A DNA stretch of 64,000 bases, taken from the NCBI GenBank assembly GCA_038087875.1, contig CM075988.1:23190001-23254000 (forward strand). Reading direction: 5' to 3'. The notes beneath the pieces were generated by a model. It was not told the DNA's origin and made no database searches. It saw nothing but the letters and a program-made list of their open reading frames with translations. Within the stretch, counting starts at the first letter, position 1; the number at the start of each line of letters is the position of its first letter. This document shows positions 1 to 64,000 of this stretch, piece after piece. The translations under genes and the position numbers were made by a program. Origin of the DNA: Malacoraja senta. Lineage: Eukaryota.

Positions 1-43
1 CCAGATAGAATATAAAAAGCAAAAGAAAATAGGAGCAGACAAA

Positions 44-245
44 ATATGTAGGAAGGAACTGCCGATGCTGGTTTATACCGAAGATGGACACAAAATGCTG
101 GAGTAACTCAGCAGGTCAGGCAGCATCTCTGGAGGAAAAGAACAGGTGATGATTCAGGTCGGAACCGTTCATCCGACCCAGTTTTCTCCAGAGATGCTGC
201 CTGACCCACATCAGCTACTCCAGCATTTAGTGTCTATCTTCAGCA
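44..245. repeat. Palindromic Penelope-like terminal-repeat element
   Basis: Arm aaatgctggagtaactcagcaggtcaggcagcatctctggag faces its inverse ctccagagatgctgcctgaccc...ctactccagcattt. Confidence 0.75.
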
Positions 246-656
246 AATAGAAGCAGTTAAGACCCATTCAGCCTGCCCAACCACACAGCTGCCTCACAAC
301 ACCAGAGACCCGGGATTGAGTCTGACCCCGGGTGCTGTCTGTGTGGAGTTTGCATGTGCTGCCTGTGCCCTCCGTGTGCTCTGGTTTCCTCCCACATCCC
401 ACATCCCAAATGAACGACGGAGTGGACTTGATGGGCCAAATGCCCTAATTCTGCTCCTATAACTTATAAACCTGTGAAGCTGTTGGCAATTGTATTCCGA
501 CTTCCAGCAGTGGCCGGGACCTCTTGTGGGGAACCTTTTTAATTCCACTTCCTTGGTCTTCGCATACTCGTCCTGCCCTGAGTCTCATTGCCCAATCTTT
601 ATCTCAAACTGCCTTCCCAAGTAAACTCTTCCTGGTACACTCCTCCGGTGAGGAAT

Positions 657-930
657 TAGACAATAGACAATAGGTGCCTTCGAGCCAGCACCGCCATTCA
701 ATGTGATCATGGCTGATCATCCACAATCAGTACCCCGTTCCTGCCTTCTCCCCATATCCCCTGACTCCGCTATCTTTAAGAGCCCTATCTAGCTCTCTCT
801 TGAAAGCATCCAGAGAACCTGCCTCCACCGCCCTCTGAGGCAGAGAATTCCACAGACTCACCACTCTCTGTCGGAAAAAGTGTTTCCTCGTCTCTGTTCT
901 AAATGGCTTGCCCCTTATTCTTAAACTGTG
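657..930 (-). mobile_element. Young CR1 (HER1-like) LINE 3' end
   Basis: (agacaat)n tail; nearly identical to the copies at 7664, 17015 and 19180 that encode ...VVSLWNSLPQRAVEAGSLDAFKRELD. Confidence 0.9.
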
Positions 931-1614
931 CTTAACTTAGCGCATACCGAGGTTTGAAAATTGATCATGACTTCATTCAGCATTCAATACAACACTGATC
1001 CTCAACTTGAAACATCAGAAGGGAGCCCTGGACATTAATAGAATCATATCTACAGCTAGAAAAAGAACAGCAAATATGCTGTAATCAGTTTACGATGTCT
1101 TTAGACAGCACTGGTGGTGAGTAGTTCCTGTTGATTGATGAGTGTTCAGCTGTGAGGTTAAGAGGCTGCTGAGTGGAGTTGAAATTAAACGTGACAGTGC
1201 TGGTGTCAGATAAGTGTGTGCACGCCTGTTACACCCTCTGCTCACTACTATTGTATCTAACGTGTTGACAAGGGTTTCAGGGAGAATTGTTCCACAGGTG
1301 CAGGCTCACATCGAAGGGACATTGCAGGCATTAATGTATTAAACAACATAAGCTAACAATTTTAATCTGTCAATATGTGGCTGTCCATCCTCCTGGGAAT
1401 AAATCAGAGATGTGTAACACATAGTTCTGCTTCGACTGAAGTGAAACTCCAGCAAAGTATTCTCAGTTTGCAAACATCTTTGGCCCAAACTCTTTAATTA
1501 AGCTTAAAGACTGGCCATACATGCCATCACTCCGTGAAGCATCCCTCCATTTCAAACTTTATTGGGTCTGCAAAACCCCCCAAAAATGCAATGAGTAACA
1601 AGTTACAGAAACCT

Positions 1615-1962
1615 AATAGAGTGATACAGCGTGCAAACAAGGCCCATCAACCCAATTTGCCCACACCAGCCAACATGTCCCAGCTACACTAGTCCAACCT
1701 GCCCGCATTTGGCCCATATCCTTCCAAACCTGTCCTATCCATGTACCTGTCTAACGGTTTCTTAAACGTTGGGATAGTCCCAGCCTCAACAGCCTCCACT
1801 GGCAGCTCGTTCCATACACCCACCACCCATATGTGTGAAAAAGTTGCCCCCTCAGATTCCTATCAAAATCTTTTCCCCTTCACTATAAACCGATGTCCTC
1901 TGGTCCTTGATTCACCTATTCTGGGCAAGAAACTCTGTGCATCTACCCGATCTATTCCTCAA
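1615..1962 (-). mobile_element. Older CR1 LINE 3' end
   Basis: Antisense of RTRGH..K/RVVGVWNELP/FKK.LDRYM-type C-terminus plus 3' UTR shared with the SINE tail. Confidence 0.8.
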
Positions 1963-2756
1963 ATATAGACGCAAAGTGCTGGAGTAACTCAGTGGGTCAG
2001 GCAGCATCTCTGGGGAGAAGGAGCAGCTGACGTTTCAGGTCAAGACCCTTCTTGAGACCGAGAGTCAGGGGAGAGAAACTAGAAAATGTACAAGGAGCTA
2101 AGGAATGACATGTATGCAAAATGACAAATCAAAGCAGGCAGGCAGCATTTCGGAAGGAAAGGGACAGGTCACGTTTCAGGTCGTAGCCCTTTGATTTATA
2201 CCTAATGCTCTGTTGAATTGGGGTTGTGGTTTTAGGATCAAACTCTACTTGGCAAAGGTGTGGAACAAAGTTCCATAAATCTGTCTTTTCTGTGTCCCCA
2301 CACAATGCTCATGAATATTACATAAATGCCCTTGGAAATCTGACAAGTTCACTAATGTCCGAGGAATGAAAGCTACCGCTTCTCCTAAGTCTAGACTTCT
2401 TTTCAGACAATGTTAGGAACAAAGCGCAAATATGACTTTGCCAGTTTCATTCAGATGTGCCAACAAAAAGATACTAATATCATTGGAAGTTGCCAAGCAC
2501 ATGTCATTGTTGAAGGATACTTCTTTATTATGAGAATGCCTAAGGAAACATACGGGAGTGGTAATCGTGAGAAAGGAGGCAAGGACTGAAAGAGCCAAGA
2601 ATGGTACGGTGTGGTGTGTGCCTTTCATATATAATTCACTGGGTTGTATTTGTATCTTTACTGATTGACACAAAATGCTGGAGTAACTCAGAAGGTCAGG
2701 CAGTATCTCGGGAGAAAATAACTAGTCTGGTTGGAACCATTCTTCAGACTGAAAGT

Positions 2757-2953
2757 TTAAGAAAGAACTGCAGATGCTGGAAAAATCGAAGGTAGACAAA
2801 AATGCTGGAGAAACTCAGCGGGTAAGGCAGCATCTATGGAGCGAAGGAATGGGTGACGTTTCGGGTCGAGACCCTTCTTCAGTCTGAAAAAGGGTCTCGA
2901 CCCGAAACGTCACCTATTCCTTCGCTGAGTTTCTCCAGCATTTCTGACTACCT
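2757..2953. repeat. Palindromic PLE terminal-repeat element with back-to-back hammerhead motifs
   Basis: Minus 2882-2855 reads CTGAAGAAGGGTCTCGACCCGAAACGTC; plus 2884-2911 reads CTGAAAAAGGGTCTCGACCCGAAACGTC; flanking arms are inverted. Confidence 0.8.
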
Positions 2954-2964
2954 TCTTCAGACTG

Positions 2965-3267
2965 AAAGTTTAGTTGAGAGGTAGAGCGTGGAAACCGGAC
3001 CTTCGGCCCACTGAGTCCGCTCCAACCAGCGATCCCCGCACACTAACACTGTCCATCACTAGGGACTATTTACCATACACCGAGCCAATTAACCTACAAG
3101 CCTGTACGTCTTCGGAGTGTGGGAGGAAACCGAAAATCCCGGAGAAAACCCAAAGGGGGGGAACGTACAAACTCCGTACAGACAGCTCCCGTGGTCAAGA
3201 TCGTACGCGAATCTCTGGCGCTACAAGCGCTGTAAGGCAGCAACTCTACCACTGCACCACCGTGCCA
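2965..3267 (-). mobile_element. tRNA-derived HE1/V-SINE-type SINE
   Basis: Reverse complement of ggcacggtggtgcagtggtagagttgctgcc head, body ctgtacggagtttgtacgtt and CR1-like tail. Confidence 0.85.
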
Positions 3268-3774
3268 ACCTCATAGATAGAGGTGGAGGGGTGGGGGGCT
3301 GGAACTGGACAGCCACATGATGACAGATGAAAATTGTCCGCTGATTTTCTTTAATGCTTTTGAAGCCTACAACTGCACAATCTCCCTGTGACCGCGTGGG
3401 TTTTCCCCGGGGGCTACGGTTTCCTCCCACATTCCAAAAAACATGCAGGTTTGCAGGTTAATTGACTTCTGTAAAAAATTGCCCTTAGGATGGAACTAGA
3501 GTATGGGTGATCACTGGTCGGCACGGACTTGGTGGGCCGATGGGCCTGTTTCCGCGCTGTATCTCTAAACCAATCTAAATGAGTGGGTCAATGGAACTGA
3601 TTGGGGTTGCTGTGAGGGCCGGTATGGACGCGATGGGCAGAATGGCCTCCACTCTGCATTGGAAGGAAGGGTGGAAGATGCCACGCACATGCAGGTCTTT
3701 TCTCTTCAGCGTGCAATTTAGGTAATGTTTCCCAGTGGGCAACAGCAAGTTTTACAATGCTTTAAAAATAACAG

Positions 3775-3983
3775 AAGATAGACCCACAAAAACGCTGGAG
3801 TAACTCAGCGGGACAGGCATTCCGTCTCTGGAGAGAAGGAATGGGTGACGTTTCGGGGCGAGACCCTTCTTCAAAACGTCACCCATTCCTTCTCTCCAGA
3901 GATGCTGCCTGTCCCGCTGAGTTACTCCAGCACTTTGTGTCTATCTTCGGTTTAAACCAGCGCCTGCAGTTCCTTCCTACACA
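3775..3983. repeat. Palindromic PLE terminal-repeat element
   Basis: Inverted arms meet inside the hammerhead-like motif (...acccttcttc aaaacgtcacc). Confidence 0.8.
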
Positions 3984-4194
3984 CGTTAAAAATAATGACA
4001 GTCAGAAAGTATTGCATCGAGGCACAGATAGAGCAGGGTTTCCAATGGGCATGTGTAGAGTGTAGCCCAGCCCGCTAATGTAGTCACAGACTGCGACACG
4101 TTGATTTTCCACCGCCATTGGCAATGTAGCATCTTGAATCCTTCCTACACTGTAGAAGGTTTATGTCTTTGAATAACTTAATAACTTTATCTGG

Positions 4195-4520
4195 ATAGCA
4201 TTTTTCATACAATTGAATGCAACCCAAAGTGCTTTCCTCATAGACACAGGTCTAAACAAAAATACTATTTAAAACAGTAAGAACATAGGCAGTTAATAGC
4301 ATAAAAAGCACAGATTTGTATACAAATATAAAATATAAAATTGAGAGTGTAAAAGGACAAAGGAAGTGAAGTCAGTTAAAAGCTTGAATAAAAAGATAAG
4401 TCTTTAGCTGCCCTTTAAAAATGGCAACTGAGTGGGCGTTTCTCATAGACCTGGGTCAGGTATTCCACAGCTTGGGGGCCTCATTGAAAAAGGCTGCTTC
4501 ACCAATTTTCTTTTTCAACA
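4195..4520 (-). mobile_element. L2-like LINE 3' remnant
   Basis: Minus strand encodes KKKIGEAAFFNEAPKLWNT...FKGQLKTYLF, an L2-type C-terminus, followed by AT-rich UTR. Confidence 0.6.
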
Positions 4521-5200
4521 GGTTTTCAACACTGTGATAGCTAGATGTGACGAGGTCAGCCTTTGATGTGAGCAGAAGCATCAAACAGGGCCAAGCAACC
4601 AGATGACAGCATGCTTCAGATGTGGCATTAAATGCACGATCTAATTCAAATAACTCGAGCATCATATTTTACAGAGTCCCTCCTTCCCTATGCACCTACT
4701 TGAGCACTCAGGCCTTCTGATGCTGGCCAGTTAAGGGCCTGTCCCACTTAGCGACTTTTTTCAGCGACTGCCGGCATCATTGACTGACGATTCAGGTCAC
4801 CGAAACATTTGCGGTGGTGACGCGGCGTGATGACGTATTGACGTCATTGACGTGTTTTTTCAAGTGTCGCAACCATTTTTTTTGTCGCCGCTGGATTTTG
4901 AAATGTTCAAAACCTTTTGGCGACACTGATATGTCGCCGGCAGTGGACGGAAAAAAACCCGCCAAGTGGGACAGGCCCTTAACTGGCCGGCATCAGAAGG
5001 CCTGAGCGCTCAAGTAGGTGCATAGGGAAGGAGGGACTCTGTAAAATATGATGCTCGAGTTATTTGAATTAGATCGTCCATTTAATGCCACATCTGAAGC
5101 ATGCTGTCATCTGGTTGCTTGGCCCTGTTTGATGCTTCTGCTCACATCAAAGGCTGACCTCGTCACATCTAGCTATCACAAGTGTTGAAAACCTAGTTGA
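4515..5200. repeat. ~215-bp inverted duplication flanking the MITE
   Basis: 4980-5200 is the reverse complement of 4515-4733 with a few substitutions and indels. Confidence 0.92.
4734..4979. mobile_element. PIF/Harbinger-type MITE
   Basis: TIR AGGGCCTGTCCCACTT / AAGTGGGACAGGCCCT; left flank TTA. Confidence 0.85.
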
Positions 5201-5484
5201 CTAAAATCACCAGAATATTTTGTGGGTCTCCAAGCTGGTAGCCGCATATCTCAAGACCAGAATGTAAAATAGTGCAGGTGCTGAAAGCACCTCACACTTG
5301 CGGGTGAGGAGAAAGCATAAGAAAGTGAGAAACCAGAATTGTTCCCAAGTTCAGAAGTTCTTGGAGCAGAACTAGGCCTCTCGGCCCAACAAGTCTACTC
5401 CGCCATTCAATCACGGCTGATCTATACTTCCCTCTCAACCCCATTCTCCTGCCTTCTCCCCATAACCCCTGTCACCCATACTAA

Positions 5485-5623
5485 AACCCCTGTCCCACGG
5501 TACAAGTTCATTCCAAGAGCTCTCCCGAGTTTGCCCTGATTCGCTTGGAGATTTTTGCGGTAATGGCCACTCGTCGGTACTCGGGGCTCCCGTGGACATT
5601 TTTCATCATGTTGAAAAATCTTC
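5485..5623. mobile_element. Truncated Harbinger-type MITE (one end only)
   Basis: AACCCCTGTCCCACGGTAC end matches the full copy at 24031. Confidence 0.8.
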
Positions 5624-6065
5624 AGGAAAAATCCTACACTGGGTAAAAGTATATGTGCATTCACCCCAACTATTCTCCTCATGATTTTGTACACCTAGGG
5701 TCACCTGCCAGCCTCCTGCACTCCAAGGTTATATAGTGGAATCCAGCTAAGCTCTCTTGCTCTAGCATAGGTCCCCATGTCCGAAGGTAACATCTTTGTA
5801 AATCGAAGATAGACACCAAAAAGTGGAGTAACTCAGCGGGACAGGCTCTGGAGACAAGGAATGGGTGATGTTTCGGGTCAAGACCCTTCTTCAGACTGGT
5901 TAGCGATAAGGGAAACGAGAGATTTAGACGATGATGTAGAGAGAGAAAGAACAATGAATGGACAACGGTGTAGAGAAATAAAGAACAATTTATCTTCCTT
6001 GCACTGGTGTATAACCCAGTGTGGCTACTCGACAATAGTCCAGTAACATACCTACAGTCACTGCT

Positions 6066-6712
6066 AAGGTAGACAAAAATGCTGGAAAAACTCAGCAGGT
6101 GAGGCAGCATCTATGGAGCGAAGGAATAGGTGACGTTTCGGGTCAAGACCCTTCTTCAGACTGATGTGGAGGTGGGGGGGGGGGAGGGAAGAAGAAGGGA
6201 AGAGGCAGAGACAGTAGGATGTGGGAGAGCTGGTAAGGGGAGGGGAAGAAGGGAGAAAGCAAAGATCCTCTAGCGAGCAAGATGGTCCACTCGACGAAAA
6301 AGACGTAGTACGGTCATGGGCAGATTCATGGGTAATTTAAGGCCCCATTTCCGTAACCGGCTTCCGTCTCCGCACCAAAGATCCCATAGGATACTAGTGC
6401 GGAGACGGAAGCCGGTTACGGAAACATCCTCGTAAAAATAAAAGTTATTTGGTAAAAATCTTCTCCTCATTTTCAGAATTTATTAACACAAACTGTTCCC
6501 CCGCAACGTTGATTACATTGCGAGTCGGGTCGGGTCCGGTTACGGAAATGGATGAAAAAAAGCCCCACATTCCGTTCCGTTGCGTACTACACGTCAGCCC
6601 ATTGCATTTAGCAGGAGTGGTCTATCTTGCTCCGCTATAGAATATTTGGGAGAAAGCAAGGACTACCTGAAATTGGAGGTCAATGTTCATACCGCTCGGA
6701 TGTAAACTACAG
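6066..6712 (-). mobile_element. Penelope-like element 3' part, interrupted by a hAT MITE
   Basis: Terminal repeat with hammerhead motif at 6132-6159 (-), purine-rich UTR on +, and endonuclease C-terminal remnant (SLHPSGMNID) at 6665-6712. Confidence 0.7.
6260..6648. mobile_element. hAT-type non-autonomous DNA transposon
   Basis: 8-bp TSD GGAGAAAG (6252-6259, 6649-6656); imperfect ~33-bp TIR caaagatcctctagcgagcaagatggtccactc. Confidence 0.85.
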
Positions 6713-7298
6713 CTACAGTAGCTACAAACTCACCATTCGCTTTGACAAAGATTTAATCTAAAGGTGCCTTTGAAATATCTTTAAGGATGAATGGTATGTG
6801 CTTGGGAGGATGCCAAATAAGGGAAAGCTTTGAATGCGTACAATGGATTAAACAGACAAATGTCAATGATGTCGCAATGATATAATATGCAAACAAAACA
6901 AAAATATCTTCCACACAATGACTCAGAGTTCTTGAGAAGTTCTGGAGTTGATGTTTCACACACATTGTTTTATTTTAATCCTTCGTGGAGCACTGACATT
7001 GACAGGCAGACAGGGGTCTTTGTCTGAAAGAATGGAAAAGCAGAATTACATTTTGAAATATCTTGATTTATTGGAATTTGGTGGCAGTTCTCAGAACACA
7101 AAGAGAGTTCTCAACTATCACGACATGTTTAAGAAAGAACTGCAGAAGCTGGAAAAATCGAAGGTGGACAAAAACTGCTGGAGGAACTCAGCGGGTGAGG
7201 CAGCATCTATGGAGAGAAGGAATTGGCGACATTTTTTGTCTAACTATCAAGACATGTTTTTTTGTCAGGGGAATTGCAGCAACCTGTAGGAAGAAAGG

Positions 7299-7605
7299 AT
7301 GGCACGGTGGCGCAGTGGTAGAGTTGCTGCCTGACAGCACCAGAGAGCCGGGTTCGATCCTGACTATGGGTGCTGTCTGCACGGAGTTTGTACGTTCTCC
7401 CCATGACCTACGTGGGCTTTCTCCAAGATCTTTGGTTTCCTCACACACTGCAAAAACGTACAGGTTTGAAGGTTAATTAGCTTGGTATAAATGTAAATTA
7501 TCCCTAGTGTGTGAAGGATAGTGTTAGTGTGCAGGGATCGCTGGTCGGTGCGGACTCGGTGGGCAAAAGGGCCTGTTTCCGCGCTGCATCTCTAAACTAA
7601 ACTAA
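7299..7605 (+). mobile_element. HE1/V-SINE-type SINE, full length
   Basis: A box TGGCGCAGTGG, B box GGTTCGATCC, tail gggcctgtttccgcgctg...ctaaactaaa. Confidence 0.92.
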
Positions 7606-7663
7606 GGCTTGGTGTAGTTAGTAGTTATTCGGCCTTGGTCAAACCACATATGGAATGTAGATA

Positions 7664-8103
7664 TTGGAGAGAATGGAGCGGCTGGGCTTGTACACTCTGG
7701 AGTTTAGAAGGATGAGAGGGCATCTCATTGAAACATATAAGATTGTTAAGGGCTTGGACACGCTAGAGGCAACAAACATGTTCCCGATGTTGGGAGAGTC
7801 CAGAACCAGGGGCCACAGTTTAAGAATAAGGAGTAAGCCATTTAGAACGGAGACGAGGAAACGCTTTTTCTCACAGAGAGTGGTGAGTCTGTGGAATTCT
7901 CCGCCTCAGAGGGTGGTGGAGGCCGGTTCTCTGGATGCTTTCAAGAGAGAGCTAGATAGGGCTCTTAAAAATAGCGGAGTCAGGGGATATGGGGAGAAGG
8001 CAGGAACGGGGTACTGATTGGGGATGATCAGCCATGATCACATTGAATGGCGGTGCTGGCACGAAGGGCGAATGGCCTACTCCTGCATCTATTGTCTATT
8101 GTC
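7664..8103 (+). mobile_element. Young CR1 (HER1-like) LINE 3' end
   Basis: ORF LGLYTLEFRRMRGHLIETYKI...RTRGHSLR...RVVSLWNS...FKRELD; (ctattgt)n tail. Confidence 0.93.
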
Positions 8104-9019
8104 CCGTTACCCATTGAAAAATGCGTTTTGTTCAGTTGGGATGTGACAAAGGTTTGTTAGATACTTGGGATATTAAGTAAGATTAAGTAGAATGGCCCAT
8201 ATTACCTGGAAATTAGATTTATAACACTCTGAAACATAAAATGGATGGCAAAAGAAACAGAAGAGATACATTGACATGCTTCTCAGGATGTTTGATCCTC
8301 ACACAGCAAAACACATCAGTAAAATAAACATTTTATTTTAGCTACAGGGTGTATTTTGAGCAATGCTCGAGGGGTTCAATATCTGATCCATGGCTGATTC
8401 TCTAAACCGATTCTCTAGAGTAATATTCTAAACAGAAGAGTCGGTATGAAAAGTTAAATGCAGCAAGGGCCATGTGAGGTGGACTCTTTGTGTTTAACAA
8501 TGTTGGGTTTTTGCATTTGATATTAATGCCTGTGAAGTGAACTCAGTGAAATCCATTAGCTCTCAATTGTGGCACTAGAGTTTTACAAAATTGGTGGAAA
8601 TGGATCAAACAGCCTGAATCGCATCCTCAGCAAAGAGGGGGGACGCAACACACAACTCTTATGGAGTTACGTGACCCATTAAATGCATGGCTTCACCTAC
8701 TCCAGGTAATGCATTGTCTTCACTGCTGTCCTTCTCAGTGATGGACGGTCAGTACACTGAACAACATTGTGAGGAAATGTGTAGGAAGGAACTGCAGATG
8801 CTGGTTTAAACCCAAGATAGACACGAAATGCTGGAATATCTTCGCGGGACAGGCAGCATCTATGTAGAAAAGGAATGGGTGACGTTTCGGGTCGAGACCC
8901 GTTTTCAGACCCGGGAAGAAAGTCACCTTTGTGACTTGTCTGGATATTTTTAATGAACAGCCACTGTATAACAGCACTAATTTTGGATTAATGCTTGGTC
9001 AAGCATTTACTGGAGAATG

Positions 9020-9203
9020 GTACACAAAAATGCTGGAGAAACTCAGCGGGTGCAGCAGCATCTATAGAGCGAAGGAAATAGGCAACGTTTCGGGCCGAAA
9101 CGTTACCTATTTCCTTCGCTCCATAGATACTGCTGCACCCGCTGAGTTTCTCCAGCATTTTTGTGTACCTTCGATTTTCCAGCATCTGCAGTTCCTTCTT
9201 TAA
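9020..9203. repeat. Palindromic PLE terminal-repeat element (subfamily 2)
   Basis: Near-perfect fold-back with axis in aacgtttcgg-g-ccgaaacgtt; flanked by direct repeat catttactggagaatg (9004-9019, 9204-9219). Confidence 0.88.
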
Positions 9204-10204
9204 CATTTACTGGAGAATGTTTGGATTGAGGCGAAACAGTAAATATTTAAAAGTGGAACTAACACTAAAATGTCAGGCTAAATCTATAGATAAAATACTG
9301 TCGGTGCTGAATCTTAAACAAAAATCAAAAAGACTGGAAAAACTCAACGGGTCCGGAAGCATCCGTGGAAGGAATGGACAGACGAAGATTCAGGTTGGGA
9401 CCCTTCTTCAGACTGGTCCTCTCTCTGAAGACTCAGTCTGAAGAAGGTTCCTGACCCGAAACACCGTCAGTCTATTCCCTCCTCAGATGCTGCCTGGCCC
9501 GCTGAGTTCCTCCAGCCTTTTGTTTTATGCTGAATATTTATGGTTCATTGTCGGTGATGTAGATCAAATCAGAGATGATATGAAGGAAGAAATCAATAAT
9601 AAGCAGAAACATTGCAGTTATCTTTAACTGACCTCTGCACAGAACTTTCTCCCCACACTCACCTTTCAAAGAGCCTTATTGATGCAGATTAGTATTACTT
9701 TCACTGTGACTCATTCTGAATCATGTTGGTTTATCCTCTCTTCATCAGCACCTTCACAGGAAGGATGGAAAAACCGTGAGATTCTGATGTGCAGTGCACA
9801 CTGACACTTTCTACGGCATCCCCCCGACGGCTACACAAACATTGAAAACAGTTCTGTACAGAAATCAGTGAGCATGTCTGGTGATATTTCTCATCTCTGT
9901 AAATGTCTGTCCTGTTCACAGTCAGTTTTAAGCATAGCGGAGGTGACCTAGATTATGCCTCCAGTAGCGGTCAGGTGCAATCACTCTGCCACAGAGCTGG
10001 AAGTCATTGTGACATTGAGATAAGACGCGCTTTGTTTATATTTCAAAGTAACTTCCGATGTCAAACTGGTCTAATATTGTCTTGTCTTAAAGGAACATCA
10101 TCTTTCTCCAAGTACAGCTTACAGTGAGGTGAAGTAGCTTTAGGTAACCAGTCTGCTGTTTGTGTGAGGAACTCACATGGCAAATAGCACTCAGATCCAT
10201 AGAT

Positions 10205-10394
10205 ACACACATACACACGCACACACGCACACACCCACACACACACACACACACTAACACATACACACCCATACACACACGCATTCACACACGCGCGCAC
10301 ACACACACAACATGCACACTAACACACACGCATACACCCATACCTACACACACGCACATGCGCACCAGCACACACACATACACACGCACACACG

Positions 10395-10434
<40 letters not shown>

Positions 10435-10710
10435 CATACACACACCCATACACTCAGGCGCGCACACAAACACAAACATCCACACACACACGCACATACA
10501 CACCTACACACACGCACATACACACCCACACACACACCCACACACACACACATACACACCCACACACACGCACATACACTCCCACACACACACCCACACA
10601 CACGCACATACACACCCACACACACGCACATACACTGACACACACACACACACACACACAAACACAAACACCCACACACACACGCACATACACACCCACG
10701 CACATACACT

Positions 10711-10751
<41 letters not shown>

Positions 10752-10805
10752 ACACACACACACACCCACACACACACACACCCACACACACACACACATA
10801 CACAA

Positions 10806-10849
<44 letters not shown>

Positions 10850-10853
10850 GCAC
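10205..10853. repeat. Degenerate (CA)n microsatellite, ~650 bp
   Basis: CA repeats with recurring cgcacata/cccaca variants. Confidence 0.98.
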
Positions 10854-11399
10854 ATAATTCCTTTGTAAACTCTACAGATTACCACCACTGCCCTGTTGAA
10901 GTTACAGCATTTATTCTCTCGGAACATTTGGACTCAATTCGATTAAAAACATTTTTTTTAATGATGGTATCAAGTGACGCATGTTTGTTTCCTTGTAGTC
11001 CACAGGCAGGAAGTGGTATTAGCTTAATATTGATCACATGTCATCTTCAGGCCTGGTGCACCATATCCCAACGTAGTCTCGGTCTATCACTGGCCTGGGG
11101 TCACTGACGTTCCTGTCTTGCCACATTTGTCCATGACCTGTGATTTCTTCACAATAATCTTGTAGATTCATGATCACCATCACTAATACCCCCAGCTTTT
11201 ATTTCGCTGCAAATGATGGGATTAAACTAGTGTCTCCAACTCCAGCATGGCCAGCTCTGTGTCACAACTACAAAGTCATTATACCCCTTGAATCTTTCTC
11301 TGCTGTTGGCTTGTGGTTCTGTCCCAATATCAATGTCCCAAACAAAAGGGCAAACCATTATCAGTGGTTCAATTATTCCAGGGTTCATGTACTTTATAC

Positions 11400-11700
11400 T
11401 TTAGGGCTGCAGCATGAAAACAGGCCCTTCGGCCCACCAAGCCTGTGCCGACCAGCAATCACCCGGTACACTAACACTAGCCTATACATTAGAGAGACTT
11501 GACAATTTTACTAAAGCCAATAAACCTACGAACCTGTACATCTTTGGAGTGTGGGGGGAAACCGGAGCACCTGAAGAAAACCCACGCAGGTCATGGGGAG
11601 AACGTACAAACTCTGTACAAACAGCACCTGTAGCCAGGATCGAACCCGGGTCTCCTGCGCTCTAAGGCAGCAACTCTACCGCTGCACTACTGAGCCGCCC
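11400..11700 (-). mobile_element. HE1/V-SINE-type SINE
   Basis: Reverse-complement B box ggatcgaacccgg; SINE body and tail. Confidence 0.88.
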
Positions 11701-12024
11701 TACTTAGTTATTGCAGTGCAATTCTTTTTTTGCATATAGTTTTGTAAAAATCTTACTCTGCAAAAGCACAATCATACTTAAGTACACAAGTGTTAGAACA
11801 GTAGATTACATTGAGGCGGTACACAAGAGTCGCCACGTTTCTGGAGCCATCTTGTACCCGTCAAGTTCACATAGAGGAGGCCCGTCGTCCTGGCAACGGC
11901 ACTGGGTTGTTGCTGCCGGGGTCGGCTTGGCCAGACGATGTTGGCAATGTTGTCGGTGTCCTCCACCGCTCTGTGACGCTCCAATCCACACGCTCCGTCT
12001 CTTGGAGGCTGGTGCCCAACAACA

Positions 12025-12370
12025 TAAGATGCATAAAATCATGAGAGGAATAGATCGGGTAGATGCCCAGAGTGTCGTGCCCAGAGTAGGGGAATCAAGG
12101 ACCAGAGGACATAGGTTTAAGGTGACGGGGGGAAAATTTAATAGGAATCTGAGGGGTGACTTTTTCGCACAAATGGTGGTGGGTGTATGGAACGAGCTGA
12201 GAGAAGAGTTAGTTGAGGCAAGTACTATCGCAACATTTAGATAGGTACATGGATAGGACTGGTTTAGAGGGATATGGGCCAAATGGGACTAGTATAGATG
12301 GGGCATTTTGGCCGATGTGGGCAAGTTGGGCTGAAGGGCCTGTTTCCACACTGTGTGACTCTGATGACTG
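12025..12370 (+). mobile_element. Older CR1 LINE 3' end
   Basis: HKIMRGIDRVDAQ...ESRTRGHRFKV...VVGVWNEL. Confidence 0.85.
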
Positions 12371-12696
12371 TGACACACCAGGGGAGCAACAGTGGGTTCA
12401 TGTTTCATTTGAGACGCAGTTTGCTGTTGTGCAGCAGAGGAAGTGTCAGCTGTTTGAAACAGTAACGGGTGAGGCCCCTTTGTCTGCCCAGTACTCTCCT
12501 TGGGCTCTGAGAAGTTGAGGCAGCTTTTCCTGCCCTGCCATTTATGGCACCTGACAGTTGATATAGTCCCTGAAGGTTTTCTTTGCGAGATCCCACACCT
12601 AAATTAAACTCTCCCTGGTGACCTGAGAAACCGACGATGGATAATTATAATTTCACAAATTCCCGTCTAACATCTCGCATTGATCGTAATAGAACA

Positions 12697-13447
12697 CAAT
12701 GTTCTGGAGTAACTCAGCGGGTCAGGCACCATCTCTGGAGGACATGGACATAGAGTGCTGGAGTAACTCAGTGGGTCAGGCACCATCTCTGGAGGACATG
12801 GACATAGAGTGCTGGAGTAACTCAGTGGGTCAGGCAGCATCTCTGGAGGACATGGACAGAGTGCTGGAGTAACTCAGTGGGTCAGGCACCATCTCTGGAG
12901 GACATGGACATAGAGTGCTGGAGTAACTCAGTGGGTCAGGCACCATCTCTGGAGGACATGGACATAGAGTGCTGGAGTAACTCAGTGGGTCACGCAGCAT
13001 CTCTGGAGGACATGGACATAGAGTGCTGGATTAGCTCAGCGGGTCAGGCAGCATCTCTGGAGGACATGGACAGAGTGCTGGAGTAACTCAGTGGGTCAGG
13101 CACCATCTCTGGAGGACATGGACATAGAGTGCTGGAGTAACTCAGTGGGTCAGGCACCATCTCTGGAGGACATGGACATAGAGTGCTGGAGTAACTCAGT
13201 GGGTCACGCAGCATCTCTGGAGGACATGGACATAGAGTGCTGGATTAGCTCAGCGGGTCAGGCACCATCTCTGGAGGACATGGACATAGAGTGCTGGAGT
13301 AACTCAGTGGGTCAGGCAGCATCTCTGGAGGACATGGACACAGAGTGCTGGAGTAACTTAGTGGGTCAGGCAGCATCTCTGGAGGACATGGACATAGAGT
13401 GCTGGAGTAACTCAGTGGGTCAGGCAGCATCTCTGGAGGACATGGAT
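12697..13447 (+). repeat. 54-bp minisatellite (14 units) derived from the PLE terminal repeat
   Basis: Unit TAGAGTGCTGGAGTAACTCAGTGGGTCAGGCACCATCTCTGGAGGACATGGACA; two 52-bp variants. Confidence 0.95.
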
Positions 13448-13711
13448 AGGTGACGTTTGAGGTCAAGACTCTTCTTCAAAGTGAAGTATGGACATGACCT
13501 GAAGCATCACCTAACCATGTCCTCCATAGATGCTGCCTGATCTGTTGATACTCCAGCACTCTGTGTTCTACACAAGATTACAGCAAACTGCAATTCCTTT
13601 CTTGTATTAAAGATCTAATACAATTGATTAGATTTGATTGTCTTCTAATCAATAGCTCAATGGTGGTGGAGGAAGATAGTGGCATTTAAGAAGCTTTTAG
13701 GTAGGCGCACG

Positions 13712-14005
13712 AGTTTAGTTTAGACTTTAGACTTTAAAGAAACAGCGCGGAAACAGGCCCTTCGGCTCACCGAGTCCCTCCGATCATCGATCACCCCGTT
13801 CACTAGCCTACACACACCAGAGACAATTTGACGACTTACCAAAGCCAATCAAGCTACAAACCTGAAAGTCTTTGGAGTGTGGAAGGAAACTGATGCGGTC
13901 ACAGGGAGAACGTACAAACTCCATACAGACAGCACCCGTAGTTAGGATTGAACCTGGGTCTCTGGCGCTGTAGGGCAGCAACTCTACCGTTGTGCCACCG
14001 TGCCG
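13712..14005 (-). mobile_element. HE1/V-SINE-type SINE
   Basis: Reverse-complement head, body and tail. Confidence 0.87.
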
Positions 14006-14852
14006 TCCCAGAGACCCGGGTTCAATCCTGAACTCCAGCTTAGGTTATCTTGGCATCAAGTTGAGCACAGTCATTGTGGGCCGAAGGGCCTGTTCCTGTG
14101 CTGTACTGTTCTATGCCCTACGTTCTGTTATTACGTATGTCTCACATTCACTATTAGATTGTCCTGGACGCCATCATTTCCCACAAGTGTTCTGCTCTAA
14201 CTGAACGGGACATTTCTCATTCACAATTTCTCTTTCAGTCTCACTGGCTGCATGAACAATGATACCAGAAGCTTGTAGTTTCTCAGATACTTCCACACAA
14301 AGAAATCAAAACTCAATATTTACATAACAGAAACAATTAAGGCTTAAATTAAAGCAATGAATTGCTTCGGGAGCCCGTGGTAATGGATTATCAAAGGCAT
14401 TGTCGCAAGCTGCAGAACGTTAGAGTATGTTTTTTAATCAGCAATAATTTTTAAAACCAAGACTTCACGACAAAGTGAATGTTTGGAATTGCAAGCGAAT
14501 GTATTTAATACATAACTGATGTGCCATTAACAGCCGTTCATACCAACCAAAGCATGGGTACTGGGATTACACTGACTTTTTTTATAGATGATAAGAACAT
14601 GACCACTATCAGAGGGATAGCTTCCCGTCAATATATTATTAGCAAATTTATTTTTAGACAAGCAGGTGGCCTTGGGGTGGTTATGTTGCTGGAAGACAGG
14701 CCGTATCGAAAGCTCCCGTAATGTGAAGTGGTGTCAACTGTGCAAATGTAAAGAAAGACCAGTCAGATACAGCGCGGAAACAGGTCCTTCGGCCCATCGA
14801 GTCCGTGCCGACCAGCGATTGCCCCGTAAACTCACACTACCCTACACTGGGG

Positions 14853-15440
14853 ACAATAGACAATAGACAATAGGTGCAGGAGTAGGCCATTCGGCCCTTC
14901 GAGCCAGCACCGCCATTCAATGTGATCATGGCTGATCATCCCCAATCAGTACCCCGTTCCTGCCTTCTCCCCATATCCCCTGACTCCGCTATCTTTAAGA
15001 GCCCTATCTAGCTCTCTCTTGAAAGCATCCAGAGAACCCGCCTCCACCGCCCTCTGAGGCAGAGAATTCCACAGACTCACCACTCTCTGTAAGAAAAGGT
15101 GTTTCCTCGTCTCCGTTCTAAATGGCTTACTCCTTATTCTTAAACTGTGGCCCCTGGTTCTGGACTCCCCCCAACATCGGGAACATGTTTCCTGCCTCTA
15201 GTGTGTCCAAGCCCTTAACAATCTTATATGTTTCAATGAGATACCCTCGCATCCTTCTAAACTCCAGAGCGTACAAGCCCAGCTGCTCCATTCTCTCAGC
15301 ATATGACAGTCCCGCCATCCCGGGAATTAACCTTGTAAACCTACGCTGCACTCCCTCAATAGCAAGAATGTCTTTCCTCAAATTAGGGGACCAAAACTGC
15401 ACACAATACTCCAGGTGTGGTCTCACTAGGGCTCTGTACA
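14853..15440 (-). mobile_element. Young CR1 LINE 3' end nested in a SINE (SINE pieces 14765-14857 and 15445-15648)
   Basis: ORF YRALVRPHLEYCVQFWSP...IEGVQRRFTRLIPGM; (agacaat)n tail; ACAAT at both junctions. Confidence 0.93.
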
Positions 15441-15919
15441 ATTTAGAATTTTTACCGAAGCCAACATTTAACCTACAAACCTGTACGTCTTTGGAGAGTG
15501 GGAGGAAATCGGAGCGCCCGGAGAAAACCCACGCAGGGCACGGGAAGAACGTCCAAACTCCGTACAGACATCACCCGTAGTCAGGATTGAACCTGGGTCT
15601 CTGGCGTTGTAAGGCAGCAACTCTACCGCTGCGCCACAGTGCCACCCCAGTTGAAAAATATATAAATTTCATTTTGATTTATTTACATTTTATTCCACAC
15701 ATATTCTGTGAGCGTGATCTCTGTGGCACACCTCAAAGTTTTTGATAGTGATTTGTGAATTCCATAAGAGAAAATTTGCATAACCCCGATGGCCATAAGA
15801 AATGAGTAATAAGCTTGGGTTCCTGCGGTGACTCAGTCACCTTCCGAATCCCCCAGGATATTCCACACTCGAAAGGCCACAGGCTTGATTTGTACGGGTG
15901 TCAGGGGTTATGGGGAGAA

Positions 15920-16244
15920 GGGCGGCACAATGGCGCAGCGGTAGAGTTGCTGCCTCACAGCGCTTTCAGCGCCAGAGACCCAGGTTCGATCCCGACTACG
16001 GGTGCTGTCTGTACGGAGTTTGTACGTTCTCCCCGTGACCTGTGTGGGTTTTCTCCGAGATCTTCGTTTTCCTCCCACACTCCAAAGACGTACAGGTTTG
16101 TAGGTTGATTGGCTTTCTATAAATGTAATTTGTCCCTAGTGTGTATAAGATAGTGTAAGTGCGTGGGTGTCACTGGTCTGCGTGGACTCGATGGGCCGAA
16201 GGGCCTGTTTCCTCGCTGTATCTCCAAACTAAACTCTAAACTAA
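15920..16244 (+). mobile_element. HE1/V-SINE-type SINE
   Basis: A and B boxes, body and tail; inserted in a CR1 3' UTR. Confidence 0.9.
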
Positions 16245-17014
16245 AGGCAGGAGAATGGGGTTAGGAGGGTCATAAGGAACAGGAATAGGATTAGGCCATT
16301 CGGCCCATCAAGTCTACTCCGTCATTCAATCATGGATGATCTATCTCTCTCTCCCAACCCCATTCTCCTGCCTTCTCCCCATAACCTCGGACACCCGTAC
16401 TAATCAAGAATCTATCCATCTCTGCCTTAAATATATCCACTGACTTGGCCTCCACAGCCGTCTGTGGCAAAGAATTCCACAGATTCACCACCCTCTGACT
16501 AAAGAACTTGAACACGCGTGGGAGAGATAGATCTACCATGATTGAATGGCAGAGTGGGCTTGATGGGCTGAATGGCCTAATTCTGCTCCTATCACATGAC
16601 CTTATGACCTTGTGACGTGGAGCTTGATGGCAGATTCCCCACTCGTCTGCAATGAAGCTCCTGGTGAGCTGTGGCCACACATCGACAGCAGGCCTGGCCC
16701 TCCCGCCGCCGAACCGGGAACCTGCCTGGCGTTATCCGAGGCTCATCCCCTGCTCGACCCCGGAGACCAGGAACCGGGGAGGAATGTGAAGGGTGGGGGG
16801 GAGGCGGCCATGGCAGCGGATGCTGGGCCGTTTACAAGATGGCGGCCGGCAGAGGGGATGATCAGTGTCGTCACAGCAACGAGCCTTTAAGGCCAAGATA
16901 AGACGGCACTCTTAAGAACTTTGGAACTTTGTTGGCGCCAGAAAGGTGGCGACTCTTTGTGTACTGTCTCGGTGAAGTCTACTATTACACATCATCATCA
17001 TCATCATTGGCCAT

Positions 17015-17418
17015 AAGAAGGATGAGAGGGTATCTCATTGAAACATATAAGATTGTTAAGGGCTTGGACACGCTAGAGGCAGGAAACATGTTCCCGATGT
17101 TGGGGGAGTCCAGAACCAGGGGCCACAGTTTAAGAATAAGGGGTAAGCTATTTAGAACAGAGACAAGGAAACACTTTTTCTCACAGAGAGTGGTGAGTCT
17201 GTGGAATTCTCTGCCTCAGAGGGCGGTGGAGGCAGGTTCTCTGGATGCTTTCAAGAGAGAGCTAGATAGGGCTCTTAAGGATAGCGGAGTCAGGGGATAT
17301 GGGGAGAAGGCAGGAACGGGGTACTGATTGGGGATGATCAGCCATGATCACATTGAATGGCGGTGCTGGCTCGAAGGGCCAAATGGCCTACTCCTGCACC
17401 TATTGTCTATTGTCTATT
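17015..17418 (+). mobile_element. Young CR1 LINE 3' end inserted in a (CAT)n tract
   Basis: RRMRGYLIETYKI...FKRELD; (ctattgt)n tail; CAT repeats on both sides. Confidence 0.92.
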
Positions 17419-17479
17419 ATCATCATCATTATGAGTGCAGCTCCAACATTCTCGGGAAATTCAATACCATCCAGGCACT

Positions 17480-18135
17480 CAATACTGCGCTCGGTCTGCC
17501 ACGGCCTACACAATCTCCCGGTGGCCAACCATTATTAATCCCTTCCCATTCCATTCTGACCTTTCACTCCTCAGCCTCCCACGATTGCTAGAGTCATGCC
17601 ACACACAAACTGGATGAACAGCACCTCATATTTCACTTGGGTAGCTTACAACCTAATGGCAAGAACATTGAATTCTCCATTTTTAGGTAACTAACCTACA
17701 AAAAAAACCCTGTCTTCTCGACTCTCCCCCTCTACTCCCCCTCTTCTCCGTGCCCCAGCTGTATTAGCACCCATTTCACTGATTCACTTTCCCCCATCCA
17801 CTCCCACCCTTATTCCTTCCTCTGGCTTCACAATCCACACCTTTTCTATCCATTCCTCCTCATCCCACACTTTTTAATCCTCTCATCTCTGGTCTTTCTC
17901 CAACGATCTGCCTATCATCCCCCCTCACCTGCATCCACTTATCACTTGCCCTCACCTGCCATTCAGCTTTCTCTCCCCCCTCCCCCCCGCCCCCTACTAC
18001 AATCAGTCGGTAGAAGGGTCCCGACCCAAAACATTACCTATCCATGCTCATGTTCTCCAGAGATGCTGCCTGGCGCGTTGAGTTACTCCAGCACTTTATG
18101 TCCTTCTGTGTAAACCAGCATCTGCAGTTCCTTGT
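17480..18135 (+). mobile_element. Penelope-like element 3' remnant (GIY-YIG C-terminus, UTR, terminal repeat)
   Basis: Frameshifted LPVANH..HSDLS..KLDEQHLIFHLGSLQPNGKNIEFSIFR*; pyrimidine-rich UTR; degenerate hammerhead motif near 18008; common terminal repeat. Confidence 0.8.
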
Positions 18136-18989
18136 TTCTACGAGACGACCTTGACATTGGTTCACTAAGCCTTCCAGTGGAATTGGAAAGTTTTGCAGAA
18201 ATGGCATTGGCAGCTACTTTCCAATGCCGTGAGATGCCTGCTGATGGCAGCCCAGGTCACAGAAGCTTTTTTGTAAACCCAACATCTGCAGTTCCTCATA
18301 TCTTCATCCAGGCCAAAGAAGCCCTCTTGATAGGCGACCACTGCAGCACTCCAAACACCCATTCCCTCCACCAACGGCATACAGCGGCTACAATATTTAC
18401 AGTCTACAAAACGCACTACAGTTAGGCACCCAGTCTACTCCAACAGCAGTCCCATGCCCATGACATCCATCACTAGGAAGGACAAGGGCAGAACGTACAT
18501 GGGAGCACCATTGCATGCTCCCCTATGCATCACTCCTGATTGCAAATCCATGCAGTTCGTTAATTAGTTTAGTTTATGTTTATGGTCATGTGTACCGAGA
18601 TGTCGTGCTAACCAGTCGGCAGAAAGACTACATGATTACAATTGAGCCGTCCACAGTGTACAGATACATGATAAAGGGAAGAACATTTAGTGCAAAATAG
18701 AGTCCAGTAAAGGTTGAGGCGCTGCCGTGCTTTCTTGACCATTGCTTCCACATGGGTAGTCCAAGACAGGTTGCTGATGATATTACCTGTCCTTTCAGTC
18801 TGGAGAATGGATTCCTATCTAAAATGTCACCTATCAATGTTCTCCGGAGACGCTGCCTGACCCGCTGAGTTACTCCAGCATTTTGTGTCTTTCCTTGCTA
18901 AACCAGCATCTGCAGTTCCTTGGTTCTACCTGTTCTGTAGTGTCACTTGGTCTATGTCCCGGGACTCCCTGGCCAACAGCATTACCGGA

Positions 18990-19042
18990 GGGGTGGGAAA
19001 TTGCAACCTTCACGTGGTCCGCCCTGTTTCGACTAATGCAAT
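18990..19042 (+). ncRNA. Minimal HDV-like (CPEB3-type) self-cleaving ribozyme, predicted
   Basis: P1 GGGGUGG/CCGCCCU with G1.U wobble; J1/2 GAA; P2 AUUGCA/UGCAAU; P3 ACC/GGU; L3 UUCACGU; vestigial P4 (GUUUCGA); J4/2 CUAA with putative catalytic C at 19033. Confidence 0.8.
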
Positions 19043-19129
19043 CAACCTGACGTGCACTAACAAATAGATCAAATAGAACAAGTTGACCCACAACTTTAGG
19101 CTGTGCACGCCATACGCAAGAAGAAGAAG
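18990..19129 (+). mobile_element. ~140-bp non-autonomous retroposon with HDV-like ribozyme head and (AAG)n tail, copy 1
   Basis: Flanked by direct repeat CATTACCGGA(G) (18980-18990 and 19130-19140); ends in AAGAAGAAGAAG; homologous end to end with 36955-37095 (-). Confidence 0.9.
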
Positions 19130-19179
19130 CATTACCGGAGTATCTTCAGCAGAAGGACCAGGTGAAGCTGATGAAGCAA

Positions 19180-19552
19180 CAGACAATAGACAATAGGTGC
19201 AGGAGTAGGCCATTCGGCCCTTCGAGCCAGCACCGCCATTCAATGTGATCATGGCTGATCATCGCCAATCAGTACCCCGTTCCTGCCTTCTCCCCATATC
19301 CCCTGACTCCGCTATCTTTAAGAGCCCTATCTAGCTCTCTCTTGAAAGCATCCAGAGAACCTGCCTCCACCGCCCTCTGCGGCAGAGAATTCCGCAGACT
19401 CACCACTCTCTGTGAGAAAAAGTGTTTCCTCGTCTCCGTTCTAAATGGCTTACTCCTTATTCTTAAACTGTGGCCCCTGGTTCTGGACTCCCCCAACATC
19501 GGGAACATGTTTCCTGCCTCTAGCGTGTCCAAGCCCTTAACAATCTTATATG
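19180..19552 (-). mobile_element. Young CR1 LINE 3' end
   Basis: TYKIVKGLDTLEAGNMFP...FKRELD; (agacaat)n tail. Confidence 0.92.
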
Positions 19553-19886
19553 TTATATAACAGCTCTCCATCACCATCTCAAGAATAATTAAGGATGGGC
19601 AAGAAATTCACTCACTTCTGGCAGTAGACAGATGCTAAAAATAGGAAATGATGCTCTGCATAGAATATTATGAGTGCCGGCCACTTTATGTTAAATGCCT
19701 TGCCTACCATTTTAACAGCATGGTTAATTCACATGAAAGTATTGGGCTAATGGCTGCTTAAAGAAAGCTGGAACAAACGGATGAGGCATCTGAAGAAGGG
19801 TCTCGATCCGAAATGTCACCCATTCTTTCTCTCCAGAGATGCTGCCTGTCCTGCTGAGTTACTCCAGCCTTTTGTGTCTATCTTTG

Positions 19887-20470
19887 CTTTATTTTGTTTT
19901 AAATTTCAAAATAGACTTTATTCCGGTAATAAATATATACAATACATGAACCATGCAAAAAATCCATCTGACATTTTCGGAGGCTATACTAATTATTCAA
20001 TACAGTCTACATACATTGCTCAACTTTCACAAATTTGTCCCCCACCCTTGCCACTCATGTGGCCCACTGGCGTGGAATCCCTTCCCTTATTTTGAGGGGC
20101 GTCTCCACCATACCGTGCCCCCCATGTCCAGCAGCGGAAGGACCCTAGACTGTGGCTCTCCCCCACCGAGCCTTGGCGTTGGCTGCACCGAGCTTCTGTG
20201 CATCCCTCAGCACGTACTCCTGCCGTCTGCAGCGGGCCAGTCGGCAACATTCCCCGACGGACATCTCGTTCCGCTGGGTGGTGAACAACGCTCGGGCAGA
20301 CCAAAGAGCGTCTTTCACCGAGTTGATGACCTTCCAGCAGCACTCGATGTCAGTCTCTGAATGCGTCCCTGGGAACAGTCCGTAAATCACAGAGTCCTCT
20401 GTGACGGAGCTGTTCGGAATAAACCGTGACAGGGACCCTTGCAGACCTCTCCAGACTATCTCCGGTTTAT
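19887..20470 (-). mobile_element. Tx1/L1-clade LINE ORF2 C-terminus and 3' UTR
   Basis: VWRGLQGSLSRFIP...VIYGLFPG...WKVINSVKDALWSAR...AKARWG; AATAAA and A-rich end. Confidence 0.8.
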
Positions 20471-21007
20471 CTGCAGTTCCTTGCTTGGATGAGGATGTTG
20501 GGCATGGCATTCGCTGACGGCTGCTTCCAGTACATGCAACCACCAAACAGCCAGAGGAAGATAGATCAAGTCAAGAATTCACCTTTATAAATCTCGGTAT
20601 TTTCTTACCTGTGGGCTAAACTATAACATACATTGCATCTGTCAATTGTTTCTGTGCAAGTTGTAGCTTGTGATTGGGAGAATGTGACAGCAGCATCTAT
20701 TTGCATAAAATATGCCCAAAAGTCACATCAGACACTTCATCTGAGCATCTGCAAAGATTCTGGATGGTGGGAAGATCGTACCTATTAGCTACAGTCAGTC
20801 AGGAAGGGGTGGTAGACATAAACTCACAGTGTAACTCCAATTAGAATCAGAACAGGGAAGATCATTCAGAGGCAAAATTGAAGCCTCTTTATCTCAATTC
20901 ATCAGCATTTGTAACAAGTGTACAAAATAGAAAGGAATAGATCGGGTAGACGCACAGAGTCTTTTGCCCAGAGTAGCGGAATCGAGAACCAGAGGACGTA
21001 GGTTCTC

Positions 21008-21368
21008 TTGGGGTTGGACAGGCTAGATGCAGGAAGATTGTTCCCGATGTTGGGGAAGTCCAGGACAAGGGGTCACAGCTTAAGGATAAGGGGGAAATCC
21101 TTTAAGACCGAGATGAGGAAAAACTTTTTCACACAGAGAGTGGTGAATCTCAGGAACTCTCTGCCACAGAGGGTAGTTGAGGCCAGTTCATTGGCTATAT
21201 TTAAGAGGGAGTTAGATGTGGCCCTTGTGGCTAAGGGGATCAGGGGGTATGGAGAGAAGGCAGGTACGGGATACTGAGTTGGATGATCAGCCATGATCAT
21301 ATTGAATGGCGGTGCAGGCTCGAAGGGCCGAATGGCCTACTCCTGCACCTATTTTCTATGTATCTATC
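21008..21368 (+). mobile_element. CR1 LINE 3' end nested in an older CR1 (20920-21007, 21369-21505)
   Basis: GLDRLDAGRLFP...RTRGHSLR...FKRELD; older element resumes after the tail. Confidence 0.88.
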
Positions 21369-21544
21369 TAAGGTGAGGGGGCGAAGAGTTAATAGGAGCC
21401 TGAGAGGCAACTTTCACACACAAAGGGTGGTGGTTGTGTGGAATGAGCTGCCGGAGGAGGTAGTTGAGGGAGGTACTATCGCAATGATTGGCAGATGCGT
21501 GGATAAAGGCGAGAGAAGAAAAGGAGACATAAGGCTATGGGATG

Positions 21545-22130
21545 TTTAGCTTAGTTTAGAGATACAGTGGGGAAACATGCCCTTCGGCCCACTGAGTCCA
21601 TGCTGACCATCGATCACCATGCACTAGTTATATGTGATCCCACTCTCGCATCCTACAAACTAGGGAAAATTTACAGAAGCCCAAAAAAACTCCAAACCTG
21701 CCGTCTTTGGAGTGTGGGAGGAGGCTGGAGCACCCGGAGAAAACCCACGCGGTCACAGGGAGAACGTACAAACTTCTATTTTCTTTTCTTCTCTTTTCTT
21801 CTTTTACTCTCTTTCTTCTATTTTCTTTGTCTTAACTTTCTTTTTTCACTCTCTATTTTTCTTTTTCACACACCATATATCTCACATTTTTCTATTTTCA
21901 TTATCTAACTTTTTTCTTTTTCTTCTTTATTACAATTTTTTTTTTAAATAAGAAGCTGTACATAAAAGGTATTATGAAAATATGATTGTATACAATTGTA
22001 CTTACTTCTAATAAAATTAAAATATTTTAAAAATAGAACGTACAAACTCGGCACAGACAGCACCCGTGGTCAGGATCGAACCCGGGTCTCTGGCGCTGTG
22101 AGGCAGCAACTCTACCGCTGCGCCACCGTG
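21545..22130 (-). mobile_element. SINE split by an L1-like 3' UTR insertion (21775-22035, +)
   Basis: agaacgtacaaact is duplicated on both sides of a T-rich insert related to 25440-25660. Confidence 0.8.
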
Positions 22131-22639
22131 CTGGAGAAAAGAGAAGTGAAACGTGAAGCCAATCGGAGGGATTATAGGTGGAAGGGGACAGGGGGCAGGG
22201 GATTGGAAAGAGGGACATGGTGGTGGGAGAAATAGGTCTGCACTGGAGAGAGAGAGGGGGGAGTGGATGGGGTGTTACTGGAAATTGTGATGTTCACTTT
22301 GCTGGGTTGAAAGCTGCCGAGGCAGAATGGAGTCAAGAGTTGCTTCATTGTCATGTGTCCCAGATAGAATAATCAAATTCTTACTTGCAGCAGCACAACA
22401 GAATATGTAAACATAGTATATGTTTACAATATAAGTATATGTAAGTATAAGTATATATACATAGTATATGTAAACAATATAATAATCGAGAGAGAAAAAA
22501 AGTTCAGTGTGTGTATATATGCACATACTCACAAATACATATATATACATATCAGGTATGTATATATATATATATATAGACACAAAAAGCTGGAGTAACT
22601 CAGCAGGACAGGCAGCATCTCTGGAGAGAAGGAATGGGC

Positions 22640-22667
22640 GACGTTTCGGGTCGAGACCCTTCTTCAG
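22640..22667 (-). ncRNA. Minimal hammerhead ribozyme motif in PLE terminal repeat
   Basis: Minus strand reads CTGAAGA-A-GGGT-CTCG-ACCC-GAAAC-GTC. Confidence 0.58.
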
Positions 22668-23009
22668 ACTGAATATATATATACACACACACGCACACAT
22701 ACGTACACACATAGAAATACGAGGTATGGTTCCTCCAGTATGGGTGTGGCCTCCCTCTGACAATGGAGGCCCAGGACAGAAATATTGTTGCCTGTTGCCC
22801 CATTTCTCCGTTGGCAGATATTATACCTACAAATTTAAAAAGCCAAGTGTAAATGAGGACTTATTGATGCTCCCAAGATCTAAAAGCAACCCAAAATTAA
22901 TCTCTGACTGGAGAACCTGCCAATATTTCCAAGCTAATAGTTACTCTTGGTCGGATCTGTCACCATTACATGATTTTTTTGGTTTTGTTTGAGCTTTTCT
23001 AGTTATTAG

Positions 23010-23308
23010 TGTGGCACGGTGGTGCAGCGGTAGAGTTGCTGCCTCACAGCGCCAGAGACCCAGGTTCGATCCTAACTACGGGTGCTGTCTGTACGGAGTT
23101 TGTACGTTCTCCTTGTGTCCGCAGGGGTTTTCTCCCGGAAGCTCCGGTTTCCTCCCACACTCCAAAGACATACAGGTTTGTAGGTATAAATGTAAAATGC
23201 CCCTCGTGTGTGCAGGGTAGTGTTAGTGTGCGGGGATCCCTGGTCGGCGCGGACTCAATGGGCCGAAGGGCCTGTTTCCGCGCTGTATCTCTAAACTAAA
23301 CTAAACTA
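23010..23308 (+). mobile_element. HE1/V-SINE-type SINE
   Basis: A and B boxes; (ctaaa)n tail. Confidence 0.92.
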
Positions 23309-24030
23309 GTAAGTTCAGGCTTTCAGATACAATCAAAAAATAGAAGCAATGCACTGAGGACATAGAAAATAGAACAGTACAGCACAGGAACTGGCCCTTC
23401 GGCCCACAATATTTGTGCTGAACATGATGCCGTTAAACTAATCCTCTCTGCCTATCCATGTGTTAATCTAAAAGCCCCACTCTGTATTCAACACCTCCCC
23501 AGGCAGTGTATTGTACTCTTTTTGATTGTGTGACTGTATGGTAAATCAAATTCCACTGTACCCTAATTGGTGCATGTGGCAATGAATGTGAACTTGATAT
23601 ATTTAAAAGTATATTCAGGGGATTTCAGGCACACACCACCCTTTGTGTAAAACATACTTGCCCCACACCTATTTTTTAAACCTTTCCCCTCTTACCCTTA
23701 AGCTGCGCCCTCTAGTCTTTGACATTCCACCCTAGGAAAAAGGTTCTGACTCTCTACCCTGCCTGTGCCTCTCATCATTTTAAATACTTTACGTATATTA
23801 AACAAAAAAAGAGTTGAGTTTTATTTTTTCTAAAGTAATATCATGAATTGGCCTCACTTAATTGTGCTCAAACGATTTTTATTGAAATTGACTATATTAC
23901 AGCACATGATGAAGTCTGGTCAAGTTGAGTCAAGTTTATTGTCCAGTACGGTGAGGTACAGGTACAATGGAGATCTTGCTTGCAGCAGCATTGCAGGCAC
24001 ATGAACTCAGACAAAACACAAAACAGGTTA

Positions 24031-24352
24031 AACCCCTGTCCCACGGTACGAGTTCATTCCAAGAGTTCTCCCGAGTTTGCCCTGATTCGAACTCGGAGAT
24101 TTACGGTAATGGCCACTCGTCGGTACTCGGGGCTCTCGTGGACATTTTTCGTCATGTTGAAAAATCTTCACAATTCTTCATGTGCTTACCTGCCGTTAGC
24201 GAGGCTTACCGAGTACCTGCCGTTAGCGCTAAGAGACGTCCCCGAGCTCCGACGTACCCGCTACGTACATTCTCCGTGCTTACCACGAGTTTGATTTTTT
24301 TTTTAAACTCGGGAGAGCTCATGGAATGAACTCGTACCGTGGGACAGGGCTA
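24031..24352. mobile_element. PIF/Harbinger-type MITE
   Basis: TTA TSD on both sides; long TIR cctgtcccacggtacgagttcattcca. Confidence 0.9.
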
Positions 24353-25199
24353 TTATTCATGCATTAGACAGAAATTCAGCAAGATAGTGAAAAGTGAAAG
24401 ATTGTGCAAAACAGACAAAAACACAATCAGTGAACATGTCCTCGGTAGTGCAAGGGGTGGTCCGTGGTGTCCCATTGCCGAGGTGGGATTAGAGTTTTGC
24501 AGGTGCAACCTGCTAGTTGTAGGAAAGTAGCTGTTCCTGAACCTCAGTGGGTCAGGCAGCATCTGTGGAAAGGAATTGACAGACAATATCTTCAGTTTGA
24601 ATATCTATCGTCTGTCCATTTAACATCCACAGATGCTGCCTGACCCGCTGAATTCCGCCAGCACTTTCGTTTTTTACTCAGGATTCCAGTGTCTGCAGTT
24701 TCTTGTGTCTTTATTGTTCCTGAACCTGGCATGTGGGACTCCAGGCTTCTGTACCTCGTGCAGCAAGAAGAGGGAAAGGCCTGGATGGTGAAGATGCTTG
24801 ATGATAGATGCCGGACTTCTCGAGGCAGCACCTTCAATGGTGAGGAGCCCTGTGTCCGTTGATGGACCAGTCTGTCCACCACTCTCCGCAGCCTCTTGGA
24901 TTCCTGTGCATTGGAATTAGAGTCACAGAGTCTTACAGTGGAGAAACAGGCCCTTCGGCCCAACTTGTCCATGCGACCAACATTCCCCTTCTGCACTAGT
25001 CCCACCTGCCTGCATTTGGCCCATAACCCTCTAAACCTATCCTATCCATGTAACTGTCTAAGTGCTGCCTCAACAACCACCTCTGGCAGCTCGTTCCATA
25101 CACCCACTGCCCTTTGTGTGGAAAAAGTTACCATTCCAGGCCATGATTAAACCACTCATGTGTAGGAAGGAACTGCAGATGCTGGTTTAAACCAAAGAT

Positions 25200-25668
25200 A
25201 CTAAAATTTTGGAAACAGACAACAGACCCCACAGTGAAGATGTGGATTTCAGATATGTCCAAGACACTACACTTGGAAAACATTAGGCTTGTCTTGGCGG
25301 AAAAACCAGATCAATTTTCTTAAGACATGGACACCCTTTACTGAATTTTTACAACAATAGTATGGTGAAACACAAATTTAATTTAAATCCGATGCTATGT
25401 TGGGTGAGGGGGGGGGGGGGCAAGGCATATCTCCATCTTTTCTTATTTCTCTTTCTCTCTGCCGCACTGCTTTGGTAGCATAGGGGACTTTTTCTCGTTC
25501 TTTTCTATTTTATCCTTTCATTTTTTCCTTTCTTGCTTTCCCTTTCTTTCCTTTTTTCCATTTAGGTTATAAGGTTAAAATGAAGCTGTACAATAATTGT
25601 ATAATTCTAGATGCCGTACAATTGCTTCTAACAAAATTTTTTTTTTTTTTTTTTAATGAAAAAAAAAC
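25200..25668 (+). mobile_element. L1-clade LINE 3' end
   Basis: MWISDMSKTLHLENIRLVLAEKPDQF..TWTPFTEFLQQ*; G-run, T-rich UTR and A tail. Confidence 0.72.
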
Positions 25669-25669
25669 A

Positions 25670-26165
25670 AAGATAGGCACAAAAAGCTGGAGTAACTGCG
25701 CGGGTCGGACAGCATCTCCGGAGAAAAGGAATAGGTGACGATTTGGGATGAGACCCTTATTCAGACTGAGAGTCAGGGGAAAGGGGAAATTAGAGATATA
25801 GAAGGTGATGTAGAGAGATGTAGAACAAATGAATGAAAGATATGCACAAAATAACAATGATATAGGAAACAGGCCATTGTTAGCTGTGGCCTCGGTGGAA
25901 ACAAGTACAGATAATACAGACTCAACAAGACGACTTTGAAGCTGGTACGACTTGAGTGGGGGAGGGATGGAGAGACAGGGAATGCAAGGGTTACTTGAAG
26001 TTAGAGAAATCAAAATTCATACAGCTGTAAGCTGCCCAAGCTAAATATGAGATGCTGTTCCTCCAGTTTGCGTTTGGCTTCACTCTGACAATGGAGGAGG
26101 CCTGGGACGGAAAGGTCAGTGTGGGAGTGGGCAAAGGGAATTAAAGTGTCCAACAACCGGGAGAT
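25670..26165 (-). mobile_element. Penelope-like element 3' remnant
   Basis: Minus strand encodes SHTDLSVPGLLHCQSEAKRKLEEQHLIFSLGSLQ; then UTR and terminal repeat. Confidence 0.85.
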
Positions 26166-26295
26166 CAATCATGACTAATATAAAACGATTCAGCCAGTTG
26201 AATTCATTAATAGAGATCACCAAGCTTTGCTTGCCTTTTCTGTGAGGTCTCACATTCATTGTGCAGTGTTGTTACACAACCACACATTTTGGAGT

Positions 26296-26323
26296 CTGAA
26301 GAAGGGTCTCGACCCGAAACGTC
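26296..26323 (+). ncRNA. Minimal hammerhead ribozyme motif in PLE terminal repeat
   Basis: CTGAAGA-A-GGGT-CTCG-ACCC-GAAAC-GTC; stem I only ~2 bp. Confidence 0.6.
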
Positions 26324-27494
26324 ACCCATTACTTCTCCCCAGACATGTTGCCTGTCCCGCTGAGTTACTCCAGCATTTTGTGTCTATCTTTGGTTTTAAC
26401 CAACATCAGCAGTCCCTTCCTGCACATACATTTTACCTTATGGTTTCCATAGTAATCATTCGATCTGTAAAGAATTCAGTATTACACTCGGACAAAACTC
26501 TGAACATTAATAGCCCATAATCTTATTTGCACTTTATTAGTATATTTATTAATGTGTGTATATATTTATACTATGGTATATGGACACACTGATCTGTTCT
26601 GTAGTCATGCTTACTATGTTCTGTTGTGCTAAAGCAAAGCAAGAATTTCATTGTCCTATCAGGGACACATGACAATAAACTCTCTTGAACTCTCAGTACA
26701 AAGTGCTTTGGAGTGTAATTCAAGACAATGAAAGGCTTAATGGCTGAGCTAGGGAGCGATCATTTATAAAGTGTCAAATCATCAAGGGAAGTAAATAAGC
26801 ATTAAATTTCAAATCTATCAGCTGTCATGGGATCAACAGAAATTAGGAGCACCTGCAAAATGTCAAGTAGATTTTTAAATGGTCTATTGACAATGTCAAC
26901 AAAAATTTGCATTTATATAACACTCTTTTAAGTTAGTAAAGCCAATCCCAAGTGTGTCATGGAAATGTTACTAAATAGAATTCAATGGCAGACTGCGTAA
27001 AGAGATTTTAGGTGGGCTGGGGGTGGAGGGTGTGTGGGGGGGTGGGGGGTGGTGACAAGATGCTTCACCCATGGGGCAGGTTTAATGGGGCACATTTAAG
27101 GCGGAGATGTGTGAGTTGGCAGAGGAGATGAGAGGAGGAATTCCCAAACCTCCCATGTTGGCATTGGATGACACAGTTGGCAGTCACTGAGGTGATTAGA
27201 TTTGGAGAAGACCAAGGTGCACAAAGATTTCTCAGGGTTCTCGCATTACCTAGCTACAAATGAAGAGACCAGTGGGTTCATTGAGGCTATTCCTGATCCA
27301 GAGCACTCCTGCCCATCCCATTCCCCCATATGTCCTGGCAACTTGTACGGAGTTTGTACGTTCTCCCCGTGACCTGTGTGCGTTTTCTCCGTGCCGTACG
27401 GTTTCCTCCCACACGCTAAAGATGTACAGGGTTTGTAGGTTAATCCGCTTCGGTGAAATTGTAAATTGTCCCTGGCGTATGTAGGAAAGAGTTA

Positions 27495-27815
27495 TAGCCC
27501 TGTCCCACGGTACGAGTTCATTCCAAGAGCTCTCCCGAGTTTTAAAAATAATCAAACTCGTGGTAAGCACGGAGAATGAACGTAGCGGGTACGTCGGAGC
27601 TCAGGGACGTCTCTTCGCAGCTCGGAACGCGAACGGCAGGTCCTCGGGAAGACTCGCTAACGGCAGGTAAGCACGGGAAGACTCGTGAAGATTTTTCAAC
27701 GTGTTGAAAAATGTCCACGAGAGCCCCGAGTACCGACGAGTGGCCATTACCGTAAATCTCAGAGTTCGAATCAGGGCAAGCTCTTGGAATGAACTCGTAC
27801 CGTGGGACAGGGCTT
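27495..27815. mobile_element. PIF/Harbinger-type MITE inserted in a SINE (27340-27910)
   Basis: TTA TSD; same family as 24031 in opposite orientation; host SINE sequence gttagtgtgcgggg is split. Confidence 0.9.
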
Positions 27816-29002
27816 TTAGTGTGCGGGGATCGCTGGTCGGCGCGGACTCGGTGGGCCGAAGGACGTGTTTCCGCACTGCACCTCAACTAAACATTAACTA
27901 AACTAAACTACTGCCTCTGGCATTTCCAGATCTCCTCGAGTGGAGACATTCTCACAACATCTAGCCCAAAACATAATGTTTGGAGCTGCCACAAAACATT
28001 ATGCTTCAGTGGGGTTAGCTAAACTCCAGAGAGAAGCATAACTGGTCCATAAACAAGATATGTATAGGAATGAACTGTAGATGCTGGTTTATACCAAAGG
28101 CCAATATCACTGTCTATATCTCTCGTTTCCCTTTCCCCTGACTCTCAGTCTGAAGAAGGGTCTCAACATGAACAAGAAAACGTGCTTTGTCTCTGTTACT
28201 CCTCACTACACTGACAGACTCGTGCAGACAAAACGTGTAGGAAGGAACTGCAGATGCCGGTCTGAGTCTGAACAAGAAGTCCGACCCCGAAACATCACCC
28301 ATCCTTTTTCTCCAGAGTTGTTGCCTGACTCGCTGAGTTACTCCAGCACTTTGTGTCTATCTAGTGGGCAAATCGTAATCTGTGTAATTCGGTACCAATC
28401 TCTTCCAAATGTTCACTTCTGAACAAATGATCAATAGCTTTGCCAGGATGGATTGAGTTACTTCATGTTTTGCCTCTGTTGGCTGTTCTGATAGTTGAGA
28501 GGAGTGTGTTTTTAACCATGGATATTCAATCCTATTGTTGCATGCTGTGTGTGATTATTTTAAACCGATAATACCTTGATAGTGCCTTTTCTGCATTTTT
28601 GTGAACTATGCTATTGTACTAATAATATGTTTGGCTTATTCTATTGTATTGTTTGACAAGACTGTTTGCACTTCACCATTAATTCACTCCTTTTCTTCCT
28701 TCTGTTGGCTCAGGTACATTTCTCAAAGCATTGAAGACTTATTAATGATTTGACTGGGTCTGAAGTGCTGAGCATAATAGATGAGATGAGACACCAGTAA
28801 ACACCTCCTTTGGAAATGGCCTGCAAGTTTATACTTCTTAATCAGTGATTAAATTGAATTGAATTGAATCGTTTATGGTCACATGTGACAGGTCACAGTG
28901 AAATTCTTTTGCTTGCATACCCAAGGTATTCAAACAGGACTGCTGGGCACTGCGGGGGGTTCAATGCATCCTTGACAAGGACTGTAAGATATGTTGTATA
29001 AT

Positions 29003-29654
29003 AGTTTTTTTAATGTTTATTTTATCAGAAGCAATTGTACAAGAATAAAGCAATCGGCATAACAATTATACAATTTTCGTGCAGCTTCATTTTTAACATT
29101 TTATAAACTGAATCAGGAAAAAATAAATAAAAGGGAAAGAATGAAGAAAAAGAAGAAAGATACAAAAAAGAGAGAAGAAAAGACCAGGTACACAAAAATG
29201 CTGGAGAAACTCAGCGGGTGCGGCAGCATCTATGGAGCGAAGGAAATAGGCAACGTTTCGGGCCTATTCGTCTGAAGAAGGATTTCGGCCCGAAACGTTG
29301 CCTATTTCCTTCGCTCTATGGATGCTGCTGCACCCGCTGAGTTTCTCCAGCATTTTTGTGTACCTGGGATTTTCCAGCATCTGCAGTTCCTTCTTAAACA
29401 GAGAAGAAAAGACCCCTGAACTGCCAAAGAAGTGAGAGAAGGAAAAAAAAGAGAAAAGGAAAAAAACGGAGATATGTCCCACTATCCTTCCCTAACTCCC
29501 CCCCCCCCCCTCTGCTCACCCATCCCAATCATCGGTTTTAAATTTGTGTTCAACCATTCTGTTGTTGAAGAAATTCAGTGAAAGGAGACCATGTTTTGGA
29601 GAATTGGTCTGATTTATCGGCCAAAACAAGCCTTATTTTTTCTAAATGTAGTGT
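29003..29654 (-). mobile_element. L1-clade LINE 3' end, with PLE palindrome nested at 29188-29400
   Basis: Minus strand TLHLEKIRLVLADKSDQFSKTWSPFTEFLQQQNG*; agagaagaaaagacc duplicated around the nested palindrome; runs into the gap. Confidence 0.78.
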
Positions 29655-29854
29655 NNNNNNNNNNNNNNNNNNNNNNNNNNNNNNNNNNNNNNNNNNNNNN
29701 NNNNNNNNNNNNNNNNNNNNNNNNNNNNNNNNNNNNNNNNNNNNNNNNNNNNNNNNNNNNNNNNNNNNNNNNNNNNNNNNNNNNNNNNNNNNNNNNNNNN
29801 NNNNNNNNNNNNNNNNNNNNNNNNNNNNNNNNNNNNNNNNNNNNNNNNNNNNNN
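29655..29854. other. Assembly gap (200 N)
   Basis: Run of exactly 200 N. Confidence 1.
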
Positions 29855-30544
29855 ACAGGTACCTACAGTATGTACCTTGGTTCAGGGAGAGTACAGGTAA
29901 ATGTAACTTTGGGCAGATCCTGCCAATAATAATTTCAATAAAAACACCACCATGAATTCACGGACACAAACGGATGTACACGTGCATTACATGCGCCTTG
30001 TCAGGCACCTGCCTCTGGTAACGTACATTTTTGAACTGTCTTGCTCGGGATTGTTCCGAATAATGTTGGCTGTCTGAGCTAAGCTTAGACAGAGCCCAAC
30101 GTAGCCCAACAGAAGCCCAATGTGAGCTAAACAAGGGCCAGACACAAACCAACACATTCGAACCTGGTTGCATCCAACAGCCTATTCTAACCTCACACGA
30201 GACCTTTGAGGATCAATACTGTTCACTAAACTATCCAGTTTGATGTCACCCTAGATACAAAGTTTTGTAATATTCAACAAGATAAGCATCAAACATGTTA
30301 TTTAACAAAATTGACAGTGAGTGTTTTACGAGCAAACAGACTTATGACTGAGCTGGCACTAAACAAATTGATGATGCCACTAATTTATAAAAGGAAGATA
30401 GGGTGAGTTGACTTTTGATTTCAGTATTGCACGGGCATTTACGTCCAGCAAAAGCCAGGCATCAGCCAACACCAGCCCAGTCAGACCAACACAGGCCCAG
30501 CACAGTCCAAGATAAGACTGGTCGACTGCCTGCCCCTTTTCCGT

Positions 30545-30750
30545 GCCCGCGTCTCCCTGGAGAGGGAACTCTGGAGGCCTTCCGCGAACGCTGGTCGCCG
30601 CGGGAGGTCGAATGTATTGTTGATAACATTGTTAATATTTTAATTTGATAACTTTGTTTGTAAACTGCCAATAAAGGCATTCTTTGATCGTGTTACTACT
30701 CTGTATTTTTGTTTGTTCCGAGTAAAAGCATTTTGTATTAAAAAAAAAAG
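30545..30750 (+). mobile_element. Tx1-like LINE extreme 3' fragment
   Basis: GTLEAFRERWSPREVEC motif, AATAAA, A tail. Confidence 0.55.
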
Positions 30751-30884
30751 ATAAGACTGATACCCAGGGACTCAATACGAGTTGGACACAAGCTGACACA
30801 GGTCTATAACTAACCCACACAAGTCTGAAATAAATTGGACGGGATTTCACTCACAAGATTATTTTAGATTTACACAAGCCCATC

Positions 30885-31192
30885 ACAGCGGCATCGTGGC
30901 GCAGCGGTAGAGTTGCTGCCTCACAGCGCCAGAGACCCGGGTTTGATCCTGACTAGGGGTGCTGTCTGTACAGAGTTTGCACTTTCTCCCTGTGACCGCG
31001 TGGGTTTCCTCTGGGTGCCCTGGTTTCCTCCCACACTCCCAAAGATAAACAGCTTTGTAGGTCAATTGGCCTCTGTAAATTGCCCCGAACATGTAGGGTG
31101 TGGATGTGAAAATGGAATACATAGAACTAGGGATTAGTGGTTGGCATGGACTTGGGGCCGAAGGGCCTGTTTCCATGCTGTATGTCTAAAAT
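30885..31192 (+). mobile_element. HE1/V-SINE-type SINE
   Basis: tRNA-like head and CR1-like tail. Confidence 0.88.
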
Positions 31193-31466
31193 AAACCCAC
31201 CAATACTGAAGAACAAGGAACTGCAGGTGCTGGAATCTTGAGCAAAACCCAAAGTGCTGGAGTAACTCAGCAGGTCAGGCAGCATCTGTGGGAGGGATTG
31301 GATAGGCAATGTTCTGGGTAGTAATGCAGTCTTAAGAAGGGTTCCAACAGTCCATTCCCTCTACAGAAGCTGCCTGACCCGCTGAGTTCTCATGTGCTTT
31401 GTTCTGCGTCACCAAGACTGAGGCTTTTTCTAATACTTAAACTGCCTTCTTAACACGGCCTTCTTT

Positions 31467-31760
31467 AGGGTGGCACGGTGGCGCAGCAGTAAAGTTGCTG
31501 CCTTGCAGCGCCAGAGGCCTGGGGATCGATCCTGATTACGGGTGCTTCGGTACAGAGTTTGTATGGTTCTCCCCGTGACCACGTGGGTTTTCCCCTTGCG
31601 CTCCGGTTTCCTCCCACACTCCAAAGACGTGCAGGTTGATTGGCTTTGGTAAAAATTGTTAATTGTCCCTAGTGTGTAGGATAGCGTTAGTGTGTAGGTG
31701 ATCGCTGGTCGGCACGGAGTCGGTGGGCGAAAGGGCCTGTTTCTGCGCTGTATCTCTAAA
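31467..31760 (+). mobile_element. HE1/V-SINE-type SINE
   Basis: Head, body and tail. Confidence 0.88.
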
Positions 31761-34674
31761 ATGTAGGCTAAACACACATCAGTTCTTGTGACCAGTGAGC
31801 ATCAACCCTACAATCTTGTTTGTATTACATCCTATCTATCAGAACTAAATGACACGTTAATAACTGTGCTCAGGTATGAATTGATTTATCGCATTCATAT
31901 CGTAATTCCTCAGCTGCAGGCAGTTAACTGTAAAAGCCATGCCTGATTAGGCCAGCAGCTGCCTAACTACCCAAACCCTTGACCTCTAAGACACAAAAAG
32001 CTGGAGTAACTCAGCGGGTCAGACAGCATCTCCGGAGAAAAAGAATAGGCGAGGTCTCGGGACGAGACCCTTCAGACTGAGAGCCTGGGGAAAGGGAACG
32101 AGAGATATAGATGGTGATATGGAGAGATATTGAGCAGATGAATGAAAGATGTGCAAAGATGTAATGATGATAAAGGAGACAGGCAATTGTTAGCTGTGGT
32201 CGAGGTGAAAACGAGTTGCATACAATGACCTCCTAACCAGCTTCAGCCCAGGTGGGACAATTTTTTGTCGTGAAAATGTATAACATTCTTTCCATGATGG
32301 AATGTTGTAGGAGGAGGCCCAAATCCTAAATTATTGTCTGCCTTCATAGATGGCCTTCCCTCACATTTATCATCTGTGCTTGCTCCTGAAGCCATCTTCA
32401 TCACTGAATGCTAACCGAGCTTCAGGTATGGGAACAAGACAACTCAGTATATTTTGTGAACGTTTACTGAAGCCAAGTAACACAACAACTAATATAATGT
32501 TAAAATCCAACGCTTAATGTAATATCGAAGATAGGCACAAAATGCTGGAGTAACTCTGCTGGGACAGGCAGCATCTCCGGAGAGATGGAATGGGTGAGGT
32601 TTCGGGGTCGAGACCCTTCTCCAGACTGAGAGACAGGGGAGAGGGAGACACAGAGATATGGAAGGGTAAGGTGTGAAAATGAGAGATCAATGTAACATGA
32701 CATATTACAAGAAATAAAGGAATTATATGACATCGGTTTATATGATAAGAAATGCTTCAAACTAACAGTAAAGTGCCATGCATTTCAATAGTCTGAACTT
32801 AAGTGATCTTACACAGCTTTTAATTCTTAATTCACTGTAACTTTAGCTTTGAAGTAAATAGCACTATCTTTGATTTTGGATGCAACCACACCAGGGTGAT
32901 CGCATAACATATATGCCCCCCCCCCCCACTCTCCCACCGCCTTACCCCACCCTCAGCTGTCCAGTTTGGCCAAACCTGTTCGAAGTTTCCTTGCATGTTG
33001 ACCAGTTTCACCCCACTCAACGCTGCATTTCTTAATAGAGAAGAGTCACTTCGGTGACAACTGACTGCAACAAACTCCTCCTCCGAGGTTACCTCTTCCT
33101 AATAAGGCCAAGTATGCAAACCAAATTCAATCGGCGTCAATTTTCACTGAAAGGTTATTTTCGTGCGGGAGATCTCCGAGTCTAAAACTTCTTGAAAAGT
33201 TTCTACACTATCGAAATTTCACAGTGAATGTCAATTGCATTCTTAAATTAATCTCGTTTGTGAAAAAGCGGTTTAATTTCCTTGCGGTTTCTTCATCTCA
33301 GAGTCATATTTTTTAAAGTTGATTTAAGTGAGTGGTAATCCCTCATAACGCAGGTAGACAGTAGAGGATAATCCCCTCTTATCTTCTTCGATCCGCCTGC
33401 ATTTTATTTCGCTCCTCCCACCACCCTGCCTCCGTTAATGTCTCATCCATGAAAAAAACAGGCCCTGGCTTTTCATTTTTTATTAAATTACAAGGTTTGA
33501 GTTTCTTTGACATTCAGAGCATGTCCTTAATTATCCTGGAGAAGGAGGTGGTGATCGCTACTTTTGGAACCTTTGCAGTCCTTCAGGTGAACAATGCTTC
33601 CACAGTGAATTCCACTACCTGGACCCTATCTGGAGAATAAAGGAAAGGCAAGCCATGCCAAGCCGGGATGGGGTTTGACTTATAGCCTTGGGAAGTGGGT
33701 GGAGGATTATTGCCCTTGAATGCTGCCTGACTGAGAGTGATAAAGGAAATGCTCAATGTTCTCCGAGGAAAGGTTTCAAGGTGGATAGAACATATTCAGA
33801 GGGATATGGGCCAAATGCGGGCAACTGGAACTAGTTGAGATGGGCATCTTGGTCGCCATGGACGAGTTATGCCAAAGGAAATGGTTCTGTGCTGTATGAT
33901 TCTATGACTCTCTGACTCTAATGTCAAGGGCACCACATTGGCACAGCAGTTTATATGTTATGGGAGCAGAATTAGGCCATTCGGCCCATCACGTCTAGTC
34001 CACCATTTAATCTTTCCCTCTTAACTACATTCTCCTGCCTTCTCCCCATAACCCCTGATAACTTGGGTTGTTGCCTTGCAGCGCCAGAGACTTGGGTTCA
34101 ATCCTGATGATTGGTGCTTGTCTGGACAGAGTTTGTACGTTCTCCCTGTGACCACATGGGTTTCCTCCGGGTGCTCCGGTTTACTCCCACATCCCAAAGA
34201 TGTACAAGTTTATAGGTGAATTGGCTTCTGTAAATTGTCCCTCGACAGTTGGACAGAGCTTGTGTACGCGGTGATTGGTGATTACTGTAGGAGCCATTTA
34301 TGTTTAGGCCAGCTACTGTTGGCATATTGTATTATTTTGTCGAGATATATCTTGCAGTATTATTTTGGACATTTGGGGGTGGCCATTGGATGCACAGGCG
34401 CGGGGATCACTGGTCGGTGTGGACTCGGTGGGCTGTAGGGCCTGTTTCCACGCTGTATCTCTAAACTGAACTAAACTAAACTAAATGTAAGATTCTGCTT
34501 CTGCTTATAAAACAGAATTCTTTCTTTCTTTCTTTTAAAATCTTTTTAATAATTGTTTTCAAAAACAAAAACAAAACACAAAAAAAACCCAATACTGATA
34601 AACATAACAGTGATATTGATACATTGGGATCAGGATTACATTAATAACTGGTATAACAAAAGTATGAGTCCAGT

Positions 34675-34966
34675 GTCAATAGACAATAGACAATAGACAA
34701 TAGACAATAGACAATAGGTGCAGGAGTAGGCCATTCGACCCTTCGAGCCAGCACCGCCATTCAATGTGATCATGGCTGATCATCCCCAATCAGTACCCCG
34801 TTCCTCCCTTCTCCCCATATCCCCTGACTCCACTATTTTTAAGAGCCCTATCTAGCTCTCTCTTGAAAGCATCCAGAGAACCTGCCTCCACCGCCCTCTG
34901 AGGCAGAGAATTCCACAGACTCACCACTCTCTGTGAGAAAAAGTGTTTCCTCATCTCCGTTCTAAA
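34675..34966 (-). mobile_element. Young CR1 LINE 3' end
   Basis: (agacaat)x5 tail; same subfamily sequence as 19180. Confidence 0.9.
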
Positions 34967-35326
34967 TACACATTGGGTATAGAAGAATTCAAAGGTTTAT
35001 TTCAATTATCCTTGTGCATAGAACATGTCTGACAGAACTAACATAGAACATAGGACAGTTCAGGCACAAGACCATGCACTTTGCTCTGTAATGTCTGTGT
35101 TGATCCATGTCCCTACATTCCCTGCACATCTAAAAAGCCTCATAAACCTCACCATTGTATCAGCCTCCACCACCAATTTCTATCGTCACTGGTTCAGCCA
35201 TTGAACATAAACAGTGATGGCAATATCCCTGTGGATATTCAGGAAAACTTCAATATGGACGTTACTACTGAACAAAGCTTAATAGATAAGGAAGGGGTTG
35301 GCGTAGCTGGGGGAGAGAGGAAAATC

Positions 35327-35547
35327 CTCTGTGGAATTCTCTGCCTCAGAGGGCGGTGGAGGCAGGTTCTCTGGATGCTTTCAAGAAAGAGCTAGATAGT
35401 GCTCTTAAAAATAGCGGAGTCATGGGATATGGGGAGAAGGCAGGAACGGGGTACTGATTGGGGATGATCAGCCATGATCACATTGAATGGCGGTGCTGGC
35501 TCGAAGGGCCGAATGGCCTACTCCTGCACTTATTGTCTATTGTCTAT
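35327..35547 (+). mobile_element. Young CR1 LINE 3' end
   Basis: ctgtggaattctctgcctcagagggcgg...ctattgtctatt. Confidence 0.9.
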
Positions 35548-36048
35548 TTCCCAATGTAGAAATGGCTGCGGAGGCCAAGTCATTGGGAAAGATTGAAAAG
35601 TTTTTGATTAGTGAGGATGGATTGCCGCTGTACTGAACAAGTCTCTGACTCTAGGCAGCACTGGGCTGCTGGTAGAACCACTGCATCACAGCGCCAGAGA
35701 CCCGGCTTCCATCCCGACCCCGACTCACGTCTGAGTGGAGTTTCAACATTCTCCCTCTAACCACGTGAGTTTCCTCCTACCATCCCAAAGACTCAAGTGT
35801 TTGCAGGTTCATTGGGCTCTGTAAAAATTCAGGCGGTGGGATAACGGTGGATGCATCGTGAACAAGCTCGGAAGCCCCGAAGATCGGAGAGTGGAGGAGG
35901 AGGGAGCCGCTGGTGAAGACCCACAAGAGGAGTGGGCCGGTAGGAGAGGGACTGGGGTATTGCCTCCAGCGCCTTCAAGGGTGGCTGTAGGAGGAGCCCC
36001 CGGGACACAGAGGCAGTCGGACGAGGAGAGGGATGCAGCAGCCTGGGG

Positions 36049-36140
36049 CTTACCTGGGTTTACCTGGACTTACCTGGGCTTACCTGGGTTTACCTGTGTT
36101 TACCTGGACTTACCTGGGTTTACCTGGGCTTACCTGGATT
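36049..36140. repeat. 10-bp minisatellite (TACCTGGNYT)x9
   Basis: Nine consecutive units, 36051-36140. Confidence 0.95.
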
Positions 36141-36954
36141 GGTGGCGCTCCATTACTTCCAATATTGAACCAGACTTTGGACCTTGAGCTGTTTTGTTTC
36201 CTTTGTAAACGCCGCCAAAATATGTGCCTTTGTGAGTTGTGCAAAAGAATTTCACTGGGCCGTGCATACATGACAATAAAGTACCATTGAACCAGGTGAA
36301 GGATGATCAGCATGGACTCAGTGGGCCGAAGGACCTAGTTCATGTTGTATCGGTAAACTAAACTAATTTCCAGTTCCAACCCTAAGCTGATCCCATGGTC
36401 CAACTCTGCAGTCTACCCTTTGTGTAATTTTCTTCACTTGTAACTGTAAGAATTTCTATTTTGATGTTACACCCGGTCAAACTCTTTTCATGAATTCACT
36501 CACAGGAGTAAAATTGGCAAGGATAAGCACTCCGCGTTTCCCTTGAACTGAACAGCTCTCTACTCTGCAAGGTTTCCCTTTGTATTACCTGTTGTACTAG
36601 TTCATGGTTTCGCTTGCACTCATCCACTGCATGATTTGATGGGAACGCACGCAAGCAGATGTGTTTCATTGTATTCCGGTACACATGACAACAATAAATC
36701 AATTCCAATCTGACAACTCGCTCGAACTTCAGAGAGGGTACGACAGTGAAACTATTTTTTTTGAGGATCAGGAAAGCAACTTTACAGTAGACGTTCCATG
36801 ATCACTATATTGATACACTCTCTTTAATCCAATTACTTATGGAGTCATAGAGCGATACAGCGTGGAAACATGCCCTTCGGCCCAACATGTCCCAGCTACT
36901 CTAGCCCCACCTGCCCACGTTTGGCCCATATCCCTCCAAACCTGTCCTATCCAT

Positions 36955-37095
36955 CTTCTTCTTCTTGCGTATGGCGTGCACAGCCTAAAGTTGTAGGACA
37001 ACTTGTTCTATTTGATCTTATTTGATTGTGCACGCCAGGTTGATTGCATTCGTTGAAACAGGGCGGACCACGTGAAGGTTGCGATCTCCCACCCC
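36955..37095 (-). mobile_element. ~140-bp non-autonomous retroposon with HDV-like ribozyme head and (AAG)n tail, copy 2
   Basis: Inserted in a CR1 remnant with 11-bp TSD GTCCTATCCAT (36944-36954 and 37096-37106); same 5' start GGGGTGGGA as copy 1. Confidence 0.9.
37043..37095 (-). ncRNA. Minimal HDV-like ribozyme, predicted (one P2 mismatch)
   Basis: Minus strand reads GGGGUGG GAG AUCGCA ACC UUCACGU GGU CCGCCCU GUUUCAA CGAA UGCAAU; J4/2 is CGAA; C-A mismatch in P2. Confidence 0.72.
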
Positions 37096-37949
37096 GTCCT
37101 ATCCATGTACCTGTCTAACTGTTTCTTAAGTGTTGGGATAGTCCCAGCCTCAACTACCTCCTCTGACAGCTTGTTCCATACACCCACCACCCTTTGTGTG
37201 AAAAAGTTACCCCTCAGATTCCTATTAAATCTTTTCCCCTTCACCTATGTCCTCTGGTCCTCGGTTCACCTACTCTGGGCAAGGGAATCTGCGCATCTAC
37301 ACTATACATCTATCAGCTGTCATAGTTGGATTTGAACTCATAACTTCCCATCACTAATCCCATAAGATTGCAGACCCATACCATTGTGCGATATCGGAAC
37401 TGGAGCTTTGTGAGTGCCTGCGTAATAGTCTATGTTCTGTGTTGTACACTGTGGGACAATCATCAGGTAAATGTGTTCACTATTCGCTGATGTAAGTTAA
37501 CATTTTCTGAAATGTAGAACTGAAAACATATTTTTTCCATTTATTCAATAGGTATACTCTGACCCCCTGATGAGACTGAACAATCAACAACTCACCACAT
37601 ATGCCCTGTGTATGTGGTTTAGATATACATCCTGGCTTCTGAAATGGCTAATTACTCTCAAACAGCTTCAGGGATGTTCCTATCTGTTGCTACTTGCCAT
37701 TTCAGAATACAATGTTGAACTAATTCTCAAGCTTTAAGTAAACCACTAATTGGGTTTTTTTTATTGAAGGGAGAATTACTCAGTTGGCTGTGCAGCAAGA
37801 TCTATAGGAATGGAATGCTGACTTGAACTGAACACTTGGAAAAACAAAACCCCATTAATCTTCAAATCCCACCATTGAATCTGCCCCTCAGCCACTCTTC
37901 ATCTCTGCCAGCTGGACTAGAGAGTTTGCAACTTTGGTCTCACAACTTA

Positions 37950-38270
37950 GGGGCGGCACGGTGGCGCAGCGGTAGGGTTGCTGGTTTACAGCGCTTACGG
38001 CTCCGGAGACCCGAGTTCAATCCCGACTACGGGTGCTGTCTGTACGGAGTTTGTACGTCTCCCCGTGACCTGCGTAGGTTTTCTTTGAGATCTTCGGTTT
38101 CCTCCCACACTCCAAAGACACACAGGTCTGTAGGTTAATTGGCTTGGTATAAGTGTAAATTGTCCCTAGTGTGTTTAGGGTGGTGTTAGTGTGCGGGGAT
38201 CGCTGGTCGGCACAGACCCAGTGGGCCGAAGGGCCTGTTTCCGTGCTGTATCTCTAAACTAAACTAAACT
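37950..38270 (+). mobile_element. HE1/V-SINE-type SINE
   Basis: A and B boxes; tail. Confidence 0.9.
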
Positions 38271-38876
38271 GACTCTGAGCTTTGGGCCACAAACCTGTAC
38301 CATCACTAACACCATTTTGATAATCAAAAAACAAAGAATAAATGAAACTGCTGGCAACCAGAAATGTTATTCTTAGTACCAGTGTCAGGGTTTATGGGGA
38401 GAAGGCAGGAGAATGGGGTTGAGAGGGAAAGATAGACTAGCCATGATTGGATGGCGGAGCAGACATGACAGGCCGAATGGCCTAATTCTGTTCCTAGAAC
38501 TCACAAATTTATGTTTTCTGTAGTGTATTGTATAATCTTATATGTTTCAATAAGATCCCCTCTTATCCTTCTAGATTCCAGTGTATACAAGCCAGTCGCT
38601 CCATTGTTTCAACATATGACAGTCCCGCCATCCCGGGAATTAACCTTGTGAACCAACACTGCACTCCCTCAATAGCAAGAATGTCCTTCCTCAAATTTGG
38701 AGACCAAAACGGCACACATTATGTAACTGCAATCCTAGTCGGTCGAAGGGTCTCGACCCGAAACGTCACCCATTCCTTCCCTCCAGAGATGTGGTCTGTC
38801 CCGCTGAGTTACTCCAGCAATTTGTGTCTTTCTTTGGTTTAAACCAGCATCTGCAGTTCCTCCCTGCACACCAATG

Positions 38877-39165
38877 TTTAGTTTAGTTTAGAGATATAGC
38901 ATGGAAACAGGCCCGTCGGCCCACCGAGTCTGCACTGACCAGCAATGCCCACACACTAGCACTATCCTACACACACCAGGGATAATATACATTTATACCA
39001 AACCAATTAACCTTTACGTCTTTGGAGTGTGGGAGGAAACCGGAGCACCCGGAGAAAACCCACGTGGTCACAGAGAGAGCGTACAAACTCCGTACAGACA
39101 GCACCCATCGTCAGGATCGAACCCGAGTCTCTGGCGCTGTAAAAGCAGCAACTCTACCGTTCCGC
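38877..39165 (-). mobile_element. HE1/V-SINE-type SINE
   Basis: Reverse-complement SINE; part of an inverted duplication with 42946-43265. Confidence 0.88.
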
Positions 39166-39354
39166 ACCCAATTTGTAGATGACTCTGCCTTTCTTGCTTT
39201 GATGCTAATATGACACACCCATCACTGTGTGCTCAGGTACAGCGCAACTCAACCTTAAAGTTTGCTGATGCTGCTGCTGTTGCCAGCCGGATCAATAACA
39301 GGGTGTAGGGGGGTGATTGGGTACGCCACCACTGGCTTGTGGTTGACCCTTAAC

Positions 39355-39885
39355 TGTACCTGGGAGTGAGGATGCAGAGCTCGGAGAATGACATCAAGCG
39401 CTCGCATGGAAAGTGCTCAATAACATGGGGGAAATCTGGATGTCAATGGTCTCAAACTGAGATTCTTCCACACAACTGCAGAGACTTTATTATTGTACGA
39501 GTGTGAGACATGGACTCTCACTCGAGCACTGTCCAAGTCTCTCGACGGTACCCACACCCGAATGCTCAGAAAAGTTCAAAATGTCAGTTGGAGGGACCAC
39601 ATCACCAACGCCCTGCTCTATGGTGAGATTCCACCTCTGACCGAGAAGATCAGTTGGAGAAGGATGAGGCTCGCTGGTCACTGCCACCGCCACCCAGAAA
39701 TGACCAGTAAACAAGGTCGTGCTGTGGGAACCCACCCATGGAAGACGTGACCCGGGACGATGCTGAAGACGTTGATGGAAGACGCACGTGTAGAGACAAA
39801 AGAAGAGCTTGCCAGCTGCATGGAGGACAGAGATGTGTGGTGCGTCCGTCACCGTGCCCGGCGGAAACCAGCACCACTGCGTCGC
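39355..39885 (+). mobile_element. RTE-clade LINE C-terminal remnant
   Basis: LLYECETWTLT...LDGTHTRMLRKVQNVSWRDHITN..LYG...RRMRLAGHCHRHPE. Confidence 0.8.
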
Positions 39886-40714
39886 TAATGTTTTCAACGA
39901 TGAAATGCATTAACTGACTATTCATTTCAGTGACAATTAGAATTGATGAATCAATTCTGGCTATGTCTGCAATTGCCAGATCCTCGGAAAGGTAAATTAA
40001 CAAATAATACTCCACCTCTTTGTGATAAATCATGCTGCCCATTAATCATAATTCATCACATATGATGTTACACAAGGAAGTCGGTAAATAGTAAAGTGCA
40101 AATTCCAACATGATTCTTTTTACCCACTTTCCTGCTCAATTACAGCATTTCAGAGAGAGAAACAAATAGTAACTGAGACAGCAGGTAATTTCCATCTAAG
40201 TCATCCTATTTTAAAGGAATAATATGCAAACATTTCCCAATTCTGTTTTTGTTGAACTTCACCAACTTCTTGCTAATCACTCCTCACCAGCGCGGGTCAG
40301 TAAGGCCTTGGATCTGACAATCACATTCTGGAGAGATATGTTTTGTTAAAAAAAAGTGTGAGACTTTTGTGACAAAGGCGTGTCAAGGAAGCACAGTGGG
40401 ATTGTTATAACATCATCGTGCTTAACACATGACATATATGATGACAGATTGTCAGCATGCACAAAAGTCTAAGTAAAATTATAACTCAGTCATGTCATCA
40501 GCATTGCAATGAATGAATGAATGAATAAGTTTATTGGCCAAGTATATTCACATACAAGGAATTTGCCTTGGTGCTCCGCCCGCAAGTGACAACATGACAT
40601 GCAGTGACAGTTAGGAATGAAAAATAATACATTAAACATTAATAATAAAACATTATTGATTAAACATGTGAATTAAATAAAATACCAGAGCAAAAGGCGA
40701 CAGCCAGGTTCAGA

Positions 40715-41610
40715 GTTAGATTCAGAGAAGTTTATTGTCATTTTGACCAAGGTGCAATGAAATATCCTCGTTCACATGAAGTTAGCAGAGGGAACAATAA
40801 GTGCATTATAATGCACAATACGTACAATGATGAATGCCAAAGACAGCCAAATGGTGTATAATATTGCTGAAGTAGCAAGAAAAGTGCTTAAAAAAACTAA
40901 AGTGCGATCACGGACTAACCAAATGAGATAGCGTGAAGAGTAAGAGTATGGGGCATCACCACTGGGAAGTAGGTTTGAGGAGAATGGTTCAGGAGTTTGA
41001 GGCATGGGGAAGAATCTGTTCTTTAGTCTGGGCATCCAGGCATTCAAGCCCCCAGAAGGTGTAACAGAGAAATGGGAATTTCCAGGGTGGCCGATATCTA
41101 TAACGAAACCTTCAGCATTCTTGATGCAACGCTTCAGATTTCTTGGTATCGTGTCACCAATCTAACCTGATCCCTTCACACCGCTGTGACTAAGGGAAGC
41201 GTCTGAGAAGCATGGGCCATGAAACAGACTGTGTGGAAGGAAGTGCTGAGCCTGTGATGGACTTGGGCTGTGCTCACCGCTCGCTGTCTGCAGGCTCAGG
41301 CGGTCCAGAGCAAGGCGGCTGTCGTACCGGGCTGAGATGCCAGGCAGAATATTGCACATCCATATAAAAGTATGAGAGATTTGGCGTGGACATGCCAAAT
41401 CTTCCCAGATGCCCAAGGAATGTAAATATGCTCTTGTGCTTTCTCAATCACTGAAGGGATCAGCTTAGGTAGGTGATAAGGATGCCAAGAAACTTGAAGG
41501 GGTCAACCCAGTTTATAGCAGCATCATTGATGAGGACAGGGCTGTGTTCACGCCCTCACTTCCTTAAGTAAACATCTATCTCTTTTGCCTTGCTGACGCT
41601 CAGGGTTAGG
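40715..41610 (-). mobile_element. Old Rex/Babar-type LINE remnants, continuing at 42534-42930
   Basis: Minus strand LSVSKAKEI...PVLIND...FKFLGI; RLKNRFFP; KFADD..VV.RINN at 42598-42642. Confidence 0.65.
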
Positions 41611-41611
41611 A

Positions 41612-42432
41612 TCAGCTCCTAGCAGCATGGTGCGCTGACAACAACCTGGCCCTTAACTCCAAGAAGACCAAGGAGCTCATTGTGGACTACAGGAGGTCTA
41701 GGGGCTGCACGCACACCCCCATCCATATTAACGGGACGGAGGTGGAACGTGTTTCCAGCTTCAGGTTTCTGGGGGTCAACATCTCTGATGACCTCTCTTG
41801 GACCCACAATACATCAACACTGGTCAAGAAGGCTCACCAGCGTCTCTTCTTCCTGAGGAGACTAAAGAAGGTCCATCTGTCTCCTCAGATTCTGGTGAAC
41901 TTCTACCGCTGCACCATCGAGAGCATCCTTACCAACTGCATCACAGTATGGTATGGCAACTGCTCTGTCTCCGACCGGAAAGCACTGCAGAGGGTGGTGA
42001 AAACCGCCCAACGCATCACCGGTTCCTCACTCCCCTCCATTGAGTCTGTCCAAAGCAAGCGATGTCTGCGAAGGGCGCTCAGCATCGCCAAGGACTGCTC
42101 TCACCCCAGCCACAGACTGTTTACCCTCCTACCATCCGGGAGGCGCTACAGGTCCCTCCGTTGCTGAACCAGCAGGTTCAGGAACAGCTTCTTCCCTGCG
42201 GCTGTTACACTACTGAACTCTGCACCTCGGTGATTGCCAGTCCCCCCCCCCCCCCCCCTTCCGGACACTCCTTCCCCCAGAAAAATTGCACTACTTATAC
42301 TGCTGTACATATATATATTTTACTGCTCATTATTCCTAAGTTCGCTCTTCTGGGTGAGATGCTAACTATATTTCGTTGTCTCTGTACTGTACACTGCACA
42401 ATGACAATTCAAGATTGAATTGAATTGAATTG
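41612..42432 (+). mobile_element. Rex1/Babar-type LINE 3' part (post-RT, DUF1891-like region)
   Basis: WCADNNLALNSKKTKELIVDYRR...VERVSSFRFLGV...KKAHQRLFFLRRL...FYRCTIESIL...LLPSGRRYRS; (gaatt)n tail. Confidence 0.92.
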
Positions 42433-42649
42433 AAGGATGCATAAGAAGAACCTGAAACGTCACCTATTTCTTTTCTCCAGAGATGCTGCCTGATCTGCTG
42501 AGTTACTACAGCATTTTTTTTGTGTCTATCTTTAGGGTTAGGACGTTGTCCTGACACCATGATTCAACGTACTTAATCCTACGCCCTGTCTCAGCGCTGT
42601 TATTGATCCGGCTGACAACAGCAGGATCATCAGCAAACTTAAAGGTTGC

Positions 42650-42862
42650 AGGGCCTGTCCCACTTGGGCAGCATTTGCATGTCACGCAGGTGGCGCGCGA
42701 GGATTTTGAGAATCCCAAAATCCTGGGGCACCGCGCGCTACCGCGCATCACTGCCTACGCCATCAGGCCTCGCCACGCGCCCTACGTGTGCGTCGTGCAT
42801 TGTGACGCATAAATGATATCGCGTAAATGACGCGCAAATAACGCCCAAGTGGGACAGGCCCT
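42650..42862. mobile_element. PIF/Harbinger-type MITE
   Basis: TIR AGGGCCTGTCCCACTTGGGC; flanks TGC/TGA; empty site seen in paralog near 39248. Confidence 0.87.
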
Positions 42863-42945
42863 TGAGTTGCGCTGTACCTGAGCACACAGTGATGGGTGCG
42901 TCATATTAGCATTGTAGCAAGAGAGGCAGAGTCATCCACAAATTA

Positions 42946-43265
42946 GGAGCGGCACGGTGGCACAGCGGTAGAGTTGCTGCCTTTACAGCGCCAGAGACCC
43001 GGGTTCGATCCTGACTACGGGTGCTGTCTGTACGGAGTTTGTACGCTCTATCTATGACCGCATGGGTTTTCTCCGGGAGCTCCGGTTTCCTCCCACACTC
43101 CAAAGATGTACAGCTTTGTAGGTTAATTGGCTTTGGTAAAATTGTAAATTGTCCCTTGTGTGTAACATATTGCTATAGTGCTATTGTACAGGGTGATTGC
43201 TGGTCGGCGCAGACTCAGTGGGCCAAAGGGCCTGTTTCCGCATTGTCTCTCTAAAGTCTAAAGTC
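42946..43265 (+). mobile_element. HE1/V-SINE-type SINE
   Basis: A and B boxes; tail. Confidence 0.9.
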
Positions 43266-43472
43266 AACAGATCACCTGGAGTTATATCTGCTGTTTCACC
43301 CAACATTACTCCTGTCCCTTAAGGACAATTGCCCACTTTGCCCTGAAGAAGGTTTTCGACCCGAAACGTTGCCTATTTCCTTCGCTCCATAGATGCTGCC
43401 TCACCCGCTGAGTTTCTCCAGCATTTTTGTCTACCTTCGATTTTCCAGCATCTGCAGTTCCTTCTTATACGA

Positions 43473-43765
43473 TTAGTTTTTAGTTTCAGTTTTAGAGATA
43501 CAGCGTGGAAACAGGCCCTTCGGCCCACCCCGACCAGCAATCGCCCGTACACTAGTACTATCCGACACACTAAGGACAATTTTACCAAAGCCAATTAATC
43601 TACAAACCTGTACGTCTCTGGAGTGTGGGAGGAAACGGAGCACCCGGAGAAAACCCAGGCGGTCACCGGGAGATCATACACACTCCATACAGACAGCACC
43701 CGTGGTCAGGATCGAATCTGGGTCTCTGGCGCTGTAAGGCAGCAACTCTACCGTTGTGCTACTGT
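43473..43765 (-). mobile_element. HE1/V-SINE-type SINE
   Basis: Reverse-complement SINE. Confidence 0.88.
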
Positions 43766-43868
43766 ATAGTGCCATTGAGTTACAATATTATATTTTTAGA
43801 CTAAATGAAGGAAGATCTTCTAACAAATGTAAATAACTCAAGGAGAAATATCATACTTTGCTGCACTG

Positions 43869-44105
43869 TCAATAGACAATAGACAATAGGTCCAGGAGTA
43901 GGCCATTCGGCCCTTCGAGCCAGCACCGCCATTCAATGTGATCATGGCTGATCATCCCCAATCAGTACCCCGTTCCTGCCTTCTCCCCATATCCCCTGAC
44001 TCCGCTATTTTTAAGAGCCCTATCTAGCTCTCTCTTGAAAGCATCCAGAGAACCTGCCTCCACCGCCCTCTGAGGCAGAGAATTCCACAGACTCACCACG
44101 CTCTA
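43869..44105 (-). mobile_element. Young CR1 LINE 3' end
   Basis: (agacaat)n tail and subfamily sequence. Confidence 0.9.
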
Positions 44106-45515
44106 TCAACAAAGGTTTGTTGCAAATATAATGAGTAATGAGCAATTACAGTAATTCATCTTTCAGTGCGTTTCCCTGCCTTGCGTTTATGTTACTGTGC
44201 ATTTGAATGGCTGCAATTTTTAAACCATGCAGTGTATTAATTCACCTCGCACGTCCACTATTTGTTTGGGCCGCCGTGCGTCGGCACAGGCAGAATGGGT
44301 AGTGCGTTGATGGTCATGTAAGATCTTGTCATGATTTTTGTCTGTCAACTGGGCTGCTCCCAGAGCAGGTTTCAGGGAAGGCATTTAAACTTGATCACTT
44401 CTGTAAGAGTTCAACAATAGTAGGTAAAATACACAAATCAACGTGTTTAAAAGATGATCAGGGGATGCTTCCCCTCTGGCCTTGACTCCCTGCACACAAT
44501 ACTCCAGGTGTGGTCTCACTAGGGCCCTGTACAACTGCAGAAGGACCTCTTTGCTCCTATACTCCTCTTGTTATGAAGGCCAACAGGCCATTAGCTTTCT
44601 TCACTGCCTGCTGCACCTGCATGCTTACTTTCAGTGACTGATGAACAAGGACCCCCAGATCTCGTTGCACCTCCCCTTTTCCTAACTTGACGCCATTATT
44701 TAATAATCTGCCTTCCTGTTCTTGCCACCAAAGTTCACTCAGAAGTATGTTAGTGTTTATTTAAATTTGCCTTTGCTTGGGCAAGGATGATATTAAGCAG
44801 TCAATGAAGCATGCAAATGTTTCACCACTCAATATTCGAGGACCACCCCATTTTAAACATTCGTATAAGCAAAATGAACAAACTTCAAAAAAGAGAGTTT
44901 CTATTAACATTAATCACTTTAGCCACACTATCTCCACCTTGCACACACCTGGTCGCTCAGCGGGTCAGTCTTTGCTTCCTTCTCAATAATATTATTTTTG
45001 GAGGGAACGAACTATGTGGCATTTCCAGTTAAAGATGGGAGAAGCCTAAGGATTTAATTCATGTTACATAATGGATGTTAATCCAACATGTTTCCAACAT
45101 GAGATGATGCATGTATTCAAGAGAGAGTTAGATAGAGCTCTTAGGGATAACGGAATCAAGGGATATGGGGAGAAAGCAGGAACGGGATACTGATGAGTCA
45201 TGATCATATTGATAGGCCTACTCCTGCACCTATTTTCTATGTTTCTATGTTGTTATATCTAAGATTGATTGAGTCAAGCATTCTTGGCAGATATTATGAT
45301 TCTCCAAAAGGAGTGAAAATATTGGACCAGTCGTCAAAGATTATTAATATTTAATCATCATCAACAGGTTTTTATGAAGAGGACCATGAGACACAACAAG
45401 CATTCTCTATATAGATAATCATAAAAATCATGTCACTTGCACCATCAATATTGATGGTGAAAGTTTCAGAGCATATGTGAAGAATGGTTTTAATGTTATT
45501 ACTGGCAATAACATC

Positions 45516-45815
45516 GGGCGGCATGGTGGCAAAGCGGTAGAGTTGCTGCCTTACAGCGCCAGAGACCCTGGTTTGGCCCTGATTACGGGTGCTGTCTGTA
45601 AGGAGTTTGTACGTTCTCCCCGCGACCTACGTAGGTTTCCTCCGAGATCTTCGGTTTCCTCCCACACTCCAAAGATGTACAGGTTTGTAGGTTAATTGGC
45701 TTGGTATAAATGTAAAATTGTCCCTGGTGTGTGTACGGTAGTGTTAATGTCCAGGGATCGCTGCTCGGTGCGGAGCTGAAGGGCTTGTTTCCGCACTGTA
45801 TCTCTAAACTAAATA
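45516..45815 (+). mobile_element. HE1/V-SINE-type SINE
   Basis: Head, body and tail. Confidence 0.88.
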
Positions 45816-46158
45816 AATAGATGTTTGCTCATTCTCGATACGTATAATCATAAAGATCATATCAGTTGCACAATATTGACAGTGAAAGTTTCAGAGTGTA
45901 CGCGGAGAATGTTTCTATTGTTATTGCTGACAAGTGAGTAGATGTTTCTTCAAACCACAAATTGCTGGAGGAACTCAGAGAGTCTGACAGTATCGGGGTT
46001 GGGAACGGACAGGTGACATTTTGGATCAGAACCCTTTATCTAATTGATGTTTGTTCTCCGAATTGGGAAGCATTCTTTGTGTGTGAATTCAAGTCCAATC
46101 ATAAAATTTGGTTCCAATTAAGTCATCAAATCTTCAAAATGACAATAAAATACCTTTA

Positions 46159-46468
46159 AGGTCCTGTCCCACTATACGAGTTTACCCAAGAGCTCTCCCG
46201 AGATTAAAAAAAAATAGCCAACTCGTGGTAAGCACGTAGAATGTACGTAGCGGGTTCGTCGGAGCTCGGGGACGTCTTGTAGCGGCTCGTAACGCTAACG
46301 GCAGGTACTCGGGAAACGCGGTAAGCTCGTGAAGTTTTTTCAACATGTTGAAAAATGTCCACGAGAGCCCCGAATACCGATGAGCGGCTATTACCGTAAT
46401 TCCCCTAGTTCGAATCAGGGGAAACTCGGGAGAACTCTTGAATTACCTCGTACAGTGGGACAGGCCCT
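46159..46468. mobile_element. PIF/Harbinger-type MITE
   Basis: TTA TSD; TIR aggtcctgtcccactatacgag / ctcgtacagtgggacaggccct. Confidence 0.88.
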
Positions 46469-46834
46469 TTAGTTCATTTCAAGCAAATCTTGTTCATTCT
46501 GACTTGTGCATAGAGGACTTTGATGTTTACAACTTTCTTGGCATTAAGTACTGAGAAAATTACAGCTCTGGGGATTAAGATAATATTTGACTTTGGGTTG
46601 TAAAGATTAAAGTACAAAAACCTCATAAAATTTACATATGAATCGACAGTATTTGAGAATGTTCTTAAAATGAGGATCATTTTAGGTTAGAATAACACAT
46701 TGTGTCTAGTGCAAAGCCTGGTGACATTGCAGGTTGGTTGGGGTTCTTAAAGGCAAAGATTCATCTGTTGGGTGAGATTCCTCTGCTAGGTGAACCTTTA
46801 AGAAGATTAGGCTTAGTTCAATGGTATTGACCTC

Positions 46835-47330
46835 AAGCTGGGAAGGGTGCAGAGAAGGATGTTGCCTTTACTCGAGTGCCTGGGCAATAGAGGGAGGTTG
46901 AGCAGGCTAGGGACTCTATTCCTTGGAGCGCAGGAGGATGAGCGGTGATCTTATAGAGGTGTACAAAATCATGAGAAGATTGGATTCGATAGGTGCACAG
47001 AGATTCTTGCCCAGAGTAGGGCAATCGAGAACCAGAGGACATGGGTTTCAGGTGAGGGAGGAAAGATGTAATAGGAACCTGAGGGGTTACTTTTTCATGC
47101 AAAGGGTGGTAGGTTTATGGAATGAGCTGCCGGAGGAGGTAGTTGAGAGAAGTACTATCATAATGTTTATGAAACATTTAGACAGGTACATGAATGGGAT
47201 AGGTTTAAAGGGATATGGGCCAAATGCAGGCAGGTGGGACTATTGTAGGTGGGACATGTTGGCCGGAGTGGGCAACTTGGGCCGAAGGGTCTGTTTCCAC
47301 ACTGTAAGACTCTATGACTATGACACTATG
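46835..47330 (+). mobile_element. Older CR1 LINE 3' end
   Basis: LERRRMSGDLIEVYKIMR...RTRGHGFQV...RVVGLWNELP. Confidence 0.88.
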
Positions 47331-47369
47331 ACCTCAACTATAGATGTCCAGATTTGTACATGATTTAAT

Positions 47370-47397
47370 CTGAAGAAGGGTCTCGACCCGAAACGTC
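47370..47397 (+). ncRNA. Minimal hammerhead ribozyme motif in PLE terminal repeat
   Basis: CTGAAGAAGGGTCTCGACCCGAAACGTC. Confidence 0.55.
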
Positions 47398-47689
47398 GCC
47401 TATTCCTTCGCTCCAGAGATGCTGCCTCACCCGCTGAGTTTCTCCAGTATTTTTGTCTACCTTCCCAGATTATGACATACAGTTTATGTTAAAAAGCCAT
47501 TATTATACTGAGACAAGTGAAAGTGCAGAGAGTTACAGATGTCGCCCAAAGATAGACACAAAGTGCTGTAGTAATTCAGCAGGTCAGGCAGAGTCTCTGG
47601 AGAAAATGAATAGGTGATGTTTTCGATCGGGACCCTTTTTCGGACTGATTGGAAGCAAGAAAAGACCAGGACAAATCACACAACCTGTC

Positions 47690-47905
47690 GATGTGCCCCA
47701 GTCCATCATACAGACCAGACTTCCCCCGATTGACTCCATTTACACCACGCTGCCTCGGAAAACCAGTGAACGTAATCAAAGACTTGTCCCATCCCGGTCA
47801 TTCCTCCTTCTTCCTGTTCCTCTCTGGCAGAAGATACAGAGAGATGAAGGTGTGCACCACCAGACTCAGGAACACCTTCTTCCCCTCTGTTATCAGATGG
47901 TCATG
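47690..47905 (+). mobile_element. Rex/Babar-type LINE C-terminal remnant
   Basis: RCLGKPVNVIKDLSHPGH...SGRRYR...TTRLRNTFFP. Confidence 0.75.
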
Positions 47906-48589
47906 AAGGATAGACCTTGAACAATGGGCCGCGATGTCTGGTCCACAGGCCGTGATATCTGAGTGTAGGGGTGCAAAACTGGGAGAGGTAGATAATCTAT
48001 CAATCAGAGACAAGGACATGTGCCTTCTCCTTGGTATCGGGGCCACTTTTGGTGGAAGATATTGTAGCTTAAGCTAATCTCCATGAATTACAGACCATTT
48101 CTCAAGCCTTTCTTGACGTCCTCTGAGGGAGGGCTATATGTATGTATTTACGTATGTACCCAATCTATGAACCACTGTTGTATAACGTTAGTACCTCCAC
48201 CAATGTAAAGCACTTTGGCCAACGAGAGTTGTTTTTTAAATGTGCTATAGAAATAAAAGTGACTTGACTTGACTTGAATTTATCGACCCGAAACGTCGCC
48301 TATTTCCTTCGCTCCATAGATGCTGCCTCACCCGCTGAGTTTCTCCAGCATTTTTGTCCTACCTTAATTTTCCAGCATCTGCAGTTCCTTCTTAACCATT
48401 TATTAATTGAGGTTGAATTATACAATCGTAGGACACTGTCTTGATAACCCGACCTGAACTGCCTCTCATCGATCTAGACCTTTCCATAAACAAAGAGACT
48501 GAAAAAGCATAAAGTACCTCGGATGTGGTATAGTTTTCTAAGATCAAAAGATTTATTTTATTTTAAACTTCTCTCCTTTTCCAATAAAC

Positions 48590-48905
48590 TAGTTTAGTTT
48601 AGTTTAGTTTAGTTTAGTTTAGAGATACAACGTGGAAACAGGCCTTTCGGCCCACCGAGTCCACGCCAGCCAACAATCAGCTATACACTAGTTCTACCCT
48701 ACACAGTAGGGGCAATTTACAGAAGCCAATCAACCTACAAACCTGCACGTCTTTGGAGTGTGGGAGGAAACCGACGATCTCGGAGAAAACCCACACGGTC
48801 ACAGGGAGAACGTAAAAACTCCGTACAGACAGCACCCGTAGTCAGGATTGAACCTGGGTCTCTGCTGGAGTAAGGCAGCAACTCTACTGCTGTGCCACCG
48901 TGTTG
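48590..48905 (-). mobile_element. HE1/V-SINE-type SINE
   Basis: (tagtt)n tail on +; reverse-complement head. Confidence 0.9.
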
Positions 48906-49002
48906 CCTCTGCGCTGTTTTGCTGCCTGCTCCTCCAACAACTGAAAGGCAATTAGGCAAAGACATTGCCAGAGACAGACAGACACAGCCTGCGAAAGAAC
49001 AA

Positions 49003-49307
49003 ATGGCGCAGCAGGGTGGCACAGCGGTAGAGTTGCTGCCTTACAACGCAGGAGACCTGGGGATCGATCCTTACTACAAGTGTTTATCTGTATGGAGTTT
49101 GTACGTCCTCCTGTGACCACGTGGGGTTTCTCCGGGAGCTCTGGTTTCCTCACACACTCCAAAGACGTACAGGTTTGATAGGCTGATTGGCTTGGTATAA
49201 TCGTAAATTGTCCCTAGTGTGTAGGATAGCGTTAGCGTGTGGGGATCGCTGGTCGGCGCGGCCGAAGGGCCTGTTTCCGCCCTGTATTCCTAAATTAAAC
49301 CAACTAA
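49003..49307 (+). mobile_element. HE1/V-SINE-type SINE
   Basis: Head, body and tail; divergent from the 48590 copy. Confidence 0.87.
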
Positions 49308-49329
49308 GAATATTTGGTTCCTTTACACC

Positions 49330-49930
49330 TGGTCCCTTCATCCAAGACAATGATAATAATGGATTGAAAATAACTGCCCCAAGCACTGTAGCCTATGACA
49401 CCAGTTACAGCATGCCATCCTTTAGTTGGCCTGTTTACCCCTTCTCTTTTATATTCTGTCAGCCAGCCCTTTGTCCATGCTAGTATATTGCACCCATTGC
49501 TTGAATAGTTTCCTCCTGTATTCTTTTACGTGGCACCTGATCAAATGCCTTTTGGAAATCCAAATGCACAATTAGTTTCCTTCTGTTTGCTTTGCTTGCA
49601 ATATCCTCAAAGATTTCCCTTTCATTAATCTCTGTTGACTCGGCCGCATTGTGTTACAATTTGCAAAATGTCCGTCTGCTACTTCTTTCTCAATGGATTT
49701 CAGCATTTCTGTCCCAACAGATGTCAAGCCACAGGTCCTGTAGTTTCCTGCTTTCTGCCGTTCTCCTTTCTAGAAGGGGGGCCTCATGTTTGCAGCTTCC
49801 TAACCCGCTTGCGACCCTTGCAGAATCCATGGCATTTTGGTAGATCACGATCAGTACATCCATTATCTCTGCAGCTGGTTCTACATGTTTGGATGAAGAC
49901 CTCAAGTCCACCATGTCCATGCTGACCATC
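49330..49930 (-). mobile_element. Degraded CR1 reverse-transcriptase fragment
   Basis: Minus strand VHLDFQKAFDQVP and IVIYQNAMDSARV motifs with many disruptions. Confidence 0.65.
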
Positions 49931-50257
49931 AACACAAATCCCCCCCCCCCCCCCCCCACCCCCCCCCCATCATCCCAGATATACACTAATCCTGCCACCT
50001 GCTGACTCAACTAGTCAACTACAGGCTAAAGCCAACAACCTGCACATCTTTGAGACTTGGATGAACCTAGAGGAAGCCCACACCATCACAGGGTGAACGT
50101 GCCGTGAAAAAAATACTTGTTCAGAGGCTCTGCCATTTCTGTATTTGTGCTTTGATCCTACCTATTCCCCTCAAGATTTAATACACCTCTATAAGATCAT
50201 CCCTCTTCCTCCTGCACTCCTAAAAATTAAAGCCCCAGCCAACCTAAGGAACTAGAA

Positions 50258-50478
50258 GAGAGACACAAAATGCTGGAGTAACTCAGCGGGACAGGCAGCA
50301 TCTCTGGAGAGAAGGAATAAGTGACATTTCAGGTCGAGACCCTTCTGAAGAAACGTCACTCAACCCGAATCGTCACCCATTCCTTCTCTCCAGAGATGCT
50401 GCCTGCCCCGCTGAGTTACTCCAGCTTTTTGTGTCTATCTTCGGTGTAAACCAGCATCTGCAGTTCCTTCCTACACAC
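50258..50478. repeat. Palindromic PLE terminal-repeat element
   Basis: Inverted arms; aaggaactagaa is repeated on both flanks. Confidence 0.82.
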
Positions 50479-51131
50479 GAAGGAACTAGAACACTAGTGC
50501 TGCGACTCTTGATGGGGGTGAAGCCTGAAAGCAAAATAATAGCTGACATTGTTGAAAGACAGATGTCTGTCAGTCTGTTGACAGCTCCTGGGCTACAGGT
50601 GAGTCCGACTATACCCAGACAAAGGTGTCCAACTCAGCTTTGATGCCAATGTGCTTTGCGTAGGAAAATATTGTCACACTTCTAGTAATAGTTTGAGCGG
50701 ATGGTTAAACATCCGACGTATTTTCTCGTTTTTGTCACGGGATTATGAACATAAGCAAATGTCCTCCATCCAGCAGCTGTCCAAGGCGGAGCTTTCAAAC
50801 CTGCAAAAGGTCAACAATGTTTAAAAAGCTAACAGAAGAATGCAAGAGCATCTATTTAAACGTTTCATACACTAATGGTCCAATTAACCTCTTGTGAAGA
50901 GCTTTTAAAGAGCTTCTTGCTTTTTGAAGTGAATTGTCTTTCAAATTGCATGATGCATTGCTGAGATGTCATTCACGTACAAATTGTTAAAAAGAATAGT
51001 GGAACCATTGTGATATTTATTTTTTAAATTAATGGTCTGCCTCAGTCACGTGTGCTCTCTCACCATTGAAGTTAATCATAAACCACAATAGCAAAGCTCT
51101 GATTTCAACTCCAATTTGGAATTGGGCAGGC

Positions 51132-51350
51132 AGGAACTGCAGATGCTGGTTTACGTCAAAGAGCTGGAGTAACTCGATGGGTCAGGCAGCATCTCTGGAG
51201 AGAAGGAATGGGTGACGTATCGGGTCGAGACCCTTCTTCAGATTCGGACCGTCTGAAGAATTGTCTCGACCTGAAACGTCACCCATTCCTTCTCTCCAGA
51301 GATGCTGCCTGTCCCGCTGAGTTACTCCAGCATTTTGTGTCTTGTATCTT
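51132..51350. repeat. Palindromic PLE terminal-repeat element with two opposed hammerhead-like motifs
   Basis: Motifs at 51214-51241 (-) and 51253-51280 (+); tttggaattgggcagg is repeated on both flanks. Confidence 0.82.
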
Positions 51351-53124
51351 TGGAATTGGGCAGGTGGGGGCTGAGGACTATTAATCAACCCTTCCCCTAT
51401 TCCTCAGCGCAGGGGTCCAGAGTGAGACCTACCCACCTCCCTGTCCTCAGATATCTCGAGGAACTAGTGGAAGATAGGGGTAGTGGAATATTAGACATAA
51501 GGAACTGCAAATGCTGGAGTCAGGCAACATTTCTGGAGGACATGGATAGATGATGTTTTGGGTTGGGAGCCAAGAGTGTTTTATTGTCATATGTCCCAGA
51601 TAGAACAATGAAACTCTTACTTGCAGCAGCACAGCAGGACATGTAAATGTCAGAATTTGTCTGAAGACGGGTTCCAACCTGAAATGTTCCTGTCCATGTC
51701 AAGCAGTGGAATATTAGCTGTAGAATACTGAAGATACAGTATGCAATATCCGGAGGCCTTTATCGAGTTGCCGCTGTCTCAATGGGTCCCGGATCGCCGT
51801 GTAGAAGCCCAGGTCGGGGCCTCACGGGTCGGACGGAGGAGCCAAGGCCGCGCGGGTCGGAGTCCGGGTCGGTGGAGCGGCCGACGGAGCCCGTGGCTGG
51901 GTCCCGGGTCAGCACAACGGCGGCGCGGAGTGGGGCGTCGACAGCCGTGAGGCCTCGGCAGCGGTGAAGCAGCGGTGAAGCCTCACGATGATGGGGCCTC
52001 GCTTGGTGGTGAAGCAGTTGCTGGTCGATAAGAGCGTGGAGGACCACCGTGAGTAGGGGGTGAACAATGGAGGACCTGGCGTTGTGGGATCACCGTGAGG
52101 GGGGAGAAAAATGGCAGGGGGGGGGAACAAAGGACAATGAGGACCCGGCGTGGGAGAACCGCTGGGAGGGGGGGGGGGATGGGGGGAGAACAATGGAGCA
52201 CCCGGTGTTGTGTTTAACAAAGAACTGCAGATGCTGGAACAATCGAAGGTAGACAAAAAATGCTGGAGAAACTCAGCAGGGGAGGCAGCATCTATGGAGA
52301 GAGGGAATAGGCGGCGTTTCGGGTCGAGACCTGGCGTGCTTTGTAACTTTGTCAGCGCAGTATGTGGCCGTTATTTGTATACTTTGGGTGTGCAAGCAAA
52401 GAATTTCACTGTGCGTGGTCACAAGTGACAATAAAGTATTCAATTCCATTCCAATATCTTCAATATTGATATTGTATTAAATATCAATATTATTCAATTA
52501 ATTCACCATCTCAGTGAAAAAGTTGCCTCTCAGGTTCTTATTACATCTTGCCCCTCTCACCCTAAACTTCCGTCCTATTCTGTGTAAGGGACTCTGCATC
52601 CACCTCCTTATAATTTTGCACAACTAAATGCAGATGTTATAGGAGCAGAATTAGGCCATTCGGCCCATCAAGTCTATTCCATCATTCAATCATGGCTGTT
52701 CTAACTTTCCCTCTCAACCCCATTATCCTGCCTTCTCCCCATAATCCCTGACACCCGTACTAATCAAGAATAAGGGTCAACCTCTATAAGATCAACCCTC
52801 AGCCTCCAACGCTCCAAGGAATAAAGTCCTAGTTTGTCTAATCTCTCCCTGTAGCTCGGGCCTTTGAGTCCGGGCAACATCCTTTAAAATCTTCTCAGCA
52901 CTCTTTCCAGTTTAATGACAACCTTCCTATTGCAGGAATTCACGGCCTAATTTTCTCCCGCTGGTCCAACATCGAAGGAGTTCATGGAGATGAATCATTT
53001 TCTACGCGGCTGGCAGGGGTGAAGCCAGCACTCTGCATTCATGCATTTCTATGAGTTGCAAATGAACCACCACATTTTTTGATGCACTTGTGAAGACAGT
53101 AACAAGGAGAAGATCAGAACAAAT

Positions 53125-53734
53125 GTTCAAGTTCAAGTGAGTTTATTGTCATGTGTTCCTGATAGGACAATGAAATTCTTGCTTTGCTTCAGCACAACAG
53201 AACATAGTAGGCATTGACTACAAGGCATTCTATAAATATATACACACATGAATCAATATACTGATAAAGTGCAAATAACAGTTAGTTGGCTAATAAAGTT
53301 CAGTGTTTTGTCCGAGCCAGGTTTAATAGCCTGATGGCTGTGGGGAAGTAGCTATTCCTGAACCTGGTCGTTGTAGTCTTCAGGCTCCTGTACATTCTAC
53401 CTGAAGGTAGTAGGGAGATGAGTGTGTGGCCAGGATGGTGTGGGTCCTTGATGATACTGCCAGCCTTTTTGAGGCAGCGACTGTGATAGATCCCCTCGAT
53501 GGAAGGGAAGTCAGAGCCGATGATGGACTGGGCAGTGTTTACTACGTTTTGTAGTCTTTTCCTCTCCAGGGCGCTCAAGTTGCCGAACCAAGCCACGATG
53601 CAACCGGTCAGCATGCTCTCTACTGTGCACCTGTAGAAGTTAGAGAGAGTCCTCCTTGACAAACCGACTCTCCGTAATCTTCTCAGGAAGTAGAGGCGCT
53701 GATGAGCTTTCTTAATAATGGCATCAGTGTTCAT
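53125..53734 (-). mobile_element. Rex1/Babar-type LINE 3' end
   Basis: KKAHQRLYFLRRL...FYRCTVESMLTGCIVAWFGN...FRNSYFP; (cttgaa)n tail. Confidence 0.92.
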
Positions 53735-55657
53735 AACTTCATCAGTGATAGGAGCAGAATTAGGCCATTCGGCCTATCAAGTCGGCCATTCCGCCATTCA
53801 ATCATGGTTGATCTATCTCTCCCTCCTACTCCCCATAACCCCTGACACCCGTGCTAATGAAGAATCTATCCATCTCTGCCTTAAAAATATCAATTGACGG
53901 CCTCCACAGCCTCCTGTGGCAATGAACTCCATAGCTTTACCATCCTCTGACTAAAGAAATTCCTCCTCATCTTCCGAAAGGAACGTCCTTTAATTCTGAG
54001 GCTATGACCTTTCTGTTCCATTCTGGGATCATTCTGCTTCAATGAGTTTGCACTGGCAAACTGAATGGCGTGGTATTCTCCTGGCCGTGAAAGTTGTTGT
54101 CAAGAAAAAAACTACATCCAATATAATGCATCCACGGTGGAAAGCATGAAATATTAGTACACAATGAATGACTGTCTGCTGGGAAAGTGGAAAAGGATGT
54201 AAATGTAATCATCTTACTTTCATGGGAAGTATCCGGTTAATGTGAAGTCATTGTTGATAAGTAAATCCACATATCATTTCACTGCAAGTTGAAGCTGGTT
54301 ATTTCACTGGCACATATTTCATTGATTCATCAGTAGAAACCTGGGTTGTACAGTATTCTATCTAATACCTGCTGCGATTTTTTTCAAGAGGGCTCAGCAA
54401 ACATCTATAATAATAATTACGATTTAAAAAAAAAAGAATTGCAGGACGGTTAAAATTACCTGACATTGAAAATGAGATGAATTAAAGGGAAATACATATT
54501 CTGTTCAACATGAATGGAGAGCTGCAATTATTTCATGAAGGTAGACAAAATTGCTGGAGAAACTCAGCGGGTGAGGCAGCATCTATGGAGCGAAGGAATA
54601 GGTGACGCTTCGGGTCGAGACCCTTCTTCAGACTGATGGGGTTATTTAATGTTTAATGTTCAGGGGATGAATAGGAAACTATGAATATGCAATTAAATCG
54701 TGCAAAGATGTTAAAAGGATTGGGGGCAGTAGATAATCTTTCCACCAACAAATAGATAATTTGTCTGCAAACTTTCTTCCCTTAATGAAGGAGTGAGATT
54801 TCTTTTACCCCAGTTTTGATGAATGGTCCTAGATATTAAAAGCTAACGTTATTTTTCGTTTCCCAGATATTGCCTGGCTTGCTGAGTGTGTCCAAAATTC
54901 TCTGTTTTTTTTATTTATCAGCTTAAAGTTTGTTTGTTTTCCTGGGACACTGATCTGCAATGGGAGGTGCGACATGGATGGCTGTAGGGCAAGTAAAGAG
55001 CACGGAGGACCTTTGGAGGGACGGAGCCTCCATTCCGGGCTTGACTGGGGTTCAATGACCATGCGGCTAGATACAAGATAAAGGCAACTCCAATGTGATA
55101 GCACATGGTAGATATACAGCATAATGACCAGAAAGGGCACACTGGCTTTTCTTCAGTTCAGCTGTGAACCAAGTAAGAGTTGGTCTTGGCATTATACTCA
55201 GCACAATCATTGTGGGCCGAATGGCCTGACCCTGTGCGGTACTCCTCTATGTTCTATCTTCTATCCACCTGCAGCGGGAGGATGAAGAAACTAAAGGTGC
55301 TGGACTTTAGCAGCTGGTCTTTAAGGCAGATAGAGTCGTAATCATAGAGTCATAAAGCACGGAAACAGGTCCTTCGGTCCAACTTGTCCGTGCCTGCCAA
55401 GATACCCCATCTACAATAGTCCCATCTACCTGCATTTGGATCATATCCCACTAAACCTTTCCTATCTCTGTAGTTGTCTTTTGAATCTTGCTGTAGCAGT
55501 AACAGGAGGAATTGCCATTGTGGAAAAAAAGAGGATTTAACAAAAATCTGCTGTATCAGGGCCATGAGATCTACCAAACCCTACGGCCTACCAATGGGAT
55601 TCTGACAGAGGTTCTCAAAGCTGCTGAGGTCTTCACCCATCCTCAATGCAAAGAAGT

Positions 55658-55685
55658 CTGAAGAAGGGTCTCGACCCGAAACGTC
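55658..55685 (+). ncRNA. Minimal hammerhead ribozyme motif in PLE terminal repeat
   Basis: AGT-CTGAAGAAGGGTCTCGACCCGAAACGTC-AC. Confidence 0.58.
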
Positions 55686-56136
55686 ACCTATTCCTTTGCT
55701 CCATAGATGCTGCCTCACCCTCTGAGTTTCTCAATCATTTTTGTCTACCTTCAAAGCAAAGATGGACAGTTTCAAATATTTTGGGAGACAACAGTGTTTT
55801 GGAGATATTCAACCTATGGCTGAATCAACATAAGTTACTCTCCAGCATTTTTGTGTACCTTACTCTCCAAGGGTTGTGTTTATTCACAACAAGATTGTAT
55901 GGAGAATTTCAACTGTGGGATTGAGGGAGCATTGTTGAGGGAAACAAAAAAAGTCACAAAGTGCTGGAGTAACTCAGCAGGCCAGGCAGCATCTCAGGAG
56001 GACATGGGTAGGCAAAGTTTTGTTTCGCAACCCTTCATCCGACCCAAAACTGTGAATCTGCGGAATTCTTTGCCACAGAAGGCTGTGGGGGGAAAGTCAG
56101 TGGATATCTTTAAGGCAGAGATAGATAGATTCTTGT

Positions 56137-56510
56137 GTTAAAGAAGGAACTGCAGATGCTGGAAAATCGAAAATCCAGCGGAATATGAGGTGCATTTCCT
56201 CCAATTTACGGTGTTACGATCTTGGAGGAAATGCACCTCATATTCCGCTTGGGCAGTCTACATCCTGGTGGCCTGAACGTTGAATTCTCCCAATTCTGCT
56301 AGCCCTGGCTGTCCCCTCCCCTTCATCAGCCATCTGGTTGTCTGCTCCCCTCCCCCAGCCCTCGGGCTCCTCCTCCACCTTTCTTTTTTTCCTTTCTTCT
56401 CCCCACCCCCTATCAGTCTGAAGAAGGGTTTCGGCTCGAAACGTTACCTATTTCCTTCGCTCCATAGATGCTGCTGCACCCGCTGAGTTTCTCCAGCATT
56501 TTTGTGTACC
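56137..56510 (+). mobile_element. 5'-truncated Penelope-like element with inverted 5' segment, nested in a CR1 tail
   Basis: LEEMHLIFRLGSLHPGGLNVEFSQF; 27-bp inverted copy at 56178-56204; hammerhead motif at 56418-56445; flanked by duplicated atagatagattcttg. Confidence 0.85.
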
Positions 56511-56791
56511 ATAGATAGATTCTTGATTAGTACGGGTGTCCAAGGTTATGGGGAGAATGCAGGAGAATGGGGTGAGGAGGGAGAGATAGATCAGCCATGA
56601 TTGAATGGCGGAGTGGACTTGATGGCCGAATAGCCTAATTCTACTCCTATCTCATAAGATCTCATGATCTTATGAAACATCGTCTATTCTTGTACAAGAA
56701 GGAACTGCAGATGCTGGAAAATCGAAGGTAGACAAAATTGCTGGAGAAACTCAGCGGGTGCGGCAGCATCTATGGAGCGAAGGAAATAGGC

Positions 56792-56819
56792 AACGTTTCG
56801 GGCCGAAACCCTTCTTCAG
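56792..56819 (-). ncRNA. Minimal hammerhead motif, subfamily 2
   Basis: Minus strand CTGAAGA-A-GGGT-TTCG-GCCC-GAAAC-GTT (UUCG loop, U.G pair). Confidence 0.58.
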
Positions 56820-57559
56820 ACTAATTTTTGTCTATCGTCTATTCTTGTATTCCAGAGATGCTGCCTGACCCGCTGAATTACTCCAGCATTTTGTGTCTTT
56901 TTTCGTTAGCCGACATCTGCAGTCCATTGTGCTTATATTTGGTCAACTGCATCAAGTCGTAGACAACCTCTGAATTGTCCAGAGCTAGAGTGTGATAGCT
57001 GGCAACAAAATTCACGGGTGTGATTGAACCAGAATACCCTGATCAAATATAAAAAGATGTAAGATGTGCTCATCTCTCATGGCAGCTTTTGCTTGTACAT
57101 TTAGAAGCTGTTCCACGTCGATCAGGAACCTGACTGCAGAGATACGTGGATGGCTCTGAAATAAATAATACTCGGTTCACCAAAAACCTGCAGAATGTGA
57201 CAAAAAGTGTCTAACTGCTGGAGATAACGAAAATAGTGCAAATCCTCCTTCGTTCGCCATCCCTTCTTCATCCACTTTCTAAGCAGCATCCTCAGAAACA
57301 CAGCACTAACTTTTGACTTGAAAACCAGTGCGGTGTTAGCTGAAGTGAAATTCATTCACAGGTGTCAGGGGTTACGGGGAGAAGGCAGGAGAATGGGGTT
57401 GGGGGGGGGGGGGGGGGAGATAGATCAGCCATGATTGAATGGCGGAGTAGACTTGATGGGCCGAATGGCGGAGTAGACTTGATGGGCCGAATGACGGAGT
57501 AGACTTGATGGCGGAGTAGACTTGATGGGCCGAATGGCCTAATTCTGCTCCTATCACTT

Positions 57560-57820
57560 ATAATAATAATAATAATAATACATTTTATTTGTGGGCGCCT
57601 TATACCAAAGTCTCAAGGACACCTTACAGAGTTTAACAAGTACGAAACATATAATCGGAGTAAAATAAATTATAAAGACATCACCAATACACAAATTAAA
57701 GACAGAATTCGATCCAAAAACACACAAAAACAAAAAAAATCAGAAACACAATGTGAAGAGAGAGCAGCGGCAGCTAAACCGTGCCAGCGTACACTCTCTC
57801 TTCCGACCGCCATCTTGGAC
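57560..57820 (-). mobile_element. Short non-coding retroposon with AAGATGGCG head and L2-like tail
   Basis: Minus strand starts gtccaagatggcggtcgg and ends gtaaggtgtccttgag...aataaaatg(tat)n; interrupts a CR1 tail. Confidence 0.55.
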
Positions 57821-58619
57821 CTTATGATGTATTTGCCACTTTCACACTCATGCTGCTGGTTCAATGTTCAAGAGGGAACTGCAGATGCTGGAGAATCGAA
57901 GGTAGACAAAATTGCTGGAGAAACTCAGCGGGTGTGGCAGCATCTATGGAGCGAAGGAAAGAGGCAACGTTTTGGGCCGAAACCCTTCTTCAGACTGATT
58001 TTGTCTACCTGCTGTTCACTAGAGCTTTCATCTGTTGCCTTTCCGTCCATTCACTGGTGTTAACCAACTCTCCTTCATGGGTTAACAATATCTTGAAGAA
58101 AAAGTGGAGAGGAACTCAGTATCAACATGTACAGTCTTTGTCCACAAACATTGCCGACGTGACCACGCACTGTCAACTTCTTTTAGGAATGTAAACATCA
58201 CAGTCATTGTTTTTTCATATCAGAATGAGTTTGTACTTGTTTGAAAATAACTTGTAGGGATGGTAAAGAGAGAATGTCCGGGGCAGTTTATGTGCAGCAA
58301 CTTGTGCATGTGTGTTGTTGACAAACTGGGACTGCTGCATAGAGTCTCCCCAGATTGTATTCCCAAGGGACTCTTACAATGTTGTAACATTGACTGGACA
58401 CAAAGTGATGTCCAAATACTTTCTCCAACAAGTGGTTTAGAAAGTTAGTGCAGTTAATCATTAATCTTTCATTAATCCGCTTCATGCCTGCCCCGCTGAG
58501 TTACTCCAGCTTTTTGTGTCTATCTTCGTCATCTGCAGTTCCTTCCTACTCATTATTTAAGATACCATTTCAACATTCAAGCTGGTGAATTTTATTTCAA
58601 AGCTGCAATGTTGGCAAAC

Positions 58620-59217
58620 TGGGCAGCACGGTGGCGCAGCGGTAGAGTTGCTGCCCAACAGCGCCAGAGACCCGGGTTCGATCCTGTCTACGGGTGCTGT
58701 CTGTACGGAGTTTATACGTTCTCCCCGTGACTGCGGGGGTTTTCTCCGAGATCTTCGGTTTCCTCCCACACTCCAAAGACGTACAGGTACAGGTAATTGG
58801 CTTGCTGTAACTGTAAATTGTCCCTATTGGGTGTAGGATAATGTTAATGTGTGGGGATCGCTTTTCGGCGTGGACTTGGTGGGGGCTCCAACATTAAGAC
58901 CCGGAGCGGTGCCTTACATCGCCCGGAAAGGCCATAACGGCCGCGGGACTTGCCATCGCCCGCCGGGGGCTTTAACATCAGGAGAAGAATGGAACACAGG
59001 GGAGAGACGAGACTTTGCCTTCCATCACAATGAGGAAGAGATTCACTATGATGGATGTTTGTGTAAATTATGTTGGTGTGTGTCTTGGTTCTTTTCCTGT
59101 TGTATGACTGCAGAAACCAAATTTCGTTTGAACTTCATTTGAGGTTCAAATGACGATAAATAATTGTATTGTATTGTATTGAAGGGCCTGTTTCCGCGCT
59201 GTATCTCTAAAACTAAA
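58620..59217 (+). mobile_element. SINE interrupted by a Rex-tailed insert (58884-59180)
   Basis: SINE tail gtggg|...|gaagggcctgtttcc is split by an insert ending in (gtatt)n. Confidence 0.8.
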
Positions 59218-60278
59218 CTCAGCGGGACAGGCAGCATCTCTGGAGAGATGAATGGGTGACGTTTTGGATCTAGACCCATCTTCAGACTTTAAAATTCAAA
59301 TTAGTGTAAATGTGGTAGTTCTCTCCAAGTCCTTTTTCAAGGATGAAGATTGAAATGGAGACGGTAGTGTTCTGCACTATTGAATACTGCAATAATTAGG
59401 TACTGTTTCCCTGAATCTGGAACAGGCAGAAGAGATTAGTTTATCTTGGCTTCATGTTCGCACAGACATGTAGGCCAATTGGTCTGTTCCTGTGTTGTAT
59501 TGCTCAATGTACCATGAACTCTGTTCAAGTGCAAGTCTCAATTGAGGCCCCTGTCTGGTTCTCAGGTAATTGAGCACCTCACCCCATTCAACGGAAGGTT
59601 GGGACCAGACCAGTATTTATCTTTCCATTAACATCTCTCAGCCAGAACCCGATCGTTATCACATCGTCAGATGTGGGAACTTCCTTTCTCCAAGTTGCCT
59701 ACAGCTAAATAGACGATCTACCATTTCGAGTTAAATGCCTTGGAGGTTTAGTGAACATTATGCACAGTGCCAGTCTGTGAGGGAGAATTTTATTATTAAG
59801 CCCACTATACAGGCAATATTGTGGACGGTGTCAGGGGTTATGGGGAGATGGGAGGAGAATGGGGTTAAGAGGGAGAGATAGATCAGCCATGATTGAATGG
59901 CAGAGTAGACTTCATGGGCCGAATGGCCTAATTCTCCTCCTATCACATGAACTTATGAATATGAAATAATAGATGAGGTGGACAGTCAGAATCTTTTTCC
60001 TTCGATGGAAAAAAAATCAAATAATAAAGAGCAGAGCTTTAAGGTGAGAGGGGAAAAGTTTAAAGGAGATATAGCCTAATTCTATCACTTATGAACTTAT
60101 GACGCGACTTAGAGTTATGGGGACATACAGCATATGGGAATAGGCCCTTAGGTCCAACTCACACATGCCAACCAAGATGCCCCATCTACACTAGTCCCAC
60201 CTGCCTGTGTTTGGCCCACATCCCTCTAAACCTTTCCTATCCATGTGCCTATCCAAATGTCTTTAAAATTTTCTAGAA

Positions 60279-61385
60279 CAGGGGTGGGGAACCTGCGGCC
60301 TTCTAGGTCATTAAGTGCGGCCTTCTGAATGAATCCAAATTTTGTAGCACAAATCCTTTTATTTTTATTAATATGTTTTTGTTCGTCTTTTATTATTTTT
60401 ATTTTAATCTTAAAATGAACGTATTTAAAACACCAAAGAGTAAAAGAAGATTCAACGAAATAAGCCCTCCCCGACTGACGGCCACAATTGAAACATTAGT
60501 AAGTCATGAGGGCTATTTTAACAAAATAATGTACATTCTGACAGGCACGGAACTCGCTATCAAAATATGGAGGGGACCAGGGGACCAGGGGACAGGGGGG
60601 ACACCATTTTTTGGCGGCCGCGCGCGAATGCGCACATTCACACACACATGCGCGAGGCTTCGGAGGCTCAATCCAGTGCTAAATGCAGCTCAACACTGCC
60701 TGTCTCGCCGAGTTAACCTACAGCCCGGCCTGGACTGACGGGATATCAGCGCTGCTTCTCCACGCTGGCCATATTTCCCGCAAGCCCAGGCAGGTTAAGC
60801 TGGCGGGACAGGCAGAGTTGAGCTGGGTTTACCGCTGCTTCTCTGCACTGGCTGTGGGCCTGGGGGTACCGCTCCCGTCTGACTCCCGACCTCTCCGGCC
60901 ACCCGTGGGAGGGGGGGGGGGCACTCGGGTGGGGACGGGACAGCGCCGGAGACCCGGCCGGGATCGATCCTGGCTGCGGATGAGGAGCAGGTCTGTGCCA
61001 CGTCTCCCTCCTCCAATCACGGCGCTCTATCCTCAGTCCCACCCCCCCCCCCCCACTCCTCCCTCCTCCAATCATCGCGTTGAATCATCATGTCCTGCCC
61101 CCATTGCCTGCTGACCGACGTCTCTCTCGTCCAATCATCGCGCCCATCGATCAGCGGTCCCACCTGTCTCGCGGAAAGCGGAGATTTTAAAATCTGGATG
61201 ACAAAAACTTGGGGGGGATGTCCCCCACCTCTCAAAATATGGGGGGGGGTGTGTCCCCTCTGGCCCCCCAGTTTTTCCACCCCTGCATTTTGAAGTATAT
61301 CTAATTGAAGTTTCTTGGATGCGGCCTTATTAGATCACAGCTAGCTTAATGCGGCGTTAAAACGTGAAAAGGTTCCTCACCCCTG
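60279..61385. mobile_element. hAT (Charlie-like) non-autonomous transposon
   Basis: 8-bp TSD TTCTAGAA; TIR CAGGGGTG(G/A)GGAACCT; inserted in a CR1 remnant. Confidence 0.9.
60542..61285. mobile_element. GC-rich hAT-like element nested in the previous one
   Basis: 8-bp TSD CATTCTGA/CATTTTGA; CAGG...CCTG termini; repeated caaaatatgg/ggggac subterminal motifs. Confidence 0.72.
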
Positions 61386-61504
61386 TTCTAGAAGCTGCCT
61401 CAACTGCATCCTCTGGCAGCTTGTCCCAGACCCCATCACCGTCTGTGCCACCTGCCACAATCCTCTTCTGAAATATTTCAACGGAACCAAACCTCAGTGG
61501 AACC

Positions 61505-61780
61505 GGCGAGGTGGCGAAGGGGTAGAGTTGCTGCCTTACAGCGCCAGGGACCCGGGTTCGATCCTGACTACGGGAGCTGCCTGTTTGGGAGTTTGTACGT
61601 TCTCCCTGTGACCTCGTGGGTTTTCTCCGGGTGCTCCGGTTTCCTTCCACACTCCAAAGACGGGCAGGTTTGTAGGTTAATTGGCTTCGGTAAATTGTTC
61701 CTTGTGTTCAGGATAGAACGAGTGTGCGGGTGATCATTGGTCGGCACGGACTCGGTGGGCCGAAGGGCACTGTTTCTCTG
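61505..61780 (+). mobile_element. HE1/V-SINE-type SINE
   Basis: B box GGGTTCGATCC; body and tail. Confidence 0.85.
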
Positions 61781-62291
61781 AAGGAAAATCTTCAGTGCTG
61801 GGGTACAACATACAGCTGCTGCTGTGTCACAGGAGACCATGAAATATTTTTTCCCAGGGGACAGCAAGAGATTTATATAGCAGCTGCCAAAATGATCAAC
61901 ACAATCGCTTTTGGGCAGCAGGCAGCGAATGCTAATGTTTCCACCACAGGTTAAATAGTTTCGGAAATAAATACACATGTTAAAACCTGATTCTTCCTGT
62001 GAACTTTTAAAATACTTCTTGCAAGCATTAACTAGCATAGTTGGCAGCTTTGGTGAAAAGCAGGTATTGTGTCCATAACCTTAATCGAAGATGCATAAAA
62101 CCAACAGTAATGCGAGTACCATACGGGAAATGTAAAGATACGTTATCTGTATAAAGTAGATCTCTGGCTTATCGTACTTGCTTGAGTACTGAGTATCCTA
62201 AAGGTCTAACTTTATGCCGGGCTGCCAGTATTGCCTTGAAGATCTACCCAAGGACTATTAAAGTTAACATAAAACCTTTCTATGCCTCATT

Positions 62292-62988
62292 GTCGATGGT
62301 TGAAAGGGTCAAGAGCTTCAAATTCCTGGGCGTGCACATCTCTGAAGATCTTTCCTGGTCCGAGAACACTGATGCAATTATCAAGAAAGCACATCAGCGC
62401 CTCTACTTCCTGAGAAGATTACGGCGAGTCGGTTTGTCAAGGAGGACTCTCTCTAACTTCCACAGATGCACAGTAGAGAGCATGCTGACCGGTTGCATCG
62501 TGGCTTGGTTCGGCAACTTGAGCGCCCTGGAGAGGAAAAGACTACAAAAAGTAGTAAATACTGCCCAGTCCATCATCGGCTCTGACCTTCCTTCCATCGA
62601 GGGGGTTTATTGCAGTTGCTGCCTCAAAAAGGCTGTCAGTATCATCAAAGACCCACACCATCCTGGCCACACACTCATCTCCCTGCTACCTTCACGTAGA
62701 AGGTACAGGAGCCTGAAGACTGCAATGACCAGGTTCAGGAATAGCTACTTCCCCACAGCCATCAGGCTATTAAACTTGGCTCGGACAAAACTCTGAACAT
62801 TAATAGCCCATTATCTGTTATTTTCACTTTATCAGTTTATTTATTCATGTGTGTATATATTTATATAATGGTATATGGACACACTGATCTGTTTTGTAGT
62901 CATGCCTACTATATTCTGTTGTGCTGAAGCAAAGCAAGAATTTAATTGTCCTATCAGGGACACATGACAATAAACTCACGAACTTGAA
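62292..62988 (+). mobile_element. Rex1/Babar-type LINE 3' end
   Basis: MVERVKSFKFLGVHISEDLSW...KKAHQRLYFLRRL...FRNSYFP; same family as 53125-53734 and the tail-only copy at 26485-26690. Confidence 0.92.
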
Positions 62989-64000
62989 GTTGTCACCTTC
63001 CCCTAGCTAACAATGATCTACATTATCCTTGAGCCTAGTCCCCTTTGATCTCCTGTTTTCACACCTTACCCTTCCATATCTCTGTGTCTCCCTCTCCCCG
63101 ACTCTCAGTCTGAAGAAGGAACTCGACCCGAAACGTCACCCATTCCTTCTCTCCAGAGATGCTGCCTGTCCCGCTGAGTTACTCCAGCATTGCGTATTTA
63201 TCTTCGGGGTAAACCAGCATCTGCAGTTCCTTCCTACACAATAAAATATAACTGGGTGAGAGATAAAACAGGCTATGGTTTATTACAGCCTATTATGCAG
63301 CACTCCTAAAAGATGCATTTTCACACCTTGAGCTTTGCGGGCTTGATAGGATGTGTCTGAGAAAGCAGTTTGCCTTTGGCAGGCAGTGGCAAAATGATCC
63401 AGTTCACTGGAAATTACAAGCCTGCAGATGCTGAAAACCTGAAATAAACCCCCCCCAGAAAATGCTGTAATTACTCAGTAGGTCAGGCAGCATCAATTTG
63501 TCAAGCACTAGCATTCTAAACCAGCCTCAGAGATGGACACAAAATGCTGTAGTAACACAGCAGGTCAGGCAGCATCTCTGGAGAACATGGATAGGTGACG
63601 GAACATGGATATGCCAGGACCCTGCTACCCGACCCAACTGATTTACTCCAGCATTTTGTGTTTGTCTTTGGTATAAACTAACAAGTTCAGTTCCTTTTGA
63701 TTCAACCATTTTCAGGGTACTGTACCAAGAAATAATCAGCATGTTTTCTGATTAGCAACAAGGAACTGCAAGGGGAAGGGTTGCTAGTAATTGAAAAATT
63801 TAAGAATTCAATGTTCACACTGTTGGTTTGGAAGCGTAATAGGAGATGCTCATTCCATAAACCATAGGAGCAGAGATAGGCCATGTACAGTAGCCCATCA
63901 AGTCTACTCCACCATCACAAAGGCAAGCTTGAGCAACAGATGCATGAGATGGAGGAGAATCAGGGAATACAATATACCACGGTAAAACATAAATTCATGT

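What the first reader, a model, noticed from the sequence alone, without database searches (positions are those of the whole stretch)
18990..19129. Ribozyme-headed mini-retroposon: a ~140-bp SINE-like element that starts with a complete minimal HDV-like ribozyme
Seen: the first 53 nt parse as P1 GGGGUGG, J1/2 GAA, P2 AUUGCA, P3 ACC, L3 UUCACGU, P3' GGU, P1' CCGCCCU, GUUUCGA, J4/2 CUAA, P2' UGCAAU. The element has a TSD of about 10-13 bp and an (AAG)n tail, no recognisable Pol III A/B boxes and no ORF. Established: this is the nested double-pseudoknot order of HDV-family ribozymes. It includes the G1.U cleavage-site wobble, the same L3 heptamer and following GU as the mammalian CPEB3 ribozyme, and a C-N-A-A J4/2. 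HDV-like ribozymes are known to process the 5' ends of R2, RTE and L1Tc retrotransposons and of R2-derived SIDE elements. Inference: this is a promoterless non-autonomous family that cuts itself out of host read-through transcripts and is mobilised by a LINE (RTE-like, judging by the tail). P4 is almost absent, making it one of the very small forms. I do not know of a description of this family in cartilaginous fish but cannot exclude one.
Basis: partly seen in the sequence, partly recalled or inferred. Interest (0 to 1): 0.92.

Follow-up and report, generated by a model that had tools for sequence, protein, structure and literature searches.

The report
Ribozyme-headed mini-retroposon family
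This 138-base insert is one copy of a young jumping element with thousands of copies, whose first 54 bases have the full layout of a small self-cutting RNA of the hepatitis-delta type, and two other short element families in the same genome start the same way.

Summary
Window 18990-19127/19129 is a non-coding insert with a 10-12 bp target-site duplication and an ACGC(AAG)n tail. Its first 54 nt parse as P1-J1/2-P2-P3-L3-P3'-P1'-linker-C·UAA-P2'.

It belongs to a young family. A strict 35-nt head pattern gives 2,828 exact matches in the 1.94-Gb genome and none when reversed. All 30 inspected copies start at the same G.

Two unrelated short families (about 205 bp and 155 bp) also start with HDV-like ribozymes. 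Their P1 and P2 sequences differ but remain complementary. The P3/L3 core and the C-N-A-A junction are conserved. P1 plus P3 pair in 96.4% of cells, against 84% when shuffled and at most 54% when slid.

Weak Rfam matches to HDV-family models, all below gathering score, fall exactly on the three heads.

5'-truncated copies with duplications indicate LINE-type target-primed reverse transcription. The best reading is a promoterless LINE-dependent retroposon whose 5' end is made by self-cleavage.

Three things are not shown: cleavage itself, expression, and the autonomous partner, which several searches failed to find. The kind is known (R2 SIDEs, NARTc/L1Tc, RTE heads), so this is a new member of it. 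It is notable for its minimal P4-less head, its copy number, and a CPEB3-like sister head.

The parts
18978..18989 (+). 5' copy of the target-site duplication (AGCATTACCGGA; last 10 bases unambiguous)
   Evidence: TSD scan (L001 = window copy)
18990..18996 (+). P1 5' strand GGGGTGG; G18990 is the predicted first base after cleavage
   Evidence: (30 of 30 copies start here)
18997..18999 (+). J1/2 (GAA here; GAG or AAG in most copies, where G10 can pair with C54)
19000..19005 (+). P2 5' strand ATTGCA
19006..19018 (+). P3 (ACC/GGT) enclosing L3 TTCACGT, the core conserved in all three families
19019..19025 (+). P1 3' strand CCGCCCT (CCACCCT in the youngest subfamily; U5.G versus U5-A)
19026..19032 (+). 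J1/4 plus vestigial P4 (GTTTCGA); the first G can form a one-pair P1.1 with the C of L3
   Evidence: compare the 5-bp P4 hairpin of family 2
19033..19036 (+). J4/2 CTAA; C19033 is the candidate catalytic cytosine (C-N-A-A in all three families)
19037..19042 (+). P2 3' strand TGCAAT
19043..19113 (+). non-coding body, including a 6-bp hairpin AAGTTG-ACCCA-CAACTT at 19080-19096
   Evidence: many 5'-truncated copies begin at this hairpin
19114..19129 (+). 3' end ACGC(AAG)4, shared with family 2
19128..19139 (+). 3' copy of the target-site duplication (its first two bases overlap the tail)
36955..37095 (-). second copy of the same family in the window, with TSD ATGGATAGGAC at 37096-37106 and 36944-36954

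Best explanation
The insert is one copy of a LINE-dependent, non-coding retroposon family with no promoter of its own that I could detect. Its first 54 nt are a minimal HDV-like self-cleaving ribozyme.

Proposed life cycle. A source copy is transcribed as part of a longer host or read-through transcript (inferred). The head folds into P1/P1.1/P2/P3 with almost no P4, and cuts just 5' of G1 using the J4/2 cytosine (inferred from anatomy). This frees an RNA that begins exactly at G1. A LINE reverse transcriptase recognises the 3' hairpin plus the ACGC(AAG)n end and copies the RNA into a staggered nick by target-primed reverse transcription. The duplications, the microsatellite tail and the 5'-truncated copies show this last step.

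The same design recurs in two more families of the genome. Family 2 is about 205 bp, has a 67-nt head with a P4 hairpin, and carries the same ACGC(AAG)n tail. Family 3 is about 155 bp, has an 87-nt CPEB3/R2-like head, and ends in GCGAAC(RAAC)n.
For: 1. Family and 5' end. The DNA search found 1,792 first-look candidates and scored 40, all 95-100% identical. 35 of those 40 alignments start at base 1. All 30 of 30 fetched copies start at the same G. There are 2,828 exact head matches and 0 reversed. 23 of 30 copies have a TSD of 8 bases or more, 21 of them flush with G1, against 0 of 28 in the control.

2. Independent families. Family 2 had 845 candidates; the 40 scored were 91-100% identical (91-95% apart from the query's own locus), and 24 of 30 copies have a TSD against 0 of 30 in the control. 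Family 3 gave 291 core matches and 0 reversed, and 17 copies were inspected.

3. Structure. On 25 heads from the three families, 96.4% of P1+P3 cells pair, against 84.0% shuffled (0 of 500 shuffles reach it) and at most 54.4% when slid. Four pairs change on both sides. P2 is (G)AUUGCA/UGCAAU(C) in family 1, GUUGUCG/CGACAAC in family 2 and GACAGAA/UUCUGUC in family 3. Cells paired are 186 of 189, 149 of 168 and 105 of 112.

4. Conserved core in all three families: G1, NCC/GGN in P3, L3 of the form U-Y-C-N-C-G-U, and C-N-A-A before P2'.

5. HDV-family covariance models hit exactly the heads. RF02682 scores 18.7 bits at 18990-19043. It scores 36.7, 34.2 and 32.1 bits genome-wide on family 2, best E = 0.027 for 1.94 Gb, and 32.8 bits with P4 aligned. 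RF00622 (CPEB3) scores 23.7 bits on family 3, E = 2.3e-4 in a 220-nt search.

6. Family 3 carries CCTCCTCGTGG. A passage of PMC5035012 names this as the most conserved motif of R2 ribozymes.

7. TPRT signature. About 15 of 20 fetched hits are copies truncated at the 3' hairpin, and at least 8 have duplications abutting the break.

8. No tRNA-like head was found.
Against: No cleavage or expression data exist. No RNA run was on record, and assembled contigs cannot show RNA ends.

Every Rfam match is below its gathering score. In the RF02682 genome search, 6 of 14 control genomes also gave sub-threshold matches.

Fold energy is no better than shuffles (z = 0.07 to -1.07).

The covariation rests on essentially three lineages. 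Within family 1, the test of pair 6-31 is only weakly positive: counts are 2828, 27, 334 and 9, against 3.9 doubles expected, Fisher p = 0.011. A mixture of copy ages and CpG decay could explain that result.

Family 3 mostly has G1-C rather than G1.U at the cleavage-site pair (12 versus 4 of 16).

No autonomous LINE with this tail or head was found. A precise 5' end alone would also fit an internal promoter.
Confidence: 0.77

Rival explanations
1. The head is an internal promoter or transcription-start element, as in ordinary SINEs. The uniform 5' end at G1 is then a transcription start, and the HDV-like look is incidental or vestigial.
For: A precise common 5' end is equally expected from an internal promoter. 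The fold energy of the head is unremarkable. All Rfam scores are below gathering.
Against: No tRNA, 5S or 7SL similarity was found. Three heads with unrelated helix sequences keep the same complementary P1 and P2 and the same catalytic-core letters. A promoter would conserve sequence rather than pairing.
Confidence: 0.07
2. The ribozyme fold is real, but its main job in these elements is something other than 5' processing. It might be a binding site for the LINE protein or a translation or stability element, as the R2 5' pseudoknot is said to bind R2 protein. It might also be a dual promoter-ribozyme like Pr77/L1TcRz of L1Tc.
For: A passage of PMC6765202 states that R2 protein binds a pseudoknot within the ribozyme region. 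The abstract of PMC3383444 describes the same 77 nt of L1Tc/NARTc as both promoter and ribozyme. Full-length copies dominate the sample.
Against: Nothing here tests protein binding or promoter activity. The catalytic C-N-A-A and the G at +1 are kept in all families, which is what cleavage needs. The elements begin exactly at the predicted cleavage site.
Confidence: 0.1
3. The families are dead relics. They were internally deleted derivatives of an extinct ribozyme-headed LINE, and today's copies, including the window copy, no longer cleave or move.
For: No partner LINE was found. Individual copies carry decay mutations in helices.
Against: Sampled family-1 copies differ from their consensus by only about 2.5%, although the sample is biased to the best 30. 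2,828 heads are still letter-perfect over 33 fixed positions. The window copy keeps every core feature.
Confidence: 0.06

Closest known systems
R2 SIDEs (short internally deleted elements) of Drosophila
   Same: Non-autonomous and ORF-less. A 5' HDV-like ribozyme makes the 5' end from a co-transcript, and the 3' end is used by the LINE protein (PMC3414825 abstract; PMC6765202 passage).
   Different: SIDEs insert site-specifically in 28S rDNA and share both ends with a known R2. The families here are dispersed, with varied flanks and 8-14 bp duplications. They number in the thousands, and no LINE sharing their ends was found.
NARTc / L1Tc and other Pr77-bearing elements of trypanosomatids
   Same: Dispersed autonomous and non-autonomous retroposons whose first 77 nt hold an HDV-like ribozyme (abstracts of PMC3185411, PMC3383444 and PMC4035085).
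   Different: Pr77 is also an internal promoter. The host is a protist. The head is larger, and the partner LINE is known and shares the head.
HDV-like ribozymes at the 5' ends of RTE and Baggins LINEs (Ruminski et al. 2011)
   Same: Promoterless non-LTR elements freed from read-through transcripts by an HDV-like ribozyme. I know this only from a passage of the review PMC6765202, because the paper itself is not held. The review adds that some non-autonomous SINEs use such ribozymes.
   Different: Those are autonomous insect elements. Here only short non-coding elements were found, and an RTE partner is not shown.
Mammalian CPEB3 intronic ribozyme (Rfam RF00622)
   Same: Family 1 has the same L3 heptamer, UUCACGU. 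Family 3 aligns to the CPEB3 model over its whole length (23.7 bits) and shares GGGG..CA, CAGAAGC and AAUUCUG, so part of P1 and 5 of 7 P2 pairs are identical. Family 2 is 67 nt with C57-GAA before P2'. I recall that as the CPEB3 arrangement.
   Different: CPEB3 is a single conserved intronic locus in mammals, not a mobile family. The score is below the gathering threshold of 35.
Minimal HDV-like ribozymes lacking P4 (metagenomic drz; theta ribozymes of gut phages)
   Same: Family 1's head has no real P4. Such minimal forms are known to exist (PMC10879173 introduction passage).
   Different: Those come from metagenomes and phages, next to tRNA genes. Here the minimal form heads a eukaryotic retroposon.
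Hammerhead-bearing SINE-like elements of schistosomes, and retrozymes
   Same: Short non-autonomous retroelements that carry a self-cleaving ribozyme (PMC6765202 passages).
   Different: They use a different ribozyme class. Schistosome elements use Pol III and tandem copies, and retrozymes go through circular RNA. None of that is seen here.

Membership tests
HDV-like (delta) self-cleaving ribozymes | Strand order P1-(J1/2)-P2-P3-L3-P3'-P1'-(P1.1/P4)-J4/2-P2', forming a nested double pseudoknot | tested here: met
   Read directly from the sequence. The same order holds in families 2 and 3.
HDV-like (delta) self-cleaving ribozymes | P1, P2 and P3 kept by compensatory changes | tested here: met
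   Between three families, P1+P3 pair in 96.4% of cells against 84.0% shuffled and at most 54.4% slid, with 4 pairs changed on both sides. P2 has three different complementary sequences. Within family 1 the support is only weak (p = 0.011).
HDV-like (delta) self-cleaving ribozymes | Catalytic cytosine at the start of J4/2, followed by N-A-A | tested here: met
   Family 1 has C-UAA or C-GAA, family 2 has C-GAA, and family 3 has C-CAA (13 of 16, plus 3 with CAA). That this C is the catalytic one is inferred.
HDV-like (delta) self-cleaving ribozymes | G at +1 forming a G.U wobble at the base of P1 | tested here: met
   G1.U36 occurs in 19 of 25 heads and G-C in 4. The window copy has G.U. Family 3 is mixed, with 12 G-C and 4 G.U of 16.
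HDV-like (delta) self-cleaving ribozymes | L3 with U at its first and G at its sixth position, and P1.1 between L3 and the bases after P1' | tested here: met
   L3 is UUCACGU, UCCCCGU or UCCUCGU. It is followed after P1' by G(U) in families 1 and 2 and by GG in family 3 (13 of 16). P1.1 can be only one pair in family 1.
HDV-like (delta) self-cleaving ribozymes | P4 helix | tested here: not met
   Family 1 has only GUUUCGA between P1' and the C. Families 2 and 3 do have a P4. P4-less minimal forms are accepted members of the class (PMC10879173 passage).
HDV-like (delta) self-cleaving ribozymes | Score at or above an Rfam gathering threshold | tested here: not met
   Scores are 18.7 of 44, 36.7 and 32.8 of 44, and 23.7 of 35. 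Nothing in the window reaches gathering score.
HDV-like (delta) self-cleaving ribozymes | Site-specific self-cleavage giving 5'-OH at G1 | not testable with these tools
   This needs an in-vitro assay or end-specific RNA sequencing. No RNA run was on record.
Canonical SINEs | Head derived from tRNA, 7SL or 5S RNA with an internal Pol III promoter | tested here: not met
   ARAGORN finds none. Rfam finds no such family.
Canonical SINEs | Short, non-coding, TSD-flanked, with a LINE-type 3' tail | tested here: met
SIDE / NARTc type (internally deleted copy of an autonomous LINE sharing both ends) | An autonomous element with the same ribozyme head and the same 3' end | tested here: inconclusive
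   Exclusion patterns at the tail, after the head and before the 3' hairpin returned only variants or truncated copies of the short elements.
RTE-mobilised retroposons | A partner RTE-type LINE ending in the same repeat | tested here: inconclusive
   The one abundant old LINE with a short 3' UTR ends in CCGCCGATG(ATG)n in all 27 ends seen. No such coding end was found joined to the AAG or GAAC tails. Its clade was not established.

The most novel reading that the evidence does not exclude
These elements are living relatives of the source of the mammalian CPEB3 ribozyme. A vertebrate lineage of ribozyme-headed mini-retroposons carried heads of CPEB3 type. Family 3 shares P1 and P2 letters with the CPEB3 consensus, letters that the fold itself does not dictate. 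Family 1 shares its L3, and family 2 shares its size and C57-GAA layout. The single conserved CPEB3 intron ribozyme would then be the exapted head of one such insertion. More broadly, promoterless 'ribozyme-SINEs' would be a distinct and successful class of vertebrate retroposon, with three heads, two tails and on the order of 10^4 copies here. They would also be the first eukaryotic home of P4-less minimal delta ribozymes.
Probability: 0.15. Interest if true: 0.85.

Novelty: new member of a known kind. Interest (0 to 1): 0.63.

Why it matters
HDV-like ribozymes at the 5' ends of retrotransposons are known mainly from insects (R2, RTE, Baggins) and trypanosomes (L1Tc/NARTc). Here, one large animal genome holds thousands of young, very short elements that appear to depend on such a ribozyme instead of a promoter. 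One of their heads is a 54-nt form with almost no P4.

If cleavage is confirmed, three things follow. There would be a natural series of three heads (54, 67 and 87 nt) for structure-function work. There would be a clean case of how a non-coding RNA can become a successful retroposon without a Pol III promoter. And there would be a concrete, testable lead on where the mammalian CPEB3 ribozyme came from.

For genome annotation, these families should be recognised as ribozyme-bearing repeats, not as unclassified SINEs.

Tried and rejected
1. Rfam at gathering score over the whole window found nothing.

2. Fold energy of the heads against shuffles was not distinctive.

3. Expression. The look-up of sequencing runs listed no RNA holder on record. 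The four runs laid were all assembled contigs, which cannot show RNA starts or ends. No contig covered the unique flanks at 18948-18971 or 19140-19163. This says nothing about expression or cleavage.

4. Partner LINE by reverse transcriptase. The Pfam RVT_1 search was dominated by a young L1 family with an A-rich tail, so it was rejected as the partner.

5. Partner LINE by tail. DBS+ACGCAAG(AAG)3 gave 12 hits, which were family-1 variants, one unexplained end (L051) and two copies of a lysine-rich coding-like repeat. D..R..+ACGCAAGAAGAAG gave 38 hits against 11 in the control, with no recurrent new end.

6. L051 lead. The ORF fragment upstream of it belongs to an old LINE (2,773 candidates). 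All 27 of its 3' ends seen finish in GATG/ATG repeats, so it is not the partner. Joining that coding end to the AAG or GAAC tails gave 0 hits.

7. Partner by head. Three patterns for a fourth P1 found family 3 and decayed copies only. A different continuation after family 3's P2' gave 0 hits with a wrongly sized gap (my error). With the right gap it gave 1 hit, which is a short element with a 6-nt deletion.

8. A different sequence in front of the family-1 body gave 9 indel variants. In front of the 3' hairpin it gave 23 hits, which were truncated copies.

9. The 'compensatory subfamily' GGGGTAG...TCTGCCC was downgraded after the 2x2 count.

10. Earlier scan notes held nothing relevant.

11. 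Literature searches found no description of such elements in cartilaginous fish or other vertebrates (one search was badly framed and uninformative). Repbase and Dfam could not be consulted, and Ruminski et al. 2011 is not held.

Full report
**The insert itself**

The segments are:

| Segment | Sequence | Coordinates |
|---|---|---|
| P1 | GGGGTGG | 18990-18996 |
| J1/2 | GAA | 18997-18999 |
| P2 | ATTGCA | 19000-19005 |
| P3 | ACC | 19006-19008 |
| L3 | TTCACGT | 19009-19015 |
| P3' | GGT | 19016-19018 |
| P1' | CCGCCCT | 19019-19025 |
| linker | GTTTCGA | 19026-19032 |
| J4/2 | C19033 then TAA | 19033-19036 |
| P2' | TGCAAT | 19037-19042 |

A 71-nt body follows, with a 6-bp hairpin at 19080-19096. 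The element ends in ACGC(AAG)4. The flanks repeat AGCATTACCGGA at 18978-18989 and 19128-19139. ARAGORN finds no tRNA-like gene. No Rfam family reaches gathering score anywhere in the window.

**A large, young family with one 5' end**

The window lies in a 1.94-Gb assembly.

- A DNA search with the 140 nt gave 1,792 first-look candidates. The 40 that were scored were 95-100% identical, and 35 of the 40 alignments started at query base 1.
- In all 30 loci fetched, the element begins at the same position. The four I inspected whose alignments started at base 2 or 3 simply have a substituted first or second base.
- A strict pattern of the first 35 nt, with two positions free, matches 2,828 places. 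The reversed control matches none.
One is a second copy in this window at 36955-37095 on the minus strand. That suggests on the order of 10^4 copies, very roughly.
- The 30 best copies differ from their consensus by 2.5% on average. This sample is biased towards the best matches.
- 23 of 30 copies have a duplication of at least 8 bases, and in 21 it lies flush with G1. Mismatched flank pairs give 0 of 28.
- A pattern aimed at other contexts of the 3' hairpin gave 23 hits. About 15 of the 20 fetched are copies truncated at that hairpin, and at least 8 have a duplication abutting the break, sometimes with a few bases of microhomology.

Tail, duplications and 5' truncation together are the signature of LINE-type target-primed reverse transcription.

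**Two more families built the same way**

Scanning the genome with the Rfam model RF02682 (HDV ribozyme of F. prausnitzii) gave five matches of 36.7 to 25.9 bits. The best E was 0.027 for the whole genome. All five are the first 65-68 nt of a second short element of about 205 bp.

- **Family 2** had 845 candidates; the 40 scored were 91-100% identical (91-95% apart from the query's own locus). 24 of 30 copies have duplications, against 0 of 30 in the control. Its consensus head is GGGGCTC-AT-GTTGTCG-ACC-TCCCCGT-GGT-GAGCCCT, then a 5-bp P4 hairpin, then C-GAA-CGACAAC. It ends in the same ACGC(AAG)n as family 1.
- **Family 3** came from a pattern that demanded a different fifth P1 pair. It gave 291 hits against 0 reversed. 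The head is GGGGATC-AT-GACAGAA-GCC-TCCTCGT-GGC-GATCCC(C/T)-GG, then a roughly 38-nt P4, then C-CAA-TTCTGTC. The element is about 155 bp, is flanked by duplications, and ends in ACACGAGCGAAC(RAAC)0-2.

**Support for the fold**

All three heads have the same length up to P1' (36 nt), so they align without gaps.

- On 25 heads, the P1+P3 structure pairs 96.4% of cells. Shuffling gives 84.0% (0 of 500 shuffles reach the observed value), and sliding the partner gives at most 54.4%. Three P1 pairs and one P3 pair change on both sides.
- P2 uses three unrelated but complementary sequences. Cells paired are 186 of 189 in family 1, 149 of 168 in family 2 and 105 of 112 in family 3. In family 2, three copies are miscounted because of a 1-nt insertion.
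- These features are conserved in all three: G at +1, P3 of the form NCC/GGN, L3 of the form U-Y-C-N-C-G-U, and C-N-A-A just before P2'.
- Rfam's CPEB3 model aligns to family 3 over its whole length at 23.7 bits, E = 2.3e-4 in a 220-nt search. The printed consensus confirms that CPEB3's L3 is UUCACGU, the heptamer of family 1.
- Family 3 carries CCTCCTCGTGG. A passage of PMC5035012 gives this as the most conserved motif of R2 ribozymes.

**Weaknesses of the structural case**

- Every Rfam score is below gathering. In the RF02682 genome search, 6 of 14 control genomes also gave sub-threshold hits.
- Fold energies are ordinary, although the minimum-energy fold of the 54 nt is exactly P1+P3.
- The covariation amounts to three lineages.
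- Within family 1 I counted the four combinations at pair 6-31: 2828 G/C, 27 A/C, 334 G/T and 9 A/T. The expected number of doubles is 3.9 and Fisher p = 0.011. Copy-age structure and CpG decay could produce this, so I give it little weight.
- Family 3 mostly has G1-C rather than G1.U.

**What was not found**

No RNA run was on record. The four runs laid were contigs. They show that family-like sequence occurs in runs labelled with four different coded organisms, but they say nothing about RNA ends.

The autonomous partner escaped every search.

- The dominant reverse-transcriptase hits are a young L1 with an A-rich tail.
- Tail and head exclusion patterns returned only variants or truncated copies of the short elements.
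- An abundant old LINE with a very short 3' UTR ends in (GATG)n in all 27 ends examined.
The partner may therefore exist in low copy.

I could not verify that the host is a cartilaginous fish.

**Interpretation**

Best reading, at about 0.77: this is a promoterless, LINE-dependent retroposon. Its 5' end is made by an HDV-like ribozyme that cuts it out of longer transcripts. Its 3' hairpin and repeat tail recruit a LINE reverse transcriptase.

- Shown: the family, its uniform 5' end, the TPRT hallmarks, and the ribozyme anatomy with cross-family covariation.
- Inferred: cleavage, read-through transcription, and the identity of the partner.

**Relation to what is known**

Ribozyme-headed non-autonomous retroposons are already described. 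They include R2 SIDEs (PMC3414825 abstract) and NARTc and other Pr77 elements (abstracts of PMC3185411, PMC3383444 and PMC4035085). [quoted passage not shown] P4-less minimal delta ribozymes are known from metagenomes and phages (PMC10879173 passage).

I found no description of such families in vertebrates in four full-text searches. Repbase, Dfam and Ruminski et al. 2011 could not be read.

I therefore file this as a new member of a known kind. It is notable for the minimal head, for three heads sharing two tails, for its copy number, and for the CPEB3-like head of family 3. That last point makes the origin of the CPEB3 ribozyme testable.

Noticed in passing
window 36944-37106 (minus strand): A second full copy of the same family lies here, of the subfamily with CGAA at J4/2 and a TCCTA hairpin loop. 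It has the TSD ATGGATAGGAC. One P2 pair is broken (ATCGCA).
   Followed up: partly
window 18800-18935 and 19177-19340: The insert sits between two other very high-copy repeats. Contig depth on 19188-19247 was one to two orders of magnitude above that on the element. Their families were not identified.
   Followed up: no
L082 (G000:C2:44043000-44049500): A young L1-type LINE with a coiled-coil ORF1 of 275 aa and an intact ORF2 of 1,269 aa (endonuclease, RT, zf-RVT) and an A-rich tail. Fewer than 20 of the 150 listed RT hits show a 1,269-1,288-aa open frame at about 149 bits.
   Followed up: partly
L051:2076-2480 (minus) and L087-L092, L113-L132: An abundant old LINE (2,773 candidates) whose ORF ends in a C2H2-like finger. 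Its 3' end is ...GTTTCGAGTGACCGCCGATG(ATG)n in all 27 ends seen. By recall this resembles Rex3/RTE-type tails, but the clade was not tested.
   Followed up: partly
L031 (G000:C10:3700900-3701700, minus strand): A diverged relative of family 1 in which the stretch from L3 to J4/2 is replaced by about 65 nt of other sequence, next to a long C/T-rich tract. It may be a rearranged copy or an older variant.
   Followed up: no
L040 and L046 (around position 1500, minus strand): Two copies of a repeat that holds CACGCAAGAAGAAGAAG inside a lysine-rich, coding-like stretch. It is unrelated to the retroposon tails.
   Followed up: no
5' copies of the TSDs: Many duplications start with N-A-G or N-A-A, so the target may offer a few bases matching the AAG tail for priming. 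This was not tested statistically.
   Followed up: no
L136-L149, L083 (family 3): Family 3 splits into at least two subfamilies. One has GATCCCC-GGAAACG (G1-C) and the other GATCCCT-GGAAGCG (G1.U). The difference lies at a CpG.
   Followed up: partly

What the first reader, a model, noticed from the sequence alone, without database searches (positions are those of the whole stretch)
36955..37095. Independent second insertion starts at the same G1 and varies mostly in unpaired positions
Seen: this copy has a different target and TSD (GTCCTATCCAT) and opposite orientation, yet its 5' boundary is again exactly ribozyme G1. Differences in the head fall in J1/2 (GAA to GAG), the vestigial P4 (UUCGA to UUCAA) and J4/2 (CUAA to CGAA), plus one P2 mismatch. 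P1, P3, L3 and the putative catalytic C are invariant. Established: CGAA and CUAA are the J4/2 sequences of the genomic and antigenomic HDV ribozymes. Inference: self-cleavage defines the 5' end of the RNA template. Two copies in 64 kb suggest a high-copy family, and sense-oriented intronic copies could cleave host pre-mRNAs.
Basis: partly seen in the sequence, partly recalled or inferred. Interest (0 to 1): 0.8.

Follow-up and report, generated by a model that had tools for sequence, protein, structure and literature searches.

The report
Ribozyme-headed mini-retroposon copy, parent LINE found
This 141-base insert is one of several thousand copies of a tiny retroposon that starts with a minimal hepatitis-delta-like self-cleaving ribozyme motif and is a cut-down derivative of a 3-kb LINE in the same genome, a known kind of arrangement in an unusually small form.

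Summary
Window 36955-37095 (minus strand) is a 141-nt retroposon flanked by the 11-bp duplication GTCCTATCCAT. It begins exactly at G1 of a 54-nt HDV-like motif. It differs from the copy at 18990-19129 at head positions 10, 13, 42 and 45.

Results beyond the finding:
- The family has thousands of copies; the tail pattern matches 9,834 times.
- I found its autonomous parent, a ~2.9-kb single-ORF endonuclease/reverse-transcriptase LINE with RTE-like architecture. It carries the same ribozyme at its 5' terminus and the same ~40-nt (GAA)n 3' end. The element is therefore a SIDE-type internal-deletion derivative.
- Related LINEs from metagenome contigs carry HDV-like ribozymes just upstream of the ORF, with compensatory changes in 11 of 17 pairs. 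One passes Rfam's CPEB3-ribozyme threshold.

Not supported: the claim that variation sits mostly in unpaired positions. In 26 unbiased copies, non-CpG substitution rates are equal in paired and unpaired sites. CpG decay dominates, and there is no covariation within the family.

This copy's one private change (T13C) breaks P2.

Poly(A) RNA reads show no pile-up of ends at G1. Self-cleavage remains inferred.

Verdict: a real, well-supported new member of a known kind.

The parts
37096..37106 (-). Target-site duplication, copy next to G1 (GTCCTATCCAT on the + strand)
   Evidence: Empty-site joint 36943->37096 with 11 shared letters.
37042..37095 (-). 54-nt minimal HDV-like ribozyme motif (element positions 1-54; G1 = 37095). 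P1 is 37089-37095 with 37060-37066, including G1.U36. J1/2 is 37086-37088. P2 is 37080-37085 with 37043-37048; it has a C.A mismatch at 37083/37045, and a possible extra G-C pair at 37086/37042. P3 is 37077-37079 with 37067-37069. L3 (TTCACGT) is 37070-37076. P1.1 is C22-G37 (37074/37059). The linker that replaces P4 is 37053-37058. J4/2 (CGAA) is 37049-37052, with the putative catalytic C at 37052.
   Evidence: Read from the sequence. RF02682 aligns its full model from 37095, at 13.7 bits against a gathering score of 44. Descriptor scan. A covariance model built only from relatives gives 17.8 bits, starts at 37095 and ranks second in the window. Pair counts.
37014..37041 (-). Segment shared with the 5' UTR of the parent LINE (element positions 55 to about 82). 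It holds the 5' arm (37027-37036) of a 10-bp long-range stem.
   Evidence: Alignment of the element to LINE 5' ends L074 and L075 and L076-L090. Fold.
36997..37013 (-). Family-specific middle segment (element positions about 83-99): a short duplication and the 5' arm of a small hairpin. It is not found in the LINE copies examined.
36955..36996 (-). 3' module shared with the 3' end of the parent LINE (element positions 100-141). It holds the LINE stop codon TAG, the 3' arm of the long stem (36973-36982) and the (GAA)4 tail (36955-36966).
   Evidence: L033 matches positions 100-138 at 100% and L047 matches 102-139 at 84%. In L047 the LINE ORF ends inside this segment.
36944..36954 (-). Target-site duplication, copy after the tail
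18990..19129 (+). Second copy of the family. Head 18990-19043 has an intact 6-bp P2 and J4/2 CTAA. Duplication CATTACCGGA at 18980-18989 and 19130-19139. It is 92.9% identical to the copy under study.
   Evidence: Covariance-model top hit, 18.7 bits.
36701..37400 (-). Host sequence: the C-terminal coding end of a different, very abundant LINE on the same strand. The insert interrupts its reading frame at ...LDRYMDR | MDRTGLEGYG...
   Evidence: Translation of both flanks. Very high read and contig depth on both flanks, and empty-site loose ends at 36954 and 37096.

Best explanation
The insert is a dead-on-arrival copy of a short internally deleted element (SIDE type) derived from a ~2.9-kb single-ORF LINE with RTE-like architecture in the same genome. 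It keeps three things from the parent. The first ~82 nt hold a 54-nt minimal, P4-less HDV-like ribozyme plus part of the 5' UTR. The last ~42 nt hold the LINE stop codon and a stem arm. The third is the (GAA)n tail.

Proposed mechanism: the element has no promoter of its own and is transcribed as part of longer transcripts. The ribozyme cuts immediately 5' of G1 and so creates the exact 5' end. The parent LINE's endonuclease/reverse transcriptase recognises the shared 3' module and copies the RNA into a nicked target, which produces 7-16-bp duplications.

Shown: the anatomy, the boundaries, the copy number, the parent LINE with the same two ends, and conservation of the HDV-like fold with compensatory changes at the 5' ends of related LINEs.

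Inferred: self-cleavage itself, read-through transcription, and mobilisation in trans.

This particular copy carries a private T13C change that puts a C.A mismatch in the middle of P2, so it is probably a weaker ribozyme than the family norm.
For: 1) Boundaries at G1: the duplication, empty-site joints, and 37 of 55 independent copies with an exact duplication abutting position 1, with 0 extending further 5'.

2) Parent LINE.
- L047 and L073 show the ORF C-terminus running into the shared tail.
- L074 shows head, then 5' UTR, then ATG, then an AP-endonuclease domain. Pfam gives Exo_endo_phos_2 at 1.9e-8 and RVT_1 at 5.4e-8.
- Of 16 LINE 5' regions, 11 carry the head. Four of these reach G1 or G2 and 7 are truncated by 5-12 nt. 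Four more are truncated further in, and 1 has none.

3) Other deletion derivatives of the same LINE exist: L052/L053 and junction forms.

4) Fold.
- All core features are present: a 7-bp P1 with G1.U, a 3-bp P3, a 7-nt L3 with U20 and G25, the C22-G37 pair, C44 followed by NAA, and P2.
- L3, the GU after P1, and CGAA are identical to the Rfam CPEB3 consensus line. They also match the CPEB3 description in 10.1101/2022.09.22.508989 (passages).

5) Relatives.
- HDV-like ribozymes lie just upstream of the ORF in L091, L094, L113, L109 and L155.
- Rfam scores: L155 gives 55.6 bits to RF00622, above its gathering score of 35. L094 gives 41.6 bits, L113 30.9 and L091 30.3 to RF02682.
- 11 of 17 pairs change on both sides, and 2 of 136 cells are not standard pairs.

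6) A covariance model built only from those relatives ranks the two window copies first and second. Both alignments start at G1: 18.7 and 17.8 bits against 11.4 for the next hit.

7) There is no pol III-type head: no tRNA and no Rfam hit at gathering thresholds.

8) Literature. HDV-like ribozymes that cleave at the 5' junction are reported for R2, R4, L1Tc and RTE (PMC3774820 passages; PMC6765202 passages). SIDEs are described in PMC3414825 (abstract). Minimal drz that lack P4 exist (PMC10879173 passage).
Against: No direct evidence of cleavage.
- In poly(A) RNA-seq raw reads (X24: about 6% of the run read, 430 reads laid) no position had a pile-up of read starts or ends.
- 46 reads cross G1 into other flanks, and 46 cross the 3' end. 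Junction reads at the 5' end are therefore not depleted. The strand of these reads could not be resolved, and many copies are mutated.

Other points against:
- The window copy scores far below Rfam thresholds (13.7 bits against 44, E=5.4; nothing at gathering).
- The covariance-model E-values are only 0.08-0.13.
- The minimum-free-energy fold of the head is no better than shuffles (z=0.0).
- Within the family there is no covariation, and substitutions are random with respect to pairing.
- The relatives' ribozymes were found with tools that reward pairing, so the 11 of 17 count is inflated by ascertainment.
- P4 is almost absent and P1.1 has only one standard pair, so activity may be low.
- RTE-clade membership of the parent rests on architecture only.
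Confidence: 0.78

Rival explanations
1. The first 54 nt act mainly as an internal promoter or as a protein-binding 5' element. The 5' end at G1 would then be a transcription start, and the HDV-like fold would be inactive or vestigial in this P4-less form. A dual promoter-plus-ribozyme head, as described for L1Tc Pr77, would be an intermediate case.
For: Reads starting at G1 are not enriched, and reads crossing G1 are not depleted. The Rfam and covariance-model scores are weak. P4 is lost and P1.1 is weak. Precise 5' ends are also what promoter-driven SINEs show. The Pr77 precedent comes from PMC3383444 (abstract in the listing).
Against: No tRNA, 7SL or 5S-like head and no match to any other Rfam family. 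Every catalytic-core feature of HDV-like ribozymes is kept. Related LINEs keep the fold through compensatory changes while the primary sequence of P1, P2 and P3 differs, which a DNA promoter would not require. Minimal P4-less drz are reported (PMC10879173).
Confidence: 0.12
2. The resemblance to an HDV-like ribozyme is a chance feature of a retroposon whose 5' end is set in some other way, for example by the full-length end of an unrelated RNA.
For: Low scores of the window copy against curated models. Head fold energy equal to shuffles.
Against: 0 descriptor hits in 28 shuffles of the window. The motif start coincides with the end defined by the duplication in two independent insertions and in the LINE. 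Homologous LINEs carry clear HDV-like or CPEB3-class ribozymes at the same place.
Confidence: 0.03
3. The element is a non-autonomous derivative of a Penelope-like element. This was suggested by locus L040, where head and tail flank a GIY-YIG coding fragment.
For: L040 has head, GIY-YIG ORF and tail in one ~850-bp stretch (Pfam GIY-YIG E=8.4e-4, below the curated cut-off).
Against: All 11 other copies of that Penelope-like family that I fetched lack both head and tail, and continue upstream into their own coding sequence. L040 is a 5'-truncated Penelope-like copy nested inside a retroposon copy.
Confidence: 0.01

Closest known systems
SIDEs (short internally deleted elements) of R2 and R1 in Drosophila (PMC3414825, abstract read)
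   Same: A 5' HDV-like ribozyme is joined to the 3' end of the parent non-LTR element. The element has no coding capacity and is propagated by the parent's machinery. The 5' end is at the ribozyme cleavage site.
   Different: Here the parent is a dispersed, non-site-specific, RTE-like LINE rather than an rDNA-specific R2 or R1. The family has thousands of copies, whereas that abstract calls SIDEs rare. The ribozyme is a 54-nt P4-less form.
HDV-like ribozymes at the 5' end of RTE-clade and other non-LTR retrotransposons (Ruminski et al. 2011, known to me only as cited in PMC3774820 and PMC6765202; the paper itself was not held)
   Same: The ribozyme is at the very 5' end of a promoterless single-ORF LINE, and cleavage coincides with the 5' junction.
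   Different: I could not compare sequences with the published RTE ribozymes. The Rfam search gave no match of the window copy to any family other than RF02682. The window family has lost P4.
Mammalian CPEB3 ribozyme (Rfam RF00622)
   Same: Same L3 (UUCACGU). The same single G-C pair plus U/U P1.1 arrangement, with GU directly after P1. The same J4/2 (CGAA) in this copy. The same 7-bp P1 and 3-bp P3 (consensus line; passages).
   Different: No P4. The P1, P2 and P3 sequences differ. There was no RF00622 hit even at E<=10. The element is a repeated retroposon, not a single conserved intronic site. It is not a member by the curated test.
Minimal HDV-like ribozymes (drz-Mtgn type) and theta ribozymes (PMC10879173, passage read)
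   Same: They lack the P4 domain and are of similar size.
   Different: Those came from metagenomes and phages, with unknown origin or a tRNA association. This one sits at the 5' end of a eukaryotic LINE and its deletion derivative.
L1Tc/NARTc Pr77-L1TcRz of Trypanosoma cruzi (PMC3383444 and PMC3185411, abstracts in the listing)
   Same: An autonomous LINE and its truncated non-autonomous partner share a 5'-terminal HDV-like ribozyme.
   Different: A different LINE clade and host. Pr77 is also an internal promoter, which was not tested here.

Membership tests
HDV-like (delta) self-cleaving ribozymes | Nested double pseudoknot: P1, P1.1, P2, P3 (P4 optional in minimal forms) | tested here: met
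   All helices can be drawn for the family. 96.9% of 578 cells pair in 54 heads. Across related LINE ribozymes, 11 of 17 pairs show changes on both sides (with an ascertainment caveat). In this copy P2 has one C.A mismatch.
HDV-like (delta) self-cleaving ribozymes | Catalytic C in J4/2, and a cleavage site immediately 5' of the first P1 nucleotide (G1, usually G.U) | tested here: met
   C44 is invariant in 54 of 54 aligned heads. G1.U36 is present. G1 is the element's 5' end. Only sequence was tested, not chemistry.
HDV-like (delta) self-cleaving ribozymes | Score at or above a curated Rfam gathering threshold (RF00094, RF02682, RF00622 and others) | tested here: not met
   No hit at gathering thresholds. 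The best is RF02682 at 13.7 bits against 44, E=5.4. These models expect a P4.
HDV-like (delta) self-cleaving ribozymes | Self-cleavage that yields a 5'-OH product | not testable with these tools
   The RNA-seq lay showed no pile-up of ends at G1, which is inconclusive.
CPEB3 ribozyme family (RF00622) | Curated model score, P4 hairpin, single conserved site in a mammalian CPEB3 intron | tested here: not met
   No RF00622 match at E<=10. P4 is absent and the element is a dispersed repeat. Only the L3, P1.1 and J4/2 motifs coincide.
SIDE-type non-autonomous derivative of a LINE | The 5' end and the 3' end are identical to those of an autonomous element in the same genome, and the interior is deleted | tested here: met
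   The head plus 5' UTR matches LINE 5' ends. The last ~40 nt match LINE 3' ends L033 and L047. The parent has AP-endonuclease and RT domains.
SIDE-type non-autonomous derivative of a LINE | Mobilised in trans by the parent's reverse transcriptase | not testable with these tools
   Inferred from the shared 3' module, the duplications and the (GAA)n tail.
RTE clade of non-LTR retrotransposons (the parent LINE) | A single ORF of about 1,000 aa with AP endonuclease and RT, and no ORF1 | tested here: met
   The ATG lies ~55 nt after the ribozyme and leads straight into the endonuclease domain. Relatives are ~1,000-aa proteins on ~3.2-kb contigs. The feature list comes from PMC2887409 (passages).
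RTE clade of non-LTR retrotransposons (the parent LINE) | A very short 3' UTR made of simple-sequence repeats, and variable duplications | tested here: met
   The stop codon lies roughly 20-25 nt before the (GAA)n tail in the shared 3' module. Duplications of 7-16 bp.
RTE clade of non-LTR retrotransposons (the parent LINE) | Phylogenetic placement of the RT among named RTE references | not tested
   No labelled reference set was available. The names returned are uninformative.
Classical SINE | Head derived from tRNA, 7SL or 5S RNA with an internal pol III promoter | tested here: not met
   No tRNA. No such Rfam match even at E<=10.

The most novel reading that the evidence does not exclude
The mammalian CPEB3 ribozyme could be an exapted 5' end of an RTE-like LINE, or of one of its ribozyme-headed mini-derivatives like this one. 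The clade to which this element's parent belongs carries 5'-terminal HDV-like ribozymes. One full-length, decayed member (L155-L157, a single locus) begins, right after its target duplication, with a ribozyme that scores 55.6 bits on Rfam's CPEB3 model (threshold 35). It shares the CPEB3 consensus almost letter for letter in P1, P2, P3 and L3. The window family keeps the same L3, P1.1 and J4/2 core in a P4-less form. It also gives minimal drz a eukaryotic source and a function.
Probability: 0.35. Interest if true: 0.8.

Novelty: new member of a known kind. Interest (0 to 1): 0.55.

Why it matters
The element is a very compact retroposon: a 54-nt ribozyme, a hairpin and a trinucleotide tail. 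It has reached thousands of copies, and one subfamily differs by under 1% (25 of 3,645 sites), so it was active recently.

It gives a eukaryotic, functional context for P4-less 'minimal' HDV-like ribozymes. A 2024 paper describes their origin and role as undetermined (PMC10879173).

It offers a matched natural set for cleavage assays: the LINE head, the subfamily heads, and copies with the P2 mismatch or with C44 mutated.

The related CPEB3-class ribozyme at a LINE 5' end makes the origin of the mammalian CPEB3 ribozyme directly testable.

The catalytic C sits in a CpG, and 10 of 81 RNA reads carry T there. Dispersed copies should therefore lose activity quickly, which limits any effect on host transcripts.

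Tried and rejected
1) Penelope-like origin. Rejected: L040 is a nested insertion.

2) Hunt for a longer element with the same head or tail, using patterns that demand mismatches to the retroposon body. Searches gave 46, 18, 1, 3 and 9 hits. Nearly all were retroposon copies with small indels, and this route did not find the parent. The parent was found instead from a weak partial hit in the flank of L047.

3) Covariation inside the family is uninformative: 0 compensatory pairs, and every measure equals its shuffled control.

4) Thermodynamic support is absent. Head z=0.0 and whole element z=-1.76.

5) Expression.
- No RNA holder was listed by the look-up of sequencing runs for indexed runs.
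- One raw-read RNA run was laid. It shows the family in RNA on both read directions, with no end pile-up at G1.

6) Earlier notes of this scan: none for this genome.

7) Papers not held: Ruminski 2011, Webb & Luptak 2011 and Webb 2009. They may already describe RTE ribozymes of this type or a link to CPEB3.

8) In searches, and in the passages read, I saw no statement that the CPEB3 ribozyme derives from a LINE. The 2021 MBE paper on ancestral CPEB3 ribozymes has 0 occurrences of 'retrotransposon'.

9) Pfam scan of 35 long window ORFs. The only hits were three to PF09004, at 41610-42167, 53300-53773 and 62155-62796. No host gene was identified, so intron status and orientation bias could not be assessed.

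Full report
**What is at the coordinates**

On the minus strand, window 37095 down to 36955 reads as a 141-nt element. It begins GGGGTGGGAG and ends with (GAA)4. It is flanked on both sides by GTCCTATCCAT, at 37096-37106 and 36944-36954.

A second copy lies at 18990-19129 on the plus strand, with a different 10-bp duplication. The two are 92.9% identical.

They are at position 10 (J1/2), position 13 (P2), position 42 (linker) and position 45 (J4/2).

The flanks of the copy under study are the C-terminal coding end of another, very abundant LINE on the same strand. Reads and contigs from paralogues of that LINE that lack the insert join 36943 to 37096. That skips 141 + 11 bases. This fixes both boundaries independently of the duplication.

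**The family**

The 33-nt tail pattern with up to 3 mismatches has 9,834 matches in the 1.94-Gb assembly and 0 in the reversed control.

Of 30 loci chosen only by a perfect tail:
- 28 are full or nearly full elements with the head.
- One is a copy interrupted by a nested Penelope-like fragment.
- One is a 48-nt LINE 3' end.

The 5' ends of 55 independent copies, after dropping three segmental duplicates (L008, L010, L053), sort as follows:

| Class | Copies |
|---|---|
| Exact duplication of at least 7 nt abutting position 1 (offset 0 or +1) | 37 |
| Offset ambiguous because the target itself continues with G | 2 |
| Duplication with a mismatch or indel, or weak | 12 |
| No duplication found | 4 |
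| Family homology 5' of G1 | 0 |

The copy under study belongs to a very young subfamily. In 27 best-match copies, 25 of 3,645 sites differ from their majority base. Its only private change is T13C. In the RNA run, 69 of 70 reads over that site carry the family base.

**The head as an HDV-like ribozyme**

Element positions 1-54 can be drawn as follows:
- P1: 1-7 with 30-36, with G1.U36.
- P2: 11-16 with 48-53.
- P3: 17-19 with 27-29.
- L3: UUCACGU.
- P1.1: C22-G37.
- A 6-nt linker in place of P4.
- J4/2: C44-G/U/A-A-A.

Evidence on this assignment:
- Rfam finds nothing at curated thresholds.
- At E<=10 the only hit is RF02682 (13.7 bits, E=5.4). It aligns end to end and starts exactly at 37095.
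- A general descriptor that I wrote after seeing the sequence hits only the two copies in the window. The copy under study is found only if one P2 mismatch is allowed. It hits nothing in 28 dinucleotide shuffles.
- Free-energy folding gives no support (z=0.0). That is expected for a pseudoknot, but it is not evidence either way.
- ARAGORN finds no tRNA.

L3, the GU after P1, and CGAA are the same as in the CPEB3 consensus line printed by cmscan. They also match the CPEB3 crystal-structure preprint, which describes a 7-nt L3 with U20, U21, C22 and A23-U26, a P1.1 of one G-C pair plus one U-U pair, and G37 U38 (passages).

- In 26 tail-selected independent copies, non-CpG substitution rates are 22/824 in paired head positions and 7/358 in unpaired ones (P=0.54).
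- CpG sites are much faster: 13/50 paired and 19/152 unpaired.
- Positions 42 and 45, and also the catalytic C44, lie in CpGs.
- The count of structure pairs on 54 heads (34 distinct) gives 96.9% paired cells but 0 compensatory changes, and every measure equals its shuffled control.

This pattern is what neutral decay of dead copies gives. It neither supports nor refutes the fold.

Between subfamily source sequences, the shared head differences are:
- position 8 (J1/2);
- position 32 (U5.G to U5-A);
- position 31 (G-C to G.U);
- position 42;
- position 45.

All are compatible with the fold. Most are CpG transitions, so the support is weak.

**The parent LINE**

Pattern searches for longer elements with the same head or tail failed.

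A weak partial match in the flank of L047 turned out to be a 5'-truncated LINE. Its ORF ends ...STLDPQL, and its stop codon TAG lies inside the shared tail. That C-terminal peptide has more than 2,794 candidate matches in the genome.

- L073 shows the RT and the C-terminus (RVT_1 5.4e-8).
- L074 shows, in order: the head from position 8, the 5' UTR, an ATG ~55 nt after the ribozyme, and an AP-endonuclease domain (Exo_endo_phos_2 1.9e-8).
- There is no ORF1.
- The estimated length is about 2.9 kb.

N-terminal matches are few (54 candidates). The 16 LINE 5' regions sort as follows:

| State of the 5' region | Regions |
|---|---|
| Head present, reaching G1 or G2 with unrelated flanks | 4 |
| Head present, truncated by 5-12 nt | 7 |
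| Truncated further in | 4 |
| No head | 1 |

The LINE head is the A32/CUAA type, also seen in one retroposon subfamily. The retroposon is therefore LINE positions 1 to about 82 joined, through a short rearranged segment, to the last ~42 nt.

Other junction forms of the same LINE exist (L052/L053; hits).

The architecture matches the RTE feature list in PMC2887409: a single ~1,000-aa ORF, a very short simple-repeat 3' UTR, and variable duplications. I did not place the RT phylogenetically.

**Comparative support from relatives**

The RT has 393 relatives. These are typically ~1,000-aa endonuclease-plus-RT proteins on ~3.2-kb contigs.

With an alignment of 12 of them I fetched 80 metagenome loci. 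I gave cmscan 19 loci: 17 of these 80, chosen because the match started near the protein's N-terminus, plus two heads of the genome's own LINE. The results, all immediately upstream of the ORF and on its strand, were:

| Locus | Coordinates | Rfam family | Bits |
|---|---|---|---|
| L155 | 788-871 | RF00622, CPEB3 ribozyme (gathering score 35) | 55.6 (E=2.3e-12) |
| L094 | 303-369 | RF02682 | 41.6 |
| L113 | 942-1006 | RF02682 | 30.9 |
| L091 | 953-1019 | RF02682 | 30.3 |

My descriptor adds L109. Three other descriptor hits looked spurious and were left out: L074 at 961, L122 and L159.

I compared eight sequences: the genome's own LINE head, both window copies, L091, L094, L113, L109 and L155. 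Across them, 11 of 17 pairs change on both sides and 2 of 136 cells are not standard pairs. One of those two cells is this copy's C13.A51. The finding tools reward pairing, so this count is inflated. The conserved position upstream of homologous ORFs is independent evidence.

A covariance model built only from the 5' domains of the five relatives ranks 18990-19026 first (18.7 bits) and 37095-37059 second (17.8 bits) in the window, with the next hit at 11.4 bits. The E-values are modest, 0.08 and 0.13.

**RNA evidence**

One poly(A) RNA run kept as raw reads (X24, about 6% read) laid 430 reads on 36880-37170, on both read directions.
- No position qualified as a place where many molecules begin or end.
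- 46 reads cross G1 into unrelated flanks, and 46 cross the 3' end.

There is therefore no sign of efficient cleavage in this material. Several things prevent a negative conclusion:
- Strand could not be resolved.
- Half of the embedded copies are expected to be antisense.
- Many copies are mutated; 10 of 81 reads have T at the catalytic C.
- Ordinary libraries capture RNA ends poorly.

**Verdict**

The arrangement is a known kind: HDV-like ribozymes at LINE 5' ends, and SIDEs. What is unusual:
- the minimal P4-less ribozyme;
- the 141-nt size;
- the copy number;
- the CPEB3-type core.

The most interesting by-product is the CPEB3-class ribozyme at the exact 5' end of a related LINE (L155-L157, which are one locus). 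It has the duplication ATCCGAGTCTT and an (ATC)n tail.

Noticed in passing
L155:788-871 (the same locus appears in L156 and L157): A full-length but frameshifted RTE-like LINE on a metagenome contig begins, right after its target duplication (ATCCGAGTCTT), with a ribozyme that scores 55.6 bits on Rfam's mammalian CPEB3 model (gathering score 35). It matches the model consensus in P1, P2, P3 and nearly all of L3. This suggests a retrotransposon ancestry for the CPEB3 ribozyme.
   Followed up: partly
L094:303-369, L113:942-1006, L091:953-1019, L109:77-149: HDV-like ribozymes with a short P4 lie 20-90 nt upstream of the ORF start in other members of the same LINE group. Their RF02682 scores are 30-42 bits, just under the gathering score of 44. 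L099 and L112 look like decayed versions of the same thing.
   Followed up: partly
window 37027-37036 with 36973-36982 (element positions 60-69 and 114-123): There is a perfect 10-bp complementarity between the 5'-UTR-derived part and the 3' module. In the parent LINE the same two segments, about 2.8 kb apart, are complementary at 9 of 10 positions. This suggests a 5'-3' end pairing in the LINE RNA.
   Followed up: no
window 37052 (element position 44): The putative catalytic C is the C of a CpG. 10 of 81 RNA reads carry T there. The other common head variants (positions 42 and 45) also sit in CpGs. Dispersed copies should therefore lose activity quickly.
   Followed up: partly
L040:770-1490; L062-L072: A very abundant Penelope-like element family (more than 5,523 candidate matches) with a GIY-YIG C-terminal domain. 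Its copies are ~91-93% identical to the L040 fragment. One 5'-truncated copy is nested inside a retroposon copy in L040.
   Followed up: yes
window 41610-42167 (+), 53300-53773 (-), 62155-62796 (+): ORF fragments that match Pfam PF09004. They look like C-terminal parts of another LINE family. The same kind of sequence hosts the insert at 36955-37095.
   Followed up: partly
L052/L053, and the hits at G000:C2:119363931, C5751:357664 and C13:17285995: Independent deletion derivatives of the same LINE that keep more of the 5' UTR and join it directly to the tail. Internal deletion has therefore happened more than once.
   Followed up: no
L120:551-596: A histone 3' stem-loop-like match (RF00032, 26.7 bits, below the gathering score of 34) at the start of a related LINE's coding region on a metagenome contig.
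   Followed up: no
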